NCBI GenBank assembly: GCA_034423215.1
Contig: DAOUIY010000008.1
Span: forward strand, 80,904-144,903
Source: Dehalococcoidia bacterium
Lineage (GTDB): Bacteria > Chloroflexota > Dehalococcoidia > Lucifugimonadales > UBA3495
Reading direction: 5' to 3'
DNA length: 64,000 bases
A model generated the notes under the pieces. That model was given only the letters and a program-made list of their open reading frames with translations. It was not told where the DNA came from and searched no databases. How positions within the stretch are numbered: position 1 is the stretch's first letter; every line of letters starts with the position of its first letter. Below are positions 1 to 64,000 of the stretch, piece after piece. Position numbers and translations under genes: made by a program.

Positions 1-1
1 A

Positions 2-460
2 ATGACGGAAGAGGTGGAGAAGAACCTTCTCAGCGCCGTCCGTCTTACCAGGGAAGTCATCCCCTACATGAAGCAGGAACATTGGGGCCGCATAATTAAC
101 TTGGAACTCGCCCCCACCAGGCACATTGCGGAGGGGCTGAACCAGGCATCCGCAAGGCAGCTATACCTGATTGGCTATTTCAAGTCCCTGGCCCAGGAGC
201 TGGCCCCGTTCAACATCACCGTCAACAGCCTGCTGACCGGCGCCCTGGAAACCGAGGAGCTAAAGAGCTACTTGAAAACCCGGGCCGAGGCGGATAACCT
301 GGATTTCGCGGACTTGTCCAGGCAGACGGCGAAGCGGGTCCCCATGAAGAGGCTAGGCAAGCCCGAGGAAGTGGGAGACATCGTAGCCTTCTTGGCCTCC
401 GAGAAGGCCGCCTACCTCACCGGAGCGGCCATTTCCGTTGACGGCGGCCAGACCCACTGA
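2..460 (+). CDS. short-chain dehydrogenase/reductase (SDR) family oxidoreductase, C-terminal part (5' end lies outside the window)
   Basis: ORF open from the window edge. The C-terminal sequence KRLGKPEEVGDIVAFLASEKAAYLTGAAISVDGG is typical of FabG-like SDRs. Ends in TGA. Confidence 0.8.
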   Translation: MTEEVEKNLLSAVRLTREVIPYMKQEHWGRIINLELAPTRHIAEGLNQASARQLYLIGYFKSLAQELAPFNITVNSLLTGALETEELKSYLKTRAEADNLDFADLSRQTAKRVPMKRLGKPEEVGDIVAFLASEKAAYLTGAAISVDGGQTH

Positions 461-475
461 CCAGTCGCCCAACGC

Positions 476-941
476 TATTGGAATGATGGATAAGCTGAGA
501 GTCCGCTCGTGGTGAGCCTGTCGAACCATGAACGGACGGCCCTTCGACAGGCTCAGGGTGAGCGGAAATACTATCCATCATTTCTAGGGGGTGTCGTCAA
601 ATTGAATGTGGGGGCTTCCTAGCGTCCCCTTTCGTCGTTCCCGCGAAGGCGGGAACCTCGACCGGCAGTGGTTAAGATTCCTGCCTTCGCAGGAATGACG
701 GTGCATTTGACGACACGCCTTAATAAGTTGAACCACTCGGTTGCCATACGGTTCAGCCACCCAGTTTTCGCAACCAGGAACCTCCTTTAGTTACTCTTTC
801 CGCCGCGGCACGGGCGTGTCGTCAAAAGCGCCGTAATTTCTGCGCAGGCAGGTATCTCCGCTACAGCCGGTCGAGGTATCCGCGCAGGCGGGAACGCCGA
901 ACAGGGACGCTCGACAACCTCCACCTTCAATTTGACGACGG
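476..941. repeat. cluster of nested palindromic MITE/REP-like repeats (B module 476-586 reversed; A element 589-718; degenerate inverted A copy 814-941)
   Basis: 476-586 carries inverted arms ccgctcgtggtgagcctgtcgaacc / cttcgacaggctcagggtgagcgg. 589-718 is bounded by gtgtcgtcaaat...atttgacgacac and holds hairpins GTTCCCGC-gaag-GCGGGAAC and ATTCCTGC-cttc-GCAGGAAT. Near-identical copies occur elsewhere in the window. Confidence 0.85.
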
Positions 942-1224
942 GCCTCAAAGAACTGGGCCGTAGCTCAAATGTGCCGTTGGTCCATTACCGGGGTGTCCCG
1001 GCCAGCGGGTCCCCGGTATTGCTCGCCCGCCACATGAAAAACGGCAAATACGTGCCGCCAACGGTGGCCGGGGGGACCACCCCTGGGCCAGACCTACCCG
1101 GAAACTCCTGGCGAATGACATCCGGCCCTTTCCCCGGACGCTGCCGGCGGGTAACATGGGGCCTTGCCGGCCGGGCGCCGGTCACGCCAGTCGGTCACGC
1201 TAAACCTGAGGACGAACAGAGCCC

Positions 1225-3468
1225 ATGTCCACTGCCCTTGCTCCCCTTTCAGTCCTGAAGACCCACTTCGGTTTCGACAGTTTCCGCCCGCTGCAGGAGG
1301 AAATCATCACCCACGTCCTGTCCGGCGGGGACAGCCTGGCCCTCATGCCCACGGGCGGAGGCAAGTCCCTGTGCTACCAACTGCCGGCCATGTGCCTGCC
1401 CGGAATGACCCTGGTGGTCTCGCCGCTGATTGCCCTGATGAAAGACCAGGTTGACGCGCTCAACGCCAATGGCATCCCGGCCAGGTTCATCAACAGCTCA
1501 CTGACCGCCGCCGAGATCGAGCGGGTCCAGTCCGAGGCCGCAAGGGAGCAGGTCAAGATACTCTACGTGGCGCCCGAGCGCCTTGCCAGCGCTGGCTTCC
1601 GGCGATTCCTCGGCTCTGCCAAACTCAGCCTGCTGGCCATTGACGAAGCGCACTGCATTTCCGAGTGGGGCCACGAATTTCGTCCTGACTACCGGAACCT
1701 GCGCCAGCTGCGAGCGGACTTCCCCCAGGTGCCGGCTATCGCCCTGACGGCCACCGCCACCGAGCAGGTGCGGCAGGACATTATCGAGCAACTGGGGCTG
1801 AGCCGGGGCAAGGTGTTCCTGTCCAGTTTCAACCGGGAAAACCTCACCTACTCCGTGGAGTCCAAAGAAGGATACTGGGCGAAACTACTGGCCCTGCTGA
1901 AGGAACACCGGGATGAGTCCGCCATAATCTACTGCTTCTCCCGCCAGGAAACCGAGGAACTGGCCGAGGACCTGAACTCTCGCGGCTTTCACGCCAGGCC
2001 CTACCATGCCGGCCTGGAACCAGATACCCGCCGCCTAACCCAGGACGAGTTCATCATGGACCGGACGCCCATCATCGTGGCAACCATCGCCTTCGGCATG
2101 GGCATAGACAAGCCGGATATCCGCCTGATTGTTCACCATAGCCTGCCCAAATCAGTGGAGGGGTACTACCAGGAGACGGGACGCGCCGGGCGGGACGGCC
2201 TGCCCAGCCAATGCGTCCTCTTCTATTCCTACGCCGACCGGGCCAAGCATGAGTATTTCATCAGCCGCATGGAAGACCCGTCCGAGCAGGCAAACGCCCG
2301 TCGCAAGCTGACGCAGATGGTTGAGTACGCCGAACTGCCCCTCTGCCGGCGCAAGTCGGTGCTGGAGTATTTCGGCGAAACCCGGGACGAGGACAACTGC
2401 GCAAACTGCGACGTCTGTATGACTGCCGCCGAGCACTTCGACGCAACGGAACTGGTACAGAAAATCCTCTCCGCCGTGATTCGCACGGGGGAACGCTTCG
2501 GGGCCGCGCACGTAATCAAGGTTTTGAAGGGCAGCCAAGAAAAGCGCATCCTGGAACTGGGCCACGACAAGCTCAGCGTTCACGGCATCGTCAAGGGCGT
2601 CAGCGATGCCGAACTCCGCGACGTTTTCGCACACCTTCGCGCCCGGGGTTTGCTGCTGCGACAGGAGAGCGAATACGCGGTACTCTCCGTTTCTGAGCAA
2701 GGCAAGCGGTTCCTGAGGGAACGGGAGTCAATATCCCTGCCGCGCCTGAAATCCGGGCCCGGGAGCGACAAAGCCCAGGCCCCGGGGGCCGGCCGGCGCC
2801 GGGGTCAGGTCGAGGAGGAAACGGCCGACTATGACGTGGCCCTGTTTGAAGAACTGCGCCTGCTGCGGAGAAACCTGGCCGAGGCCCAGGAGATTCCGGC
2901 TTACGTCATTTTCGGCGACGTGGCGCTGCGGTACATGGCGGCCTTCATGCCCCAGGGACTGGAGTCCTTCTCTAGGATTCCCGGCGTCGGCAAGGCAAAA
3001 CTGGACCAGTACGGCCAACGGTTCGTAACCGCCATCAACGGCTACGCCGGTCCCCGGGGCCTGCCCGACCGGGCCGGAGCGCTGACGGCCCGGCGAAACC
3101 CAACGGGTACAGGAGAAAGAGGGTCGGGTAACTCTACCGGGGCCGAGACGCGCCCCGGGTCAACTCACCGGCAGACCCGTGAACTCCTGGCAAGGGGCTT
3201 GACCGTTGCCGATGTAGCCCGGCAGCGCAACGTGAAGGAATCAACCGTAATCGGCCACCTGGAACGACTGGCCGCCCAGGGCGAGACACTGGCGCTGGAC
3301 CACCTGTTCCAAGACCAGGCGCGATTGCGCCGGATTCAGGAGGCATACGATGCCTGCGGCCTGGACTTACTGAAGCCGGTTTGGGAGCATCTGGGAGGCG
3401 AATTCAGCTACGAGGAACTGCGTCTGGTGCGCATCTTTTTGCGCCAGGAGCGGTCCAGGGAAGCATGA
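1225..3468 (+). CDS. recQ: ATP-dependent DNA helicase RecQ
   Basis: 747 aa. N-terminus FGFDSFRPLQEEII, Walker A MPTGGGKSLCYQLPA, DEAH box LLAIDEAHCISEWGHEFRPDY. Zn-binding Cys cluster and a C-terminal HRDC/HTH-like region. Confidence 0.95.
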   Translation: MSTALAPLSVLKTHFGFDSFRPLQEEIITHVLSGGDSLALMPTGGGKSLCYQLPAMCLPGMTLVVSPLIALMKDQVDALNANGIPARFINSSLTAAEIERVQSEAAREQVKILYVAPERLASAGFRRFLGSAKLSLLAIDEAHCISEWGHEFRPDYRNLRQLRADFPQVPAIALTATATEQVRQDIIEQLGLSRGKVFLSSFNRENLTYSVESKEGYWAKLLALLKEHRDESAIIYCFSRQETEELAEDLNSRGFHARPYHAGLEPDTRRLTQDEFIMDRTPIIVATIAFGMGIDKPDIRLIVHHSLPKSVEGYYQETGRAGRDGLPSQCVLFYSYADRAKHEYFISRMEDPSEQANARRKLTQMVEYAELPLCRRKSVLEYFGETRDEDNCANCDVCMTAAEHFDATELVQKILSAVIRTGERFGAAHVIKVLKGSQEKRILELGHDKLSVHGIVKGVSDAELRDVFAHLRARGLLLRQESEYAVLSVSEQGKRFLRERESISLPRLKSGPGSDKAQAPGAGRRRGQVEEETADYDVALFEELRLLRRNLAEAQEIPAYVIFGDVALRYMAAFMPQGLESFSRIPGVGKAKLDQYGQRFVTAINGYAGPRGLPDRAGALTARRNPTGTGERGSGNSTGAETRPGSTHRQTRELLARGLTVADVARQRNVKESTVIGHLERLAAQGETLALDHLFQDQARLRRIQEAYDACGLDLLKPVWEHLGGEFSYEELRLVRIFLRQERSREA

Positions 3469-3492
3469 GCGCATTGTTAGCGATATGGGAGC

Positions 3493-4095
3493 ATGATAAA
3501 ATATTATCACCCTGTAATTATTCGGATATTTGATTTGCGCACCCTTCCCCCGTTTATCGCCCCTGTAGCCTGGTTGTCCCTGGTTTTGGTTGTCGCCCTG
3601 TTTGCCGCCGGAAGCCCGGTGCAGGAAGCCGTTTCCGCCAACGGGCGGGCCACCCTGATTTCCAGCCAGGAACAGGGTCCGTACCGGTTTGAAGTTTCCA
3701 TTCTTCCCAGCCGGGCGGTGGTGAACAATACGCACCTCAGCGTGCGCGTCATGTCCCTTGAGTCTGCGGAAACGCTTACACAGGCCCAGGTGAGGGTATC
3801 GGCCGAGGGCCCGGACGCTTCCAACGAATTTGGCCCGCTGATTGCCGACAACGACGTCCTGCCCCAGTTTTTCGAGACCACGCTGCCCTTTGACGTTCCG
3901 GGCCTGTGGCAGGTGAGCATCAGCGTCGCGACCGAGTTGGGCGATGAGACGGTGCTGGTTCCGATGGATGTGCGGGAAAGCCGCCCCATTAACCTGATCC
4001 TGGTGGCGGCCATAGCGGTGGCGGTTATCGCCGTTAGCATCTGGACCTATGACCGGATCAAGTCCGGCATTCGTGCACGCCGCTCCCGTGGATGA
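3493..4095 (+). CDS. hypothetical bitopic membrane protein (possible FixH/YtkA-like ectodomain)
   Basis: 200 aa. N-terminal hydrophobic segment, central beta-rich segment, C-terminal TM helix (LILVAAIAVAVIAVSIW) and a basic tail. The start codon is uncertain because the SD spacing is poor. Confidence 0.55.
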   Translation: MIKYYHPVIIRIFDLRTLPPFIAPVAWLSLVLVVALFAAGSPVQEAVSANGRATLISSQEQGPYRFEVSILPSRAVVNNTHLSVRVMSLESAETLTQAQVRVSAEGPDASNEFGPLIADNDVLPQFFETTLPFDVPGLWQVSISVATELGDETVLVPMDVRESRPINLILVAAIAVAVIAVSIWTYDRIKSGIRARRSRG

Positions 4096-4188
4096 GCCGC
4101 AACGCCCGTGGCGATTATGCGGCTTAGGGTTGGTCGGGCCGCCTGGAAGAGTCCAAGGACCCTATTTGTACGTATTAGTACCGTTAAG

Positions 4189-4608
4189 ATGACGCAGTTT
4201 CTCCGGCCCCTGGTTGCGATTGCCCTGTACGCGCTGCTGCTGCCGGTGGCGGGTCCCCTGCTGGACCACCACTATGCCGAGTGGCAGCACAATCACGCCC
4301 ACGTATATTTCGGCAATGGCCCCGAGGGTAGCCAGGGTTATCACCTGCACATTTACGACTGGCAGGGTAGCCACGGCCACCTGCCCACGTCCGAAACGGA
4401 CGACGGCAACGCGCCGGGAGGGCTGGCCTACTTTACCAACCAGGATGGCTCCGCCAACGGAATGGTTTATTCGCCCGTGGGACCCACCCTGGAGACACCC
4501 TGCTACCCCGACCCCGACGATTGCCCCTTGCTGACTCAGTTTGACGCCGCGGAGACCCGGCCCCCGGGAACCCGTCCGGCGCCTCCCCTGAGACCTCCGA
4601 CCGCATAA
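4189..4608 (+). CDS. hypothetical His-rich membrane-anchored protein
   Basis: N-terminal TM helix LRPLVAIALYALLLPVAG, then His-rich stretches HHYAEWQHNHAHVYF and GYHLHIYDWQGSHGHL. I chose the internal ATG at 4189; the ORF is open from 4108. Confidence 0.5.
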   Translation: MTQFLRPLVAIALYALLLPVAGPLLDHHYAEWQHNHAHVYFGNGPEGSQGYHLHIYDWQGSHGHLPTSETDDGNAPGGLAYFTNQDGSANGMVYSPVGPTLETPCYPDPDDCPLLTQFDAAETRPPGTRPAPPLRPPTA

Positions 4609-4903
4609 CGCTCCCCATAACGCTTACATCGAACATTCCAGTCAAAAGCGCGCCAGCCCATTGCCTTGGTTAGTACCCGGGCCTGGGAAGAGTCTTTGTC
4701 GCAAAAGAATTCCCTGGCCCATCCCCTCAGACCCGGTTGGGAGTACAACCTAGATCTCGCTGTTTATGCCTGCCTTCGCTGGCAGAACGGCTGAAGTTGC
4801 AACTCCCAACCGGACCCACGGCCTGGGGCGCGAAGATATCCTGACCGGAGACGTTCACCAGGACTCTCATCAACCCAGACTGGAGACCTAAACAGGAGTC
4901 GCA

Positions 4904-6247
4904 ATGCGTCTGACCAAGAAGAGCTTTCTCTTGCTTGTATCTATTATTTCGATCGTGGTTCTGGCGCTGACCGCAGCCTGCGGTTCCGAGCAGCCCGCCA
5001 CCGAAGGGACGGGTAGCGCCGCCGGTCCCGGCCAGGCCAGCGCCGCCGCCGTTGGAGAAGCCACAGCTGTAGAAAATACGGCGGAAGAAACATCCATTCC
5101 GGTGAAGTTTGCGGAGCAGCAACTTACTCCCGAGACCATACGGGTCCGGCAGGGCGACGACGTTACCCTGCAACTGGAAACCGACCGGCCGGGTTCATTC
5201 CACATCCACGGCTACGATTATGAAAAGGAGGCCCGAGTGGGAGAGGTCACCGATTTCCGCTTCACCGCTGACGCCACCGGGAGATTTCGCATAAATTTCC
5301 ACGGCGCCGCTTCGGCAATGCCCATGGAAGGCGGGGATGACAACTCAAACAGTGATTCCGGCGGCCATCACCAGACGGGACACGCCCCGGTGGCGTCGTC
5401 CGTTCCCCTGGCCGTGGACTTTGCAGCCGAGGTCACCGAGGCGGGAAGCCTCCACGTGAACATCACCACCGAGGGCTGGCGCTGGGCCCCGGAGGAAGTT
5501 AACGAGGCCAATGCCGACGGCGCAGGCCACGCCCACATTTATGCCAACGGGGTGAAGCTGTCCCGGATTTATGGTCCCTACTACTACCTGGACGGCCTGG
5601 GGCCGGGAACCCACGAACTGCGGGTTGCCCTCAACACCAACTCCCACGAAGAACTTACCTGGCAGGGACGCCCACTCGAATCCACCAGCGTCATTACTAT
5701 TCCCGAATCGGCCTCCGGGCAACAAGGCGAGACGCCGATGGAGCCCCTGGAAGCCGAGTCCCTCATGTCAGTGGAGATAGTCGTCCACAAGGACGATCTG
5801 GGGGGCTACAACCTGGAAACTTCCGTCCAGGGGTTTGAGTTCGCTCATGGCGCCAACCTGGGCCACGAAGCCGGCCGAGGCTATGGCCTGCTGTCCATCA
5901 ATGGGGAGGGAGTCAACCGCATCTACGTTCCCTGGCTCAACCTGCCCGCCCAGGGAGAGGGCAACCACACCTTTACTGTGACGCTGTTGAACAGCGAAGG
6001 CAGGCCCTACCATCACGATGGCGCTCCCGTGTCCGCGTCGGTCCAGGTCCATGAGATGGCCAAGCCGGAAGAGGGAACGTCCAGCTCGGCCCCCGGACAC
6101 GACTCTAGGCCGGATGCCGCCGGAGGGTCCGGCCATCACGGCAACGGTTCGGCTGGCGGGAGCAGCCATGGACAGGCGGACTCCGGTTCCGGTGAAGGCA
6201 ATACCATAGACCTGGAGATAGGCTACCTGGAGGTCCTGCCCCGGTAG
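4904..6247 (+). CDS. lipoprotein with a cupredoxin-like domain, two internal repeat domains and a His/Gly/Ser-rich tail (putative metal binding)
   Basis: Signal peptide with lipobox LALTAAC. Cupredoxin-like segment TIRVRQGDDVTLQLETDRPGSFHIHGYD...FRINFHG, with no canonical type-1 Cu Cys. Two related segments (GHAHIYANGVKLSRIYGPYYYL.. and GYGLLSINGEGVNRIYVPWLNL..). Tail GSGHHGNGSAGGSSHGQ. Confidence 0.7.
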   Translation: MRLTKKSFLLLVSIISIVVLALTAACGSEQPATEGTGSAAGPGQASAAAVGEATAVENTAEETSIPVKFAEQQLTPETIRVRQGDDVTLQLETDRPGSFHIHGYDYEKEARVGEVTDFRFTADATGRFRINFHGAASAMPMEGGDDNSNSDSGGHHQTGHAPVASSVPLAVDFAAEVTEAGSLHVNITTEGWRWAPEEVNEANADGAGHAHIYANGVKLSRIYGPYYYLDGLGPGTHELRVALNTNSHEELTWQGRPLESTSVITIPESASGQQGETPMEPLEAESLMSVEIVVHKDDLGGYNLETSVQGFEFAHGANLGHEAGRGYGLLSINGEGVNRIYVPWLNLPAQGEGNHTFTVTLLNSEGRPYHHDGAPVSASVQVHEMAKPEEGTSSSAPGHDSRPDAAGGSGHHGNGSAGGSSHGQADSGSGEGNTIDLEIGYLEVLPR

Positions 6248-6352
6248 AAGGCGTTTCAGGGCCGGGAGTCTCTTCCTCTTGTTGGGGAAGTGTTGGGCCG
6301 GGGCGCTTGAAGGCGCGAAGCCATCGCCCTGCCGGCAACAACCAAGACTGAC

Positions 6353-6376
6353 GGGGCCGCCCGGTGGGCGGCCCCG
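6353..6376. terminator. GC-rich hairpin between convergent genes (candidate bidirectional terminator)
   Basis: GGGGCCGCCC-ggtg-GGGCGGCCCC, a perfect 10-bp stem. It lies between the lipoprotein gene (+, ends 6247) and purL (-, ends 6453). Flanks are modestly T-rich on both strands. Confidence 0.55.
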
Positions 6377-6452
6377 CAATGTTAGATTTCGATGCGGTGG
6401 ACCTGAGGAACCGGCCTCATCGCTACTGGCCCAGGGGTCACTGACCGGGCGG

Positions 6453-8684
6453 TCACTGGCCGAGGGCTCGTTCCAGGCCTCCCTCCCACGCCTCGCGAAT
6501 CTCGTCCAGGGCCACATCGGCGTAGCCTCCCAGCCGGAACCTGGGCCCTCCGGTCCATCCAATTTCCATCATCGGCACGTTCGTTTGGCCAGCCATGCGG
6601 CGAAGCTCCGGCAGGGCCTCCCGTTCCAGGGATACCACCACTCGCGACTGCCGTTCCCCGAAGAGGGCGCAGTCCCAGCGCGGCATGAGGATGTTCAAAG
6701 GCCTGGAACCCCGGAAACCGATTCCCCCCGGAATGGAGCACTCGGCCAGGGCCACCGCCAGGCCGCCATCCGAGCAGTCGTGGGCCGACGCAATTACCCC
6801 CGCCTGAATTCCCTGGCGGCACAGGGCCTGCACCCTGCTCTCCATCCCCAGGTCAATGGCGGGTTTGCCTTCCACCCGGCCGCAAATGACTTCCAGGTAT
6901 TCACTGCCCGCCAGGTCCGACGCCCGGGGCCGCAGCTTGCTCTGGCCCAGCAGGACCACGGGCATGCCCTCATCGGGGAAGTAGGACCGGGCGTGGCGGT
7001 TGACATCATCCAGCAATCCCAGGCCGCCAACAATCGGCGTGGGGTAGATGGCCTGTCCCTGGGACTCATTGTACAAACTGACGTTGCCGCTGATTACCGG
7101 CACGCCCAGGGCGCGACAGGCCCGGGCCATTCCCCGGATGCACCATTCAAGCTGGTAGTAGATGTCCGGCCGTTCCGGGTTGCCAAAATTCAGGCAGTCG
7201 GTCAGGGCCAGGGGTTCAGCCCCCACTGCGGACAGGTTGCGGCACACCTCGGCAACCGCTATTTGCCCGCCCCGGTAGGGGTCCAGGTAGCAGTACCGGC
7301 CATTCCCGTCAATGCTGAGGGCTATTGCCTTTTCCGTCCCATCCCTGCTGCCCTTGATTCTCAACACCGCAGCGTCGCAGCCCGGAACCACCACGGTATT
7401 GGTCTGGACCTGGTGGTCGTACTGGCGGTAAACGGAACGCTTGCTGGCTATGTTGGGAGCGGCCAGCAACCTGAGCAGCGCATCCACGACGACGACGCCA
7501 GGCGGGGGCGCATCTTCCAGGGTCAGATTCTGCCGCTTCAACTGTTCGGGAGAAGGCTGGCCCTTCAGGCGATACATGGGAGCTTCGGTCAGGTGTTTGA
7601 TGGGCAGTTGGGCGATGCGCTGGTCGCCGTCCAGAATGTGGGCCTCGGGACCCTCGATAACCTGCCCAATCTCCTGGCACGGCACGTCCCACTTGTCGAA
7701 TACTTTTCGCACCCGTCCTACGTGCTCGGGCTTCGTTACCAGGAGCATCCTTTCCTGGGACTCGGAGAGCATGACCTCGTAGCCGGTCATGCCCGCTTCC
7801 CGCCGGTTGACCTGGCCGATGTCCAACACTATCCCGCGCCGCCCCCGGTAGGCGGATTCTATGGCCGCGCTGGTAAGGCCCGCGGCGCCCAGGTCCTGGA
7901 TGCCGCTAACCAAACCGGTTTCCAGCGCCTCCAGGCAGGACTCAATCAGCACCTTTTCCAGGAACGGGTTGCCCACCTGCACCGTGGGCCGTAGTTCCTG
8001 TTCCTCTTCGAAGGTGCGGGAGGCCAGCCCCGAAGCGCCGTGAATCCCGTCCCGGCCCGTGCCGGCGCCCACCAGCAAAAGTACGCTGCCGGTATTGCCG
8101 GCGGCGGCGGTGGCCAGCTTATCGGTGGCAACCAGCCCGACGCACATGGCGTTTACCAGCGGGTTCTGGGAATAGGACTCGTCGAAGTAGATTTCCCCGC
8201 CGACGTCGGGCACGCCGATGCAGTTTCCGTACCAGGATATGCCCTCCACGACGCCGCGAAACAGGTATCGGTTGGCGGTGGAGTCCAGGGGGCCAAAGCG
8301 CAGGGAATTCAGTAGGGCGACGGGTCTCGCGCCCATGGCCAGGATGTCCCGGACAATGCCGCCGACGCCGGTGGCAGCCCCCTGCCTTGGCTCCACCGCC
8401 GATGGGTGGTTGTGGGACTCAACTTTGAACACTACTGCCATCCCGTCGCCGATGTCCACCGCCCCCGCGTTTTCCGCACCGGACTGGGAGAGCACGCGAC
8501 GGGAACGACTGGGGAAGAACTTCAGCAACGGCCGGGAATGCTTATAGCCGCAGTGTTCGCTCCACAGCGCTCCGAACATGCCCAGTTCAACCGGGTTGGG
8601 CTCCCGGTCCAGGCGGTCAACTATCATGTCGTACTCGGCCTGGCTCAGGGCAATTTCGTCCAGGACTTCTTTGGAAACGGGCAT
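6453..8684 (-). CDS. purL: phosphoribosylformylglycinamidine synthase subunit PurL
   Basis: 743 aa. FGALWSEHCGYKHSRPLL and AIR-synthase-like repeats, with the size typical of small-type PurL. Confidence 0.95.
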   Translation of the reverse strand: MPVSKEVLDEIALSQAEYDMIVDRLDREPNPVELGMFGALWSEHCGYKHSRPLLKFFPSRSRRVLSQSGAENAGAVDIGDGMAVVFKVESHNHPSAVEPRQGAATGVGGIVRDILAMGARPVALLNSLRFGPLDSTANRYLFRGVVEGISWYGNCIGVPDVGGEIYFDESYSQNPLVNAMCVGLVATDKLATAAAGNTGSVLLLVGAGTGRDGIHGASGLASRTFEEEQELRPTVQVGNPFLEKVLIESCLEALETGLVSGIQDLGAAGLTSAAIESAYRGRRGIVLDIGQVNRREAGMTGYEVMLSESQERMLLVTKPEHVGRVRKVFDKWDVPCQEIGQVIEGPEAHILDGDQRIAQLPIKHLTEAPMYRLKGQPSPEQLKRQNLTLEDAPPPGVVVVDALLRLLAAPNIASKRSVYRQYDHQVQTNTVVVPGCDAAVLRIKGSRDGTEKAIALSIDGNGRYCYLDPYRGGQIAVAEVCRNLSAVGAEPLALTDCLNFGNPERPDIYYQLEWCIRGMARACRALGVPVISGNVSLYNESQGQAIYPTPIVGGLGLLDDVNRHARSYFPDEGMPVVLLGQSKLRPRASDLAGSEYLEVICGRVEGKPAIDLGMESRVQALCRQGIQAGVIASAHDCSDGGLAVALAECSIPGGIGFRGSRPLNILMPRWDCALFGERQSRVVVSLEREALPELRRMAGQTNVPMMEIGWTGGPRFRLGGYADVALDEIREAWEGGLERALGQ

Positions 8685-8864
8685 AGCGCCTCTTCAGTTA
8701 CCGAAAAAGGAATGAATGGCAAAGGGAGAAACGAGGGTCGCCGGCAGGCATGGGCGGCAACGGCAATACGGCCGGGACCTTAGCAACCGCTACAGCCGGT
8801 TGACGGCGCAGAACCCGGTTTCCGGCCTACCCGCGACGCCTTGACCTTCACCTGGGAAGCCCCT

Positions 8865-9833
8865 TTAGCCGTTGAAGGGCAGGCCCGCCCCTTCGTCAAA
8901 ACCCAGCATCAGGTTCAGGTTTTGTATAGCCGCGCCGCAGGCCCCCTTGCCCAGGTTATCCAGCAGGGCCACCAGCAGCACGTGCCCCGAAGGATGGGGA
9001 GCGACGTGCAGTTCTATCCGGTTGGTATCGTTGCAGCTTTCCGGGTTGAAGCTGCGCTCGTTGAGGGCCCCGGGTTCCTGGAGGTGGGCTACCTCCACGA
9101 ACTTCTCGTCCTGGTAACGCTCGTACAACGTCTCCCAGACCTGCTCTCCCACGTTACCGGACCCGGGATTCAGCATAGAAGCGTGAACCGGGACCTGGAC
9201 CCTCATTCCGCAGCGGAAAGGGCCGACGGAGGGTACGAACTGGGGTTCGGCCGTCACCCGGGCATATTTCACCATTTCCGGTATGTGCTTGTGACGCTGG
9301 TAGAGGGCATACGGAGCCTCAAAGGGCAGCGCGTCCAGCCCGTTCTCCGGGTTCTCCCACTTGCTTATCAGAGAGTTGCCCCCACCCGAGTAACCGGACA
9401 GGGCATTTATGGAAATCGGGGCATCCTCCGACAGCAGCCCGGCATCTATCAGAGGACGCACCAGCAGAATAAAGCCGGTGGGATAGCAGCCCGGGTTGCT
9501 CACCAGCTTGGCTTCTTGTATTGACTCCCTCTGGCCGGCATTGAGTTCGGGCAAACCGTAGGCCCAGCCGTCGGCCACCCGGTGGGCGGTGCTGGCGTCA
9601 ATCAGGCGGGTGTCCGTATCCTGTACCCACCCGGCGACCTCTTCGGCAGCGTCATCGGGCAGGCACAGCACCGCCAGGTCCGCCTCCTCTATCTGACCTC
9701 GCCGTTCCTCCGGGTTGCGGCGCAATTCCTCGGGCAGGGTCAGCAGTTCAACGTCTTGCCTGTCCGCCATCCACTGGTGAATGCGGAGCCCGGTGGTTCC
9801 GGTGTGCCCGTCAATGAAAACCTTGGGTAGCAT
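8865..9833 (-). CDS. argC: N-acetyl-gamma-glutamyl-phosphate reductase (short type)
   Basis: 322 aa. N-terminal FIDGHTGTTGLRI NAD-binding motif and active-site NPGCYPTG. Confidence 0.9.
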   Translation of the reverse strand: MLPKVFIDGHTGTTGLRIHQWMADRQDVELLTLPEELRRNPEERRGQIEEADLAVLCLPDDAAEEVAGWVQDTDTRLIDASTAHRVADGWAYGLPELNAGQRESIQEAKLVSNPGCYPTGFILLVRPLIDAGLLSEDAPISINALSGYSGGGNSLISKWENPENGLDALPFEAPYALYQRHKHIPEMVKYARVTAEPQFVPSVGPFRCGMRVQVPVHASMLNPGSGNVGEQVWETLYERYQDEKFVEVAHLQEPGALNERSFNPESCNDTNRIELHVAPHPSGHVLLVALLDNLGKGACGAAIQNLNLMLGFDEGAGLPFNG

Positions 9834-9957
9834 TTCAGGCCCTCATCTAATTTCTGGAATTGGCTTCAAGATTCCCTTTTCCCTTGATGGAGAAGGATTG
9901 GGATGGATGCAAAGGCCCTGGTCGCCCTCTTACCCCGCTGGCAAGTGGCTTGCCTAG

Positions 9958-10090
9958 GGCGTGTCGTCAAATGCACCGTCATTCCTGCGAAGGCAGGAAT
10001 CTTAACTACTGCCGGTCGAGGTTCCCGCCTTCGCGGGAACGACGAAAGGGGACGCTGGGAAGCCCCCACATTCAATTTGACGACACCCCC
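9958..10090 (-). repeat. A-type MITE-like element (reverse orientation relative to 589-718)
   Basis: ggcgtgtcgtcaaatgcaccgtcATTCCTGCgaagGCAGGAAT...GTTCCCGCcttcGCGGGAAC...cacattcaatttgacgacaccccc. Near-identical to the reverse complement of 589-718 and to 25696-25828. Confidence 0.9.
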
Positions 10091-10251
10091 TAGCAACGAT
10101 GCTGAGAAAGTTACCGCATAAAGTAGCTGATTCTCAGCTTTCCAAGTTTAACGCCGGCATCCCATTGGTGGCAACACAAATGGCGGCCAGGTAAGTCAAT
10201 GCCCGGGGCAACGCGACGGGAATGGGAGCAAATCCCGGTCGGGCGCCGGTC

Positions 10252-10959
10252 TCAGCCGGCGGGAGATGCCCGGTGAATGCTGTCAATAACCGACGCAAAA
10301 ATCAGGTTTCCGTCTTCACTGCCCAGCAGCGGTTCACAGCTTCTCTCGGGATGGGGCATCATGCCCAGGACGTTGCCGTTTTCGTTGATAATGCCGGCTA
10401 TGTTGCGCGCCGACCCGTTGGGATTGGCGGCTTCCGTCGCCATTCCCCTGTCGTCGCAATAGCGGAACAGAACCTGCCCGTTGCTTTCCAGCCGGTCCAG
10501 GGTACCGGGCTCGGCGAAATAGTTTCCTTCGCCGTGGGAGACCGGTATCCGCAGGCCCTGCCCGGGCGGACACAGTCCGGTGAAGGCGGTGTCGGTGCGT
10601 TCGGTTCGGAGATTGGTCCACTGGCAGCGGTATTCCAGGTGACTGTTGCGCATCAGGCAGCCGGGCAGCAGTCCCGCTTCGCACAACACTTGAAACCCGT
10701 TGCATATCCCGACGGCCAGCCCGCCGCTCTCGACGTGGGCCCGGAGGGCAGTCATCACCGGGGAGAACCGGGCTATGGCCCCGGCCCTCAGGTAGTCGCC
10801 GTAGGAAAACCCGCCGGGGAGAATGACGCAATCAATGCCGTGGAGCGACGTTTCCTGGTGCCAGACATAGACCGCTTCCTGCCCCAGAACGTCCTTTACC
10901 TGGTAGTAGCAGTCGGTATCGCTCCAGGTGCCGGGGAAAACCAGAATGCCAAATCGCAT
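10252..10959 (-). CDS. purQ: phosphoribosylformylglycinamidine synthase glutaminase subunit PurQ
   Basis: 235 aa. MRFGILVFPG start, GGFSYGDYLRAGA, catalytic GICNGFQ. Confidence 0.93.
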   Translation of the reverse strand: MRFGILVFPGTWSDTDCYYQVKDVLGQEAVYVWHQETSLHGIDCVILPGGFSYGDYLRAGAIARFSPVMTALRAHVESGGLAVGICNGFQVLCEAGLLPGCLMRNSHLEYRCQWTNLRTERTDTAFTGLCPPGQGLRIPVSHGEGNYFAEPGTLDRLESNGQVLFRYCDDRGMATEAANPNGSARNIAGIINENGNVLGMMPHPERSCEPLLGSEDGNLIFASVIDSIHRASPAG

Positions 10960-11056
10960 GAGGAAAGCCCTGCCGGAATGTGGAAGGATAGGAGACGCCC
11001 AACCCGGGCCGCTTTTGGTCGGACCCTGGCGCCAGTACGGGAATCAGCCCGAGTAC

Positions 11057-11515
11057 TCAGCCCGCGTTATTGGACTCCAAAATCCGGGTAACTATGGCGT
11101 TAACCAACTGACCGTCGGCCTTGCCCTGTACCTGGGGCATGAGGCGACCCATCACTTTACCCTTGTCCCTTATGGACTCTGCGCCTACCTGCTGGACCAC
11201 GTCCATTACCAGGGCGGTAATCTCGTCCTCTTCCAGTTGGGGCGGCATGTATTCTTCTAGGATAACCAGGTCCGCCGTTTCCTTGGCCACCAGGTCGGCG
11301 CGGTTGCCCTGCTCGAACATGCGGATGCTGTCCCGCCGGTCCTTGACCTGGCGGACTACCACTTCGGTTACGCCTGCATCGTCCAGGGTAGCCCGGCGGT
11401 CTATCTCGACGCGGTTGATTGCGCTCTTGAGAAAGCGAAGCGCGTCCAGTCTCTGCTGGTTGCGACTGCGCATCGCCGCCTCTATGTCGGCCTCAAGTCT
11501 CTCTTTTATTGACAT
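11057..11515 (-). CDS. GatB/YqeY domain-containing protein
   Basis: 152 aa. The N-terminus MSIKERLEADIEAAMRSRNQQRLDALRFLKSAI and overall length match the YqeY family. Confidence 0.85.
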   Translation of the reverse strand: MSIKERLEADIEAAMRSRNQQRLDALRFLKSAINRVEIDRRATLDDAGVTEVVVRQVKDRRDSIRMFEQGNRADLVAKETADLVILEEYMPPQLEEDEITALVMDVVQQVGAESIRDKGKVMGRLMPQVQGKADGQLVNAIVTRILESNNAG

Positions 11516-11642
11516 GCCTGACTCGAACGGGTTTTCTCGGATGGGAATAGACCAGAATTATATTGGGGTAGCCGGAAAAGTGTCAATTTAGGGAGTGGCT
11601 TGAGAACCAGAAATTCGTCCAAAAGGCACAAGGGAAGGTCAC

Positions 11643-11785
11643 GTCGCCCTGAGCTTGCCGAAGGGCCTAAAATCCTCATGCCCAGGCGCGGTCGGGGCCC
11701 GATACAAACCTGCCGAGTAGGAGTTTAGATGCTTCGGCATAGTCTATACCGAGCTTGCCGAAGGACTCAGCATGACATTTCTCTA
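11643..11785. repeat. D-type repeat copy
   Basis: gtcgccctgagcttgccgaagggcctaaaatcct...gtttagatgcttc...gagcttgccgaagga. Related to 31037-31160 (gtcgccctgagcttgccgaagggctcgaaatcct...gtttagattcttc). Confidence 0.7.
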
Positions 11786-11897
11786 TGATCCAGTCGCCTT
11801 GCTGTCAGGATAGCTGTTTGTGTTTTGGGGCTTTCCCATTCTGAATCCGCCATACCTGCTTTCCGGCGAAAGCCGTCGCCACTTCCAGGGTCACCCC

Positions 11898-11927
11898 AGC
11901 CCCAATGTTATAAAGGATTGGGGCTGT
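11898..11927 (+). terminator. orphan terminator-like hairpin about 200 nt upstream of the membrane-protein pair
   Basis: CAGCCCCAAT-gttataaagg-ATTGGGGCTG (10-bp stem) followed by ttatcgcttctctcttatgtt. There is no + strand gene upstream. Confidence 0.35.
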
Positions 11928-12121
11928 TATCGCTTCTCTCTTATGTTCACTTTCTCCATTTTCCGCTCTTCATACCTTCGGTACACCTGAGCCGGCGATA
12001 ATTATGACAATTTGGGCGAAACTTTGCATAACTTGCAGTTCGGCCAAAGGGAACAGCAATGCGCTGCAATGCTAGGCTCTGGGAATAGGAAGATGTACGA
12101 AACAGTAGGAGAGGCGTTCCG

Positions 12122-12580
12122 ATGGACGTTCTGAGGATGCTGGTTTCCCTGGTACTGATTTTCTGCTCCGTTGTCGTGGCGCTGCAATTCGTGCTTGACC
12201 CCCTGTATGACGACATCGGGCAGGCTTCACTGGCGGTCTGGTACTACTTGGACATGCTGATGGCGGTCTCCATTGTCATCACTGTTGCCGTGCAGCTTCA
12301 GCGCAAGAGGGCGTCGGACCGCATCAGGGGCGACGGGCTGAACCGGGAACGGTTGGAGGCCAACGTGATGTTTTTCGCCTCCCTGCTGGTCGCGATCTGG
12401 TTCTTCCGCAACTGGTTCGATTTCCTCTCCTCGAGTCCCATCGGCGACCAATCCACGGCGACCTTTGTTATCTGGCTCATCCTGAACCCATTGCTGGCAA
12501 TACTGGTAGGCCTCACCGGAATAAGGCTCTGGCGTAATTCGGCTCCAGCCACCGGCTACATGAACACCGGCCGAACGTAG
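12122..12580 (+). CDS. hypothetical 4-TM membrane protein (paralog 1)
   Basis: 152 aa with an AGGAGAGG SD upstream. Shares VAxQFV, W(Y/D)YL and LQRKRA/FQRKRAF motifs and TM topology with the next gene. Confidence 0.7.
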   Translation: MDVLRMLVSLVLIFCSVVVALQFVLDPLYDDIGQASLAVWYYLDMLMAVSIVITVAVQLQRKRASDRIRGDGLNRERLEANVMFFASLLVAIWFFRNWFDFLSSSPIGDQSTATFVIWLILNPLLAILVGLTGIRLWRNSAPATGYMNTGRT

Positions 12581-12589
12581 GAGGTACGA

Positions 12590-13141
12590 ATGGGTGCATT
12601 CAGAAAAATGATGGCCGGCCTCCTGGCCGTCATTTCCGTGGCAGTAGCAGTCCAGTTCGTCATTGGCGAAATCTATAGCGAGTTCTGGTCCAACTCGCAC
12701 GTTATATGGGACTACCTGAACTGGCTCACCGGCCCCGGTCTGCTCGTTATTCTGTACTACCAGTTCCAGCGAAAGCGGGCCTTCGACGGGCAGAACCGGG
12801 ATGAAAGCGTCACCTTTGGCTACCTGTCGGCCAACCTGCTGCTCTTCACCAGCCTGTTCCTGACCCTCTGGTTCTTTGCCAACTGGTTTGAGGAGCTGAA
12901 CATCAACGAGAGCACGTCCACCACTGTACTGGGCTTCGTGTGGATTGTTTTCAACGCTTGCTTTATCGTGCTGGCCGCCATAACCGCCTGGCAGTTGTGG
13001 CGGCACGGCAGCGGCGACGGGACAGAAAACTCCGCCAACTCGCCGCAGACAACCATTAACGATTTTCCACCCGGCAACCCGGTAATCCAGGAAAACTCGA
13101 TAGTCCAGGAATCCGAGGGGCAGCTCACCCGCAGCCACTAA
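12590..13141 (+). CDS. hypothetical 4-TM membrane protein (paralog 2)
   Basis: 183 aa. AGGAGG SD 6 nt upstream of the ATG. Paralogous to 12122-12580, with an extra hydrophilic C-terminal tail. Confidence 0.7.
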   Translation: MGAFRKMMAGLLAVISVAVAVQFVIGEIYSEFWSNSHVIWDYLNWLTGPGLLVILYYQFQRKRAFDGQNRDESVTFGYLSANLLLFTSLFLTLWFFANWFEELNINESTSTTVLGFVWIVFNACFIVLAAITAWQLWRHGSGDGTENSANSPQTTINDFPPGNPVIQENSIVQESEGQLTRSH

Positions 13142-13150
13142 CCGTCCGAC

Positions 13151-13478
13151 TTAATTGAACTGATGGATAATATTCCCGCTCACTATAAGCTTGTTGAAGG
13201 GCCGCCCGTTCATATTTGGACAGGCTCACCACGGGCAACCCCCCGGTTTACTTATTGATACCGTGCCAGGGTAGGGGCCCACGGTCATGCGCCCCTGCGG
13301 CCTGACAAAACTGCAATGATCCCTGGACCCGCCCCGCCCGTCGTTCCCGCGTGGAAATCGCCGACTGGCCCCACCCGTCGTTCCCGCACAGGCGGGAACC
13401 TCGGCAGGTGGGCGCTCAGATTCCTGCGAAGGCAGGAATGACGATTCAGTGCGTTAGCCATCATTTCAACATGGTTGC
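13151..13478 (+). repeat. composite B-C-A repeat element
   Basis: Order: TIR-like aattgaactgatgg; B arms gctcactataagcttgttgaagggccg / ggacaggctcacc; C hairpin aggggcccacggtcatgcgcccct; A hairpins GTTCCCGCacagGCGGGAAC and ATTCCTGCgaagGCAGGAAT. The right end is ccatcatttcaacatggttgcc. Confidence 0.85.
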
Positions 13479-13715
13479 CCTGCTGGTAACGGCATGTAAA
13501 CCGCCCCCACCGTCTCTTCTACGTTGAAAGCGTACATTCGGGACGGAAGCGCGGGTCCCGTATCTCCCTTCCCCTACTGGCCGACGCTGCCTCCGGCACA
13601 ATCGTTGACCTGGCTGCCAGCCTGAACGGCCCGCTCCGGGCCCCTTTGGAAATGGGGCAAGAGGGGAGGGGCCGTTTCTTTGTGCCGCTCTCATCATAAA
13701 AAATCTTTAGGGGCC

Positions 13716-13744
13716 TATCTACAGCCGTCTATTTATGGTATAAT
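13716..13744 (+). promoter_or_regulatory. candidate sigma70-type promoter with extended -10
   Basis: TGgTATAAT at 13736-13744 (perfect TATAAT with an upstream TGn) and a weak -35. It is the only AT-rich patch upstream of the 13949 gene. Confidence 0.45.
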
Positions 13745-13948
13745 AGTTATCAATTTCACAAATGCAAAACGCGATGCCGGTTAAAACCGCAACACCGGCG
13801 CGCCCGCGGCGCTTTTCGCCCCTGCGAGTTGCGCCGCAAACCGTGCTAAAATAATTCAATCGCCACTCAAAACTGATTGGCCTTCCCAGAGCAGTGGATG
13901 TCTGGGCAGGCGCCGGCAGTCCATGCGTTGGAAACCGGAGGTATCCTA

Positions 13949-15133
13949 ATGACAAGAAGGCTTTTTGAGGACAGTGTAAGCAGAGCCATGCTGGAATTCA
14001 CGGCCATGTTCGACGCACTGAGCCCGGAGTACCGAAGCTCCGTAGTAATGCGCGCCCTGAGGGCCAGGGACCACGTCTCGACCGACACGGGCCGCGCATT
14101 GGACTCCGCCATCAGGGGCAGCATTCGCCTGATCGGCTATTCCAACCCGGCTTTGGCCATTTCGTCCGCTTTGCTGGAGCCGGTGACCAGCTCCATCGCC
14201 AAGTCCGAAAAACTGGCTACCGCAACCCTGAGGGTATGGGCCGAGTCCCTGGATGAACTGGAAAAACTGGTTTCCGGGCACTTGCAGTCCCAGGGGCTGC
14301 CGGTAGAGTATCCCGACTTTGAAAATTCCCGGTTCCGGGGCTTTTGGGACGACGATAGCTGGCAGAGGGAACTGGACTGGATAATTGACCTTTCAGAATC
14401 TTGGGACGAAGAAGACATAGCCCTGATGCTCTGCTACGTGTCGGGCAGAACGGTAATCATGGAAAGCGAAGATGGCATGGAACCGGAGGGCGAGCCCTTC
14501 CTTGAAATTTCCAGCCTGAGGGACAAGCAGCCGCTCCTGGAAGACCCGGTAGAAACGGAAACGCCGATTGCTGAAGACCCCAAGGTCGAAGGGCCAAGCG
14601 CCCCGCGGCGCAGCCCGGCGGCGCCTGTTTCTTCCACCCCGCCGGCCGAAATTAACGGCCCAATCATCCTCAACCAATGCATAAACTACCTCAGCTCTCT
14701 GAGCCCGGAAGACTGGAACTGGAACGAGGCCGTGCCCGCCTTTGTGGATGCCGTCAGCAACATTAGGTCCCTCAAGTCGGCCCAGCGCGAGAGGCGCGCC
14801 AGCCTGGTGGAAGCTCACAGCGAGATTACTCAGGAGTTTTCGGCAGACCTGGAGTTCCTGGAACAGGACACTTCCTTCTGGAGCGCCCAGGGCCTGACGG
14901 AACTGACCGAGCTGGACCGTACCCTGGAACTGGCCGAAGGGCTGAAGCGTTTGCTGGAGGAGTACCGGGAGGTCAGACGCCCGGGCACCACTCTCTCAGA
15001 GGAGTTGGGCCGCAGGGAACGCCGCTTTGCCCTGGAACCGCGCATCCTCGACACCATGTCAATGATGCGGCATGCCATGGCCGGCATCGGTGAGCCCGTT
15101 GACGGGCTGGACAGTTCCGAAGACAGGGATTAA
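13949..15133 (+). CDS. hypothetical acidic protein, no recognisable domain
   Basis: 394 aa from the ATG at 13949 (GGAGG 8 nt upstream); the ORF is open from 13877. Glu/Asp/Leu-rich with a Pro-rich central linker and a predicted helical C-terminal half. I recognised no motif. Confidence 0.65.
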   Translation: MTRRLFEDSVSRAMLEFTAMFDALSPEYRSSVVMRALRARDHVSTDTGRALDSAIRGSIRLIGYSNPALAISSALLEPVTSSIAKSEKLATATLRVWAESLDELEKLVSGHLQSQGLPVEYPDFENSRFRGFWDDDSWQRELDWIIDLSESWDEEDIALMLCYVSGRTVIMESEDGMEPEGEPFLEISSLRDKQPLLEDPVETETPIAEDPKVEGPSAPRRSPAAPVSSTPPAEINGPIILNQCINYLSSLSPEDWNWNEAVPAFVDAVSNIRSLKSAQRERRASLVEAHSEITQEFSADLEFLEQDTSFWSAQGLTELTELDRTLELAEGLKRLLEEYREVRRPGTTLSEELGRRERRFALEPRILDTMSMMRHAMAGIGEPVDGLDSSEDRD

Positions 15134-15300
15134 TTGGGCGGGGGCGCCAACACCGCCAGGGTTGAAGTTTACGGTGGCATGAAGTCTCCCGCGCCCAAGG
15201 AGCTATGGCGGCCCGCTCCGGGCCCGGCGCAAATCCCGACCATGAAGAAAACACCCGAAGCAAAGTGTTTGCCTCGGGTGTTCTTGCGGTATGCGGAGCC

Positions 15301-15640
15301 TGGTTGTTCAACTCATTTGAACTGGTGGGAAATTGTCTCTGCTCACCCTGAACTTGTCGAAGGGCCGCCCGTTCATGGTCCGACAGGCTCACCCCACGAG
15401 CGGACTAACGGGTTTAGTCCTCGATACAATGCAGGGGCGCACGGACAGGCGCTCCTACAACTTGGCAACTTTGACATGGTGCCTTGTCCCGCCCAGCCCG
15501 TTGATCCCGTTTGGAAGTCTCCGACCAGCCCAACCCGTCGTTCCCGCGCAGGCGGGAACCTCGACGGGCTGGAGTTATGATTCCTGCCTGCGCAGGAATG
15601 ACGGGTGAGCGCATGAGCCAGCATTCCAAAACGGTTGGAC
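15301..15640 (+). repeat. composite B-C-A repeat element
   Basis: Left end ggttgttcaactcatttgaactggtgg; B arms gctcaccctgaacttgtcgaagggccg / cgacaggctcacc; C hairpin aggggcgcacggacaggcgctcct. A hairpins are GTTCCCGCgcagGCGGGAAC and ATTCCTGCctgcGCAGGAAT. The right end is cattccaaaacggttggac. Same orientation as 13151-13478. Confidence 0.85.
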
Positions 15641-15744
15641 TACTACCGCCTCGCCCGTCTCGCCCTCGCCAAAGCTGGGGGTTGCCGTTAATACAAAGGC
15701 AGTTTCCCGCGGGTTGCCCGTCCGGTCGCACCCGGGGGTATTGC

Positions 15745-16110
15745 CTACACCCGGGTCAGCAGTTCCAGTACGTGCCCGTCCGGGTCCCGGAAGTAAACGC
15801 CTCTACCGCCTCGCCGGTGGTTGATGTCCATATCCTCCAGGCTGCGGGGCCCGCTCCCGTAGGCTATCTCCTCCGCCTTGATTCGCCCGAAAATGGCGTC
15901 GAAATCCTCCTCGCTGACGTGGAAAGCGTAGTGGTGGGACTCAAACTCCTCCCGGTCGTCAAAATCCAGGGTGAGCGCCTCGTTGACCTGGACCGGGGCG
16001 AAATGGCCGTGGGTGCCCGCATAGGTCAGGCCGAAAACTCGGGCGAAGAACCTGGCCCCCGCCTCCTTGTCTTGTGAGGGTACTATGGTGTGGTTCAGTT
16101 CAATAGCCAT
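15745..16110 (-). CDS. VOC (glyoxalase/bleomycin-resistance/dioxygenase) family protein
   Basis: 121 aa. LNHTIVPSQDKEAGARFFARVFG ... AFHVSEEDFDAIFGRI ... YFRDPDGHVLELLT. Confidence 0.8.
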   Translation of the reverse strand: MAIELNHTIVPSQDKEAGARFFARVFGLTYAGTHGHFAPVQVNEALTLDFDDREEFESHHYAFHVSEEDFDAIFGRIKAEEIAYGSGPRSLEDMDINHRRGGRGVYFRDPDGHVLELLTRV

Positions 16111-16223
16111 GCAGCGCCTCCTTTATCCTTCGGTAATCAAGTCCGGCTTCCGCCCGTCAAGGGGCTTAACGATTGCGAACCCCCGGGTCTTGCCCCAAAT
16201 CATCCTGACGGATGTGCGGCCGC

Positions 16224-17156
16224 CTACCTCCCTTCCTCTTCAAGGGCCTGGCGCAGGGCGTCCTCCTCGACCCGCACTTCTACCCCGGCCCTCTCTTCCT
16301 GCAGCAGCATTGCCACCCGGGAGTCGCGGTGCCCCCACCCGCGGTTGATGGCCTCGGTCATCTCCGCCAGGGTTATGTTGGCCAGCCGCATGGGCACGTT
16401 GAACTCCCGTCCCACGCCCACGGCCAGGTCAACGTCCTTGCGCGCCAACTGCAGGGCAAAGTCCGGGGGATCAAAATTGCCCGTCAGCAAATGCTCCGCC
16501 AGCCCCTCGAAGGGCCCCCGGCGGCCCTGGGCGCCCCGCCTGACCGCTTGCCACAGGGCCAGCGGCTCCACTCCCGCCTTCACCCCCATGGTGAAAGTCT
16601 CCGCCAGCGCGGCCTGGATGATGTACCCGGAACAGTTGTGGACCAGCTTGGCCACCGAGCCACAGCCGATGGGGCCCACGTAGTAGGCCTTGTCGCCTAT
16701 GGAATCCAGAACCGTCTTGTAGCGGTCGAATAGCTCCCGGTCGCCGCCCACCCAGATGGCCAGGTTGCGGGAACGGGCGCCCCGCGGTCCGCCGCTAACC
16801 GGTGCGTCCAGCATGTGAATGCCATTTTCGGCGTAAACTTCGTGAATCCTGCGGATAACCGTTGGCGAATTGGTGCTGAGGTCAAAATAGACCTTGCCGG
16901 AACTCATCCCCTCCAGCAGACCCTCTTCCCCCAGGGCCACCGCTTCAACCTCCACCGGGCCCGGCAGCGAGGTGAATACTACCTCCGCTCCCTCGGCGAC
17001 CTCCCGGGGACTGTCCGCCCACTCGGCGCCGGCCTCCAGGTGCGGGGTAGCCGCCTCCCTGCGGATGTCGTGAACAATCATTTCGTTGCCGCCCTGCAGG
17101 CAGTTGTAGGCCATGCTTCCGCCCATGGTTCCCAGGCCTATGAATCCAACCTTCAT
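16224..17156 (-). CDS. NAD(P)-dependent beta-hydroxyacid dehydrogenase (3-hydroxyisobutyrate dehydrogenase family)
   Basis: MKVGFIGLGTMGGSMA Rossmann motif and a 6PGDH-type NAD-binding domain. Start set at the ATG at 17156 with GGAGG upstream; the ORF is open to 17228. Confidence 0.85.
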   Translation of the reverse strand: MKVGFIGLGTMGGSMAYNCLQGGNEMIVHDIRREAATPHLEAGAEWADSPREVAEGAEVVFTSLPGPVEVEAVALGEEGLLEGMSSGKVYFDLSTNSPTVIRRIHEVYAENGIHMLDAPVSGGPRGARSRNLAIWVGGDRELFDRYKTVLDSIGDKAYYVGPIGCGSVAKLVHNCSGYIIQAALAETFTMGVKAGVEPLALWQAVRRGAQGRRGPFEGLAEHLLTGNFDPPDFALQLARKDVDLAVGVGREFNVPMRLANITLAEMTEAINRGWGHRDSRVAMLLQEERAGVEVRVEEDALRQALEEEGR

Positions 17157-17295
17157 CGGTCCCTCCGTTCCCTTCAAGAGTGCGCGAGTGTGCGTCGCCG
17201 TGAAATGCCGCGCGTACAGGCGCCCCAATTATCCTGTAGCTTCCCGGCAGCCGCAAGGCCCCGTTTCCGATGGCCCGCTACCCGAACAGCCACCA

Positions 17296-17447
17296 GGTGG
17301 TTCATGGGGGCAGGGATGACGAAAAAATTATGAGCCCGCTCATGGTGAGCTTGTCGAACCATTTACTTGTAAAACTGCGAACGGGCGGCCCTTCGACCAA
17401 CTCCGGGTGAGCGGGAGTATTATCCATCAGTTTAAATGTGTGAACCG
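17296..17447 (-). repeat. B-type repeat (reverse orientation) with an A-module remnant
   Basis: gcccgctcatggtgagcttgtcgaacc ... cccttcgaccaactccgggtgagcgg ... ccatcagtttaaatgtgtgaacc, preceded by the remnant cagggatgacg. Confidence 0.8.
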
Positions 17448-17571
17448 TTAAGGCGCCGGCCGGGTCTCATTGACCGGGAAAGACTCTCTCGATACCCAAA
17501 TCGTACTTTCAACAATGTAGAATAATATTATATATCGGCAGTTGCGAAATTACTGGGGGAAGGGTAAGGGT

Positions 17572-18894
17572 ATGACTACATCAGCACAAGAATTGAGCCC
17601 TACCGACCGGAATCTCTGGAGCGCCATCGTGGGAGAAGCGCTGGCCAATCTGAAGTACAATGCCTATTCCCACAAGGCCCTGGAAGAGGGTTACCCCGAG
17701 GTGGCTCAAATCTTCCAGGAAGTGGCCGGAGCGGAAACCATTCACGGCCTCAACCACCTGCGGGTGGCAGGGGAGGTGAACGGAACCCTCGAAAACCTGA
17801 AATCGGTGATTGAAGGAGAGTCCAAGGAATTCAGCGTCATGTATCCCCGCATGGTCCGGGCCGCCCAGGCGGAGGGGCGCCAGGACGCCGCCGACTCCTT
17901 CTCCCTGGCCCTGGAGCGGGAACATCACCACCAGGCCATTTTTGCCCGTGCCCTGGAACAAATGGAGTCCCGGCAGAGCAGGTCCGTGAACGAACCAACG
18001 GCCGCCGCACCCCTCGTTGACGCCTTGCCAGCCCCCGGGCCGCCGGTTGACGACAACCCGTCCGTGGATACAGCGGCCGCCGGTGCGGGTGACGGCCTGT
18101 CGCCGGACCCGGACCAGGTAACGGTCAGCCCCGACCTGGCCCTGGGCGAGGGCGCAAACCGTATAAGCCTCGACACCTACGTGACCGCAACCAGGGAGGT
18201 GGACCAGGAGCGCTTCCGGGTGGCCAATCTCGGCCGGCTCAGGGAGGTGGTATTCGGCGCCCAGGACGGAATCCTCAGCACGGTAGCCCTGGTAACCTCG
18301 GTGGCGGTTGCCATCGGCGACGGCGCCACGGTGCTGGTGGCCGGCATGGCGGCAGCCCTGGCCGGCATGATTTCCATGGCCACCGGCGCCTACCTGGGTT
18401 CCAGGGCCGAGCAGGACGTCCAGCGTTTTGAAATTGACCGGGAAGCCAGGGAACTGGAGGAAAACCCGGCGGAGGAACTGGCCGAACTGGTGGTAATGCT
18501 CCAAAGAGAAGGCAGAAGTTTCGCCGAAGCCCACGCCCTGGCATCGGAAATCGCCCAGGACAAGGAGCTTTGGCTGAAAACGCTGGTGGAGAAGGAACTG
18601 GGCATCAGCATGGAGGATACCACCAGCCCGGTCAAGGACGCGCTGGTGATGGGAGTTTCCTTCGTAGTGGCCGCCCTTATTCCCATTGCGCCCTACCTGC
18701 TGTTCGCCGGGCCGACGGCAATCGCCGTTTCGGTGGCCGGCGCCCTGGTTGGACTTTTCATCCTCGGAATGGGCAAGGGCAGGCTGGTGAGCAAGTCTCC
18801 ATTGCTCCAGGGATTGGAAATCCTGGTAATAGGCGCAATTTCCGCCGCCATAGGCTTTGTCCTGGGCGACGTGGTGCCCAGGCTATTCGGCTAG
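17572..18894 (+). CDS. ferritin-like (rubrerythrin/erythrin) domain fused to a VIT1/CCC1 iron-manganese transporter domain
   Basis: The N-terminal half has diiron-type E..H pairs (GEALANLKY, AGAETIHG, EGESKE, ALEREHHH). The C-terminal half has the VIT1 signature VFGAQDGILSTVALVTSVA and five TM helices. Confidence 0.8.
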   Translation: MTTSAQELSPTDRNLWSAIVGEALANLKYNAYSHKALEEGYPEVAQIFQEVAGAETIHGLNHLRVAGEVNGTLENLKSVIEGESKEFSVMYPRMVRAAQAEGRQDAADSFSLALEREHHHQAIFARALEQMESRQSRSVNEPTAAAPLVDALPAPGPPVDDNPSVDTAAAGAGDGLSPDPDQVTVSPDLALGEGANRISLDTYVTATREVDQERFRVANLGRLREVVFGAQDGILSTVALVTSVAVAIGDGATVLVAGMAAALAGMISMATGAYLGSRAEQDVQRFEIDREARELEENPAEELAELVVMLQREGRSFAEAHALASEIAQDKELWLKTLVEKELGISMEDTTSPVKDALVMGVSFVVAALIPIAPYLLFAGPTAIAVSVAGALVGLFILGMGKGRLVSKSPLLQGLEILVIGAISAAIGFVLGDVVPRLFG

Positions 18895-19002
18895 GCCCAT
18901 CCGTGTATCGGGGCCTATCTCCCTTGACCGGCCCTTAGCCAGAATAAATGAAACCGGAAACTTCGTGCGGGTATGCGGGGAGCAAGACCTGTGGGCGGAC
19001 CG

Positions 19003-19028
19003 CCCTGCCGGTCGCAGGGATGCTTTTC
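19003..19028 (+). terminator. candidate rho-independent terminator after the VIT1 fusion gene
   Basis: CCCTGC-cggtc-GCAGGG followed by atgcttttcc. Confidence 0.4.
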
Positions 19029-19055
19029 CCAGACCCGACCAGCCGGGCGGTGGCT

Positions 19056-19958
19056 TCAGGAAAGCCTTTTATAGAAGGCGCGCACCGCTGCCAGGAAATC
19101 CGACGGGTTGTCGCCGGCTACCAGGTGGCCGGCGTTGGGAACGGTAACGGTGTCGCAGTCGGGGATTACCTGCTTCATCCGCTGCATGGTTTCATCGGCA
19201 AATATGTCGCTGTCGCCACCCCGGACCACCAGCGTGGGACAGGCAATCTTCGCTACCGCGTCCCATAGCTGCTCGGGAGTCCATGCCGGACCCTGCCTGC
19301 CGGGGGTGCGGAGGAGCTTGTCGTACTTCCACGACCACTTGCCGTCGCTCCGCTGCCGGATGCTGTACTTCAGGGCCCCCAGCGTTTGTTCCCGCGTCCG
19401 CCCGGTGTATTCCTGCACCCGGTCGGCGAATTCTTCAAAGCTGTCCAGTTCATCGGGCAGTTCGCGGAAGTTCTGTATCCGATTCCGGCCCCGGGACTGG
19501 GCTACCGGCCCCGTATCCACAATTACCAGCGACCTCAGGACTTCCGGGTGACGGGATGCCCAGACGTAGCTGTTGCGCCCTCCCATGGAGTGCCCCACAA
19601 GGTTGAATCCGGTAAGGCCCAGGGCCGACACAAAACCGTCTATATCGCCCTGGTGCGCTTCCAGCGTGTAGTCTCCGTCCGATGCCCAGTCGCTGTCGCC
19701 ATGACCCCGCTGGTCCAGGGCGATAATATGGTAGTCCTCGGAAAGCGCCAGGCTTACAAAGTCCCAGCTGTGAGCCTGCTGGGAACCGCCGTGCAGCATC
19801 ACTACCAGGGGATTCCCGGCCTCACCCCACTCCAGGTAATGGAAGTTCATTCCATTCACCAGGACGTCGCGGTCCGCGGGTTCATTCTCCTGGCTAAACC
19901 GGACGCCTTTCTGCCGCGCCGCCTGGTACAGGGTCAGTCCCAGGGAATGAGAAGCCAT
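19056..19958 (-). CDS. alpha/beta hydrolase fold protein
   Basis: 300 aa. HGGSQQAHSW oxyanion region, nucleophile elbow GHSMGG, C-terminal NAGHLV. Confidence 0.85.
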   Translation of the reverse strand: MASHSLGLTLYQAARQKGVRFSQENEPADRDVLVNGMNFHYLEWGEAGNPLVVMLHGGSQQAHSWDFVSLALSEDYHIIALDQRGHGDSDWASDGDYTLEAHQGDIDGFVSALGLTGFNLVGHSMGGRNSYVWASRHPEVLRSLVIVDTGPVAQSRGRNRIQNFRELPDELDSFEEFADRVQEYTGRTREQTLGALKYSIRQRSDGKWSWKYDKLLRTPGRQGPAWTPEQLWDAVAKIACPTLVVRGGDSDIFADETMQRMKQVIPDCDTVTVPNAGHLVAGDNPSDFLAAVRAFYKRLS

Positions 19959-20070
19959 AGCGGAAACCTCCTGAATATGACAGTCCGGCCGCGCCTGGCC
20001 GAAGGGTTGCGGTCAACATTCCCAATCATAAACCCCTAAGCCCGCCTGTCAAGCTGGACAGGGTCGCGGG

Positions 20071-20204
20071 CAGGGCAAACGCATTCTCCCACCTGGCCGG
20101 ATTCCCGAAGGTTAAGAGGGACCTGATGCATTACTTGCCAGGTTCGAGGTTCCCGCCTTCGCTGGAACGACGGACTCTCCAAAATTTAGAATGCGTTTGC
20201 CCTG
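20071..20204. repeat. MITE-like element with perfect 17-bp terminal inverted repeats
   Basis: CAGGGCAAACGCATTCT (20071-20087) and AGAATGCGTTTGCCCTG (20188-20204) are exact reverse complements. The interior carries degenerate copies of the A-module hairpins (attcccgaagg..., GTTCCCGCcttcGCTGGAAC). Confidence 0.85.
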
Positions 20205-20423
20205 ACGGCGCCACCCCTTAAGTTTCATTTAATCCGGTACGGTGATATTATTAGAGGGTTACGCTCAAGGCGGGCCCGCTCTCCGGAAGGGAAAACAGTA
20301 TTCGGCCCCCGGGCCGGCCCCCTGCGTGGCAGTTTAATACAACACCTTTGTGTAGAATCCGACGTAGCCTATAGGCGCGGGCGTCATCGTCGCCCCGCCA
20401 GTTTGACTAGGAGATTAGTATCA

Positions 20424-21068
20424 ATGACCACGGAGTCAATCAGCCTGGAAGTGGAGCCCAGGGTAGTGCTGGGCAAGAAGGTAAAGCAACTGCGGCGGTC
20501 GGGCATTGTTCCGGTCCACCTCTACGGGCCGGGAATAGAACCCAGGCCCCTGCAATGCGAACAGAAACAGTTGCTGCGGGCGCTGTCCCAGGCGGGCAGC
20601 ACCAATCCGGTAAACCTGACGGTTAAGGGCGAATCCGGCGAAAGCCTGGCTTTCACCAGGGAAATTCAGTGGAGTCCCATCCGAAGTGAAGTCCTGCACG
20701 TGGACTTCCTGGCAGTCTCGGTAACCGAGCGGGTTACTGCCCAGGTGCCCATCAACCTGGTTGGAGAGTCTCCCGCTGCCCGCGAGACCGGCGGCGCGGT
20801 GGCCCAGGCGCTTTACCATCTGGACGTGGAAGCCCTGCCCCTGGAAATTCCCAACGAAATCGTCATTGACCTGTCGCAGTTGGTGGATACCAATTCCGTG
20901 GTCCGCGCCGGCGAACTGCCGCTGGCAGGCAACGTGACCATGCTCACCGACCCCGACGCCATGGTTGTCCGGGTTGATGCCGGGCGGCTGGCCGTGGCCC
21001 GCCCCGATGAAGGCGATTCCGGTGCCACCCCCGAGGCTGAAGCGTCAGAAGAAGAAAGCGAAGGCTGA
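20424..21068 (+). CDS. rplY: 50S ribosomal protein L25 / general stress protein Ctc
   Basis: LEVEPRVVLGKKVKQLRRSGIVPVHLYG N-terminus, a two-domain Ctc-type length and an acidic C-terminal tail. AGGAG SD upstream of the ATG at 20424. Confidence 0.9.
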   Translation: MTTESISLEVEPRVVLGKKVKQLRRSGIVPVHLYGPGIEPRPLQCEQKQLLRALSQAGSTNPVNLTVKGESGESLAFTREIQWSPIRSEVLHVDFLAVSVTERVTAQVPINLVGESPAARETGGAVAQALYHLDVEALPLEIPNEIVIDLSQLVDTNSVVRAGELPLAGNVTMLTDPDAMVVRVDAGRLAVARPDEGDSGATPEAEASEEESEG

Positions 21069-21270
21069 GGGACGGGGAAGGCGCGTCCACTGACATCGGG
21101 ATGGAGCCGGAACAAGGGTTGTTCCGCTGGGATAAGGACTTGTTCAGGGGTTTCACGGGAACGGGGCAAGCCGCCACTTGGCATTGCCCGCTAACGGTTT
21201 TCGTGACGCCCGGGGCTGGCAGCCCGAATCACCCAAGTTTTTGAGCCCGGCCTGCCGGGGAGGAAATGAA

Positions 21271-22038
21271 ATGTTTCTGGTTTATCTGGGAGAATCAGGG
21301 AACACCGGTACCAGCCTAAACGACCCCAACCAGGGCCACCAGGTCCTTTCGGGACTGGTGGTGCACGAAAACCAGTACGTTTCGATTAACGGGGAGTTCA
21401 ACGCCCTGTGCCGCCGCCACTTCGGCAATCCCCTGGGCGTTGACGGCACTCCCGAAAAGCTGAGGCCGGCCGATGTTTACCAGGGCAAGGGCTATTACCG
21501 GTCATGGTCGCCCGAAAGGCGCGCCGAACTTATCCAGGACTGCCTGAACATCCTGATTCGCCGGGAAACCCCGGTCATTGTCACCTATGTGGACAAGGGC
21601 CAGTTGGACCAGGCCAGGAACGACGGCAACCCGTCGGTCGCCGATTGGGACGGCCCGCCGGAAGCGATTATCAGCAAGTTCCTGTTCGCCCTGAACATGT
21701 ACATGGACGAGGCCGCCATCGCCGACATTCCCCCGGACCACATCATGGAAGCCACCGGCCCCATCAAGGACTATGCCCTGGTGGTAGCCGAAACGGGCAA
21801 GTCCATCAGGCCCGAGTTTATGCCCAGGTACCTCCATTCCGAGGTTGAGATTCCCACTCCCATAGTGCTGGAGAACTTCTGCTTTGTGGCCGGCGAGCAG
21901 TCGGTCTGCACCCAGTTGTCCGGCATTTGCTCCTACTTCGTGCGGCGCTGGCTTCAGAACCCGGCCGGCTCCCACGGCTATTTCGAGGCTCTCCGGGACG
22001 GGCGGGTCATCCAGGTCGTTTACCCCGTCCAGTTCTGA
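21271..22038 (+). CDS. DUF3800-like protein
   Basis: 255 aa from the ATG at 21271 (GGGGAGGAAA SD). The N-terminus MFLVYLGESGNTG resembles the DUF3800 hallmark (hydrophobic-x-DESG). Assigned by eye only. Confidence 0.5.
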   Translation: MFLVYLGESGNTGTSLNDPNQGHQVLSGLVVHENQYVSINGEFNALCRRHFGNPLGVDGTPEKLRPADVYQGKGYYRSWSPERRAELIQDCLNILIRRETPVIVTYVDKGQLDQARNDGNPSVADWDGPPEAIISKFLFALNMYMDEAAIADIPPDHIMEATGPIKDYALVVAETGKSIRPEFMPRYLHSEVEIPTPIVLENFCFVAGEQSVCTQLSGICSYFVRRWLQNPAGSHGYFEALRDGRVIQVVYPVQF

Positions 22039-22196
22039 CCTGGCGCGGGCCAGGCCGGATGCCCGTTCAGTTGCCTGGAACCTGTTTCAAAAATCCTCTT
22101 GCACCCTTATAGCCAAGGGGGAAGACGGCCCGAGTAAGGGAGTCACCGCCACCCTAACTTTCCCACTTGACGGGGGAAGGAATGCCGAAACAGGTT

Positions 22197-23087
22197 CTAG
22201 TCAAATCGGGCCAGCCGGCGCAGCCAGGCGCTGACCAGATCCACCCCAATGACCAGGATCAAGTACCACAGTATGATGAGCGCCAGTTCATCATACTGGA
22301 AGAAGCTGAGGTTTAGCCTGAACTCCCGCCCCAGCCCGCCGGCGTTCACGAAGCCCACCACCACGGTCGTCCTTATTACCACTTCCCAGCGGTAGAGCAG
22401 GTAGGTGATGAAGTGGGGCAGGGCCTGGGGAAGAACGGCATAGAGCAGTATCTGGAAAAGCCCGGCGCCGGAGGAACGCAGGGCCCGGGCCGGCGCCGGG
22501 TCCAGGTTCTCCACCACTTCCGCGGTCAGCCTTCCCACAATGCCCAAGTTGTGCAGCCCCAGCGCGATGGCGCCGGGCAGTATCCCCGGCGAAAGAAAGA
22601 AAATTATCAGCATCGCCCAGACCAGTTCGGGAACCGCCCGGGAGAAGGCGTAGGAGCCGCGGAACAGGTGGTAGAATGCCGCGCCCAGCCGGGATGGATT
22701 GTTGCCCAGGTCGCCGTTGCTGACCGAGCGGGCGGCCAGCATGAAGGTAAGGAAGGCGCCAACTCCCGCTATTCCCATGGCCAGGACGCTCATGGCCAGG
22801 GTGCGGTAGGCGAGATTTGCGGTGCTCCACCACTGCTGCCACTGGAAGAAGGCCGGGGTCTCCTCTGAGTCCAACCCGGCCAGTTGGGCGAGGAACCTGC
22901 CGGCGTAATTCCAGGTCTGGCCTTCCAGCAGGTTGCCGATGCCGGCGCCGCCACTGGCGAACAGGTAGGCCCAGGCCCCCACTACCAGGGCCAGGAAAAC
23001 GTACAGGGAGACCCGGGCAAAGGTCACGGGCCTGGCCCTTCTTGCCGTCACGTCGGCAAGTCCTCGCTGTTCCGGTGGCGGGTTCAT
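22197..23087 (-). CDS. phnE: phosphonate ABC transporter permease PhnE (second copy)
   Basis: Multi-TM permease paralogous to 23084-23890. Its start ATG overlaps the upstream stop (ATGA at 23084-23087). The longer ORF to 23312 is an upstream extension. Confidence 0.85.
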   Translation of the reverse strand: MNPPPEQRGLADVTARRARPVTFARVSLYVFLALVVGAWAYLFASGGAGIGNLLEGQTWNYAGRFLAQLAGLDSEETPAFFQWQQWWSTANLAYRTLAMSVLAMGIAGVGAFLTFMLAARSVSNGDLGNNPSRLGAAFYHLFRGSYAFSRAVPELVWAMLIIFFLSPGILPGAIALGLHNLGIVGRLTAEVVENLDPAPARALRSSGAGLFQILLYAVLPQALPHFITYLLYRWEVVIRTTVVVGFVNAGGLGREFRLNLSFFQYDELALIILWYLILVIGVDLVSAWLRRLARFD

Positions 23088-23890
23088 GATGTCAGCAGGC
23101 TGCGGCGCACGCGCTCGCTCCAGAAATCGGTAATGGCGACTATCGCCAGCAGCGCCAGCAGCAAGGTCCACACCTGGCTGAACAACAGGTCCCCCAGGGA
23201 GAGCTGAATCTGGTAGCCGATGCCCTGAATCCCCACGAAGCTCAAAATAGCCGCAGACCTGATCGAGCACTCGAACCGGTAGAAGGTGTAGCTGACCAGG
23301 TCCGGCAGGCACATGGGCAGCCTGCCGAAAAGCAGTTCCTGCCAGGCGGAAGCGCCCGACGACCGGAGGGCAACCAGCGGCTCTCCAGGGGTGTCTTCCA
23401 GGAAATCGGCGTATATGCGGCCCAGAATTCCGGCGTAGGGAATACCCAGGGCCATGATTCCGGCCATGGGCGACAGCCCCACGGCAGCCGCGAACAGGAC
23501 TGCCCAGACCAGTTCGTGGATGGACCGCATGGCCCCCAGAAGGAACTTTACGGCCAGCGCCACCGGCGTGCGCAGGCGGGAATTAGGGGCGGCCAGGGAA
23601 CCGGAGGCGATGACACCCAGGGGAAAGCCTATCAGCACCGCCACCGTCATGCCGGCCAGGGCAAAGGCCAGGGTTTGCCACACCGCCTGCAGGACGATGC
23701 CGAGAAAGGTCGGCGACAGGTCGGGCGGGAATAGTGCGACCAGGAAACGAAGGGCCGACTCTCCGCCCCCCGTGTGGACCAGGGGGTCGTTCCACCGCAC
23801 GCTGGTGAGGCTCCAAATGACCGCCCCTACCAGCAGCGCCGAAAGGACCTGGGGCCCTTCCAGAAATCTGCTTATCCGGTTGCGGTGCAT
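23084..23890 (-). CDS. phnE: phosphonate ABC transporter permease PhnE
   Basis: 268 aa with a BPD-type permease core and the operon position after phnC. Confidence 0.85.
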   Translation of the reverse strand: MHRNRISRFLEGPQVLSALLVGAVIWSLTSVRWNDPLVHTGGGESALRFLVALFPPDLSPTFLGIVLQAVWQTLAFALAGMTVAVLIGFPLGVIASGSLAAPNSRLRTPVALAVKFLLGAMRSIHELVWAVLFAAAVGLSPMAGIMALGIPYAGILGRIYADFLEDTPGEPLVALRSSGASAWQELLFGRLPMCLPDLVSYTFYRFECSIRSAAILSFVGIQGIGYQIQLSLGDLLFSQVWTLLLALLAIVAITDFWSERVRRSLLTS

Positions 23891-23899
23891 GGGGCCGCC

Positions 23900-24715
23900 C
23901 TAGCGCCAGAAGAGGGCGGACTCATCGTGGGACAGTTCGTAAAGGTCGGCCAGGGTGGATTGCGTCAACTCTTCCGAGGGCATGTCGAACTGGAGCAGGC
24001 CGTCCCGCAGACCGATTACCCTGGTGAAATAGCGGCGGACCAGGTCGGTTGTATGGATGCTGGCAACCAGGGCCCGGCCCGAGTCCCGGGTCAGGTCGGC
24101 CAGAAGCTGCATAACCTCTTCCGCCCGTACCGGGTCCAGGGATGCCACGGGTTCGTCGGCCAGGATCAGCCGGGGCGACTGGACGATGGCCCTGGCGATG
24201 GCCACCCGCTGCTGCTGGCCTCCGGACAGATGTGACGTCCTTTCCTGCACCTTCTCTGAAATGCCCATCTGTTCCAGAGCCGCCGTCGCCATTCGGTAGT
24301 CCTGCGGCCAGGCCAGGGACAGCAGGGAACGAAACATGCCCCACCTGCCGAACCGGCCCGCAAGCACGTTGTGAACTACCGGCAACTGGGGCACCAGGTC
24401 GAACTGCTGGTGGATAATGCCCACCAGGGAGGCCAACTCGCGACGGGGCAGGTTATTCGACAGGAACTTGCCCCCCACCGAGACGGACCCTTCATCCGGC
24501 TGCGAGGTGCCGGACAGGAGGTTGAGCAGGGTAGTCTTGCCGCTGCCGCTGGGGCCCACCAGGGCCACCCGCTCATCCTGGGCAATGTCAAAGGTCACGG
24601 CATTGAGGGCCACTACGCGGGCAAAAGCCTTGGTAATGCCCTCAACCCGCACCAGGGGAATTTCGTCGGACCTCTTCATGTAAAGACTATCGAGACCGCT
24701 TGCGGCGGGAGTCAT
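23900..24715 (-). CDS. phnC: phosphonate ABC transporter ATP-binding protein PhnC
   Basis: Walker A GPSGSGKTT, signature LSGGQQQRVAIARA, Walker B LILADEP. Confidence 0.9.
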   Translation of the reverse strand: MTPAASGLDSLYMKRSDEIPLVRVEGITKAFARVVALNAVTFDIAQDERVALVGPSGSGKTTLLNLLSGTSQPDEGSVSVGGKFLSNNLPRRELASLVGIIHQQFDLVPQLPVVHNVLAGRFGRWGMFRSLLSLAWPQDYRMATAALEQMGISEKVQERTSHLSGGQQQRVAIARAIVQSPRLILADEPVASLDPVRAEEVMQLLADLTRDSGRALVASIHTTDLVRRYFTRVIGLRDGLLQFDMPSEELTQSTLADLYELSHDESALFWR

Positions 24716-24733
24716 TGCCTTCTCTCGCCCCGT

Positions 24734-25633
24734 TTAATTGATCATCCCCAAATTTCGGGCCACTTCTTCTATGGCCAGATAGTTGGAGTTGTTGGTTTCA
24801 ATGAACTTTTCCGTGGTGAAAAGCTCCAGAATATCGCCATGCTCTTCGGCGTTGAGTTTCAGCAGGGCGTTCTGCAGCTTGGCGATAAAGCCCTCGCCGT
24901 AAATCTCATCCAGGTCGCCCCGCACCGTCCAATTGTAATCAAAGTAGTCGGGCGTAGTATAGAACTCCTTGACCGAGGAGGCATCCACCTTGTTCTCCCT
25001 GACCGCCCTGTTCCATACGTCCTCGTTCAGCGCTCCTATATCGTAGGAGCCGCCCTGGACCAGTTGCCAGGTCTTGTCATGGGAACCGGAAAAGCCGGGT
25101 GGGCCCCGGAAGTCCTCATCCGGGTTGATTCCCGCCTCGGCCAGGAAGTGCCTGGGCATCAGGTGCCCCGATGTCGAGCTTTCGCTGCCGAAGGTTATGG
25201 TCAAATCGGACGCCTGCGCCTTCACGTCTTCCAGGGAGGCCAGGGGCAAATCGGACCGGCCAATGAACTTGGAGTTAAAGCTGGCGTCGTTCTGCCGCTG
25301 GGCAATGGCTACCGAGCCGGGATTAAGGAGTCGAGCCTGTACTCCGGTCAGCCCGCCAAAGAATGCCATCTGCAGTTGATTCTGGCCGAATGCCGTCACC
25401 ACGGCGGCGTAGTCGGCGCTGGGAACGTATTCAACGTCTACGCCCAGCTCCCTGGACAGGTACTGGGAAAAGATGTCGTACCTGCGGGCAAGCCTGGTGG
25501 CATCCTGGTCGGGCACGCCGCCAACCTTCAGCACGGGCGCCTCCTCCGACGCGCAGGCCGTAAGAGTCATGAGGAAAACCGAAACCAGGAACAGGAGTAT
25601 GAGCCTGGTAGGCCACCGGGAAGAGTTGGACAT
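24734..25633 (-). CDS. phnD: phosphonate/phosphite ABC transporter substrate-binding lipoprotein PhnD
   Basis: Signal peptide with lipobox MTLTAC. PhnD-like body (LKVGGVPDQD..., SGHLMPRHFL). Start chosen at 25633. Confidence 0.85.
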   Translation of the reverse strand: MSNSSRWPTRLILLFLVSVFLMTLTACASEEAPVLKVGGVPDQDATRLARRYDIFSQYLSRELGVDVEYVPSADYAAVVTAFGQNQLQMAFFGGLTGVQARLLNPGSVAIAQRQNDASFNSKFIGRSDLPLASLEDVKAQASDLTITFGSESSTSGHLMPRHFLAEAGINPDEDFRGPPGFSGSHDKTWQLVQGGSYDIGALNEDVWNRAVRENKVDASSVKEFYTTPDYFDYNWTVRGDLDEIYGEGFIAKLQNALLKLNAEEHGDILELFTTEKFIETNNSNYLAIEEVARNLGMIN

Positions 25634-25695
25634 AATTGAAACCTCGTGCACAGTACAGCAACCAAACAAGAACGCTTATTCTCCGGAGAAGCCAG

Positions 25696-25828
25696 GGCGC
25701 GTCGTCAAGAGCGCCTTCATTCCTGCGAAGGCAGGAATCTTAACTACTGCCGGTCGAGGTTCCCGCCTTCGCGGGAACGACGAAAGGGGATGCTAGGAAG
25801 CCCCCACATTCAATTTGACGACACCCCC
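25696..25828 (-). repeat. A-type MITE-like element
   Basis: Nearly identical to 9958-10090: ...cattcctgcgaaggcaggaatcttaactactgccggtcgaggttcccgccttcgcgggaacgacgaaagggga...cacattcaatttgacgacaccccc. Confidence 0.9.
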
Positions 25829-26276
25829 TAACCTGTTGGAAGAGACGGACGGTTTCTTACCCAACGCTGCCAAAAGTCACGGCGGCAACAGGTTGGAGAT
25901 TCGCAGCGCCGGGGTTGGGGTTGCGCCGCTGGGCACAGTTCCCAAGGGTTACTCGCCACTGCTTCGAACTCCGACGGATTGCATCTTTCAGCCTGCCCAA
26001 AAAAGCATAAATGGCAGTCTAAAGCCCAGTTTATACAGTGTCAATAACTTTTACCCAGTATTCGTAAAACAAATAGATTTCGCCATCTATATCATGTAAA
26101 ACGTCGCCGAGGTGAGGAAAGCAGCGCCATGTCTCGCGTTCACAGGCCCGCGACAGACTGGGCCCAGAGCTTGAAGGGAGCCGGCCGGTCTCCCAGCTAA
26201 AGCCCCACCGCCCCGGCCCGTCCGCAGCCGCCTGGCGCGGTGACAGCCCGCCCTTTCCCCCAGCCGAAGCCCACGC

Positions 26277-26282
26277 TATAAT
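26277..26282 (+). promoter_or_regulatory. perfect TATAAT hexamer 9 nt upstream of the helicase ATG (possible leaderless or near-leaderless promoter)
   Basis: cgcTATAATttgctggttATG. There is no SD between the hexamer and the start codon, and the -35 is weak. Confidence 0.3.
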
Positions 26283-26291
26283 TTGCTGGTT

Positions 26292-28550
26292 ATGTCCAAC
26301 CCACCCCCGGATATTCTCCAAAACCTGAACGACGCGCAGGCCGAGGCCGTAATGTGCAGCGAGGGCCCGCTGCTCATCATAGCCGGGCCAGGCAGCGGCA
26401 AGACCCGGGTGGTCACCCACCGCATCGCCTACCTGGTCCGGGAGTGCGAGGTTAGCCCCTTCCGCATCGCCGCCGTTACCTTCACCAACAAGGCGGCCAG
26501 GGAAATGCGAAGCCGCATAGAGGGGCTGGAAGTCCCCAATGCCGACTCCGTCTTTGCCGGAACGTTTCACGCCTTTTGCGCCAGGCTGCTCCGACGACAT
26601 GGGTACGGCGTCGGCCTGGACTCCAATTTCACCATCTACGATGCCGAGGACCAACTGGGCCTCATCAAACAGGCCATGGACCTGGCCGACGTGGATGCCA
26701 AGCGCAACAGCCCACGGGCCATGCAGTCCATAATTTCCGGCGCCAAGAGCGTCCTGATGGACTCCGTAGGACTGGCGAGCCAGGCACGGTCCGAAGACAG
26801 TTACCCCAAGGAACTGGCAGCCCGGGTATTTCACCATTACGAGGAACTGCTGGGGCGCAGCAATGCGGTGGACTTTGACGACCTGCTGGTGAGGTCGGTG
26901 CAATTGCTGGACGGCTACGAGGAAGTTCGGGAAGAGTACCACCGCCGCTACCGCTACCTGATGGTGGACGAGTTTCAGGACACTAACATTGCCCAGTACC
27001 GCCTGGCCAAGCTGCTCACCGGGCCCGACCAGAACATCTGCGTGGTGGGCGACCCGGACCAGTCCATTTACTCGTGGCGCAACGCCGACATTAGAAACAT
27101 TCTCAGCTTTCAGCAGGATTTTCCCGATGCGCGGGTGATTTCCCTGGAGCAGAACTACCGCTCCACCCGCAACATACTCGACGCCGCCGGCTCTCTCATC
27201 GCCAACAACGGGATGCGGGTGCCCAAGGACCTGCGTACGGACAGGGAGTCGGGACCGGACGTGGTAGTGCACGAGGCCTATACCCAGAACGAAGAGGCGG
27301 ACTTCGTGGCCAGGCAGGTCCTTGACCTGGAACGGCGCCAGAATGTACGGGCGGGCAAGTGCGCGGTCATGTACCGCATTAACGCCCAGTCCCGGGCCCT
27401 GGAAGAGGCTTGCCTCCGGCTGGGCATCAAGTACCGCATCGTCGGGGGCATCCAGTTCTACCGACGCCGGGAAATCAAGGACCTGATGGCCTACCTGTCG
27501 GTGCTGCACAATCCGCAGGACGACGTTAACCTCTCCCGGGCCGTCAACACTCCGCCCCGGGGCATCGGCGACAAGACAATCCAGGACATAACCCGCTGGG
27601 CGCTCCAACAGCGCATTCCGCTTCACGAGGCCTTCCGGGTCGTGTCGCAGGCCAGGGCCCAGGGGCTGCCCTGTCCGGCGCCCCTGGCCGGGCGCGCCTA
27701 CACCGCCGTGTCCCGCTTCGGTGATTTGCTCACCCGGCTGGCTGAACTCAAGGGCAAGCTGCCGATTTCGGACCTGATCCGGCTGGTATTCAAGGAGGCG
27801 GGGCTGGAGGACCACATCCGAAAGGTGGATACCAACCCCGAAGAACGGCTGGAGAACATCCAGGAGTTTATATCGCTGGCCGCCGAGTATGAGACCGACT
27901 CACCGGAAGACAGCCTGGCCGCCCTGCTGGAGCGGGCGTCCCTGGTTTCGGACGTGGACAGCTTTGAGGAGTCGGAGGATACACTGACGCTGATTACCCT
28001 CCACCAGGCCAAGGGGCTGGAGTTTCCCGTTGTGTTCATTGCGGGAATGGAGGAGGGGCTACTGCCCCACAGCCGCTCCATGGACAGCAACGCCGAACTG
28101 GAGGAGGAGCGTCGGCTCTGCTACGTGGGAATCACCCGCGCCCGGGAGCAGTTGTTCCTGGTGCGGGCCTTCCAGCGGGGGATATGGGGGCCCAGTTCAC
28201 CCACCATCCCTTCCCGGTTCCTGGAGGAAATTCCCCAGCGGCTGCTTACCTACGCCTCCGCCCCGGGAGCGGCCAGGATTAACTCGTCAACGTCAAACAG
28301 GACAGCCAGTCGCTCCATCCCTTCCCGCAGCCTGACCGCCTGGGAAACCTCCCCAGTTACGGCGGAGCAGACCGCCCCCGATTACATACCTGAAGTCGGA
28401 GACTCGGTCCGACACGACAGGTTCGGCGAGGGGATAGTGATGAATTGCGAGGAATGGGGCAGCGACTACGAGGTCTCGGTCTGCTTTGACGGTGGGGAAC
28501 TGAAACGGCTGCTGCTGAGCTTTGCCCGCCTGGAAAAAGTTCAAAGCTAG
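26292..28550 (+). CDS. pcrA: ATP-dependent DNA helicase, UvrD/PcrA family
   Basis: AGPGSGKTRV Walker A, TFTNKAAREM, VDEFQDTN, QNYRST, TLHQAKGLEF. Confidence 0.93.
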   Translation: MSNPPPDILQNLNDAQAEAVMCSEGPLLIIAGPGSGKTRVVTHRIAYLVRECEVSPFRIAAVTFTNKAAREMRSRIEGLEVPNADSVFAGTFHAFCARLLRRHGYGVGLDSNFTIYDAEDQLGLIKQAMDLADVDAKRNSPRAMQSIISGAKSVLMDSVGLASQARSEDSYPKELAARVFHHYEELLGRSNAVDFDDLLVRSVQLLDGYEEVREEYHRRYRYLMVDEFQDTNIAQYRLAKLLTGPDQNICVVGDPDQSIYSWRNADIRNILSFQQDFPDARVISLEQNYRSTRNILDAAGSLIANNGMRVPKDLRTDRESGPDVVVHEAYTQNEEADFVARQVLDLERRQNVRAGKCAVMYRINAQSRALEEACLRLGIKYRIVGGIQFYRRREIKDLMAYLSVLHNPQDDVNLSRAVNTPPRGIGDKTIQDITRWALQQRIPLHEAFRVVSQARAQGLPCPAPLAGRAYTAVSRFGDLLTRLAELKGKLPISDLIRLVFKEAGLEDHIRKVDTNPEERLENIQEFISLAAEYETDSPEDSLAALLERASLVSDVDSFEESEDTLTLITLHQAKGLEFPVVFIAGMEEGLLPHSRSMDSNAELEEERRLCYVGITRAREQLFLVRAFQRGIWGPSSPTIPSRFLEEIPQRLLTYASAPGAARINSSTSNRTASRSIPSRSLTAWETSPVTAEQTAPDYIPEVGDSVRHDRFGEGIVMNCEEWGSDYEVSVCFDGGELKRLLLSFARLEKVQS

Positions 28551-28636
28551 CCGGGCGCCGGGTGGCTTACGGCAATTAAGCAGCGCCGGGCGGGCCGCAA
28601 AATACCGCGTCTAACCCCGTTACTTTTCCACCTTAT

Positions 28637-29014
28637 GGGTCAACTTGCTTGAACTATGGACAATATTTCTGCTCACCATGGTCCTGTCGAAGGGCCGTTC
28701 CTTGATGGTCCAACAAGCTAATCATGAGCGGGCCACCGGGTTTGCTCATTGATGCAACGTAGGGGCGCGTGGACATGCGCCCCTACGGCCCGGCAATTTT
28801 GAATTGATGGTTGCAGCGGCCCAACCCGTCGTTCCCAAAAAGACGGGAACCTCGACCAACCCAACTCGTCGTTCCCGAGCAGGCGGGAACCTCGACCAAC
28901 CCAACCCGTCGTTCCCGAGCAGGCGGGAACCCCGACAGGCTGGAGTTAAGATTGCTGCCGTCGCAGGAATGACGGGTTAGTGCATTACCCATCTTTTCAA
29001 ACATGGTTAACCAC
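28637..29014 (+). repeat. most complete composite B-C-A element, with imperfect TIRs and a 3x tandem 40-nt hairpin unit
   Basis: Left end gggtcaacttgcttgaactatgg, right end ccatcttttcaaacatggttaaccac (imperfect inverted repeat). B arms, then C hairpin GTAGGGGCGC-gtggacat-GCGCCCCTAC. Three tandem units of cgtcgttccc....gggaacctcgaccaacccaac (28821-28935), then ATTGCTGCcgtcGCAGGAAT. Confidence 0.85.
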
Positions 29015-29047
29015 TAACTGCCGGCACGGCCTTCCGGCGCGGCAGGG

Positions 29048-29680
29048 TCACGGCTGGGACAGTTCGGTGAATACGCGGCGCCATTCCTGGTCGTCTCCCT
29101 GTCCCATGCCCTCCCGGTAAGTTATCATCCCTTCCCGGTCAAAGGCGATTTTGGTGGACTGGATGGTCACACCCAGGTCCGCCATTACCTGGGCGGGGGC
29201 GGTGGCCACCGGCCAGGGATGGTCGCGTTCGGCCCGGTAGGTCTCCAGGGTGGTAATGTCCTCAACGATTCCCGGGTGGACTCCGATGGCATAGAAGTCC
29301 ACGTCCCCGGCGTATTGGGGGTAGATGTCCTTCATCCGCCGCAACTCGGCGGTGCAAACCGGTCAAACGGTGGCCCAGAAAAAGAGGAAGGTGGGCCGGC
29401 CCGAGTTCACCAGGTCAGCAGAGGTAACGGCGCTGCCGTCTGCCAGCGTCAGGGTAAAGTCGGGCACCTGGTAGCCCGGCTGGTTTCCAATATCGGCAAC
29501 CGGATCGGGGAAATCTGCGCCGGTAAGCACGTAGCCGGATCCAGGGGGTTCTGTATTGCCGCCGGACACGTCCATGCTCTCCCCGTTGGCAGCCAAATAG
29601 ATGGACACCCCCATTCCGATGGCGGGCACCAGCACCCCCAGCCCCAGCAACACCTTTCCGATCCAACCGTTCTTGTTCAT
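29048..29680 (-). CDS. membrane-anchored thioredoxin-fold (TlpA/AhpC-TSA redoxin-like) oxidoreductase, predicted selenoprotein with U-P-V-C motif (in-frame TGA at 29363-29365)
   Basis: Track ORFs 29363-29794 and 29048-29344 are in the same frame, separated only by TGA. The joined sequence reads ...GRPTFLFFWATV-U-PVCTAELRRMKDIY.... The TGA sits where the first redox Cys belongs. The paralog at 29831-30892 has the same arrangement and a hairpin lies 10 nt downstream. Start set at ATG 29680 because a strong terminator lies at 29744-29789. Confidence 0.8.
29336..29352 (-). promoter_or_regulatory. candidate bacterial SECIS stem-loop for the 29363-29365 UGA
   Basis: The mRNA reads UGA-ccgguuugca-CCGCCG-aguug-CGGCGG. 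This is a 6-bp all-GC stem with a 5-nt G/U-containing loop starting 10 nt after the UGA. A further A-U and C-G pair is possible across one bulge. The sequence is identical in the paralog. Confidence 0.65.
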
Positions 29681-29743
29681 AGTTGTTCCCACAGAATCCA
29701 AATGGACGACTTCGAGCAACTCGGCTATTGTTGCCCAGACCAG

Positions 29744-29789
29744 GAGTGAAAAGCAAGCCGGGGCAGGTTTCTGTCTGCCCCGGCTTGCT
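29744..29789 (-). terminator. strong rho-independent terminator between the two selenoprotein paralogs
   Basis: On the minus strand: AGCAAGCCGGGGCAG-acagaaac-CTGCCCCGGCTTGCT (perfect 15-bp stem) followed by TTTTCAC. Confidence 0.8.
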
Positions 29790-29830
29790 GGCATTCCAAC
29801 CTTTATTGGCTTATGAGGTCGGTTATTGCA

Positions 29831-30892
29831 TTACTGGGATGACAGGTCCGTGAACACCTGCTGCCAGACGTCAGGACCGCCGCCGCCAAAACCGTCCCGG
29901 TAGATTATGACGCCCCGGGAATCGAAGGCTATCTTGGTTGACTGGCTGGAGACGTTCAGGGCGGAAAGGGCCTCGCGTTCGTTGACGGGGTTGGCTACCG
30001 GCCAGGGAAACCCGTTTCTCTCTCGGTGGCTTTCCAGCCTGTTCACGTCCTCAACTGCCTTGACGTATGTACCCACCGCATAAAAGTTGACCTGGTCCGC
30101 ATATTCGGGGTAAATCTCCTTCAGCCGCCGCAACTCGGCGGTGCAGACCCCTCAAGTGGTGGCGGTAAAGAACAGGAAGGTCGGTTTGCCCTGCTCCACC
30201 AGGCCGGCGGTCGAAACCGTATCTCCGCCGAACAGTTCGAGGGTAATGTCCGGGATGCGGTTGCCCACCTTGTTGCCCACCTCGGGCAGGGGTTCCTGGG
30301 GAACCGGCGTAGGCGCGTCCGTGGGCGTGGGTTCCGCGGCCTGGGTCGGCGCCGGGGCGGAGGTGGCGGTAGGGGCCGGCTGTACCACGGGAGCCTCAGC
30401 AGGAGTTGCTGCTGTTGGCTGAGCTACTGCCGGCTGGGCCTCCGTCGCCTGGGTGGGCTCGGCGGCCGGCTCAGGCTGGGCAACTACGACCACGGCCAGG
30501 GCAGGGTTTTCAGACGCCGGCGGGTCTGCTACGGCTGCAGGGGTATTTTCCGCCGCCTGGCTCATTTCCTCGACGGACGGTGAATCCTGGACTGCTCCGG
30601 CAACCACCGGCTGGGTTTCGACCGGTGCGGCCTGCTGGGAGGACGTTGCCGCCAGGGGTTGACTCGCTTCCTGGGGCGCGGTCTGCTCAACCGCGGTGCC
30701 CAGGGATTCGGACTGCGCGCCGGTAGCCGGCTCCGATTGGCGGCTTTCTCCGGCGGCCGGGGCCACTTGTTCCGGGGGGCTGTCGGACTGGCAAGCCACG
30801 CTGGCTACCAGCAGCAGGCCAACCAATCCGGGGACGGCCCAGCGCAGCTTGCCGCGCAACCTCCGGCCCCCCGCGGGGAAGGTTAATTTCAT
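29831..30892 (-). CDS. lipoprotein with a long low-complexity linker and a thioredoxin-fold redoxin-like domain, predicted selenoprotein with U-G-V-C motif (in-frame TGA at 30152-30154)
   Basis: Track ORFs 30152-30892 and 29831-30133 are in frame across the TGA. The junction reads ...GKPTFLFFTATT-U-GVCTAELRRLKEIY.... Lipobox LLVASVAC, then about 170 aa of Ala/Pro/Gln/Thr/Glu-rich linker. The C-terminal domain aligns with gene A on both sides of the TGA. Confidence 0.8.
30125..30141 (-). promoter_or_regulatory. candidate bacterial SECIS stem-loop for the 30152-30154 UGA
   Basis: The mRNA reads UGA-ggggucugca-CCGCCG-aguug-CGGCGG. The hairpin and the 10-nt spacing match 29336-29352. Confidence 0.65.
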
Positions 30893-30988
30893 TTGACTAC
30901 TCCTGAAATTATTCGAGATCGTTGCAGAAGGTTTAGGCTCCTAATTCTAACATACGAAATTGGGCCCACACCGGTTTCGCTTGGGGAT

Positions 30989-31195
30989 GCAGGGCGATTG
31001 CAGCTTGAATTGAGCCGTACACCCAACCTGAAGTCATGTCGCCCTGAGCTTGCCGAAGGGCTCGAAATCCTTCCCTCCAACCCGGTTGCGGGTACGAAAG
31101 TCGAATTGTGGGATGGGGTTTAGATTCTTCACTCCGTTCAGAATGACAGGTTTAGCCGCTCAGGATAACAATTCGTTAAAGCGCATTTGCCCTGC
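30989..31195. repeat. D-type repeat with imperfect TIRs related to the 20071-20204 element
   Basis: Left end gcagggcgattgcagctt, right end aaagcgcatttgccctgc (compare CAGGGCAAACGCATTCT). The interior gtcgccctgagcttgccgaagggctcgaaatcct...gtttagattcttcactccgttcagaatgac matches 11643-11785. Confidence 0.7.
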
Positions 31196-31403
31196 CTTCT
31201 GATACCGCAATGGTGCAAGCGGAACAAAGGGGAAGTACTCAGCGGACTGACTGGAAAAACCTTCCAGGGCAAGGACACCTGCAAATAGGAAACAAAGCCC
31301 TATTAGGCAACGCAAGGTGCGGATAAAAATGAGAGGCGCCGTGCCCTCCTCACCACGCAGGCCCTACCAAATCCCCTCGACAGGCCCCACGCAGGGAGCG
31401 ATG

Positions 31404-32891
31404 CTACCGGGCCCGGCCGCCCTGCAGCCAGGCCCGGCCGTCAATTGACATGAACCTGTCCGCTTCTACAGGCCCCCAACTGCCCTCGGAGTAGTAGTAA
31501 GGGCGGGGAGCGTTCGGGAGGCTGAATCCCGCGATGATGGGGTCAACGATGCTCCAGGCCTGCTCAATCTCGTCGGCCCGGGTAAAGAGGGAGGCGTCGC
31601 CGTTCAGGGCATCCAGGAGCAGGCGCTCATAGGCATCGGGGATGGCCTGGCCGCTGAAGGCCTCGTGGTAGTGGAATTCCAGCTCGGCTTTACGCATCTG
31701 CAATCCCGCCTCGGGAGTCTTGGTCTGAAACTCCAATTGGAACCCCTCGTCGGGCTGCACGAAGATGGCCAGGGTATTGGGGGGTATGTCCTCGTCTTCG
31801 GCCAGGGGGAAAAGCATGTGAGGCGGGTTGCGGAACTGGATGATGATTTCGGTGGACTTGTTGCGCAGGGCCTTGCCGGACCGCAGGTAGAAGGGGACTC
31901 CCTGCCACCGCCAGTTGTCCACGTAGAGGCGCACGGCCGCATAGGTGGCGGTGTCGGACTCCAGCGATACGCCACTTTCGTCCCGGTAGGTCCGGTACTG
32001 GCCGGGGATGGCGTGGACTGCCACGTCCTCCGGGTGGATGCGGCGGATAGCATTAAGCACCTTGACCTTTTCGTTGCGAAGGGCCTCAGCCTCGAAGGCG
32101 TGAGGAGGTTCCATGGCCACCAGGGTCATCAGCTGCAGCAGGTGATTCTGGAACATATCCCGCAGCACCCCGGTCTGGTCATAGTACTCGCCCCGCTCGT
32201 CAATCTTCAGGGTTTCGGCCACGGTAATCTGTACGTGGTCTATGTAATTGCGGTTCCATATTGGCTCAAAAATGGCGTTGGCAAAGCGGAAAACCAGCAG
32301 GTTTTGCACCGTTTCCTTGCCCAGGTAATGGTCTATGCGAAACACTTGGTCTTCCCGGAACACCGAGTGGGCGACATCGTTCAGTTCCCGTGCCGAGGAA
32401 AGGTCGGTGCCGAAGGGTTTTTCCACCACCAGCCGGCGCCAGCCACCGGCATCTTCGGCCATGCCGGCCTCACCCAGCCCGGCAATGGCCGACTGGTATA
32501 AGGCGGGAGCAAGGGAAAGGTAGTACAGCCGGTTTCCGGCCTGCCCGGCCGGCTCTATGCCGGAGAGCTTGTTCCTGACCTCCAGCAGGTCGCCGGTACT
32601 GGTGACGTCGCCGTGGAGGTAGTGAATGCGGGAGGCAAACTCGGTCCATTGGCCCGGCGTGGGCGAGGCTATTTCTCCGTCCAGTGACTGCCTCAAAAGG
32701 CCCCGGAACTGGTCGTCGTTCAGGTCGCTGCGGGCTACGCCGAGAATTCCCAGGTTTTCCGGCAGGCTCCCCTTGCAGTAGAGACTGCACAGGGCCGGCA
32801 CCAGTTTTCGCCTGGTGAGGTCGCCGCTGGCCCCGAAAATCACCAGCGTATTAGACTCCCGGCTCCCGGTGGGCAATTCAGCCGTCGCCAT
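31404..32891 (-). CDS. zwf: glucose-6-phosphate 1-dehydrogenase
   Basis: LVIFGASGDLTRRKL NADP motif and active-site RIDHYLGKE. Start at ATG 32891 with AGGAGG 7 nt upstream. The track ORF to 33179 is an upstream extension overlapping gnd. Confidence 0.93.
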   Translation of the reverse strand: MATAELPTGSRESNTLVIFGASGDLTRRKLVPALCSLYCKGSLPENLGILGVARSDLNDDQFRGLLRQSLDGEIASPTPGQWTEFASRIHYLHGDVTSTGDLLEVRNKLSGIEPAGQAGNRLYYLSLAPALYQSAIAGLGEAGMAEDAGGWRRLVVEKPFGTDLSSARELNDVAHSVFREDQVFRIDHYLGKETVQNLLVFRFANAIFEPIWNRNYIDHVQITVAETLKIDERGEYYDQTGVLRDMFQNHLLQLMTLVAMEPPHAFEAEALRNEKVKVLNAIRRIHPEDVAVHAIPGQYRTYRDESGVSLESDTATYAAVRLYVDNWRWQGVPFYLRSGKALRNKSTEIIIQFRNPPHMLFPLAEDEDIPPNTLAIFVQPDEGFQLEFQTKTPEAGLQMRKAELEFHYHEAFSGQAIPDAYERLLLDALNGDASLFTRADEIEQAWSIVDPIIAGFSLPNAPRPYYYSEGSWGPVEADRFMSIDGRAWLQGGRAR

Positions 32892-33798
32892 GGCTCGTCC
32901 TCCTGACCGGGTGCCCGCCAAACTGGTTGCGCAGGGCGGCCAGCAGCTTGGCGCCGAAGGGCTGGGCCTGGCGGGAGCGGAACCGCTGCAAGAGCGACAG
33001 TGTGATAACGGGAGCCGGCACCGCCAGGTCAACCGACTCCTGGACGGTCCACCTGCCCTCGCCTGAGTCTTCCACGTAGGCCTCCAGGTCGGAAAGGCTG
33101 GGATCGTCTTCCAGGGCCGACACCACCAGGTCAAGCAGCCAGGAACGCACGACGCTGCCGTGCCGCCAGGTATTGGCAATCCTGGGCAGGTCGAGGTTGA
33201 ATTCCTCCTTGGCCGCCATGAGTTCGAAACCCTCGGCGTAGGCCTCCATCAGGGCGTACTCCACGCCGTTGTGCACCATCTTGACGAAATGCCCGGCCCC
33301 CACAGGGCCCACGTGGCTATAACCCCGGCCGGCTCCCGGGGCCAACGACTGGAGAATCGGGTCCAGTCTTTGGAACGTCTCTTCCCGGCCGCCCACCATC
33401 AGGGTATAGCCCTCGGACAGGCCCCAGATTCCCCCGCTGGTACCCACGTCCATCAACTCAATGCCCTGACGTTCCAGCTCTGCGGCCCGGCGCAGCGTAT
33501 CCTTGTAGTTGGCGTTGCCCCCGTCCAGAATCACGTCGCCCGGACTCAGCAGGGGGGCCAGCGAAAGCATGGTATCTTCCGTTGGCTGTCCCTGGGGCAG
33601 CATCAGCCAGATGGGTCGGGGAGGACTCAACTGGTCCACCAGGTCCTGCAGGGATGACGCGCCCTGGGCTCCGAGAGCCCCGGATGCAGCGACGGCGTCT
33701 TCGCTGGTGTCGTAGGCAACCACGCGGTGACCGGATTCCAGCAACCGCTGGACCATGTTGCCGCCCATGCGGCCCAGGCCAATCATACCCAGTTCCAC
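32878..33798 (-). CDS. gnd: 6-phosphogluconate dehydrogenase, decarboxylating (short, about 300-aa type)
   Basis: MIGLGRMGGNMVQRL Rossmann motif and HNGVEYALMEAYAEGF. GTG start with a GGGAGG SD. The 3' end overlaps the zwf start by 14 nt. Confidence 0.88.
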   Translation of the reverse strand: MELGMIGLGRMGGNMVQRLLESGHRVVAYDTSEDAVAASGALGAQGASSLQDLVDQLSPPRPIWLMLPQGQPTEDTMLSLAPLLSPGDVILDGGNANYKDTLRRAAELERQGIELMDVGTSGGIWGLSEGYTLMVGGREETFQRLDPILQSLAPGAGRGYSHVGPVGAGHFVKMVHNGVEYALMEAYAEGFELMAAKEEFNLDLPRIANTWRHGSVVRSWLLDLVVSALEDDPSLSDLEAYVEDSGEGRWTVQESVDLAVPAPVITLSLLQRFRSRQAQPFGAKLLAALRNQFGGHPVRRTSHGDG

Positions 33799-33951
33799 GA
33801 AGCTAACCTCCCTGGCGCCAGCCCTGACTAAGTAACTATCTCAACAGTCCCTTCCCTTTTGACCGGAGAAGGCCAGAACGGGGATGGAATTTCTCCCCAC
33901 CATGCAGATACAAGGCATTCACCAAGTTCGCTGCAGGACTAGAAATTCTCC

Positions 33952-35577
33952 CTAAATGCTCTCGGCCAGTGGTTCAATGCCCCGCCCCGGTGCATCTTCC
34001 AGGCGGACTCGGGCGACTCGCCTTCCCAGGGCCTTCAGGGCCAGGAAATCACCCGACGCCTGGGCTTCCGCCAGCGTGCCAAAGGAGTAGGGGCGGCCGG
34101 GAATCTCAATCCGGGAGCCGCAGTCGGCCGTAAGTTGAAGGAAGATGCCCGAATCGGGGCCGCCCTTGTGCAGCTGCCCGGTAGAGTGCAGATAGCGGGG
34201 GCCAAAACCGGCCGTGGTAGCTATATTGTACTGCTGGGAAATCCGCCGGCGGAGATTATCCAGTTGCTCGTTCACCTCGGGCGAATCCGGCAGGTAAGCA
34301 AGGATGGCCAAGTAGTCCCCCAGGCCCGCCGCATCCAGCAGCGACTCCAGCGAGTGGGAGCTTTCCACTTCCGGCAGTTGTCCGGTGGCGACAAACTCAT
34401 CCAACACCCGGTCGGTCATATCCTTGGCTCCCTGCACGTCGGGCTGGTCAAAGGGATGAACGCCCAGCAGGTGGCCGGCCACCGCCGTAGCGAACTCCCA
34501 GCGGTAGAACTCGCCGCCCAGGTCGTACCTGTCCCCCAACCGCAGCCGGACTACCGGGTGATTGCCGGCCAGGCTGTCAACCAGCACATCAGTATCCGTA
34601 TTGTCCGCTCCTTCCAGGCGAAGGTAAACAAACAACCGGTCGTCGGCATAGCTTTCGGGGCTGAGCAAGGGTTCGTTCGCCACGGGAATTATCCCTTTGC
34701 CCGACTTTCCCAGGCTCTCGGCAAGCATCTGCTCTACCCAGAGGCCGAAGCCGGCCAGAGCGGGCGAGGTTACCAGGGTAAGCTTGTCGCGGCCCGCCTG
34801 CGCCAGCGATGCCATCGCAGCCCCCAGGCGGGCGCCGGGATTCTCCCCGGCAGGCGACAGGGCGCAGGCCTCGCGCATGGACTGGGCGCTGTCCAGCAAC
34901 CGGGGCAAGTCCAGTCCAATCAATGACGCCGGAACCAGGCCGAAATATGACAGGACGGAATAGCGGCCGCCAACTTCCGGGGGGTTTGCAAAGACCCGCC
35001 GGAAATGCTCCCTCGCACCCAATTTCTCCAGTGGCGTTCCGGGGTCGGTGACGGCGATGAAGTTTTCGCCGGCCCGCTCCTCCCCAACTATGGCGGCCAC
35101 CCGGCGCCGGTAGTAGGAGTAGAGGGTATTGGGCTCTATCGTCGTGCCCGACTTGGAGGAGACCAGGAACAGGGTCGAGGCCGGGTCTATCCTGGCGTCA
35201 ACGGCCTCAATCCAGGACGGCAGGGTAGCATCCAGCACCAACAACTCAGGGCAGCCCGGTCGGCTGCCGAAAGTGCGCCGCAGCACCTCCGGCCCCAGGC
35301 TGCTTCCCCCCATGCCCAGCAGCGCCACGTGCCGGTACCCACACGAAAGAACTTCGCCGGTAAAACCGTCCAGTTCCGCGACCTGCCGCCCCATGCTGGC
35401 CGGCAGTTCCAGCCAGCCCAGGCGGTCGGATATTTCTGCCGGCCCGTCGGCCCAGACCCGGAAATCGCCCTGCCAGATGCGGGAGACTATGTCCCGGGCA
35501 TCCAGGTCCCGCAGGGCGGACTGGGCCGCTTTGCCAAGACTGCCCAGAGATTCTTCTGAAGAGGCAACTGTAACCAC
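33952..35577 (-). CDS. pgi: glucose-6-phosphate isomerase (SIS-domain PGI of the type found in transaldolase/PGI fusions)
   Basis: LLGMGGSSLGPEV and FLVSSKSGTTIEP SIS motifs. The start is uncertain. I chose GTG at 35577 (GGGAG SD 6 nt upstream); the ORF is open to 35748. Confidence 0.8.
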   Translation of the reverse strand: MVTVASSEESLGSLGKAAQSALRDLDARDIVSRIWQGDFRVWADGPAEISDRLGWLELPASMGRQVAELDGFTGEVLSCGYRHVALLGMGGSSLGPEVLRRTFGSRPGCPELLVLDATLPSWIEAVDARIDPASTLFLVSSKSGTTIEPNTLYSYYRRRVAAIVGEERAGENFIAVTDPGTPLEKLGAREHFRRVFANPPEVGGRYSVLSYFGLVPASLIGLDLPRLLDSAQSMREACALSPAGENPGARLGAAMASLAQAGRDKLTLVTSPALAGFGLWVEQMLAESLGKSGKGIIPVANEPLLSPESYADDRLFVYLRLEGADNTDTDVLVDSLAGNHPVVRLRLGDRYDLGGEFYRWEFATAVAGHLLGVHPFDQPDVQGAKDMTDRVLDEFVATGQLPEVESSHSLESLLDAAGLGDYLAILAYLPDSPEVNEQLDNLRRRISQQYNIATTAGFGPRYLHSTGQLHKGGPDSGIFLQLTADCGSRIEIPGRPYSFGTLAEAQASGDFLALKALGRRVARVRLEDAPGRGIEPLAESI

Positions 35578-35772
35578 AAGGCGCTCCCGGCTGGCCGGTT
35601 CAAGGACTGAACGATCAGGTGAAAGTACGCTAAAGATACCATACCGTTTTCGGACGGGCCAAGCGAGGAGACAGACCATCCCGACCCAATTGGCCCGCGG
35701 CCCCATGCTATAATCCCGAAAGTTCCTACGGCAAGGTCTTTCTTCCAACCGCTATGCGCAGGAGGTATTCAG

Positions 35773-36660
35773 TTGAATAGCATGGCTCCAAACCCCGGTG
35801 GACCAACTGAACACCGCACCCGGGTAGGTGAACTTGACGTTCATTACCTTGAATGGCTTCCCTCCGAACAACCGAAATCCACCCCGGTTGTGGCGCTGCA
35901 CGGCCTGGCTTCAACCTCCCATTGGTACGAGCGGCTATCCGCCCGCCTGAGCGGCAGTTACCGGGTGGTGGCCCCCGACCAGCGCGGCCACGGCCGGACC
36001 ACCCAGGCGCCCGCGGGCTACGACTGGCAGACACTGGCTTCGGACGTCATAAGTTTCATGGACGGGCTGGGTATAGAGACTGCGGCGGTGGTGGGCCATT
36101 CCTGGGGCGGCAACGTGGCCATCAACGTAGCGGCAAAATTCCCGGAACGGGTCAGCAAACTGGTGATGATTGACGGCGGCTTTCTGGACGGCCACCTGCT
36201 GCCGGACGCCTCATGGGAGTTGTTCAGAAACCGTTTCGCGCCGCGCAACGTCTCCGGTACCCGCGCGGAGTTCCTGGCCCGGGTCAGCGACCAGTTGGCC
36301 GACTGCTGGGCAGAAGACCTGGAACGCATTGTCCAGACCATGGTTTACGAGGACGGTGAGGGCCAGATTCAGGATATCCTGCGGCCTTCCAACCACGCCC
36401 AGGTGTTGGAAGCCATGTGGGGAGAGCCGCCATCGGTCACTTTGCCCCGTATTGAGTGCCCCACGTTGATCGTTCCGGCCGGGCCCAGGCCGGACCGGGC
36501 GGGGGGCGAGTTCAGCCGCACCAAGCAGGTGATGGTGGAAGCGGCGGCGCAGGCGGTCCCCAACAACCGGGTCCACTGGATACCCGAGACCATCCACGAC
36601 ATCGGCTACCACAAGCCGGACGAACTGGCCGGCGTCATCCTGGAGTTCCTGGGAGACTAA
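35773..36660 (+). CDS. alpha/beta hydrolase fold protein
   Basis: 295 aa. LHGLASTSHW, nucleophile elbow GHSWGG, C-terminal HDIGYHKP. TTG start 7 nt after GGAGG. Confidence 0.85.
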   Translation: MNSMAPNPGGPTEHRTRVGELDVHYLEWLPSEQPKSTPVVALHGLASTSHWYERLSARLSGSYRVVAPDQRGHGRTTQAPAGYDWQTLASDVISFMDGLGIETAAVVGHSWGGNVAINVAAKFPERVSKLVMIDGGFLDGHLLPDASWELFRNRFAPRNVSGTRAEFLARVSDQLADCWAEDLERIVQTMVYEDGEGQIQDILRPSNHAQVLEAMWGEPPSVTLPRIECPTLIVPAGPRPDRAGGEFSRTKQVMVEAAAQAVPNNRVHWIPETIHDIGYHKPDELAGVILEFLGD

Positions 36661-36788
36661 TGAGAGTGTGGCCCGGGTTGGACGATGCGGCGGGACCGGA
36701 AAAAGAGTCGGGGCGGGTTGCAGACCCGCCCCGATTCTTTTCATTTGTTCAGGCCCCATTTGTTAGAGAGCCTCCCGGGGGGCAGAGA

Positions 36789-38717
36789 TTAGTCGTTGTC
36801 CGCCGGGGCCGGAATCAAGGCGCCTCCGCCGGGCTCAGACCCATTATCGTGGGAGAGGCCGTAGTTAATGGCATACAGCCTGGAGTAAACACCGTTCCGG
36901 CGCAGCAGTTCCTCGTGGCGGCCAACCTCGGCGATTCGCCCCTTGTCCAGCACCACAATCTTGTCCGCGCTCCGGATGGTTGAGAGTCGGTGGGCTATGA
37001 CTACGGAGGTACGGCCCTCCAGGACATGGCTCAACGCTTCCTGAATCAGAATTTCCGTATGGGTATCAATGTTGGCGGTGGCCTCGTCCAGGACAATAAT
37101 GCGGGGGTCGCCCACGATGGCGCGGGCGAAGCTGATTAACTGGCGCTGCCCCACGCTGAGGTTGACGCCCCTTTCCGCCAGGACCGTGTTGTAGCCGTCC
37201 TCCAGGGACATGATGAAGTCGTGGGCGCCCACGGCCCGGGCGGCGGCAATAACATCCTCGTCCGTGGCATCCTCGTAGCAGTAGCGTATGTTGTCCATGA
37301 CGTTGCCGGAGAACAGGTAGGGCTCCTGCAGCACCATGCTCATCTGGCCCACCAGGGATTCCCGCCTGACGTCCCGCAGGTCATATCCGTCAATGGTAAT
37401 CCTGCCCCCGGTAACGTCGGCAAACCGGTGAACGAGGGTTACCATGGTGCTCTTGCCAGCGCCGGTGGAGCCCACCAGGGCCACGTTCTCGCCGGGGTTA
37501 ATCTGAAGGTTGATGTCCTGCAGTACCTCGACGCCCTCCACATAGTGGAAGTTGACCTCTTCGAACTTTATCTCGCCGCGAATGGGCGGCATTTCAATGG
37601 CGTCTGGCTTGTCCTTGACTTCCGGTTCCAGGTCCATCAACTCGAAGATGCGGACGCCGGCGGCCATGGACCGCTGGAACACCCCGTACTGCATGGTAAG
37701 ATGCCGGATAGGCTCAAAGAAGCGCTGAATCCAGAAGGCGAAGGCCACCAGCACGCCCCAGTCCAAGTTGCCGCCCTTGACCAGCAGGCCGCCCACCAGG
37801 ATTACGCCGAATCCCATGCCCACGCCGATGAGAAACTCCACCATGGGCTGCAAACCGCCCGAGAACCGGCTGGCCTGGAGGTTGGCGTCCAGGTGCTCCT
37901 GGTTCAGTTCCTGAAAGTGGCGCAGGTTCTCATCCTGCCGGTTGAGGCTCTGCACCACCCGGACGCCGGTAATGTTCTGGTTGTACTCGCCGTTGACCAT
38001 GGCTATTGCTCGCCGGATGCGCATGAAGGAACGGCGGGCGAAACGCTGCCAGTAAGCCAGGATAAAGAAGAGGACCGGCACTATGCTCAAGCTGACCAGG
38101 GCCAGTTGCCAGTCCACCACCAGCATGTAAATGATGATGAAGGCCAGGGTCAGGACGTCGGCCAGGGCCAGCACCAGCATTTCGAAGGTTTCCTGGAGTT
38201 GCAGCACGTCGCTCTGGCTGCGGGACATAATGCGTCCCACCGCCGTCCGGTGGTAGAAGGAGGGCGACAGGTTCTGCAGGTGGCTGAACATCTGGGTGCG
38301 CAGGGAATAGAGAATGCTCTGCCCCACCCGCGCCATGAACACGAACTGAAGGTAGTTGGCGCCAAAATGGACCAGCGTTACCAGCAGGAAGCCCAGGCCA
38401 ATCATGTGCAGCGGGTGCAGGCTCCAGAATCCTCCTTCATTCCCGCCGCCGGTAATGCTGTTGATACCCAGCAATATGAGCAGGGGTATGCTGGCGTTGG
38501 AGATGGTATAGGTCAGTACCGCTATCAGGCTTTTAATAACGTCGGACTTGTAGGGCCCCATGTATGAGATGAGGCGCAACACCACCTTGTTGTTGTAAAC
38601 CGAGCCAATAGCATTGTCGTCGCTGAGGTTGTCCATGGTGGGAGAGTTGATGCCGCCCGATTGCAGGCCGCGCATCCCGCCCATCATGCCGCCGAAGCCG
38701 CCTCCCATTCCGCGCAT
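36789..38717 (-). CDS. ABC exporter, fused permease/ATPase subunit (partner 2 of a heterodimer) with a Gly/Met-rich N-terminal extension
   Basis: Six-TM domain plus NBD (GSTGAGKST, LSVGQRQLISFARA, IVLDEATA). The start ATG overlaps the upstream stop (TAATG) and has GGAGGTGA 8 nt upstream. The N-terminus is MRGMGGGFGGMMGGMRGLQSGG. Confidence 0.9.
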   Translation of the reverse strand: MRGMGGGFGGMMGGMRGLQSGGINSPTMDNLSDDNAIGSVYNNKVVLRLISYMGPYKSDVIKSLIAVLTYTISNASIPLLILLGINSITGGGNEGGFWSLHPLHMIGLGFLLVTLVHFGANYLQFVFMARVGQSILYSLRTQMFSHLQNLSPSFYHRTAVGRIMSRSQSDVLQLQETFEMLVLALADVLTLAFIIIYMLVVDWQLALVSLSIVPVLFFILAYWQRFARRSFMRIRRAIAMVNGEYNQNITGVRVVQSLNRQDENLRHFQELNQEHLDANLQASRFSGGLQPMVEFLIGVGMGFGVILVGGLLVKGGNLDWGVLVAFAFWIQRFFEPIRHLTMQYGVFQRSMAAGVRIFELMDLEPEVKDKPDAIEMPPIRGEIKFEEVNFHYVEGVEVLQDINLQINPGENVALVGSTGAGKSTMVTLVHRFADVTGGRITIDGYDLRDVRRESLVGQMSMVLQEPYLFSGNVMDNIRYCYEDATDEDVIAAARAVGAHDFIMSLEDGYNTVLAERGVNLSVGQRQLISFARAIVGDPRIIVLDEATANIDTHTEILIQEALSHVLEGRTSVVIAHRLSTIRSADKIVVLDKGRIAEVGRHEELLRRNGVYSRLYAINYGLSHDNGSEPGGGALIPAPADND

Positions 38718-40537
38718 TAGTTGTCACCTCCGTCGCCGCCGGCTATGGAAGCGTCCAGCAGGACTTCCTCCTGGGGCCGAAGTTGCAATTCGTAAATATC
38801 CCTGTAAATTCCACGCTTGGCCATCAAGTCGGTGTGATTGCCCTCCTCCGCTATCTTGCCGTCCCGCAGCACCAGGATCTGGTCCGCCTCCCTCACGGTG
38901 CTGAGGCGGTGGGCGATAACGAAGGTAGTCCGGCCCTTCATCACGTTTACCATGGCCTGGTGAATTTGCCGCTCCGTCTCCACGTCCACGCTGGAGGTTG
39001 AGTCGTCCAGGATGAGGATGGGCGGGTTCACCAGCACCGTGCGGGCGATGGAAAGCCGCTGCCGCTGGCCGCCCGAGAGGGTGCTTCCCCGTTCCCCGAC
39101 CCAGGTATCGTAACCGTAGGCGAAGGACATTATCTGGTCGTGGAGTTGTGCGACCTTGGCCGCATTGATAATGTCCTCCTCGGTGGCGGTGGAAATCCCG
39201 TAGGCTATGTTGTCCCGGATGGTGGCGTCGAACAGGAAGATGTCCTGCTGCACGATGCCCACGTTGCGCCGGAGGGATTCCAGGGTATATTCACGGATGT
39301 CCTCACCGTCAATAGTGACTCTGCCGCCGGTTACGTCGTAGAAGCGGGGCAGCAGGTTTACGACGGTGCTCTTGCCGCTGCCCGGCGCCCCCAGAATGGC
39401 GGTCACCTTGCCGGGTTCGGCATTTATGTTGACCTCGTTGAGGGTGGCCGCCCGGGCTTCGTAGGCGAAGGACGCCTGTTCGAACCGGACGTGACCCACG
39501 GCCCGCCCCATTTCGCGGGCGCCCGGCTTCTCTTCCACCGGGGAACTGGCGTCCAGGACCTCAAAGATGCGGCGGCCCGAGGAAATCGCCCTGGAGAAGC
39601 TGTTGATAATCTGCGCCGAAGCCCGAATGGGGAAAGTCAACTGGTTCAGGTAGAGAACGAACTTGGTCAAGTCACCCGCGCTCAGGTCACCCCGTAAAAT
39701 CTCCCAGCCGCCGTACCACACAATCAGGCACAGGGCAAAGGTGAAATAGAGGCTCATCCACGCGCTGTTGGTGCCCTGGAGCCGCTCCGACTGGTAGTAT
39801 TCCTCTCTTAGCTCCCTGGCCTTCCTGTCGTATTTGCGACGCTCAAAGTTCTCGGACCCGAAGGCCTTGACCACATGGATGCCAACCAGGTTTTCCTGCA
39901 GCACGGTTACGAGCTCGCCGTTAACCTCCTGAACGTGCAGCCACATCCGCCGCAGCTTGCCGATGACAAAGGTGGACCGCATTACCAGGAAGGGCACGAA
40001 TACCAGGCTGATGAGGGCCAGTTCCCAGTTCAGCCAAATGAGGATGCTGGTAACGGCAATGGTGCGTACCACAACCTCCAGCGAGCGGACCAGGCCCATG
40101 TTTACGAACCGGCGTATGGCCTCCACGTCGGCGGTGGCCTTGGACATCAGGTTGCCGGTGTGTTCCTTGTCGTGGTAGGCAAAGCTGACGTGCTGCAGCT
40201 TGTCGTAAATCTGGTTGCGGAAGTCGTAGCTGACCAACTGGGAGAGGGAGTCGGTGGTGTAGGTGCGGGCAAAGTCGAAGAAGCCGCGCATGAGGCTGGC
40301 GCCCAATAGCAGGCTGGCCAGCAGGAACAATGTTCCCACGGTGAGGTCGGGGTTGCTGATAAACCTGCCGCCCTCTTCAAGGACGCCTTCCACCACCACA
40401 ATTTCGTCTATGGCCTCGCCAAAGAGCCAGGGAACCAGCAGGGAGAAACCGATAGCGGCAAAGAAGGAGGCGTATGCCAGAATCAACCGCGTCCGGTAAA
40501 GATAGGCCATGCGGGTGATTCTTATCAAAATGCTCAT
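38717..40537 (-). CDS. ABC exporter, fused permease/ATPase subunit (partner 1)
   Basis: TM domain plus NBD (GAPGSGKST, LSGGQRQRLSIART, LILDDSTS). Start set at ATG 40537 (MSILIRITRMAYLY...); the ORF is open to 40738. Confidence 0.9.
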   Translation of the reverse strand: MSILIRITRMAYLYRTRLILAYASFFAAIGFSLLVPWLFGEAIDEIVVVEGVLEEGGRFISNPDLTVGTLFLLASLLLGASLMRGFFDFARTYTTDSLSQLVSYDFRNQIYDKLQHVSFAYHDKEHTGNLMSKATADVEAIRRFVNMGLVRSLEVVVRTIAVTSILIWLNWELALISLVFVPFLVMRSTFVIGKLRRMWLHVQEVNGELVTVLQENLVGIHVVKAFGSENFERRKYDRKARELREEYYQSERLQGTNSAWMSLYFTFALCLIVWYGGWEILRGDLSAGDLTKFVLYLNQLTFPIRASAQIINSFSRAISSGRRIFEVLDASSPVEEKPGAREMGRAVGHVRFEQASFAYEARAATLNEVNINAEPGKVTAILGAPGSGKSTVVNLLPRFYDVTGGRVTIDGEDIREYTLESLRRNVGIVQQDIFLFDATIRDNIAYGISTATEEDIINAAKVAQLHDQIMSFAYGYDTWVGERGSTLSGGQRQRLSIARTVLVNPPILILDDSTSSVDVETERQIHQAMVNVMKGRTTFVIAHRLSTVREADQILVLRDGKIAEEGNHTDLMAKRGIYRDIYELQLRPQEEVLLDASIAGGDGGDN

Positions 40538-40722
40538 AAAACTGTCCCTGTAGCGTGAAAATGCAAGGGGAGCTCTGCAGGAGAGCCGCGAGCCTTGTCG
40601 GTCCGGGGTATCGAATTGACGCAGGGTTATTGATGGGATGCAGAGGGATAGCGTTCGCCGTGCGGGGCTGCGTAAGGGGAAAACCGGTGCGGGAACCGCG
40701 CTATCTCCGAATTGACTCCGAC

Positions 40723-40751
40723 ATGATAAACATAACACTCTGATAATTCAA
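40723..40751 (-). promoter_or_regulatory. candidate sigma70 promoter for the ABC exporter operon
   Basis: On the minus strand: TTGAAT (40751-40746), a 17-nt spacer, then TATCAT (40728-40723). This implies a 5' leader of about 180 nt. Confidence 0.5.
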
Positions 40752-41059
40752 GCAACTTTTAATCGTATTTCACAATAGTTTAATAGCCGGCAGTTTGCTT
40801 TCCGCGGCCGGGTTTGGGCCGGGAAAGTGAGACAGGGCAGGTAGCAGAGAGGTACGGGGAGGCGACGCTTGTGTCATCGGAATGGACGCAGGGCAGTGAG
40901 CCGGGCAGTGAGCCGGGATGGCATTGAAGAAGCGGCTGGCCCGGCCCCCGGCGCCGGGGGAACCTGAAAAGAGGCTGGCAGAAAAAACGGCAACGCCTAT
41001 TGTCGTGCGACGCTGCCGAAAACCGGGAAATCAACCGGAGGGACTACTTGCCCGAAGGA

Positions 41060-42739
41060 CTACATACGTTCCGGGGCATTCATCCCCATCAACTCAAGGG
41101 ACCGCCGGAAGACGATTTGGGCGGACTCCACCAGTTTCAACCGGGCCAGAGTAATGTCGTTGTCCTCGGCATTGGCCGAAATTACCCGGCAGTTCTCGTA
41201 GAACCAGTGGAAGGCGGTGGCCAGTTCCATGGCATAGTGGGGCAAGTGATGGGGCTCCAGGGTTCGGGCCATCTGGTCCACCAGCTCCGGCAACCGGACC
41301 ATGGTGCGTATCAGGTTCAACTCGTTGGGGTCGTTGAGCAGCGACACGTCTCCCTGGCTCCAGTCTATGTTGCGGCTGCGGGCCAGGTTCAGAATACTGA
41401 AATTCCGGGCGTGGGCGTACTGGATGTAATAGACCGGGTTCTCGGAGGACTCCTTCTTGGCCAGTTCCAGGTCAAATTCCATCTGGGTGGACGGCGACCG
41501 GGCCAGGAAGAAGTAGCGGCAGGCGTCCGAACCAACCTCATCGGCCAACTCTCGCAGGGTGATGAAATCGCCGGTCCGCTTGGATGCCCGGACTACTTCC
41601 GAGCCCCGCTTCAGGGTTACGATCTGGGAAATCAGGACCGTCAAGCTGTCCGGCTCGATACCCAGGGCTTCCACGGCAGCCTTCATGCGGGGCACGTGGC
41701 CCTGATGGTCGGCCCCCCAGATGTCAATCACGCGTTCAAATTCCCTCTTCACGAATTTGTTGTAGTGATAGGCAATGTCCGACGCGAAATAAGTGGGTTC
41801 GCCCGATGAACGGACCACCACGTTGTCCTTGTCGTCGCCCAGCATGGTGGAGTTAAACCAGAGGGCGTTATCCCGCTCGGAGATGTAGCTCTTGTGGCGC
41901 AGCAGGTCCATGGCCTGCTCGTATTCGTGATTCCCGTAAAGCGAGCGCTCGCTGAACCAGTTGTCAAAGGAAACGCCGATTTCCTCCAGGTCTTCCCGAA
42001 TAAGGGCGACCATCTTCTCACGCCCGATGTCGCCTATCTCCCGGACGGCCTGGCTATCCTCCATATCCAGGAAGCGGCTGCCTTCAGTCTCGGCAATTTC
42101 CCGGCCCAGGTCGGTTATGTAATCGCCCGCATAGCCGTTGGATGGGAAATCGGCCTCGCGCCCCAGGGCCTCCCGGTACCTTGCGTAGATGGAGCGATAG
42201 AAGGCTTCCATCTGGGTTCCGGCGTCGTTCACGTAGTATTCCCTGGTAACGGAATAGCCGGCGGCATCCAGGGTATTGGCCAGCGCGCTGCCCAGCACAG
42301 CCCCCCGGGTGTGGCCGACGTGGACCGGACCCGTGGGGTTTACGCTGACGAACTCCACCATGACCGGCCGGCCCTGCCCAGCCGGTACGTTGCCGTATTC
42401 GGCGCCGGCCTCGCGGACCGCTTCCACCTGCTTCTGAATCCAGGCATCGTTGAGGTGAAAGTTAATGAAGCCGGGATGCGCGGCCTCTACCTTCTCCACC
42501 TCTTCAACCGCTGGAACGAACTCCACCAGGGTCTCCGCCAGCCTAAGGGGATTTATTCTAGTGGCCCGAGCCAGGCGGAGCGGAAGGCTGGTGGCGAAGT
42601 CCCCATGCTCAGGATTGCCGGGGCGTTCCACCAGGATTTCCGGCATGGATTCCAGTTGAATCGCGCCCTGTTCCCGCGCCCGTTCAATGGCGGACGCCAC
42701 CAATTCCTGGATTCTGTCTCGAACCAAAGTCGTTGCCAT
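41060..42739 (-). CDS. argS: arginine--tRNA ligase
   Basis: 559 aa. The class I HIGH variant NPTGPVHVGHTRGAV, a DALR anticodon-binding-like C-terminus and the ending ...MGMNAPERM. Confidence 0.95.
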   Translation of the reverse strand: MATTLVRDRIQELVASAIERAREQGAIQLESMPEILVERPGNPEHGDFATSLPLRLARATRINPLRLAETLVEFVPAVEEVEKVEAAHPGFINFHLNDAWIQKQVEAVREAGAEYGNVPAGQGRPVMVEFVSVNPTGPVHVGHTRGAVLGSALANTLDAAGYSVTREYYVNDAGTQMEAFYRSIYARYREALGREADFPSNGYAGDYITDLGREIAETEGSRFLDMEDSQAVREIGDIGREKMVALIREDLEEIGVSFDNWFSERSLYGNHEYEQAMDLLRHKSYISERDNALWFNSTMLGDDKDNVVVRSSGEPTYFASDIAYHYNKFVKREFERVIDIWGADHQGHVPRMKAAVEALGIEPDSLTVLISQIVTLKRGSEVVRASKRTGDFITLRELADEVGSDACRYFFLARSPSTQMEFDLELAKKESSENPVYYIQYAHARNFSILNLARSRNIDWSQGDVSLLNDPNELNLIRTMVRLPELVDQMARTLEPHHLPHYAMELATAFHWFYENCRVISANAEDNDITLARLKLVESAQIVFRRSLELMGMNAPERM

Positions 42740-42966
42740 GATAAATGACCCTTACCTAACTGTTCTTAATTTCTGGAGCAGCCACGGAAAGCAAACCGGG
42801 GCATTGCTCGCCACTCAACAGTAAGCGGTGAATGCCCGTGACTAATACTAGCATATACGGCGGCTCCGTTAAACGAAGGGGGCCGCGCTTTGGGCACATT
42901 TCTTATGTTCACCACACGCCTCCGTTTCGGGCGACCGGCCGGCGATAGAGAGCAACACTGCCATTT

Positions 42967-42975
42967 TGCTAGAAT
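42967..42975 (+). promoter_or_regulatory. candidate extended -10 promoter for the S51-like gene
   Basis: TGcTAGAAT about 40 nt upstream of the ATG at 43015, which is preceded by an AGAGGAGG SD. Confidence 0.4.
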
Positions 42976-43014
42976 AGCCCAAACCAAACACTCCGACCGG
43001 TTAGAGGAGGCGCC

Positions 43015-43701
43015 ATGACGGGAAAAATCGCACTGGTGGGCGGCGACGAGTTTCGCCGTTACTGCGGAGACATGGACCGGGACATTCTTGCCGCCTCCGG
43101 CAGGACATCCGCCAGGGTGGTTGTGCTGCCCACGGCCACGGCCAACTCGGCGCCGGTAAAAGCGGCCTACGACGGCGTTACCCACTTCAACGGTCTGGGA
43201 GCCTCGGCCCAACCGCTGATGATACTGGAGCGCGAGCAGGCGGACGACGAGGAAATGGTCGGCCGGATCTCTGACGCCGATGTCATATATTTTACCGGCG
43301 GCAATCCAAATCACCTGCTGGAAACCCTGCAAGGTTCTCTGCTGCTGACGGCCGTGAACGACGCCGTGGCGCGGGGGGCGATTCTTGCCGGCTCCAGCGC
43401 CGGGGCCATGGTGATGGGTTCACAGATGCGGCGGCCCCGCGCCGACGAATGGGTTACCGGGCTCGGCATTGCAGAGGGCCTTTGCATTTTGCCCCATCAC
43501 GAGCGAAGCAACCCGGAGGAGGCGGCTGAACAGCTTGCGGAGAGACTCTCGGGAGGGTTGCAGGTCTTTGGCATTGACGGCCAGACCGGCTGCCTGGGCA
43601 GGCCCGGCGAGTGGCAAGTCACGGGACACGGCCGGGTGGTGGTTTACCGGCAACAGGGCTGGCAGGTCTATCAGGCAGGCGAGACCATTAGGGAAAGCTA
43701 G
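43015..43701 (+). CDS. peptidase S51 / type-1 glutamine amidotransferase-like protein (cyanophycinase/dipeptidase E family)
   Basis: GKIALVGGDEF..., VVVLPTA..., IYFTGGNPNHLL, nucleophile region LAGSSAGAMVMG. Confidence 0.75.
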   Translation: MTGKIALVGGDEFRRYCGDMDRDILAASGRTSARVVVLPTATANSAPVKAAYDGVTHFNGLGASAQPLMILEREQADDEEMVGRISDADVIYFTGGNPNHLLETLQGSLLLTAVNDAVARGAILAGSSAGAMVMGSQMRRPRADEWVTGLGIAEGLCILPHHERSNPEEAAEQLAERLSGGLQVFGIDGQTGCLGRPGEWQVTGHGRVVVYRQQGWQVYQAGETIRES

Positions 43702-43705
43702 CAAT

Positions 43706-43990
43706 CCACCAGTTTTGATGAGGTGGTTATTGCACCAAGGCGTCATTCCTGCTTTCGCAGGAACCTGAACTCCAGGCAATCGAGGTTCCCGCCTGCGCGG
43801 GAACGACGGGTTGAGCCGGGCCGAGCTTCATTTCAGAGTTGCCAGATTACCAGTGGTTCAACTCATTTGAACTGATGAACAACATTTCCGCTCACCCTGG
43901 GCTTGTCGAAGGGCCGCCCTTTCATGGTTGGACAAGCTCACCATGAGCGGACTTTCAGCGATAACATCATCTCTATGGCGAAAGACCACT
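43706..43990. repeat. two abutting half-elements: reversed A end (43706-43818) and forward B module (43853-43990)
   Basis: The A end contains gtcATTCCTGCtttcGCAGGAAC...GTTCCCGCctgcGCGGGAACgacgg. The B module reads gtggttcaactcatttgaactgatg...gctcaccctgggcttgtcgaagggccg...ggacaagctcaccatgagcgg. Confidence 0.8.
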
Positions 43991-43993
43991 GGT

Positions 43994-44623
43994 TCAGCCC
44001 CGGCGTTCCCTTAGCGCATCCCACACTTCCTGGGGGCGGGAGCCGCTGGCGGCCAGCAATACAAGCATGTGGTACAGCAGGTCCGCCACTTCGCCGGGCA
44101 GGGCTTCCCGGTCTTCGGTGGCCGCGGCCAGGGCTGTCTCGCCTGCTTCCTCAATTACCTTCTGGGCCACCCGGGCCACCCCTTCCTGCAACAGCCGGAC
44201 GGTATAGCTTCCTTCGGGTTGCTCCCTCTGCCGGTCCTGTATCAGGGCGAACAGTTCGTCCAGAATACCGGAACCGGTCTCGGTAGCCTCGTAGTCTTCG
44301 GGCAGCTCTTCCAGCCTGTTGTGGAAACAGGAGACATCGCCGGTATGGCAGGCCGGACCGTCGGGCTGCACCTTCAGCAGAATGGTGTCGGCGTCGCAGT
44401 CCAGGTATGCCTCCCGCAAGTTAAGGTAATTGCCCGAAATCTCTCCCTTGTGCCAGAGGTCCTCCCGGCTGCGGCTGTAAAACCAGACCTGCTCGCCCTC
44501 CACGGTGCGCTTCAGCGAGCCGGGGTTCATGTAGCCGAGCATCAGCACCTCGCCGGTGTTGATGTCCTGGGCTATGGCCGGCACCAGGCCCTTTTCATTC
44601 AGTTTAACCTTCATGTCTGCCAT
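43994..44623 (-). CDS. hisIE: bifunctional phosphoribosyl-AMP cyclohydrolase / phosphoribosyl-ATP pyrophosphatase
   Basis: HisI part GLVPAIAQD...LMLGYMN...FYSRSR...CHTG. HisE part LFALIQDRQ...SYTVRLL...KVIEEAGE. Confidence 0.92.
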   Translation of the reverse strand: MADMKVKLNEKGLVPAIAQDINTGEVLMLGYMNPGSLKRTVEGEQVWFYSRSREDLWHKGEISGNYLNLREAYLDCDADTILLKVQPDGPACHTGDVSCFHNRLEELPEDYEATETGSGILDELFALIQDRQREQPEGSYTVRLLQEGVARVAQKVIEEAGETALAAATEDREALPGEVADLLYHMLVLLAASGSRPQEVWDALRERRG

Positions 44624-44710
44624 GTCTGCTTCCTCATCCCTGGCGCGGGTTTGCCTTCCCCGGCCCTCTGCCGGGGTCCGTCTTCGGGCCGGGTTGCGCC
44701 GCGCGTGGGG

Positions 44711-45406
44711 TTATTTGTCGAAAAGAGTTTCCAGGTCAAGCAGGGTCGAAATCCGGTAGTCCGGTGTGGGCAGGGCCGGGTCCGGCTCGGCCCCCGCACG
44801 ATTTATCCAGACGGTGCCCAAGCCAGCCTGGCCGGCCCCCATGACGTCCTCGTACTGCCTGTCACCCACGTAAACCGCTTCCTCCGGTTTCAGGTCCAAC
44901 TGCCGCAGCAGGGTTCGGAAAAGCTCCGGGTTGGGCTTGTAGCTGCGGGCTCCTTCGGAAGAGAGGGCGGCGGCGAAGGGGAAATCCAGCCGCTGCAGCA
45001 CCGGTTCCAGGAAACAGTCGTCGGCGTTGGAAAGAACGACCACGCGGTACCTGCCGGCCAGGGCTGCCAGGGCCTGCCGGGTTTCGGGGTAGGGGTCGCG
45101 CCGGCCCATGTCGTTAATCCAGTACTCGGCGGCGGCAGCGGCATCCCCATGCAGTCCCAGGGACCGGAAGGCCTCGGCAAAGGCGTCTCGCCACGCCACG
45201 GTGTAGGACTGGAAGGGATGGCTGGAGTCGCTGCGGGTTTCCCGAAAACTGACACAGGCTTCCAGCCACGCATCGTTGAGAACCTCAACGGTTACATCAA
45301 AGCCCTGCTGTTCTATGATGCTGCCCATGGCGGCGTTCCAGTGTTCGGGGGAATCCTGGAACAGAGTACCAAAGGCGTCAAAAATTACGGTAGTTATATT
45401 GGCCAT
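44711..45406 (-). CDS. HAD-superfamily hydrolase, haloacid-dehalogenase-like (motif I D-A-F-G-T)
   Basis: VIFDAFGTLFQ motif I, VVVLSNAD motif II region, YVGDRQYEDVMGA motif III/IV region. Start at ATG 45406. Confidence 0.8.
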   Translation of the reverse strand: MANITTVIFDAFGTLFQDSPEHWNAAMGSIIEQQGFDVTVEVLNDAWLEACVSFRETRSDSSHPFQSYTVAWRDAFAEAFRSLGLHGDAAAAAEYWINDMGRRDPYPETRQALAALAGRYRVVVLSNADDCFLEPVLQRLDFPFAAALSSEGARSYKPNPELFRTLLRQLDLKPEEAVYVGDRQYEDVMGAGQAGLGTVWINRAGAEPDPALPTPDYRISTLLDLETLFDK

Positions 45407-45473
45407 CTGTGGAATCCGGTCCTCTCTGTATTGGGTTGCCCTTGCCTCGGCCACTAGAGAAAATTGCGCTGTC

Positions 45474-46304
45474 TCAGCGGGCGGTGGGCCTGACGGGAAT
45501 GCCCCGGTTTCCCAGGTACTCCTTGGCCTGGGCAATGCTGTAGGAGCCGTAATGGAAAATGGAAGCGGCCAGCACCGCGTCGGCCTGGCCCCGGTCCAGG
45601 GCGTCGTAAAGGTGTTCCAGGCTGCCCGCGCCGCCGCTGGCTATCACCGGCACCGGCACCGCGCCCGATATGGCGGCGGTCAGTTCCAGATCATAGCCTG
45701 AAAGCTGGCCGTCGGCGTCCATGCTGGTAAGCAGTATCTCTCCGGCCCCCCGCTCGACGGCCTGGACCGCCCATTTGACCGCATCCAGCCCGGTGGGATT
45801 CCTGCCGCCATGCGTATAGACCTCCCAACCCGACCCTTCATCCAGGGCCAGGGAGGGGTCCTTCAATGGCTGGAGCGGCGTAAGCTGCCCCCTATTCCGG
45901 TCCACCCTCTTGGCATCAATGGCAACCACGATGCACTGGCTTCCGAATTGGGCCGCGCCGTTGCCGATGATGTCCGGGTTGTTGATGGCAGCGGTATTGA
46001 CGGATACCTTGTCCGCCCCGGCGTTTAGCATCCGCCGCATGTCCTCCAGCGTCCTGATGCCACCGCCTACGGTCAAGGGAATAAAGACCTGCTCCGACAC
46101 CCGCTGCACCACGTCAACCATGGTATTGCGGGAGTCGGCGCTGGCGGTAATGTCGAGAAACACCAGTTCGTCGCCGCCCTCCCGGTCATAAAAGGCGGCC
46201 AGTTCCGCCGGGTCTCCCGCATCCCGCAGGTTCACGAAGCTGGTGCCTTTCACAACCCGTCCAGCATCCACATCCAGGCAGGGAATTATGCGCTTGGTCA
46301 ACAT
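45474..46304 (-). CDS. hisF: imidazole glycerol phosphate synthase cyclase subunit HisF
   Basis: [35 protein letters not shown]. It carries a short insertion ([24 protein letters not shown]) relative to the usual length of about 250 aa. Confidence 0.93.
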
Positions 46305-46420
46305 TTGCCGAGTCTGCTCCGACGCCTTCTTTACCTTACCTGGGAAAGTATAGCACCCAACGGCAACAAAGAAAGCCGATTTCGACGCTGGGGCCGGCGT
46401 AAAATTCGCTTAACAGGCTA

Positions 46421-46595
46421 GTGGTTCAACTCATCTGAAGTGATGGATAGTATTTCCGCTCACCCTGAGCCTGTCGAAGGGCCGCCCATTCGCAGATTGA
46501 CAATTTGACGGTTCGACAGGTTCACCATGAGCGGACTCCCGGTTTACTCATCAATGCAAAGTGGTCAATCTACTATGAGCCAATCTACTATGAGC
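46421..46595 (+). repeat. B-type repeat followed by a 2x15-bp tandem duplication
   Basis: gtggttcaactcatctgaagtgatgg...gctcaccctgagcctgtcgaagggccg...ttcgacaggttcaccatgagcgg...catcaatgcaaagtggtc. After it, caatctactatgagc occurs twice in tandem (46566-46595). Confidence 0.85.
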
Positions 46596-46702
46596 GGTAG
46601 CCCGATGACCGATGAGCAGGTCACCCGGCCAATAACCGGCTTCAGTTGGCAGCTATGTGCCGCTGGGCTACAATAGGCCATCCTTACCCAACGAGGTGCA
46701 AC

Positions 46703-47098
46703 ATGGCGATTACCCTGGAAGAGGCCAACAGGATTATCGAAGGGGCCCTTGCCCAGGCCGCGGAATTTGACATCAAGATTAGCGCTGCGGTGGTTGACGG
46801 CGGTGGAAGGCTCATAGCCATGAACCGCATGGACGGCGCCATCTGGGCCAGCGCCTACGGCTGCCAGGGCAAGGCGGTAGCGTCGGCGGCCTTTGGGCGG
46901 GCCAGCGGAGAGATGCAGGACCGGGCCACCCAGCCCACGCCGGCGGGCATCAACGCCGCCTCGGGCGGTGAGATGATTATGGGCCAGGGCGCGGTTCCGA
47001 TCATCCGCAACGGCGTCATTGAGGGCGCCTGCGGCGTAGGCGGCGGCACCAGCCAACAGGACGAAGACTGCGCCAAGGCGGGCGTGGCTCGCCTCTAA
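46703..47098 (+). CDS. GlcG/HbpS-like (DUF336) heme-binding family protein
   Basis: MAITLEEANRIIEGALAQAAEFDIKISAAVVDGGGRLIAMNRMDGA... Start at ATG 46703 with a GAGGTG SD. Confidence 0.8.
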   Translation: MAITLEEANRIIEGALAQAAEFDIKISAAVVDGGGRLIAMNRMDGAIWASAYGCQGKAVASAAFGRASGEMQDRATQPTPAGINAASGGEMIMGQGAVPIIRNGVIEGACGVGGGTSQQDEDCAKAGVARL

Positions 47099-47314
47099 CC
47101 CGCCCCATTCCGCAATGTAGGGCCAGCGCATTGCCGGGCCCGCTCTTCCGGGCATTGACGGCCGCCGGTAGCTCCGGCTTTGGCGGCGGTTGCCGGGAAA
47201 GGGCGGGCCCGGTTTGGTTGGAAGCACGGCAGTTGCGCCGGAAATATGCGGCAAACACCCACCCCGTTCAACGACTCGGGTTAGCATCCCCTTCTAATTG
47301 GGTAGGGGAGAGCG

Positions 47315-48022
47315 TCAGGGCAGGAAGGCAAGCACCGAGGCAGGGGAGCCGGAGCCTCCCTTCAAGCGCAGAATCCCCACAACGAGGACAGCCCCCACCG
47401 GCGGGAGCTTGTCCAGGTTGCAGAGGTTTTCCAGGACCGGCCGGCGGCGTTCCAGCACCCGTCGGTTTATCGAGAAGGCGGTGTCCAGGCCGCCATCTAC
47501 CCCGTGAGTATCAATGCCCACGCCGGCGACGCCCCGCTGGGTCAGCAACACCCCCATGGACTGGGCATCAAAGCCGGGAAAGTGCAGGGAGCCATCCTCC
47601 GCCGGGCCCAGGTAGGCGCGGGAGTCCTGCCATTTGTCTTGCCAACCGGTGTAGAGGAGGGCAAAACACTGGGGCGGAACGGCGCCGTGTTCCCGTTCCC
47701 ATGCCAGCAGCTTGTCAACCCGCAGCAGGTAGTCGGGGTCAGCGCCCGCTTCCTCGCTCACGTCTATCACCACCGCGGGGGCAACCAGCGCTGAGGCGGG
47801 GAATTCGTCCACGCCCATGCCGCCAGCGATGAACCCGGCCGGCGCGTTGACGTGGGTGCCCGAATGTTCACCCATGGAGAACCGCCGCAAATTGAAACCG
47901 TCCTCCTGCAGGCTGGCGACGGATTCCAGTTCGAGTTCAGGGTCTCCGGGCCAGGTTGGCATTTCGGAGTCCAGGACGTGGCTCAAGTCCACAACGCGGT
48001 AATTGGCGGGGAAATTGGTCAT
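47315..48022 (-). CDS. putative cyclase / kynurenine-formamidase-like family protein
   Basis: VVDLSH..., MGEHSGTHVNAP (HxGTHxDxP-like metal motif), GVGIDTHGVD. Start at ATG 48022. Confidence 0.75.
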   Translation of the reverse strand: MTNFPANYRVVDLSHVLDSEMPTWPGDPELELESVASLQEDGFNLRRFSMGEHSGTHVNAPAGFIAGGMGVDEFPASALVAPAVVIDVSEEAGADPDYLLRVDKLLAWEREHGAVPPQCFALLYTGWQDKWQDSRAYLGPAEDGSLHFPGFDAQSMGVLLTQRGVAGVGIDTHGVDGGLDTAFSINRRVLERRRPVLENLCNLDKLPPVGAVLVVGILRLKGGSGSPASVLAFLP

Positions 48023-48111
48023 ATTGCAAGCATCCGACGGGAAGAGACGCGGCGCCCGCCGGGGCACAGAGTGTTGGCGTGATCCCGACTGTTTGTTGGT
48101 CTTTATCGCAT

Positions 48112-48906
48112 TTACTGGTCCTCTTCGTCCAGCCCGCTGACCCGACCCAGGAAAACGTCGGTGAGGATATTGGTTTCCTCCACGGTTTGAGGGGTCCCGC
48201 TATGGACGACCCTGCCCTTGTCCAGGACGTAGGCACGGCTGGCTATGTCCAGCACTCCCTTGATGTTGTGCTCCACCACGAAAATGGTAGTCTGCAAACG
48301 CTGGTTGATTTCGTGGACCTTGTCGAACACTTCCTTGACGATGATGGGGGCCAGCCCCAGGGTGGGCTCATCCAGCAGCAGCACCTCCGGCGATGCCATC
48401 AGCCCGCGTCCCAGGGCCAGCATTTGCTGCTGGCCACCGGACATCTGGCTGGCCATATCCTTCCGCTTTTCGTACAGCACCGGAAACAACTCCAGCACCG
48501 AATCCAGCCGCCTGGCCTGCTCGGACGAATCGTTCAGGTAGAGGCAGCCAATCTCCAGGTTTTCGGCCACCGACAGGTGGGTAAATACCCGCCGGCCCTG
48601 GGGCACGAAGGAAATACCCTGCCTGACTATTTCGTGGGTAGGCGACCTGAGGCGTTCGCCCTTCCAGTAAACCTCGCCCCCGGTGACCGGAACCAGGCCC
48701 ATGATGGCCTTCAGCACCGTGGACTTGCCGGCGCCGTTGGGGCCCATCACCGCGGCAAGCTCGCCCCGGCGCACACCCAGGGTGGCGTGGTTCAGGGCGA
48801 CAACCGCGCCAAACTGCACCGTCACGTCGCTCAACTCCAGAACCATTCCCGATTCTGCGGCGCCCGCGTCGTCATGGGGCTTTATGTTGGTCGCCTGGTT
48901 GTTCAT
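48112..48906 (-). CDS. livF: branched-chain amino acid-type ABC transporter ATP-binding protein (LivF-like)
   Basis: GPNGAGKST, MSGGQQQMLALGRGL, LLLDEPTLGLAP. Last gene of the liv-type operon. The substrate is unknown. Confidence 0.85.
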   Translation of the reverse strand: MNNQATNIKPHDDAGAAESGMVLELSDVTVQFGAVVALNHATLGVRRGELAAVMGPNGAGKSTVLKAIMGLVPVTGGEVYWKGERLRSPTHEIVRQGISFVPQGRRVFTHLSVAENLEIGCLYLNDSSEQARRLDSVLELFPVLYEKRKDMASQMSGGQQQMLALGRGLMASPEVLLLDEPTLGLAPIIVKEVFDKVHEINQRLQTTIFVVEHNIKGVLDIASRAYVLDKGRVVHSGTPQTVEETNILTDVFLGRVSGLDEEDQ

Positions 48907-48970
48907 GGCTCACATACCGGCTTCATACCACCGAATATCTTGTGACCAGGAAAATATTCCTTAGCTGATA

Positions 48971-49345
48971 GCAGTTCAACCGTTTTGAAACGATGGGAGT
49001 ATTTCCGCTCACCCTGAGCCTGTCGAAGAGCCATCCGCTCATGGTTCGACAGGCTCACCATGAGCGGACTCCCGGGTTTACCCATCAATAAAAAGTGGTC
49101 TAACTACTAGCAGTTCGACCGTCCTGAAATGATGGCTGACGCCCTGAACCGTAATTCCTGCTAAGGCAGGAATCTGAACTATAGCCAGCCGAGGTTCCCG
49201 CTTGCACGGGAACGACGGATTAGGCTGATTTGATCATCATTTCCTATTTGTCAGAGTACCAGTCGAAAAACTTGCTTGAAACCATGGTAGTGTTCCCGCT
49301 CACTCTGAAACTGAGGAAAAGCGCTCCTCCAAAGGGCCGCTACTC
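48971..49345. repeat. block of three or four repeat modules between livG and livF
   Basis: A B module (gcagttcaaccgttttgaaacgatgg...gctcaccctgagcctgtcgaagagcc...ttcgacaggctcaccatgagcgg). A TIR-like agcagttcgaccgtcctgaaatgatgg. Reversed A hairpins ATTCCTGCtaagGCAGGAAT and GTTCCCGcttgcaCGGGAAC. A truncated B copy (gttcccgctcactctgaaactg...). Confidence 0.85.
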
Positions 49346-49377
49346 CGCTGAAAGGGACCGTCGTGTGACCCAACCGG

Positions 49378-50139
49378 CTATGTTCCCAGGTAAGCCGCGA
49401 TCACCTCCGGTTGGTTGAGCACCTCTTCAACCTCGCCGCCCAGGAGAAACTTGCCGTCCTCCAGTACGATCAGGTGGTCTGCCATCTCCCGCACAATATC
49501 CATGTTGTGCGAAACAAAAATGATGCTCTTTCCTTCGTCTCTCATGCCCTTCAGGATGGCTTTCACTCTCTCCAGCATCTGGGGAAAGAGGCCGGCGAAT
49601 GGCTCGTCCAGCAGGTAGATGTTCACGTCCAACGCCATGGCGCGCCCGATTTCCAGCAGTTTGCGCTGCCCGTAGGACAGGTCGCTGGCCAGGGAGTCCC
49701 TCTTGTCCCAGAGCCCCACCTTTTCCAGGATATCCTGGGCCCGTTCCCGACGTTGGCTGTTGGACCGCTCGAAAAGGGAGGGCCAGAACTTGCGGGTCGT
49801 CAGCACCACCAGGATGTTGTCCAGGACGCTTATCTGGTTGAAGAGCCGCACTTCCTGGAAGGTGCGGGTGATGTTGTGGTCGGGAGTCTCGTGGGCCTGG
49901 ACCACCCGGAGGCTCAGGCCGTCAATTATCACTATCCCCTCGTCCAGGGGCAGGATGCCGCTGAGGAGATTGATTAATGTTGATTTTCCCGAGCCATTGG
50001 GCCCGACGATGCTGGTCACTCCGCGCCTGGGTATGGCGATGCTGAGGGAATCCACGGCAGCCACAGCGCCAAAGTACTTGGAAATCTCCCGAGTTTCCAG
50101 AATGTAGTAGTCGGAGTTGGTTGACTCGTCTGAATTCAT
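49378..50139 (-). CDS. livG: branched-chain amino acid-type ABC transporter ATP-binding protein (LivG-like)
   Basis: GPNGSGKST, LSYGQRKLLEIGRAM, YLLDEPFAGL. The start overlaps the livM stop (ATGA). Confidence 0.88.
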   Translation of the reverse strand: MNSDESTNSDYYILETREISKYFGAVAAVDSLSIAIPRRGVTSIVGPNGSGKSTLINLLSGILPLDEGIVIIDGLSLRVVQAHETPDHNITRTFQEVRLFNQISVLDNILVVLTTRKFWPSLFERSNSQRRERAQDILEKVGLWDKRDSLASDLSYGQRKLLEIGRAMALDVNIYLLDEPFAGLFPQMLERVKAILKGMRDEGKSIIFVSHNMDIVREMADHLIVLEDGKFLLGGEVEEVLNQPEVIAAYLGT

Positions 50140-51191
50140 AACCGGAACCTCCCCAGCAGGCCCTGGGGCCGGAAGAGCATCAACAGCACCAGCATTATGC
50201 CCAGCACCACCTGCCTGGCCTGGCCGACGTATTCCTGCGGCAGGCCCGGAAGGAATCGCATTCCTTCTTCCAGAAGCACGAAGGCCAGGGCTCCCAGCAG
50301 CGACCCCCAGATTGTTGCCAGGCCCCCGAGAATCACGATGGCGACCAGCAGCACGGATTCGAGCAGTATGAAGGAGTTGGGGTCAATAAAGGTAGTCCAA
50401 CTGGCAAACATACCTCCGGCCAGGCCGGCCATCATTGCCGAAATCACCCAGACCGCCAGCTTGTATTGGGTCACGCGATACCCGAAAACCGCCGCAACCT
50501 GCTCGTCTTCCCGAATGGCGGTCAATACCCGGCCAAAGGAGGAGGACACGATAAACCAGGAAATACCCACCACTATTACCATCAGCGCCATGGCCAGGAG
50601 CATCAGTTCTATTTCCGTATCAAACACCCAACTGCCAATCTGGGGCCTGGCAACGTCGTGAATCCCGAAGGCTCCCCGGGTAATTTCCCGAAGGTTGAGA
50701 AACACGTTAAACGCAATTATGGCAAACCCGAAGGACACCAGAACGTAAATATCATCGCGGAACCGGTTGAACGCTATCCCCACCAGCAAGGCCACCAGGC
50801 CGGCTACCAGAATTGCCACCGGCAGGGCCGCAAAGAAGGGCCAGCCGAACGTGGGAATTGAGCCGGTTCTCAGCTGCTCGTAAGAGGTGGTGGAGGTGAG
50901 GATGGCAACCGAATATGCGCCCAGACCAAAGAACCCGATATGACCAATGGACAGCAACCCACTGAAGCCAACCACCAGGTTGAGACTCACCGTGAGCATC
51001 GCCCAAATGGCGAAAACGGTCCCCAGGGTGATGGCGAAGGTGGCGCCCTTTATGAGCATGAACACCGCCGCCGCGCCCAGAATTATCACGTTGGCCCACA
51101 ACTCCACGTTGCCCCGGGAAGGCGAAAGCGCCTGACGCGGGTTGCGGAAGATGCCCTGAATTTGCTGCCAGCCCGGTGGTTTTGTCAGCAC
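50136..51191 (-). CDS. livM: branched-chain amino acid-type ABC transporter permease (LivM-like)
   Basis: 351 aa polytopic permease with a GTG start 4 nt after the livH stop. LSIGHIGFFGLGAY core. Confidence 0.85.
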   Translation of the reverse strand: MLTKPPGWQQIQGIFRNPRQALSPSRGNVELWANVIILGAAAVFMLIKGATFAITLGTVFAIWAMLTVSLNLVVGFSGLLSIGHIGFFGLGAYSVAILTSTTSYEQLRTGSIPTFGWPFFAALPVAILVAGLVALLVGIAFNRFRDDIYVLVSFGFAIIAFNVFLNLREITRGAFGIHDVARPQIGSWVFDTEIELMLLAMALMVIVVGISWFIVSSSFGRVLTAIREDEQVAAVFGYRVTQYKLAVWVISAMMAGLAGGMFASWTTFIDPNSFILLESVLLVAIVILGGLATIWGSLLGALAFVLLEEGMRFLPGLPQEYVGQARQVVLGIMLVLLMLFRPQGLLGRFRL

Positions 51192-51195
51192 GTTT

Positions 51196-52545
51196 CTACT
51201 TCCTCGGCAGCAGGCCCTGGGGCCAGAACGAAAGAAAAACTATCAAAAGGCCAAAGGCCACTACGTCCTTCCACTCGCCGGCCAGGTCCCAAATGGCGAA
51301 CTGCTCAATTATTCCCAGGACAAACCCGCCCAGGATGGCGCCATAGATGTTGCCGATGCCTCCAACCACAGAAGCGATCCAACCCTTCAAGAGCAAGAGG
51401 AGTCCCATCCTGGGCTGAATGGCCGTGTCGTGGCCGCTGAGAATACCGGCAAAGGCCGCGAACATGGCCCCAATGAAGAATACCGAGGCGACTATCACGG
51501 TGGTATTAATCCCCACCACTTTGGCAACCTCTTCATCGTCCCCTATGGCCCGGACCGCCCGGCCGAAAGCCGTCCACTTTATCAATGCCAGCAGGCCGGC
51601 GAACCCGGCCACAGCGGCCCCTATGGCGAACAGGTTGAACCCCTTGATATTCGCCCCCCATATCGTCCAGGGGACTACTCCAAAGGGGTCGGGCAGAGGC
51701 CTGGGGGCGCTGCTGAAAACAATGGAAATGAGAGCGGAGAGGGCCAGGAGGATGCCCAGCGACGCCACCAGCATTATCAGCGGGGAGCGGGACCGCTGCC
51801 TCATGTAAACGTACAGGCCCCGGTACAAGGCCAACCCCACCGACCCGGCCAGCAGGCAGGACACCGCCCAGCTCAAATACAGCTTGCTTCCCGGAGCGCC
51901 AAACAGTGACAAGCTGGCAAACAAGGCGAGGGCGGCGGCCAGCACGCTCACCACGGCGGTGACAATGCCAAGCCCTCTTTGGCCAATAAGCCTGGTATAG
52001 ATTGACCTGGCCAGCCAGATAAGCAGGAGTCCGGCGGCCACCGCCAAGAGCGGACCAAAGGTCTGGTGTATGCGGGTGGGGAAAATGAGCACTACCGCCA
52101 GGTAGGCTCCCGCCCCCGTGGCGACGATCCCGCCGGCCAGCCTCAGAATCGTGGGCGAAAATCGGGACTCGAGGCGCCGGTACAGCAGCGTGTGAAAGGC
52201 CCAGGCCACTACTCCGGCTACCACCAGGGCAAACAGGATGTTGACCACCGGGGTATTCACCTGGTATTGCCCGCCGAGCGACTCCTGGGACCTGAGGTAG
52301 AACACTCCGTAGGCCCCCAATGCAGCCGCCGAACCATAGTACAGGTCGAAGAACCAGACCGTGCTGTAAACCAGCGTAAAGCCCATGGCCATCAGGGCAT
52401 AAACGGCCCCCACCGACATCCCGTTAAAGCCAAACTGCATCGCCTGCCCGGGGGAGGTAGCGGCCCTCCACCCGATGTAGGCCAGGATGGCAATAACCAG
52501 CGCCGTGGCTATAAGTCGGTCAGTTCGGGAAAAGTAAGCGGCCAA
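51196..52545 (-). CDS. livH: branched-chain amino acid-type ABC transporter permease (LivH-like) with extra TM segments
   Basis: 449 aa. LivH-like ends (NGMSVGAVYALMAMGFTLVY ... GGIGNIYGAILGGFVLG) flank about 140 aa of additional hydrophobic helices. TTG start at 52545; an alternative ATG lies at 52440. Confidence 0.8.
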   Translation of the reverse strand: MAAYFSRTDRLIATALVIAILAYIGWRAATSPGQAMQFGFNGMSVGAVYALMAMGFTLVYSTVWFFDLYYGSAAALGAYGVFYLRSQESLGGQYQVNTPVVNILFALVVAGVVAWAFHTLLYRRLESRFSPTILRLAGGIVATGAGAYLAVVLIFPTRIHQTFGPLLAVAAGLLLIWLARSIYTRLIGQRGLGIVTAVVSVLAAALALFASLSLFGAPGSKLYLSWAVSCLLAGSVGLALYRGLYVYMRQRSRSPLIMLVASLGILLALSALISIVFSSAPRPLPDPFGVVPWTIWGANIKGFNLFAIGAAVAGFAGLLALIKWTAFGRAVRAIGDDEEVAKVVGINTTVIVASVFFIGAMFAAFAGILSGHDTAIQPRMGLLLLLKGWIASVVGGIGNIYGAILGGFVLGIIEQFAIWDLAGEWKDVVAFGLLIVFLSFWPQGLLPRK

Positions 52546-52807
52546 GTTAAACTCATTTGCCTCTGCTGACTAAACTGCTGCCTACCGTTTAACGGCACGC
52601 GAGGGTTGTACACACTTCTACTCAATGCTTCCAATGGGATGGGCGCTGCTCCTTAATCTGCCCGGCAAGGGGTTGACTAAACCCCAACATCGCTCCGGAT
52701 TTTCAAACTGCAACACTCGGAAAACAGACTTCCGGCGCGACGCAAATTTCCAAACCAAACCAAAATGCCCGGTGGTTGCCGTACCAGGAAGCGGGCGGCT
52801 GCCCAAG

Positions 52808-52846
52808 GCAAAAAGGGTTGACTGGCCCTCGCCAAGCCAACCCTTT
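52808..52846 (-). terminator. hairpin plus T-tract just downstream of the binding-protein gene (intra-operon attenuator candidate)
   Basis: On the minus strand: AAAGGGTTGGC...GCCAGTCAACCCTTTTTGCC, an imperfect long stem ending in TTTTT, 24 nt after the stop at 52870. Confidence 0.5.
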
Positions 52847-52869
52847 CCATCTTTACACAGGTACATCCG

Positions 52870-54051
52870 CTAGGGAGTCGGAGCAGGACCCAATACCCGG
52901 TAACCGTTATTTTCCTCAGTCCGCTCGCTCAAAGGAAGAACTTCGACCACCGCGTTGGCAAGTCCTACCACCTCGCCATTGGCGTCAAAGCTGTAACCGT
53001 CACCGATGGTTCCGTTCCAGGATATATCGTACAGGCAGTCCCTGAACCCGTCAGCATCCTGGTCGTCCTTGGTTTGGCCCAGGCAGTCCGCGGCAATGTG
53101 AACCGTGTCGTAGGCTGAGCCAATGAACCAGGGCAAGGTCACGTACCCATACCGCTCGCGGAAATTAGCCAGGAATTCCTTGCCCTTCTGGGTCTCAAGG
53201 TCGGGACTGGGAATTATGGCCTTCAGTCCCGTAGCCGATTCACCGGCTATCTCCAAAGCGGTGGTGCCGGTTGGGACGACCTCGCTGTAGATGGGCCCGT
53301 CGTAGCCGAGTTCCCTGGCCTGCTTCACAATGGTGCCGCCGGTGAATTCCGACTGGGCGGCAAGCAGTAGGCCGTCGGGTGACGAGCCAAACAGCTTGGT
53401 CAACTGGCTCCTGAAGTCGGTCACGTCCGAAGCGTACTTTTCTTCCGCCACCACCTGGCCTCCCAGCCCCTTGAACCGCTCCACGGTGGTTTTCTGCACG
53501 CCCTCGGCATAGTCGGTAGTCTCGTTGATGGTAGCGAGGTTGCGTATGCCATCGGACCACATGGCGTTGCCGGCATCCACTCCCAGTTGCGCGTCATTGA
53601 TAGCGGTGCGGAAAATGTAGTCCCCAGCCCCTTCAATGTCCGGGCTGGTTGCCGACGCCGAGAACAGGACCACGCCGTCCGCTTCGGCCAGCGGGGCCGC
53701 TCCCAGCATCGCGCCACTGCAAGAAGTGCCAAGAATAATTTTCACGCCGTCAACATCGGTGAGCTTGTTGTAAGCCGTGATGGCATCCTGAGCCCCGCAC
53801 TTGGAGTCTTCGACTATCAACTCCAGGTTCTTGCCATCAATTCCGCCGGCAGCGTTAATTTCAGCTACGGCCATTTCCTTGGACTGATTAATTACGGTAC
53901 CGTAGGTTTCCCCGGGACCGGTCAACGACTCCATTACGCCAATGCGATAGACGTCGTCTCCTCCACCCACCTGCTGACATGCAACGCTGAACATTGCAAA
54001 AGACGCCAGCGCGGCAACGACGACTACAATTCGCAAATACATGCTGCTCAT
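52870..54051 (-). CDS. Liv-type (type I periplasmic binding fold) ABC substrate-binding lipoprotein
   Basis: Signal peptide with lipobox MFSVAC. YRIGVMESLTGPGETYG and LGTSCSGA motifs of the LivK/amide-urea binding family. Start at ATG 54051 with a GGGAGGTG SD. Confidence 0.85.
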   Translation of the reverse strand: MSSMYLRIVVVVAALASFAMFSVACQQVGGGDDVYRIGVMESLTGPGETYGTVINQSKEMAVAEINAAGGIDGKNLELIVEDSKCGAQDAITAYNKLTDVDGVKIILGTSCSGAMLGAAPLAEADGVVLFSASATSPDIEGAGDYIFRTAINDAQLGVDAGNAMWSDGIRNLATINETTDYAEGVQKTTVERFKGLGGQVVAEEKYASDVTDFRSQLTKLFGSSPDGLLLAAQSEFTGGTIVKQARELGYDGPIYSEVVPTGTTALEIAGESATGLKAIIPSPDLETQKGKEFLANFRERYGYVTLPWFIGSAYDTVHIAADCLGQTKDDQDADGFRDCLYDISWNGTIGDGYSFDANGEVVGLANAVVEVLPLSERTEENNGYRVLGPAPTP

Positions 54052-54213
54052 ACACTCACCTCCCGGATTGCGGTAACCTTCGCCTGATTCTCTTTTACCA
54101 TACAAGTTGCCAACATAGCAACTCAAGGTAGATATTCTATCTCAATTCCATTCAGAATGCAGGCCTAATCAACGAAGAATTTACCAATCATCCGGCGAAG
54201 TGCGTCGGAGCTT

Positions 54214-54462
54214 TCACGCAGCTACGGCGCCCCGAGCCAGCAAAAGTATCTCTTCGATGGTGACCTTGGTGTCCTTGAGCTTTTCCTCGATGGCGATGCG
54301 CGAGTCCACCCACTTCATGGCCTCGCGGGAAGTGCCGGCAGTCGCCAACTCCTTCCGGTCGGGACGACGGTCGTAAATGGTGTAGCACACGGCAGGTACG
54401 TCTTCATGGATAACATAGCCGCGGTAGTAGATGTTCTTTCCGGTAGCCAGCGCTTCTGTCAT
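54214..54462 (-). CDS. small hypothetical protein (82 aa)
   Basis: GGGAGAG SD 5 nt upstream of the ATG, and codon usage like the neighbours. I recognised no domain. Confidence 0.55.
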   Translation of the reverse strand: MTEALATGKNIYYRGYVIHEDVPAVCYTIYDRRPDRKELATAGTSREAMKWVDSRIAIEEKLKDTKVTIEEILLLARGAVAA

Positions 54463-54730
54463 TTCAACTCTCCCTTGAATAGTTTTGAGTCTTCAAAGAC
54501 CCGGCCCGCCGTTCGCAGTGGGAACCGGTAGCCTGAGCCGTTTGTTGAATCAAATGTTCTAATATGTAACGCCAATAGTCAACAAGCAAATGTCAGTAAA
54601 TTCTTGAAAGACAAGAATGGAGGAAATAGTCAGGACCCGGCAGGCTTGCCGCCTACCAACGGGCGCCACTTACGGGGGCGCCGGTCAGCCCGGTAGAAGG
54701 ACCGGCACGCAGGCATGACTGAAGGAGATG

Positions 54731-55837
54731 CTATTTCAATGCCAGGGTAGCGGGCCGAAGCTCTCCGGTCACATTAAAGCCGCGATGTACGATCTTGGTG
54801 TGCCTGGGGAAACGCGGCGAGGCAAAGTTTATGGTCGTCTCACCCGGCCCGGCGGACGCCAGAACCTGGAAAACTATGGTGCAAAGAGTGAAGGGAGAGG
54901 TTGCCCCCGCGCCGGTTGTCCCGGCGGCGAACCCTATTCTCCCGGCCAAATTGCTTGTCTCGTTCTGCAGCACAAATCTAAGCTTGCCGCCGGGTTTCAA
55001 GGAGATTATTTCCAGCTTGGACCTGTCGAAATCCAGGTAAACCTGGGCGGCGTCCACCGGGTTTTTTTCGCCCGCATTTATTCTCACCCGGACCGCCACC
55101 TCCTGACCGACGCCTGCTGGCGCCCCCTCAACGTCAAGCTCCGCGGCAACCAACGACTCCGGTACCGGCGTGGGAGTCGGCAACGGAGTACTTGTCGGCC
55201 TGGGCGTAGGCGTCACAGTCGGGGTAGGAACGGGCGCCAGTGTATTGGCCGGCAATGGCGTCGCCTGAGGAGAAATGGTCTCTACCGGGGTTGGTGAAGG
55301 CGCCACCATGGTACCGGATAGCGCGTCGGAGCCAGCTAATTCATGAAAGGGGGTTGCGGCGAGCGCAGGTGGTGTGCCGAATATCCCTGACCCAAGATAC
55401 ACGGCCAGCGCTCCTTCCGCCGTCGGCGCGGAACCCTGGGCCGGTACGGTGGCGCCGGTAGTTGCATCGGCTGCGTCGGCCCCGGGCTCTGCGGCAGAGG
55501 ACAGGGAAGGAATCACGGTTCTCGGTCCAATCCTCAAGACGCTGGTGGCGGCATCCGCAGGCAACCCGGTCGGGGCGGTGGGAAGGGGTGTTGAAGAAAT
55601 GTTAGCGCTTTCTGGTTCCAGGCCGGAGGGACCCGGCCCCTGTGGAGTGGGCGACAGCGAGCCCTCTGTTTCGCTAACCGCCGGCAACTCCCTGTCTGGA
55701 CCGGTGCAGGCAACAACGCACATTGCCAGCAGCACCGCTCCGGCCAGCGCCCCGAACCCTCTGGCCACCCGGCAAGCGCGACCACCTGTTGCGAGGACTG
55801 GGGAAAGGCGATGGGGGCAATCGTCGGGCTGATTCAA
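54731..55837 (-). CDS. secreted or lipoprotein with a Pro/Thr linker and a C-terminal cohesin-like beta-sandwich domain
   Basis: Hydrophobic leader ending in the lipobox-like AMCVVAC. PTPTVTPTPRPTSTPLPTPTPVP linker. The C-terminal approx. 135 aa (VAAELDVEGAP...VAVRVRINAG...AQVYLDFDRSKLEIISLKPG...) resembles cohesin domains by eye. The start is uncertain (TTG at 55837 or an internal GTG). Confidence 0.6.
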   Translation of the reverse strand: MNQPDDCPHRLSPVLATGGRACRVARGFGALAGAVLLAMCVVACTGPDRELPAVSETEGSLSPTPQGPGPSGLEPESANISSTPLPTAPTGLPADAATSVLRIGPRTVIPSLSSAAEPGADAADATTGATVPAQGSAPTAEGALAVYLGSGIFGTPPALAATPFHELAGSDALSGTMVAPSPTPVETISPQATPLPANTLAPVPTPTVTPTPRPTSTPLPTPTPVPESLVAAELDVEGAPAGVGQEVAVRVRINAGEKNPVDAAQVYLDFDRSKLEIISLKPGGKLRFVLQNETSNLAGRIGFAAGTTGAGATSPFTLCTIVFQVLASAGPGETTINFASPRFPRHTKIVHRGFNVTGELRPATLALK

Positions 55838-55845
55838 GGGGCCGT

Positions 55846-57210
55846 TTATTCTGGCGTAGAACCCAGCGACTGGATGAACTCGGTCATCGGGATGGTTTGC
55901 TGGGAGGAAGTGCTCATATCCCGAACCATCACCTCGCCCCGGGCAATTTCGTCATCGCCCAGGATCACTACAAAGGGAATACCAAGGGAGTTGGCCTGCC
56001 GCATCTGTCCCCGCAGGGCGCGGGAACCGCTGCTGAGGATGGCGCCCGCTCCAGCCCGCCGGATACGCGACGCCAGCTCCAAAGCCGGTTGCCGGGCAGC
56101 ATCGCCCACATTGGCGACCAGGTACTCGGGGGCAGGCAGCTCGGGAACTTCCACCCCGCTGCGTTTCAGGTTCAAGGTCAGGCGCTCCAGGCCGGAGCCA
56201 AAGCCGATCCCCGGCGTGGGGCGGCCGCCCAACTGCTCCATCAGCCCGTCGTAGCGGCCCCCGCCGCAGATGGTGGACTGAGCGCCGGCTTCTATCGGCT
56301 GAATTTCAAACACAGTCCGGGAGTAATAGTCCAGTCCCCGGACAAGCCGGTGGTCTATCTGATAGGGAATGTCCATTGCCGTCAGATAACTCTTCAGCTT
56401 CTCCCAATGGTCCAGGCTGTCGGCATTCAGGTGGTCAACCGACCGGGGCGCGTCCTCTCCAATGCTGCGGCAGGTCTCCACCTTGCAGTCCAGCAGCCGC
56501 AGCGGGTTGCGGTCCAGGCGGTTGCGGCAATCTCCGCACAGGCTTTCGTATCGCTGCGAATAGTATGATTTCAGTTCTTGCACGTATGCGGGCCGGCTTT
56601 CGCCGTCGCCAATGCTGTTGATGAACAGCCGGATGTCGGTCAGCCCCAGCGAGTGCATGAGCCTCCAAGCCAACTCGATGACCTCGGCATCCACCGCCGG
56701 ATTCGGGTCGCCAAGTACCTCAACGCCAAACTGGTGGTGCTGCCGGAAGCGGCCGGCCTGGGGACGCTCGTAACGAAACACCGGGCAGAAATAATACATC
56801 CGCACGGGCTGGGGCAGGTTGTGCATACCATGTTCAAGGTAGGCGCGGCAGACAGGCGCCGTGCCCTCGGGTCTCAGGGTTACCAGGTCCCCGCCCCGGT
56901 CCTCGAAGGTGTACATTTCCTTTTCAACAATATCGGTGCCCTCGCCCACCGAGCGAACAAACAGCCCGGCGTCCTCAAATACCGGGCTATCAATGCGGCC
57001 GTATCCGTAGCTCTGGGCCAGGGCTACGGCCTTGGATTCAATGTAGCGGCGGTACTTCTGCTCCACGGGCAGGAGGTCAGCAGTACCTCTGGGGGCTTGA
57101 AACAAAGAAGATGCTCCAGTTAAACAGGTTAAATCTACGCTTGCCGGGTCCGCAGCGCCGGGCCCCGGCAAAGACAAAGCTATTTTATAAGGCAACCCGT
57201 CATTACTCAA
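55846..57210 (-). CDS. hisS: histidine--tRNA ligase
   Basis: QAPRGTADLLP, class II motifs (FRYERPQAGRFRQHHQFG, GGGRYDGL) and a C-terminal anticodon-binding domain. A TTG at 57105 (GGAG 8 nt upstream) would give the usual short N-terminus; the ORF is open to 57210. Confidence 0.92.
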   Translation of the reverse strand: MSNDGLPYKIALSLPGPGAADPASVDLTCLTGASSLFQAPRGTADLLPVEQKYRRYIESKAVALAQSYGYGRIDSPVFEDAGLFVRSVGEGTDIVEKEMYTFEDRGGDLVTLRPEGTAPVCRAYLEHGMHNLPQPVRMYYFCPVFRYERPQAGRFRQHHQFGVEVLGDPNPAVDAEVIELAWRLMHSLGLTDIRLFINSIGDGESRPAYVQELKSYYSQRYESLCGDCRNRLDRNPLRLLDCKVETCRSIGEDAPRSVDHLNADSLDHWEKLKSYLTAMDIPYQIDHRLVRGLDYYSRTVFEIQPIEAGAQSTICGGGRYDGLMEQLGGRPTPGIGFGSGLERLTLNLKRSGVEVPELPAPEYLVANVGDAARQPALELASRIRRAGAGAILSSGSRALRGQMRQANSLGIPFVVILGDDEIARGEVMVRDMSTSSQQTIPMTEFIQSLGSTPE

Positions 57211-57419
57211 CCCGGGCGCCGGCGTTGGCTATTTTGCTTCTGCGCCTGGCCGCCGCGTCAATTATGACCTGCAATGCCTTGCGGTTGCTCTTGCGCCGCT
57301 TCTTTTCGTGCCGGCGCGTCAGTTTCTGCGCCCTTCTCTCGCCCTTCAACATGCCGCCGTTATCCCAACGCTATCTTATCGGTGACGCTATCCCGGACTG
57401 CGCTGTTACTCCAGTTCCT

Positions 57420-57791
57420 CTACAACCACGGGGCTACAACCACGGGGCCGTTGGCGTAATTGTCTATGGTAATCCGGTTGCGCCAGAGGAGATTCATTCC
57501 CAGCAGGGCCTCACCCTTGCTTTCCAATATCAAGACGCTTTGGAGCCTTCCGTGCCACATTTCCTGGCCATCAAATCCTTGAACAACAACGCTTCGACCA
57601 TCAGCAAGGTTGGAAACAAAATCATCATACAGGGGAAAGCCCAGACTTTTGATAACATGATCAGGTATCAATAGCGAGCCATCGAAACCGGTGTCCAGGA
57701 GCACTTCTATCTGGTAGACCTGTCCCTCCGTCCCCACCAAATCTAGCGGGACCAAGGGCTCGAACCTGGGGCTGACTCTTCCCCTAAACAT
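57420..57791 (-). CDS. retropepsin-like clan AA aspartic protease (DTGF type)
   Basis: 123 aa from ATG 57791. Catalytic motif VLLDTGFDGSLLIP and a single-lobe size consistent with a homodimeric retropepsin fold. The start overlaps the upstream gene by 8 nt. Confidence 0.7.
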   Translation of the reverse strand: MFRGRVSPRFEPLVPLDLVGTEGQVYQIEVLLDTGFDGSLLIPDHVIKSLGFPLYDDFVSNLADGRSVVVQGFDGQEMWHGRLQSVLILESKGEALLGMNLLWRNRITIDNYANGPVVVAPWL

Positions 57792-58050
57792 CGTCAGGCT
57801 TCCTGGGCACGAAGCTAAAAGGAGTGGTATAACCCACACGTTGTGCGGTCAGCGCAGAATCCGGGTTGCGGGCCTTCAGCCGTTGCAAGGCTTCAGAAAC
57901 TTGAACATCCACCTCATAGTCCCCAGTGTCCACGTCAATGGCGACAAACTTGCCAATGTCCTCATCCGTCATCAGAGGCTTGATTTTCTTGACATATATC
58001 GCGCGGCCCAGATCTGCACCTTCGCCCCGACGGTAATCTCCCCTTGGCAT
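57784..58050 (-). CDS. small hypothetical protein translationally coupled to the aspartic protease
   Basis: 88 aa with AAGGAAA upstream of the ATG. The central segment GKFVAIDVDTGDYEV is reminiscent of small DUF5678-like proteins; this is a low-confidence reading by eye. Confidence 0.55.
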   Translation of the reverse strand: MPRGDYRRGEGADLGRAIYVKKIKPLMTDEDIGKFVAIDVDTGDYEVDVQVSEALQRLKARNPDSALTAQRVGYTTPFSFVPRKPDDV

Positions 58051-58101
58051 TATTGTTTCCTTTACTTTAGAAGAAGATGGACTTCCACATTTGTGTCATT
58101 A

Positions 58102-58130
58102 ATTATAGTGTGCCTTATCCGGCCTGACTA
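58102..58130 (-). promoter_or_regulatory. candidate sigma70 promoter of the small-protein/protease module
   Basis: On the minus strand: TAGTCA (58130-58125), a 17-nt spacer, then a perfect TATAAT (58107-58102). It lies in an AT-rich gap just downstream of the CoA-transferase stop. Confidence 0.5.
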
Positions 58131-58134
58131 CCTG

Positions 58135-59370
58135 CTACACTACGCCGTCTTCCCGCAATTGCGCCAGTTCGTCGGGGCTAACTCCGCCTATGGCGCACAG
58201 GATATCCTCGTTGTGCTCGCCCAGCAGAGGCGGAGCGTTATCCGCAGTATCGGGTGACTCCGTCAGTCTAATGGGATTGTTGACCGTCTTGAAGGGACCG
58301 CCCAGGGAGTCCCCGCTCTCCACGAACATCTTCCGCGCTTCCAGGTGGGGGCACTGGTCTAGGTCGGCAGCATCCTGCACGACGCCCATGGAAAAGCCCA
58401 GCTCAATGAGCTTCTGGGCAATTTCCAGCTTGGGAACATGCTGCGACCATTCCTCAATGGCGGGCACGATGTGGTTAAAGTAAAACTCCCCGCTGATACC
58501 CTCGCCCAGGAAGCGGCGGTCCTCTATCAGGTCTTCCCGACCAATCAATTTCCACAGTCCTTCCCACTTGCCGCCCCCACCGCCGGAACCGGCCAAAACA
58601 GCGTAGCCGTCTGAGGCCTTCAGCGCCAGTTGAGCGGTGATCATGTTCTCCCGGGCCCGGGTGGTCACCTGGCCGCTGGCTTGGTAGAAGGGCATGATGC
58701 TGGTGGTGTGGGCCACCATGCAGTCGTACATGGCCATGTCCAGGTGCTGGCCCCGTCCGGTCTTCCGGCGGGTTTCCAGGGCCATCATTATGCCCAGCGC
58801 AGTCCATACGCCGGGAACGGAATCGCCGATGTTGTCGCCCACCATCTGGGGAGGGCCGTCGGGAGCCCCGGTAATCTCCATCCAGCCGCCCATGCCCTGG
58901 ACACAGGGATTATTGGCCGGCCAGTCGGAGTAGGGACCGCGCAAGCCGTCGCTGTCCCCATAACCGGTTATGCTGGCGTAGATCAGGCGCGGGTTCAGCC
59001 CCCGCAGATGCTCAAACCCCAGGCCCAGACGCCGGAGAGCCCCCGGGCCCCAGTTATCCAGCAGAACGTCCGAACTCTTTACCAGGGTCTCGAATATTTC
59101 CTTGCCCCTGGGATTGCGCAGGTCCAGGGTTATGCTCTTCTTGTTCCGGTTGATTGCCAGGAAACGGGCGCTCACCTTCCCGCCGTCTTCGCTTTCGACA
59201 AAGGGTTCATTGAGGCGGGCCCGCTCCCCTACCCGGGTGCGCTCGACTTTGATTACCTCTGCGCCCATATCGGCCAGGATCATGGCGCAAAAGGGGCCAG
59301 CTACGATGTGTGTTGCGTCCAGTACCCGCAGACCCTCCAGGGGACGGGGAGTGGTTTCTTGGTCGGTCAT
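58135..59370 (-). CDS. CoA-transferase family III (CaiB/BaiF) protein
   Basis: LEGLRVLDATHIVAGPFCAMILADMGAEVIKVE N-terminus and a length of about 410 aa from ATG 59370. The ORF is open to 59622. Confidence 0.88.
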   Translation of the reverse strand: MTDQETTPRPLEGLRVLDATHIVAGPFCAMILADMGAEVIKVERTRVGERARLNEPFVESEDGGKVSARFLAINRNKKSITLDLRNPRGKEIFETLVKSSDVLLDNWGPGALRRLGLGFEHLRGLNPRLIYASITGYGDSDGLRGPYSDWPANNPCVQGMGGWMEITGAPDGPPQMVGDNIGDSVPGVWTALGIMMALETRRKTGRGQHLDMAMYDCMVAHTTSIMPFYQASGQVTTRARENMITAQLALKASDGYAVLAGSGGGGGKWEGLWKLIGREDLIEDRRFLGEGISGEFYFNHIVPAIEEWSQHVPKLEIAQKLIELGFSMGVVQDAADLDQCPHLEARKMFVESGDSLGGPFKTVNNPIRLTESPDTADNAPPLLGEHNEDILCAIGGVSPDELAQLREDGVV

Positions 59371-59672
59371 GCTGGGATTCCTCCGCCAGTCGGCACTGCA
59401 AATTTGAGGGTAATATAATCCAGAGGCGCATCCGGTTACAATCGCCCCCGGCTTACAATCGCCCCCGGCTGGTTGCCAAAACTTGAGCGCCGGCCGGTCA
59501 TGCCAACAGCAGGGGAAGCGCGTTAGACCCGGCATTCCCGCTCCAACAGTCTGACACCCATCACACAACACATCAGAAAACCTTGCGCCGCTGCCTGCCG
59601 CATCTTGACACGCGGAAGGCAAAAGTCATAAACTCATATCTGCGGCACGGAAATGCGCCGTGCGGTTTCAGT

Positions 59673-59749
59673 GGCCCGGTGGTGTAGTTGGTTAACATAC
59701 CGCCCTGTCAAGGCGGAGATCGGCGGTTCGAGTCCGCTCCGGGTCGCCA
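59673..59749 (+). tRNA. tRNA-Asp (anticodon GUC), CCA encoded
   Basis: Hand-folded cloverleaf. Acceptor GGCCCGG/CCGGGTC (one G-U pair). Anticodon stem ccgcc/ggcgg with loop cTGTCAa. T arm ggcggTTCGAGTCcgcc. 77 nt including the 3' CCA. Confidence 0.9.
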
Positions 59750-59775
59750 ACTCAAACAAGTCCATCGAAAAACTG

Positions 59776-59809
59776 CCCCGTGAATTTTATTCACGGGGCG
59801 TATCTTTTG
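59776..59809 (+). terminator. rho-independent terminator after tRNA-Asp
   Basis: CCCCGTGAAT-ttt-ATTCACGGGG (10-bp stem) followed by cgtatcttttgt. Confidence 0.8.
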
Positions 59810-59813
59810 TCCT

Positions 59814-59847
59814 TCAAACTGAAAGGAGCGGCCGCGTTGGCCGCTCC
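59814..59847 (-). terminator. rho-independent terminator after the NHL-repeat gene
   Basis: On the minus strand: GGAGCGGCC-aacgc-GGCCGCTCC followed by TTTCAGTTTG. Confidence 0.65.
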
Positions 59848-59881
59848 TCTTGTCAACCGTCGTTGCAGGGGTATGAAATGC

Positions 59882-60778
59882 CTACTGCTTGACGTACTTG
59901 TCCACGCCAACGCCGTCGGGAACGCCCACGTAGATGTCGCCGTTGGGGGCAATCCACGAACCGTGGCCGCCGCGAATTATCCAGCGGGCCAGCAGGTCGC
60001 CACTGGCGTTCATCAGGCTTATGCGGGAATCCGTCTCCTCGGTCCAGCCCTGGCGCGCGTCCCGGCCACCCTCGCTGATGCAGAAGACGCCGTTGTCGTC
60101 CTGGGAAATGTCCATAGGCCGCAGCACGTCCGTCCACATCCCCTGGTACTCGCCGTCGGCGTTGAAAATCTGGATGCGGTTGTTCTCCCGGTCGCAGACG
60201 TACAGCAGGCCGTCAGCGCCCACCATCATGCTGTGGACCAGGTGAAACTCGTTGGGCGCGTCCTTGCCAGGCTCGCCCCAGGAGGACTTCAACTGGCCAT
60301 CGGCGGCAAAGCGATGGACCCGGGCGTTGCGGTAGCCGTCGGCCACGTACATGTCGCCACCGGCGCCGGGAACCAGTTCCGCCGGATAATTGAAGGGGCC
60401 GGCCGAGCGCGGGCACAGGGTGCCAGGAACTTCGCAGCCGGTGTCGGAATGGACGCCCCGGTCGCCGATGACCTGGAGGGGCTTGCCGTCCAGGGTATAG
60501 CGGAGGCAGACCGAGTCCTCGCGGTCGGTGATATAGACTATGTCGTCCTTGATAAAAATGCCGTGCGGGTTGCTGATGGCGCTCAGCCCCCAGGAACCTA
60601 TGTATTCGCCGTCGGGATTGAATATGACGATGGGCGGCTCTTTGCGCTGGAAGGCGTACAGGTTGCCCGCCGAGTCGGTGGCGCAGGCGCTGACCATGCC
60701 AAACTCCTCGCCCTCGGGCAGCTTGGCCCAGCTCTCAACGAGCTCGTAAGTATATTCTCCGCTTCCTACGGTAGTCAT
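59882..60778 (-). CDS. NHL-repeat six-bladed beta-propeller protein (peptidyl-alpha-hydroxyglycine lyase-like)
   Basis: Repeated blades of the type PHGIFIKDDIVYITDRE / YVADGYRNARVHRF / LYVCDRENNRIQIF. Start at ATG 60778 with a GGAGGT SD. Confidence 0.8.
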   Translation of the reverse strand: MTTVGSGEYTYELVESWAKLPEGEEFGMVSACATDSAGNLYAFQRKEPPIVIFNPDGEYIGSWGLSAISNPHGIFIKDDIVYITDREDSVCLRYTLDGKPLQVIGDRGVHSDTGCEVPGTLCPRSAGPFNYPAELVPGAGGDMYVADGYRNARVHRFAADGQLKSSWGEPGKDAPNEFHLVHSMMVGADGLLYVCDRENNRIQIFNADGEYQGMWTDVLRPMDISQDDNGVFCISEGGRDARQGWTEETDSRISLMNASGDLLARWIIRGGHGSWIAPNGDIYVGVPDGVGVDKYVKQ

Positions 60779-61100
60779 AGGACGTTTACCTCCAAAAGTT
60801 AGGGTGGTTACGGCCCAAAGTATCGGTATTTGGGAGTGGAGAGTCAATAGGGGGATTAGCCTTGAGCTAAGGAGAGTCCCGGAACAAATGTGACAACCCC
60901 ATATCTTCAAAAGCCGGATCACCTGTCTCCATTGAATAAGGCATCGCTTGTTTTTGGGGACAAGGGTACGCAGCTAGTCAACGCGAAGTGCATTTAAAGT
61001 TGTTGCGAGGACTGGCCATAAATCTAGGCAGCATGGTCAGGAAAATCAGAAACGAGTCACCTCTAGCATAAACAAGTATTTATCAGTCAGCAAATGTATA

Positions 61101-61129
61101 TTGACAAATAGCCAACTTTGTGGTAGACT
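61101..61129 (+). promoter_or_regulatory. near-consensus sigma70 promoter of the two-gene module
   Basis: TTGACA (61101-61106), a 17-nt spacer, then TGgTAGACT (extended -10, 61121-61129). Confidence 0.6.
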
Positions 61130-61180
61130 TAACAAATGGACAACCGTTATGACCCGGCAAAACTATGACTGGAGGTTCGA

Positions 61181-61231
61181 ATGAAACAGAACGAAGTCTT
61201 GACCAAATACGATTGGCAGTCACGTGGCTGA
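61181..61231 (+). other. 16-codon leader mini-ORF (MKQNEVLTKYDWQSRG) whose stop overlaps the GTG start of the next gene
   Basis: GGAGG 5 nt upstream of the ATG at 61181. Its TGA (61229-61231) lies 5 nt after the GTG at 61224, which itself lacks an SD. This suggests termination-reinitiation coupling, or a frameshifted longer gene. Confidence 0.35.
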
Positions 61232-61526
61232 CAGGGTTCAGTCTAGGTTTGGCGTCCCAATTCGGTTGACTCACGAGGCATGGGACCATATCTTAGAAGG
61301 ACATCCTGAACTAGCAGAAAATCGGCGTCTGATACTCGATTCACTAGAGAGCCCAGATTATATTGTGGACGGCGGCGACGGAGAGTTGCTAGCAGTCAGG
61401 CAGCTTGATTCTGGCAAGCGGCTTGTAGTAGTCTACAGAGAATTGGCGTCGGATGGCTTCGTAATAACTGCCTATGTAACAGGCAGAGAAACATCGCTAA
61501 GGCGCAAGAGGCAGATATGGCCTTGA
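61224..61526 (+). CDS. small toxin-like protein (possibly DUF4258-like)
   Basis: 100 aa with a GTG start. The pattern IRLTHEAWDHILEGHPE...LVVVYRE...FVITAYV resembles small DUF4258/RelE-fold-like proteins by eye. It overlaps the downstream gene by 10 nt. Confidence 0.5.
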   Translation: MADRVQSRFGVPIRLTHEAWDHILEGHPELAENRRLILDSLESPDYIVDGGDGELLAVRQLDSGKRLVVVYRELASDGFVITAYVTGRETSLRRKRQIWP

Positions 61527-61744
61527 AAAATATGAACGAGTACTTGAACCTTATCCCGGCTGTACGACAATCACCAAGTAATTGCCTTTGGTCATCCTAT
61601 TACGAACCAGGCGATGTTTTGTACATTAGCTTTGACAAGCCCCGCGCAGCCACTGACAGCGAACTGACCGACGACGACATCATCCTCCGCTACGATGGCG
61701 ACGAACTTATCGGTATCACAATTCTCCACGCCAGCAAGCGCTGA
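61517..61744 (+). CDS. DUF2283-like small protein (putative antitoxin partner)
   Basis: 75 aa. YEPGDVLYISFDKPRAATDSE...ILRYDGDELIGITILHASK matches the DUF2283 pattern (YD..aD.lyi ... G.ivGiei). Confidence 0.6.
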   Translation: MALKNMNEYLNLIPAVRQSPSNCLWSSYYEPGDVLYISFDKPRAATDSELTDDDIILRYDGDELIGITILHASKR

Positions 61745-61751
61745 AGCCCCC

Positions 61752-62963
61752 CTACTTTCCCCTCTTCGACTGATACTCCTTAATCGCCGGTATTACTTCC
61801 TGCCCCAGCAAATCAATGCACCGCGTCGCCGTCTCGTGGGACATGGGGCCTTCCCGGCCCCACAGCACCAGGTAGCTGGGATCAACAATGTCAATGACGT
61901 GCTTCAGCTTCTTGACCACCGTGTCCGGGTTGCCGGTGACTATCTGGTAGGTAGCGTGGGCTTCCTCGTAGCTTAGGGGCGGACCGCCCGGGGCTACCGG
62001 GCGCTTGTCGTTGCTGCTCTCCGCGTTCACGTAGCGGGTGGTGGCCCGGCGCTGCTGCCGCTGGCCCTGGGTTGCGGCCCGGCTCAGGTAACCCGGCGGG
62101 GCCTGCCACTCCCGGGGCGCCACGCCGAAGGACGTGCCCAGTTGCCAGAAGAAATTCTTGCCCTCTTCGTAGGCCCGCTCGTCGCTGTCCGCCACATTTA
62201 CCCGGATGGCGTAACCCCGGTTGTCCGATGTTGCCTTATACCCCTCCTCCTCAGCGGTGCGGTCGTAGAGGTCGTAGATTTCCTCCATCAGGTCCAGGGG
62301 CGGCGCCAGGGCGATGTAGGGGTACTTGTGACGGGCAGCGAAAATCACCGACTCCGGGCTGGCAACTCCGGGAATCCAGATGGGCGGATGCGGCTTCTGC
62401 AAGGGCATGGCCCAGGGGTTGATCGCCCGGAAGTGGAAGTGCTTGCCCTCCCAGCGGAAGGGACCCGGCGTGGTCCAGGTCTTCACAATCAGGTCGTGGG
62501 CCTCCTCGAACCGCTCCCGGTTGTAGATGGGATTGGTGTTGGTGGCCCAGCTTTCTTGCCCCAGACCCCGCACGAAGCCGCAGACCACACGCCCGCCCGA
62601 GATGCAGTCAATCATGGCAATCTCTTCGGCCACCCGCAGCGGGTTCTCGTGGATGGGCAGGACGTTACCCAGGAAGACTATTTTGCCCTTCTTCGTCAGC
62701 TTGGATAGGACGGCGCCGATGACGTTGACCGAGGGCATCATGCACAGGGGATTGTTGTGGTGCTCGTTTATCATCACCCCGTCGAAGCCGTTCTCGGTGC
62801 AGTACTGCAATTCGTCGAAGTACATGCTGTACAGTTCCGAGGCCTTCTCGGGGACGAAGTTCTCGTTGGGGAACATCAGGTTGGTGTAGCCGTAGCTGGC
62901 AGCGGTTTCTTGGGAGTAGGCGGTGTAACCCATTTCGGTAAAGAAAAAGACCTCTTTGACCAT
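61752..62963 (-). CDS. LLM-class (luciferase-like) flavin-dependent oxidoreductase
   Basis: FFFTEMGYTAY..., GFDGVMINEHHNNP, size about 400 aa. Start at ATG 62963 with an AGGAGGAAAACC SD. Confidence 0.85.
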   Translation of the reverse strand: MVKEVFFFTEMGYTAYSQETAASYGYTNLMFPNENFVPEKASELYSMYFDELQYCTENGFDGVMINEHHNNPLCMMPSVNVIGAVLSKLTKKGKIVFLGNVLPIHENPLRVAEEIAMIDCISGGRVVCGFVRGLGQESWATNTNPIYNRERFEEAHDLIVKTWTTPGPFRWEGKHFHFRAINPWAMPLQKPHPPIWIPGVASPESVIFAARHKYPYIALAPPLDLMEEIYDLYDRTAEEEGYKATSDNRGYAIRVNVADSDERAYEEGKNFFWQLGTSFGVAPREWQAPPGYLSRAATQGQRQQRRATTRYVNAESSNDKRPVAPGGPPLSYEEAHATYQIVTGNPDTVVKKLKHVIDIVDPSYLVLWGREGPMSHETATRCIDLLGQEVIPAIKEYQSKRGK

Positions 62964-63060
62964 GGTTTTCCTCCTGCGCGGGTTCACTAATGCGCCAGTA
63001 TTCTATTGCCGGTATCCCATTGGTGGTTATTGGTGGGCATTCGTGGAGGGGAAGGCGCCG

Positions 63061-63957
63061 CTAACCACAAACCGCAATTCCCCGGGCGCTTATCTCCATG
63101 CGGTAGATGGTAGTGCGGCAGGCGAAGAACATCGTCCGCAAGTCTTCGCCGCCAATGGTGAAGTTGTGGCAGGGTTCCGGCGTGCGTATCAGCCCTAAGT
63201 GGTTGCCGTCGGCATCCAGCGCCCACACCCCGCCCGGGCCAGTGCAATAGACATTGCCCTCGGTGTCCACCTTAATGCCGTCCGGGTGGCCCACGTCCGC
63301 GCCGTGCAGGTCGGCAAAGTGGCGCGGGTTGCCAACAGTTCCGTCCTCCAGCACGTCAAAAACACGAATGTAGTGCTGGGTGGTGTCATTGACGTACAGC
63401 AGCGACTCATCGGGGGAAAAACAGAGGCCGTTGGGGAAAACCATGTCGTCGTTAAGCAGGGTCAGTTCCCCGGTTTCCGCGTTCAGGCGGTACACTCCCT
63501 CGTAGTCCAGGTACTTCTGCAGGTCCCCGCCCTGGTGTCCTACCAGGTGGCAGCCGTTGGACGGGTCGGTGAAATAGACGTGGCCGTCTGACTTGATAAC
63601 AATGTCATTGGGGGTGTTCAGCTTGACGCCGTTGAAGTGAGACGCCAGGGTGGTGGGGGTGCCGTCCCGCTCGATGCGCCAGACGGTGCGACCGCTCCAG
63701 CCGGCGATGACCAGGCGTCCCTCATCGTCAAAGGTCATGCCGTTGGCGTGGGCCGAGGGCCGCATGACGATGCTCTTGCCCTGACCCGGCACCCACTTCC
63801 AGATGGTGTCCCCGATTATGTCCACCCAGGCCAGGTAGCCCTCCCGGTGATTCCAGACCGGCCCCTCGGTAAAGGTGAGGCCGGTCGCCACCTTGGAAAA
63901 CGTGGCTTCTTCCGGCACCAGCCGGCGAAAGGCGGGGTTAAATGCCTGGGTTACCAT
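63061..63957 (-). CDS. SMP-30/gluconolactonase/LRE family protein
   Basis: GLTFTEGPVW, NDIVIKSDGHVYFTDP, PNGLCFSPDE, PDGIKVD propeller motifs. Start at ATG 63957 with an AGGAGG SD. Confidence 0.88.
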   Translation of the reverse strand: MVTQAFNPAFRRLVPEEATFSKVATGLTFTEGPVWNHREGYLAWVDIIGDTIWKWVPGQGKSIVMRPSAHANGMTFDDEGRLVIAGWSGRTVWRIERDGTPTTLASHFNGVKLNTPNDIVIKSDGHVYFTDPSNGCHLVGHQGGDLQKYLDYEGVYRLNAETGELTLLNDDMVFPNGLCFSPDESLLYVNDTTQHYIRVFDVLEDGTVGNPRHFADLHGADVGHPDGIKVDTEGNVYCTGPGGVWALDADGNHLGLIRTPEPCHNFTIGGEDLRTMFFACRTTIYRMEISARGIAVCG

Positions 63958-64000
63958 CGGGGCCTCCTGGTTATCCACGAATGCACACGAATGGGCACCA

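Follow-up and report, generated by a model that had tools for sequence, protein, structure and literature searches.

On strong support from comparative sequence analysis, the gene on the minus strand at positions 29831-30892 of the 64-kb stretch of DNA analysed here (the window), henceforth gene B, is a genuine yet ordinary selenoprotein gene, whose in-frame UGA would encode an active-site selenocysteine (Sec). Its product is very probably a thiol-disulfide oxidoreductase that contains Sec, belongs to the ResA/TlpA/Etrx type and is tethered on the outer face of the membrane. Proteins of this kind are already known; gene B itself is unannotated in the public gene calls. The features on which the analysis draws are as follows.

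29831..30892, minus strand: complete coding sequence of gene B (frame, translation, Pfam match across the UGA, orthologues with the same in-frame TGA)
30900..30904, minus strand: Shine-Dalgarno-like AGGAG, 7 nt 5' of the gene B ATG (read off the sequence, ctcct on the plus strand)
30791..30892, minus strand: lipoprotein signal peptide, residues 1-34 (translation and lipobox pattern; predicted lipidation)
30278..30790, minus strand: low-complexity tether, residues 35-205, 171 aa (composition, length comparison)
29834..30277, minus strand: thioredoxin-fold catalytic domain, ResA/TlpA-like, residues 206-353 (Pfam, PDB sequence matches, AlphaFold and Foldseek of the Cys homologue P0021)
30152..30154, minus strand: UGA codon 247, first residue of U-G-V-C, predicted to be read as selenocysteine (codon conservation, alignment with Cys forms)
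30143..30145, minus strand: Cys250 codon, predicted resolving residue of the UxxC motif (translation; invariant in 102 of 102 aligned domains)
30122..30143, minus strand: SECIS-type hairpin (fold, covariation, minimum free energy)
29748..29789, minus strand: intergenic 15-bp GC-rich hairpin with a short U-run, candidate intrinsic terminator of gene B (fold, recurrence in orthologues)
29048..29680, minus strand: gene A, tandem paralogue of 210 codons (frame, Pfam, SECIS fold, anchor, tree, BLASTP)

Gene B comprises 353 codons including Sec247, running on the minus strand from an ATG at 30892 to a TAA at 29833-29831, and its translation encounters a sole internal stop, the TGA at 30154-30152. 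The junction reads ...GKPTFLFFTATT-[UGA]-GVCTAELRRLKEIYPEY..., which is identical to the split-ORF junction described in the first-pass annotation of this DNA. In the public gene calls for the source scaffold the gene is broken into two 'hypothetical' ORFs of 246 and 100 aa, and gene A into ORFs of 143 and 95 aa. Every Sec-form relative that we found in a collection of 5.8 billion proteins is likewise present as two fragments, without domain matches, and the C-terminal fragments are called from different starts in different relatives (MRRLK... or MKEVYPE...). A crude scan of the window for in-frame TGA codons in UxxC or CxxU motifs yielded genes A and B as the only credible candidates.

A genome scan recovered 74 loci from 73 species, all of them Dehalococcoidia, SAR202 or Chloroflexota MAGs. 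Among 108 gene copies the codon aligned with the UGA of gene B is TGA in 103 (from 68 species and the window), TGT in four and TGC in one, and is never TAA or TAG. The terminal stops of 104 family genes are distributed as TAG in 47, TAA in 32 and TGA in 25, with gene A among those ending in TGA. Thus, TGA is an ordinary stop elsewhere in these genes, and its exclusive use is restricted to the catalytic site. Given that TGA also terminates these 25 genes, we rejected an alternative genetic code in which UGA would specify Trp or Gly. Full-length Cys homologues display WCPSC or WCPGC at the site aligned with the UGA, which in P0021 and P0027 coincides with the first Cys of WCPSC. The first-pass annotation had raised the question of whether relatives carry Cys versions or single copies, and both are encountered: five of the 108 copies have Cys, and single-copy relatives occur along with tandem arrays. 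The exchange of Sec for Cys appears to be confined to a low-GC (37-44%) pelagic lineage of SAR202.

In nine indel-free orthologues we observed pN of 0.10-0.22 against pS of 0.41-0.68 downstream of the UGA, and pN of 0.10-0.28 against pS of 0.40-0.76 upstream of it, indicating that purifying selection acts on both sides of the codon. These values come from an ungapped comparison of nine gap-free pairs only, with the 'GQC'-type orthologues left out downstream because a one-codon indel shifts their downstream alignment. Evidence that the upstream fragment alone is the conserved, expressed unit in relatives would, according to the first-pass annotation, have spoken against the selenoprotein reading; instead, the two halves are always adjacent, in frame and both under purifying selection. 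As judged by these sequence comparisons, a chance origin of the arrangement of UGA and domain is excluded.

Just 3' of the UGA, and within the coding sequence, lies a predicted hairpin with a core 6-bp stem (30136-30141 paired with 30125-30130), an apical loop AGUUG (30131-30135) and two weaker pairs outside the core. In the alignment columns the UGA is separated from the apical loop by 16 nt. The loop is strongly conserved, being AGUUG in 81, AGUUA in 17 and CGUUG in one of the 99 TGA copies from the first scan, and double compensatory changes are found at five of the six stem pairs (104 cells). Paired cells amount to 92% versus 20-62% when the 3' partner is slid, and none of 500 shuffles reached the observed covariation score. 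The minimum free energy (MFE) of the hairpin is -11.5 kcal/mol in both gene A and gene B, with a median of -10.3 over the 99 TGA copies, 90 of which are at or below -7.5. The peptide encoded by the hairpin varies while the pairing is kept (TAELRR, AAELRQ, TAELQR, RSELRS and so on). The hairpin is absent from the five Cys copies (MFE of 0 to -3.3), where the corresponding peptide is TRELAE or REELKK. The SECIS alignment that we assembled holds 95 sequences, with the loop AGUUG/A and five covarying pairs.

The bSECISearch consensus specifies a loop of 3-9 nt, an upper stem of 4-16 bp, 16-37 nt between UGA and loop, and an MFE at or below -7.5 kcal/mol (PMC13188914, Fig. 2 legend), with a G within the first two loop positions that is usually followed by G or U (PMC13188914, Fig. 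2). The gene B hairpin agrees with this model in all four respects, namely loop and stem size (a 5-nt loop and a stem of 6 bp, or 8 bp counting the weaker outer pairs), the loop G, spacing and MFE. Judged from sequence alone, it also resembles the fdhF-type SECIS of E. coli, as a hairpin in the coding sequence just 3' of the UGA with G then U in a small apical loop, but the sequences of its stem and loop are peculiar to the family. A search of Rfam returned no relevant match to the UGA/hairpin region at the gathering threshold or with E up to 1. The selenoprotein reading advanced in the first-pass annotation is thus sustained by TGA in 103 and Cys in five of the 108 copies, together with a covarying SECIS-type hairpin after the UGA.

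These observations bear directly on the rival reading that the UGA simply terminates translation, leaving either a pseudogene or two genes, one for a 246-aa lipoprotein and one for a 100-aa protein. The public calls on the source scaffold depict precisely such a pair of ORFs, and the Sec-form relatives that we found in the 5.8-billion-protein collection are all stored as such fragments. Against this, the supposed stop is TGA without exception in the 103 copies and is replaced by Cys codons only; one Pfam domain and one fold span it, with purifying selection continuing in the same frame downstream; the C-terminal fragments have called starts that differ between relatives; and a covarying hairpin stands at the SECIS position and is lost where Cys replaces Sec. 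We therefore rejected the pseudogene or split-gene reading, to which we assign hardly any probability at all.

If the UGA is read as Sec, the hairpin would act as a bacterial SECIS that recruits SelB with Sec-tRNA(Sec), so that Sec would be inserted at codon 247 and 106 further codons translated. In the 64-kb window the only tRNA found by ARAGORN is a tRNA-Asp, with no tRNA-Sec, and no SelA, SelB or SelD domains were found among the scanned ORFs. Given that no Sec machinery lies within the window, its presence in the genome is assumed from the lineage: Dehalococcoidia have been listed among the bacteria richest in selenoproteins (PMC13188914, PMC13326102), and MAGs of this class have been reported with 46-49 selenoprotein genes (PMC13326102).

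The N-terminal region of gene B supports a lipid-anchored product with a long tether, as predicted from sequence motifs. The signal peptide consists of a basic n-region (MKLTFPAGGRRLRGKLRW), a hydrophobic core and a lipobox ...LLLVASVA-C34, with the Cys34 codon at 30791-30793. The lipobox call was made by pattern matching only, with the PROSITE-type pattern [LVI..]{2}[..][AGS]C, and agrees with the LLVASVAC lipobox noted earlier. Among the first gene copies of loci L001-L022, 21 of 22 keep the lipobox Cys, the exception being L009, a short contig from which the N-terminus was not recovered; most single-copy relatives keep it too. Neither Lgt nor LspA is encoded in the window. Behind it, the Ala/Pro/Gln/Thr/Glu-rich linker estimated previously at about 170 aa measures 171 aa, of which A (40), P (31), Q (19), E (18), V (17), T (16) and S (14) make up 91%; it is acidic, containing a single Arg and lacking Lys. 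The tether measures 120-189 aa in all but one of the 22 first copies, and its sequence is not conserved. The remaining one, in L019, has 38 aa and in the tree sits just outside the long-tether group. The product would accordingly be exported, cleaved and lipid-modified at Cys34, and the acidic Ala/Pro-rich tether of about 171 residues, which is probably disordered, would keep the catalytic domain off the membrane.

The catalytic domain is recognised by Pfam AhpC-TSA (40.3 bits against a cut-off of 26) and Redoxin (34.3 bits against 26.6), the matches covering residues 208-331 and hence spanning codon 247. Its active site reads FFTATT-U-GVC in gene B, with the motif U247-G-V-C250, and FFWATx-U-PVC or FFFATW-U-PVC in relatives. 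This agrees with the FWxxWCxxC-like setting, at the start of helix 1, that is expected of ResA/TlpA/CcmG-type enzymes, with Sec in the first Cys position. We modelled the full-length Cys homologue P0021, which is 46-47% identical to gene B, with AlphaFold; the pLDDT was 41 with a shallow alignment, and exceeded 90 over the domain only after more full-length Cys forms had been added. Foldseek searches with this model drew in the ResA proteins of B. anthracis and B. subtilis as top matches (target-normalised TM 0.83-0.87, rmsd of about 2 Angstrom), followed by SdbA, the pneumococcal surface lipoprotein thioredoxin Etrx2, TlpA and StoA. As predicted from the Cys homologue, the fold is thus closest to ResA/TlpA. 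A profile search of the PDB took only C-terminal columns and added little. The MAFFT alignment was built without the short N-terminal window fragments because the program misplaced them.

The NCBIfam models for ResA, DsbE, MauD and StoA gave only 17-38 bits against cut-offs of 123-359; gene B belongs to the superfamily and to no named NCBIfam equivalog. A further departure from canonical ResA/TlpA is suggested at the cis-Pro loop: in two independent HMMER alignments, and on the strength of these alignments only, the family-invariant Ser of Q-S-T-K falls at the cis-Pro position of 2m72.

The same Sec-containing exported protein could alternatively act as a peroxidase, its selenolate reducing peroxides and C250 resolving the resulting selenenic acid. 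Peroxidases such as GPx characteristically contain Sec, AhpC-TSA is the best Pfam family, Bcp-type peroxiredoxins appear at Foldseek ranks 23-35, and one Cys homologue is named 'peroxiredoxin family protein' by NCBI and one 'alkyl hydroperoxide reductase subunit AhpC' by JGI. However, PF00578 exceeds its cut-off despite the non-peroxiredoxin motif because this model also covers TlpA-like proteins. The motif F-F-x-x-x-U-x-x-C follows ResA/TlpA (FWxxWCxxC) and not the PxxxTxxC(U) of the AhpC/Prx/BCP peroxiredoxins, which is lacking here, and the residue at -3 from U is Ala rather than Thr. Moreover, in the 2m72 alignments an invariant Ser stands six residues before the conserved Asp, with an invariant Lys two residues further; in peroxiredoxins this -6 position is presumably that of the catalytic Arg. 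Structurally, thiol-disulfide reductases match best, and UxxC 'Prx-like' proteins have been filed apart from the TxxU peroxiredoxins (PMC1088965). We therefore consider a peroxidase unlikely. Of the function proposed in the first-pass annotation, the extracytoplasmic redox part fits, whereas peroxide defence is weakened by the FxxxxUxxC motif, which is not PxxxTxxC, and by the ResA-type best structures.

Still less probable, and to our mind very much so, is a Sco/SenC-like copper chaperone or copper-site maturation factor in place of a general disulfide reductase. Gene A has a marginal Pfam SCO1-SenC match (23.8 bits against a cut-off of 22.8), PF02630 is among the precomputed matches on Cys homologues, and human SCO1 and the TlpA-ScoI complex turn up in the Foldseek results. 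Sco proteins, however, carry CxxxC together with a distal His, whereas the motif here is UxxC and the columns that are at least 90% conserved include no invariant His. SCO1 itself ranks only 46th, with a target-normalised TM of 0.68 as against 0.83-0.87 for ResA, and gene B has no SCO1 match of its own.

For the favoured thiol-disulfide oxidoreductase, homology suggests a scheme in which the U247 selenolate would attack a disulfide or other oxidised sulfur of an extracytoplasmic client, C250 would resolve the mixed selenenylsulfide, and the Se-S bond would be re-reduced by a putative membrane electron shuttle of the CcdA/DsbD type; both the substrates and the way in which electrons would flow are those expected from homologues. 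Clustering of the ORFs from all loci revealed no conserved CcdA/DsbD, cytochrome c maturation or Msr neighbour, and no association with resBC, ccdA, ccm or sco/cox, the genomic context expected of ResA, TlpA or CcmG. What recurs near the genes is zwf, gnd, tal-pgi and uvrD within the close clade; at other loci it is genes for SDR, aminotransferase, HAD and MFS proteins. All of this amounts to synteny of the lineage or to unrelated enzymes. We also considered as CydDC the two ABC exporters encoded at 36.8-40.7 kb of the window and rejected this, as they are generic, MsbA-like and below all cut-offs.

ResA, TlpA, CcmG (DsbE) and StoA include the best structural matches and have in common with gene B the FxxxxCxxC context and a predicted membrane-anchored, outward-facing topology; gene B differs from them in having Sec for Cys, sub-cut-off NCBIfam scores, a Ser at the cis-Pro position and no resBC, ccdA or ccm nearby. 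Etrx1 and Etrx2 of Streptococcus pneumoniae (4hqz, 2yp6) and SdbA of S. gordonii (5um7) are similar in being lipoprotein-anchored thioredoxin folds outside the cytoplasmic membrane, with Foldseek matches at a target-normalised TM of 0.73-0.85 and sequence identity of 16-20%. However, they are Cys enzymes without a long low-complexity tether, and the gene B locus is without an msrAB or ccdA neighbour. By analogy with Etrx and SdbA, a role in the repair of extracytoplasmic oxidative damage is plausible.

Selenoproteins that combine a thioredoxin fold with UxxC, as gene B does, have been on record since 2004-2005 (PMC1088965, PMC2398784, PMC13188914). They include families described as Prx-like thiol:disulfide oxidoreductase, Prx-like 1/3 and thiol-disulfide isomerase-like (cd02966), which likewise have a thioredoxin fold with PF00578/PF08534 (PMC1088965; PMC2398784; PMC13188914, Table 1), UxxC with Sec for the first Cys, and Cys homologues, and were predicted from the Cys/Sec pair together with a bSECIS. 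The comparison with these families, which have WP_010940744.1 (Prx-like thiol:disulfide oxidoreductase) and MGB1650493.1 (thiol-disulfide isomerase-like) as reference sequences, was made by description. In contrast to them, the clade of genes A and B is found in the genome scan only in Dehalococcoidia/SAR202, has Q-S-T-K-I-A-F in place of the cis-Pro loop and a fixed AGUUG/A loop, occurs in arrays of 2-4 copies and includes one branch with a lipoprotein tether of 120-189 aa.

Gene A has its Sec at 29363-29365 (U-P-V-C) and its SECIS core hairpin at 29336-29352; its start was set at 29680 because orthologues begin with MNKNGWIGK. The gene B domain is 51% identical to gene A over 151 residues (E=1e-55, U taken as C), and the similarity reported earlier on both sides of the UGA takes the form of a single BLASTP segment that crosses it. 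In the tree the two genes fall in two sister clades, which bears out the tandem paralogy and supports, from sequence, gene A as an anciently diverged tandem paralogue of gene B. The B clade combines the lipobox with the long tether, while in the A clade a transmembrane anchor is conserved, represented in gene A by an N-terminal segment (MNKNGWIGKVLLGLGVLVPAIG...) followed by a linker of about 33 residues. Since the same catalytic module is placed on different anchors, genes A and B would act at two distances from the membrane.

Across the family, where tandem arrays of 2-4 copies occur, the anchor is either a transmembrane segment followed by about 33 aa or a lipid, in lipoproteins whose linkers measure 23-50 or 120-189 aa. 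We tentatively entertain, as a possibility more doubtful than not, a distinct subfamily of Sec-redoxins acting outside the cytoplasm and specific to Dehalococcoidia/SAR202, characterized by an invariant Ser-Thr-Lys for the cis-Pro, by tandem arrays of 2-4 genes and by products at graded distances from the membrane. If true, the graded anchors would supply the cell envelope with reducing power in spatial tiers. Tandem arrays that differ in their anchors, and a switch from Sec to Cys that follows low-GC pelagic genomes, are tidy cases of known trends and establish no new principles. Given that the Sec forms are stored as fragments and that no NCBIfam model captures the family of genes A and B, what is probably a widespread envelope redox enzyme of an abundant marine and sediment lineage escapes routine annotation in 68 of the 73 species that the scan yielded. 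The 95-sequence SECIS alignment offers a clean training case for selenoprotein finders.

Between the two genes, the perfect 15-bp stem described in the first-pass annotation is indeed present (29752-29766 paired with 29775-29789, with an 8-nt loop), and is predicted to be highly stable (MFE -37 kcal/mol, z = -5.25; none of 200 shuffles was as stable). Its assignment as a terminator is less secure: the span of 29744-29789 given there includes a trailing U-run, but the stem is followed by UUU only (UUUU with the last stem base), and the consensus terminator scan did not flag the hairpin because this U-tract is short. It is plausible, from sequence, that the hairpin is a terminator and that genes A and B are transcribed independently. 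Comparable strong GC hairpins are found 3' of orthologous genes at many loci, some of them with better U-runs.

Gene B, a candidate lipoprotein redoxin with an in-frame TGA, is preceded by an AGGAG 7 nt 5' of its ATG, as read from the sequence. Its parts, and those of its tandem paralogue gene A, are laid out as follows (U, selenocysteine (Sec) written at an in-frame UGA; SECIS, RNA hairpin directing Sec insertion):

30892 to 29831, minus: gene B, ATG 30892 to TAA 29833-29831, 353 codons, the sole internal stop being TGA 30154-30152
Signal region of gene B: basic n-region MKLTFPAGGRRLRGKLRW, then a hydrophobic core, with the lipobox A-S-V-A-C34 at its end
Linker of gene B: 171 residues, of which Ala, Pro, Gln, Glu, Val, Thr and Ser make up 91%; Arg occurs once and Lys is absent
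29834-30277, minus: C-terminal domain of gene B, 148 residues, reading ...GNRIPDITLELFGGDTVSTAGLVEQGKPTFLFFTATT-U-GVCTAELRRLKEIYPEY...QSTKIAFDSRGVIIYRDGFG...
30141-30125, minus: SECIS-type hairpin CCGCCG-AGUUG-CGGCGG, 16 nt after the gene B UGA
29752-29789: hairpin between genes B and A, perfect 15-bp stem, 8-nt loop, -37 kcal/mol, z = -5.25
29680-29048, minus: gene A, 150 nt downstream of gene B, Sec codon 29365-29363, motif U-P-V-C

Residues 208-331 of gene B, TGA included, matched the Pfam models AhpC-TSA (40.3 bits) and Redoxin (34.3 bits), both above the gathering cut-offs, and gene A aligned with this domain at 51% identity in a single BLASTP segment running across the UGA (E = 1e-55). 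All the checkable details of gene B in the first-pass annotation, namely the frame, TGA, lipobox, linker, similarity to gene A and hairpin, proved right.

A protein search recovered 53 relatives, of which two are full-length (P0021 and P0027) and carry a WCPSC motif with its first Cys aligned to the UGA position; the remainder are fragments, spanning either the C-terminal 88-104 aa or the N-terminal 163-262 aa and then ending in ...FLFFT[AS]TT. We then scanned one genome per GTDB species, which yielded 74 loci from 73 species, all of them Dehalococcoidia, SAR202 or Chloroflexota MAGs, with tblastn matches on both sides of the UGA site. These loci and the window hold 108 gene copies; 103 have TGA at the aligned position, 4 have TGT and 1 has TGC, and none has TAA or TAG. 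For 104 of the genes the genuine stop was scored, as TAG in 47, TAA in 32 and TGA in 25; given that TGA ends 25 of the 104, it is a normal stop here, and its exclusive use is confined to the catalytic residue. That the UGA is simply a translation stop is unlikely: in nine indel-free orthologues pN is lower than pS both upstream (0.10-0.28 against 0.40-0.76) and downstream of it (0.10-0.22 against 0.41-0.68), so both halves are translated in the same frame. The locus is accordingly neither a pseudogene nor a pair of independent genes, and a reassigned code is excluded as well. The earlier proposal that this UGA encodes Sec is strongly supported by the codon being otherwise only Cys, and by a covarying hairpin downstream.

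Over a stretch of 21 nt the hairpin sequence does not differ between genes A and B, though the flanks do. When 95 distinct segments (UGA+51 nt) were aligned without gaps, RNAalifold independently predicted the same 6-bp stem, and compensatory double changes (CG to GC, UA or GU) were observed at 5 of the 6 stem pairs, in 104 cells. Sliding the 3' partner by 1-3 columns lowers the share of paired stem cells from 92% to 20-62%, and none of 500 shuffles reached the observed covariation score. In the first scan, which gave 99 TGA copies, the loop is AGUUG in 81, AGUUA in 17 and CGUUG in 1, and the encoded peptide varies (TAELRR, AAELRQ, TAELQR, RSELRS, TAELQL and others) while the stem persists. 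The stem is retained at the expense of the protein sequence. The five Cys genes encode TRELAE, TKELAE, ARELAE or REELKK at this site and lack the hairpin (MFE 0 to -3.3 kcal/mol); the median MFE of the TGA genes is -10.3 and that in the window -11.5 kcal/mol. No Rfam family matched the hairpin region. The hairpin agrees in all four respects with a published bacterial SECIS model (loop 3-9 nt, stem 4-16 bp, UGA spacing 16-37 nt, an early-loop G then U, MFE <= -7.5; PMC13188914).

The best sequence match of the domain was to 2m72, one of several solved but uncharacterised thioredoxin-like proteins (E = 1.4e-11), followed by weaker matches to tryparedoxin, ResA and DsbE/CcmG; against the NCBIfam ResA, DsbE, MauD and StoA models it scored far under the cut-offs. 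For structure prediction the Cys homologue P0021 stood in for gene B, and its pLDDT rose from 41 with a shallow alignment to above 90 in the domain once more Cys homologues were added. The top Foldseek PDB matches of this model were ResA structures (4nmu, 1su9, 1st9; target-normalised TM 0.83-0.87, rmsd ~2 Angstrom), and after these came SdbA, the pneumococcal surface lipoprotein thioredoxin Etrx2, TlpA, FetE and StoA. The residues at least 90% conserved among 102 domains include G210, P214, G223, P237, F242, U/C247, C250, E253, L254, P262, Q317-S318-T319-K320, A322, G327, R332, G338 and W343, though the invariance of S-T-K is partly by construction, as it was in the search pattern; in the four loci recovered independently of the pattern, the residues are STK or SVK, and ATF in the most distant of them. 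In sequence alignments to 2m72, the family-invariant Q-S-T-K-I-A-F stretch of gene B and its relatives falls on the loop that carries the conserved cis-Pro in other TlpA/ResA-like proteins, with Ser318 opposite that proline in both of two HMMER alignments. Ser in place of this proline would be an unusual feature, and possibly a loss of the cis-Pro.

The sequence features themselves are observed; that Sec is inserted, that the protein is lipidated, which way electrons flow and what the substrates are is inferred. Gene B is most likely a Sec-inserted, lipid-anchored ResA-like disulfide reductase. The first-pass annotation had suggested an extracytoplasmic redox or peroxide-defence function, and of these a peroxidase role, though possible, has less support: around the active site, F-F-x-x-x-U-x-x-C follows ResA/TlpA and differs from the PxxxTxxC motif of peroxiredoxins, and Bcp-type peroxiredoxins ranked lower in the Foldseek list. 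A Sco-like protein is unlikely, since SCO1 also fell below ResA among those matches. In the favored reductase reading, SelB and the SECIS would direct Sec insertion at codon 247, and after export a lipid at Cys34 would anchor the protein, with the long, flexible, acidic tether keeping the ResA-like domain off the membrane. Using a U247-C250 selenenylsulfide cycle, this domain would act on envelope clients, reducing their disulfides or other oxidised sulfur, and would itself be re-reduced by a putative membrane electron shuttle.

A neighbor-joining tree of the redoxin domains groups gene B with lipoproteins whose tethers of 120-189 aa are conserved in length and not in sequence. Gene A falls in a sister clade whose members start with MNKNGWIGK..., have a transmembrane helix and a linker of ~33 aa, and lack a lipobox; other clades consist of lipoproteins that occur as single copies and have 23-50-aa tethers. 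Both Cys versions (5 of 108 copies) and single copies, as the first-pass annotation had proposed looking for, exist among relatives: in the first scan (70 loci and the window) 47 loci have one copy, 17 two, 5 three and 2 four. Four tandem Sec paralogues occur in L004 and L010, and three in L006, L013, L022, L061 and L062; in the last two, two copies share one reading frame with two in-frame TGAs and may be fused into one gene. The five Cys forms (L041, L051, L058, L060, L063) constitute a separate clade, to which P0077 from the TARA collection is closely related, and come from pelagic SAR202 MAGs (ALOHA, OSU_TB, NAT137) with a locus GC of 37-44%, against 52-66% for Sec loci. This clean Sec/Cys split follows genome composition, and the Cys forms have lost the SECIS hairpin.

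By 2005, UxxC thioredoxin-fold 'Prx-like' proteins were already known prokaryotic selenoproteins, and 'thiol-disulfide isomerase-like' UxxC proteins were then added; the GOS data contributed counts for several subfamilies of Prx-like and Trx-like proteins (PMC1088965; PMC2398784; PMC13188914). Dehalococcoidia MAGs are reported with 46-49 selenoprotein genes (PMC13326102). With both this kind of protein and selenoprotein-rich Dehalococcoidia on record, gene B adds to a known kind, and is itself new or at least without public annotation. The tandem Sec arrays, graded tethers, fixed SECIS loop, possible cis-Pro loss and the Sec/Cys split following GC content are of modest interest and would not surprise a specialist.

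The 15-bp hairpin between the two genes, previously described as a terminator, does have a perfect stem. In many loci the orthologous gene is likewise followed, at the corresponding position, by a strong GC-rich hairpin (for example L002, L003, L006, L007, L013, L014 and L022, at -30 to -45 kcal/mol), in some cases with a better U-run. A consensus terminator scan did not flag it because only UUU follows the stem; termination here is plausible from the sequence. A REP-like palindrome, GTCGTTCCCG-N5-CGGGAAC, occurs 10 times on both strands of the window with up to 3 mismatches (0 expected by chance): two sites lie within a 2.9-copy array of 40-nt units (28820-28936) directly downstream of the gene A stop, and the others are dispersed (634, 10021, 13377, 15537, 20149, 25759, 43785, 49194). 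An exact-match search for the palindrome in the 74 related loci gave no hit.

The window belongs to a 287-kb metagenome scaffold (ENA ERZ23495130, run SRR13587050), in which genes A and B are called as four separate ORFs of 246, 100, 143 and 95 aa with no Pfam match in the scaffold annotation. Neither in the 64-kb window nor as conserved neighbours in related loci did we find Sec machinery, CcdA/DsbD, cytochrome c maturation or Msr genes. The surroundings consist of housekeeping genes: on the downstream side UvrD/PcrA and a phosphonate ABC system, at greater distance ABC exporters, ArgRS, HisRS, PurL and RecQ, and on the upstream side an oxidative pentose-phosphate cluster (6PGDH, G6PD, transaldolase/PGI-like; 31404-35748, minus; also L075). 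This cluster is directly adjacent to gene B on the same strand, and the position next to the redoxin gene is kept by G6PD in ~16 loci and 6PGDH in ~14, the window included, which is probably lineage synteny and not a functional link. Elsewhere in the window, a Pfam scan detected a rubrerythrin-VIT1 fusion of ferritin-like and vacuolar-iron-transporter domains (17542-18891, plus), and an ORF at 54734-55837 (minus) matches the Cohesin domain (E = 5e-10), an unusual find in the Chloroflexota.
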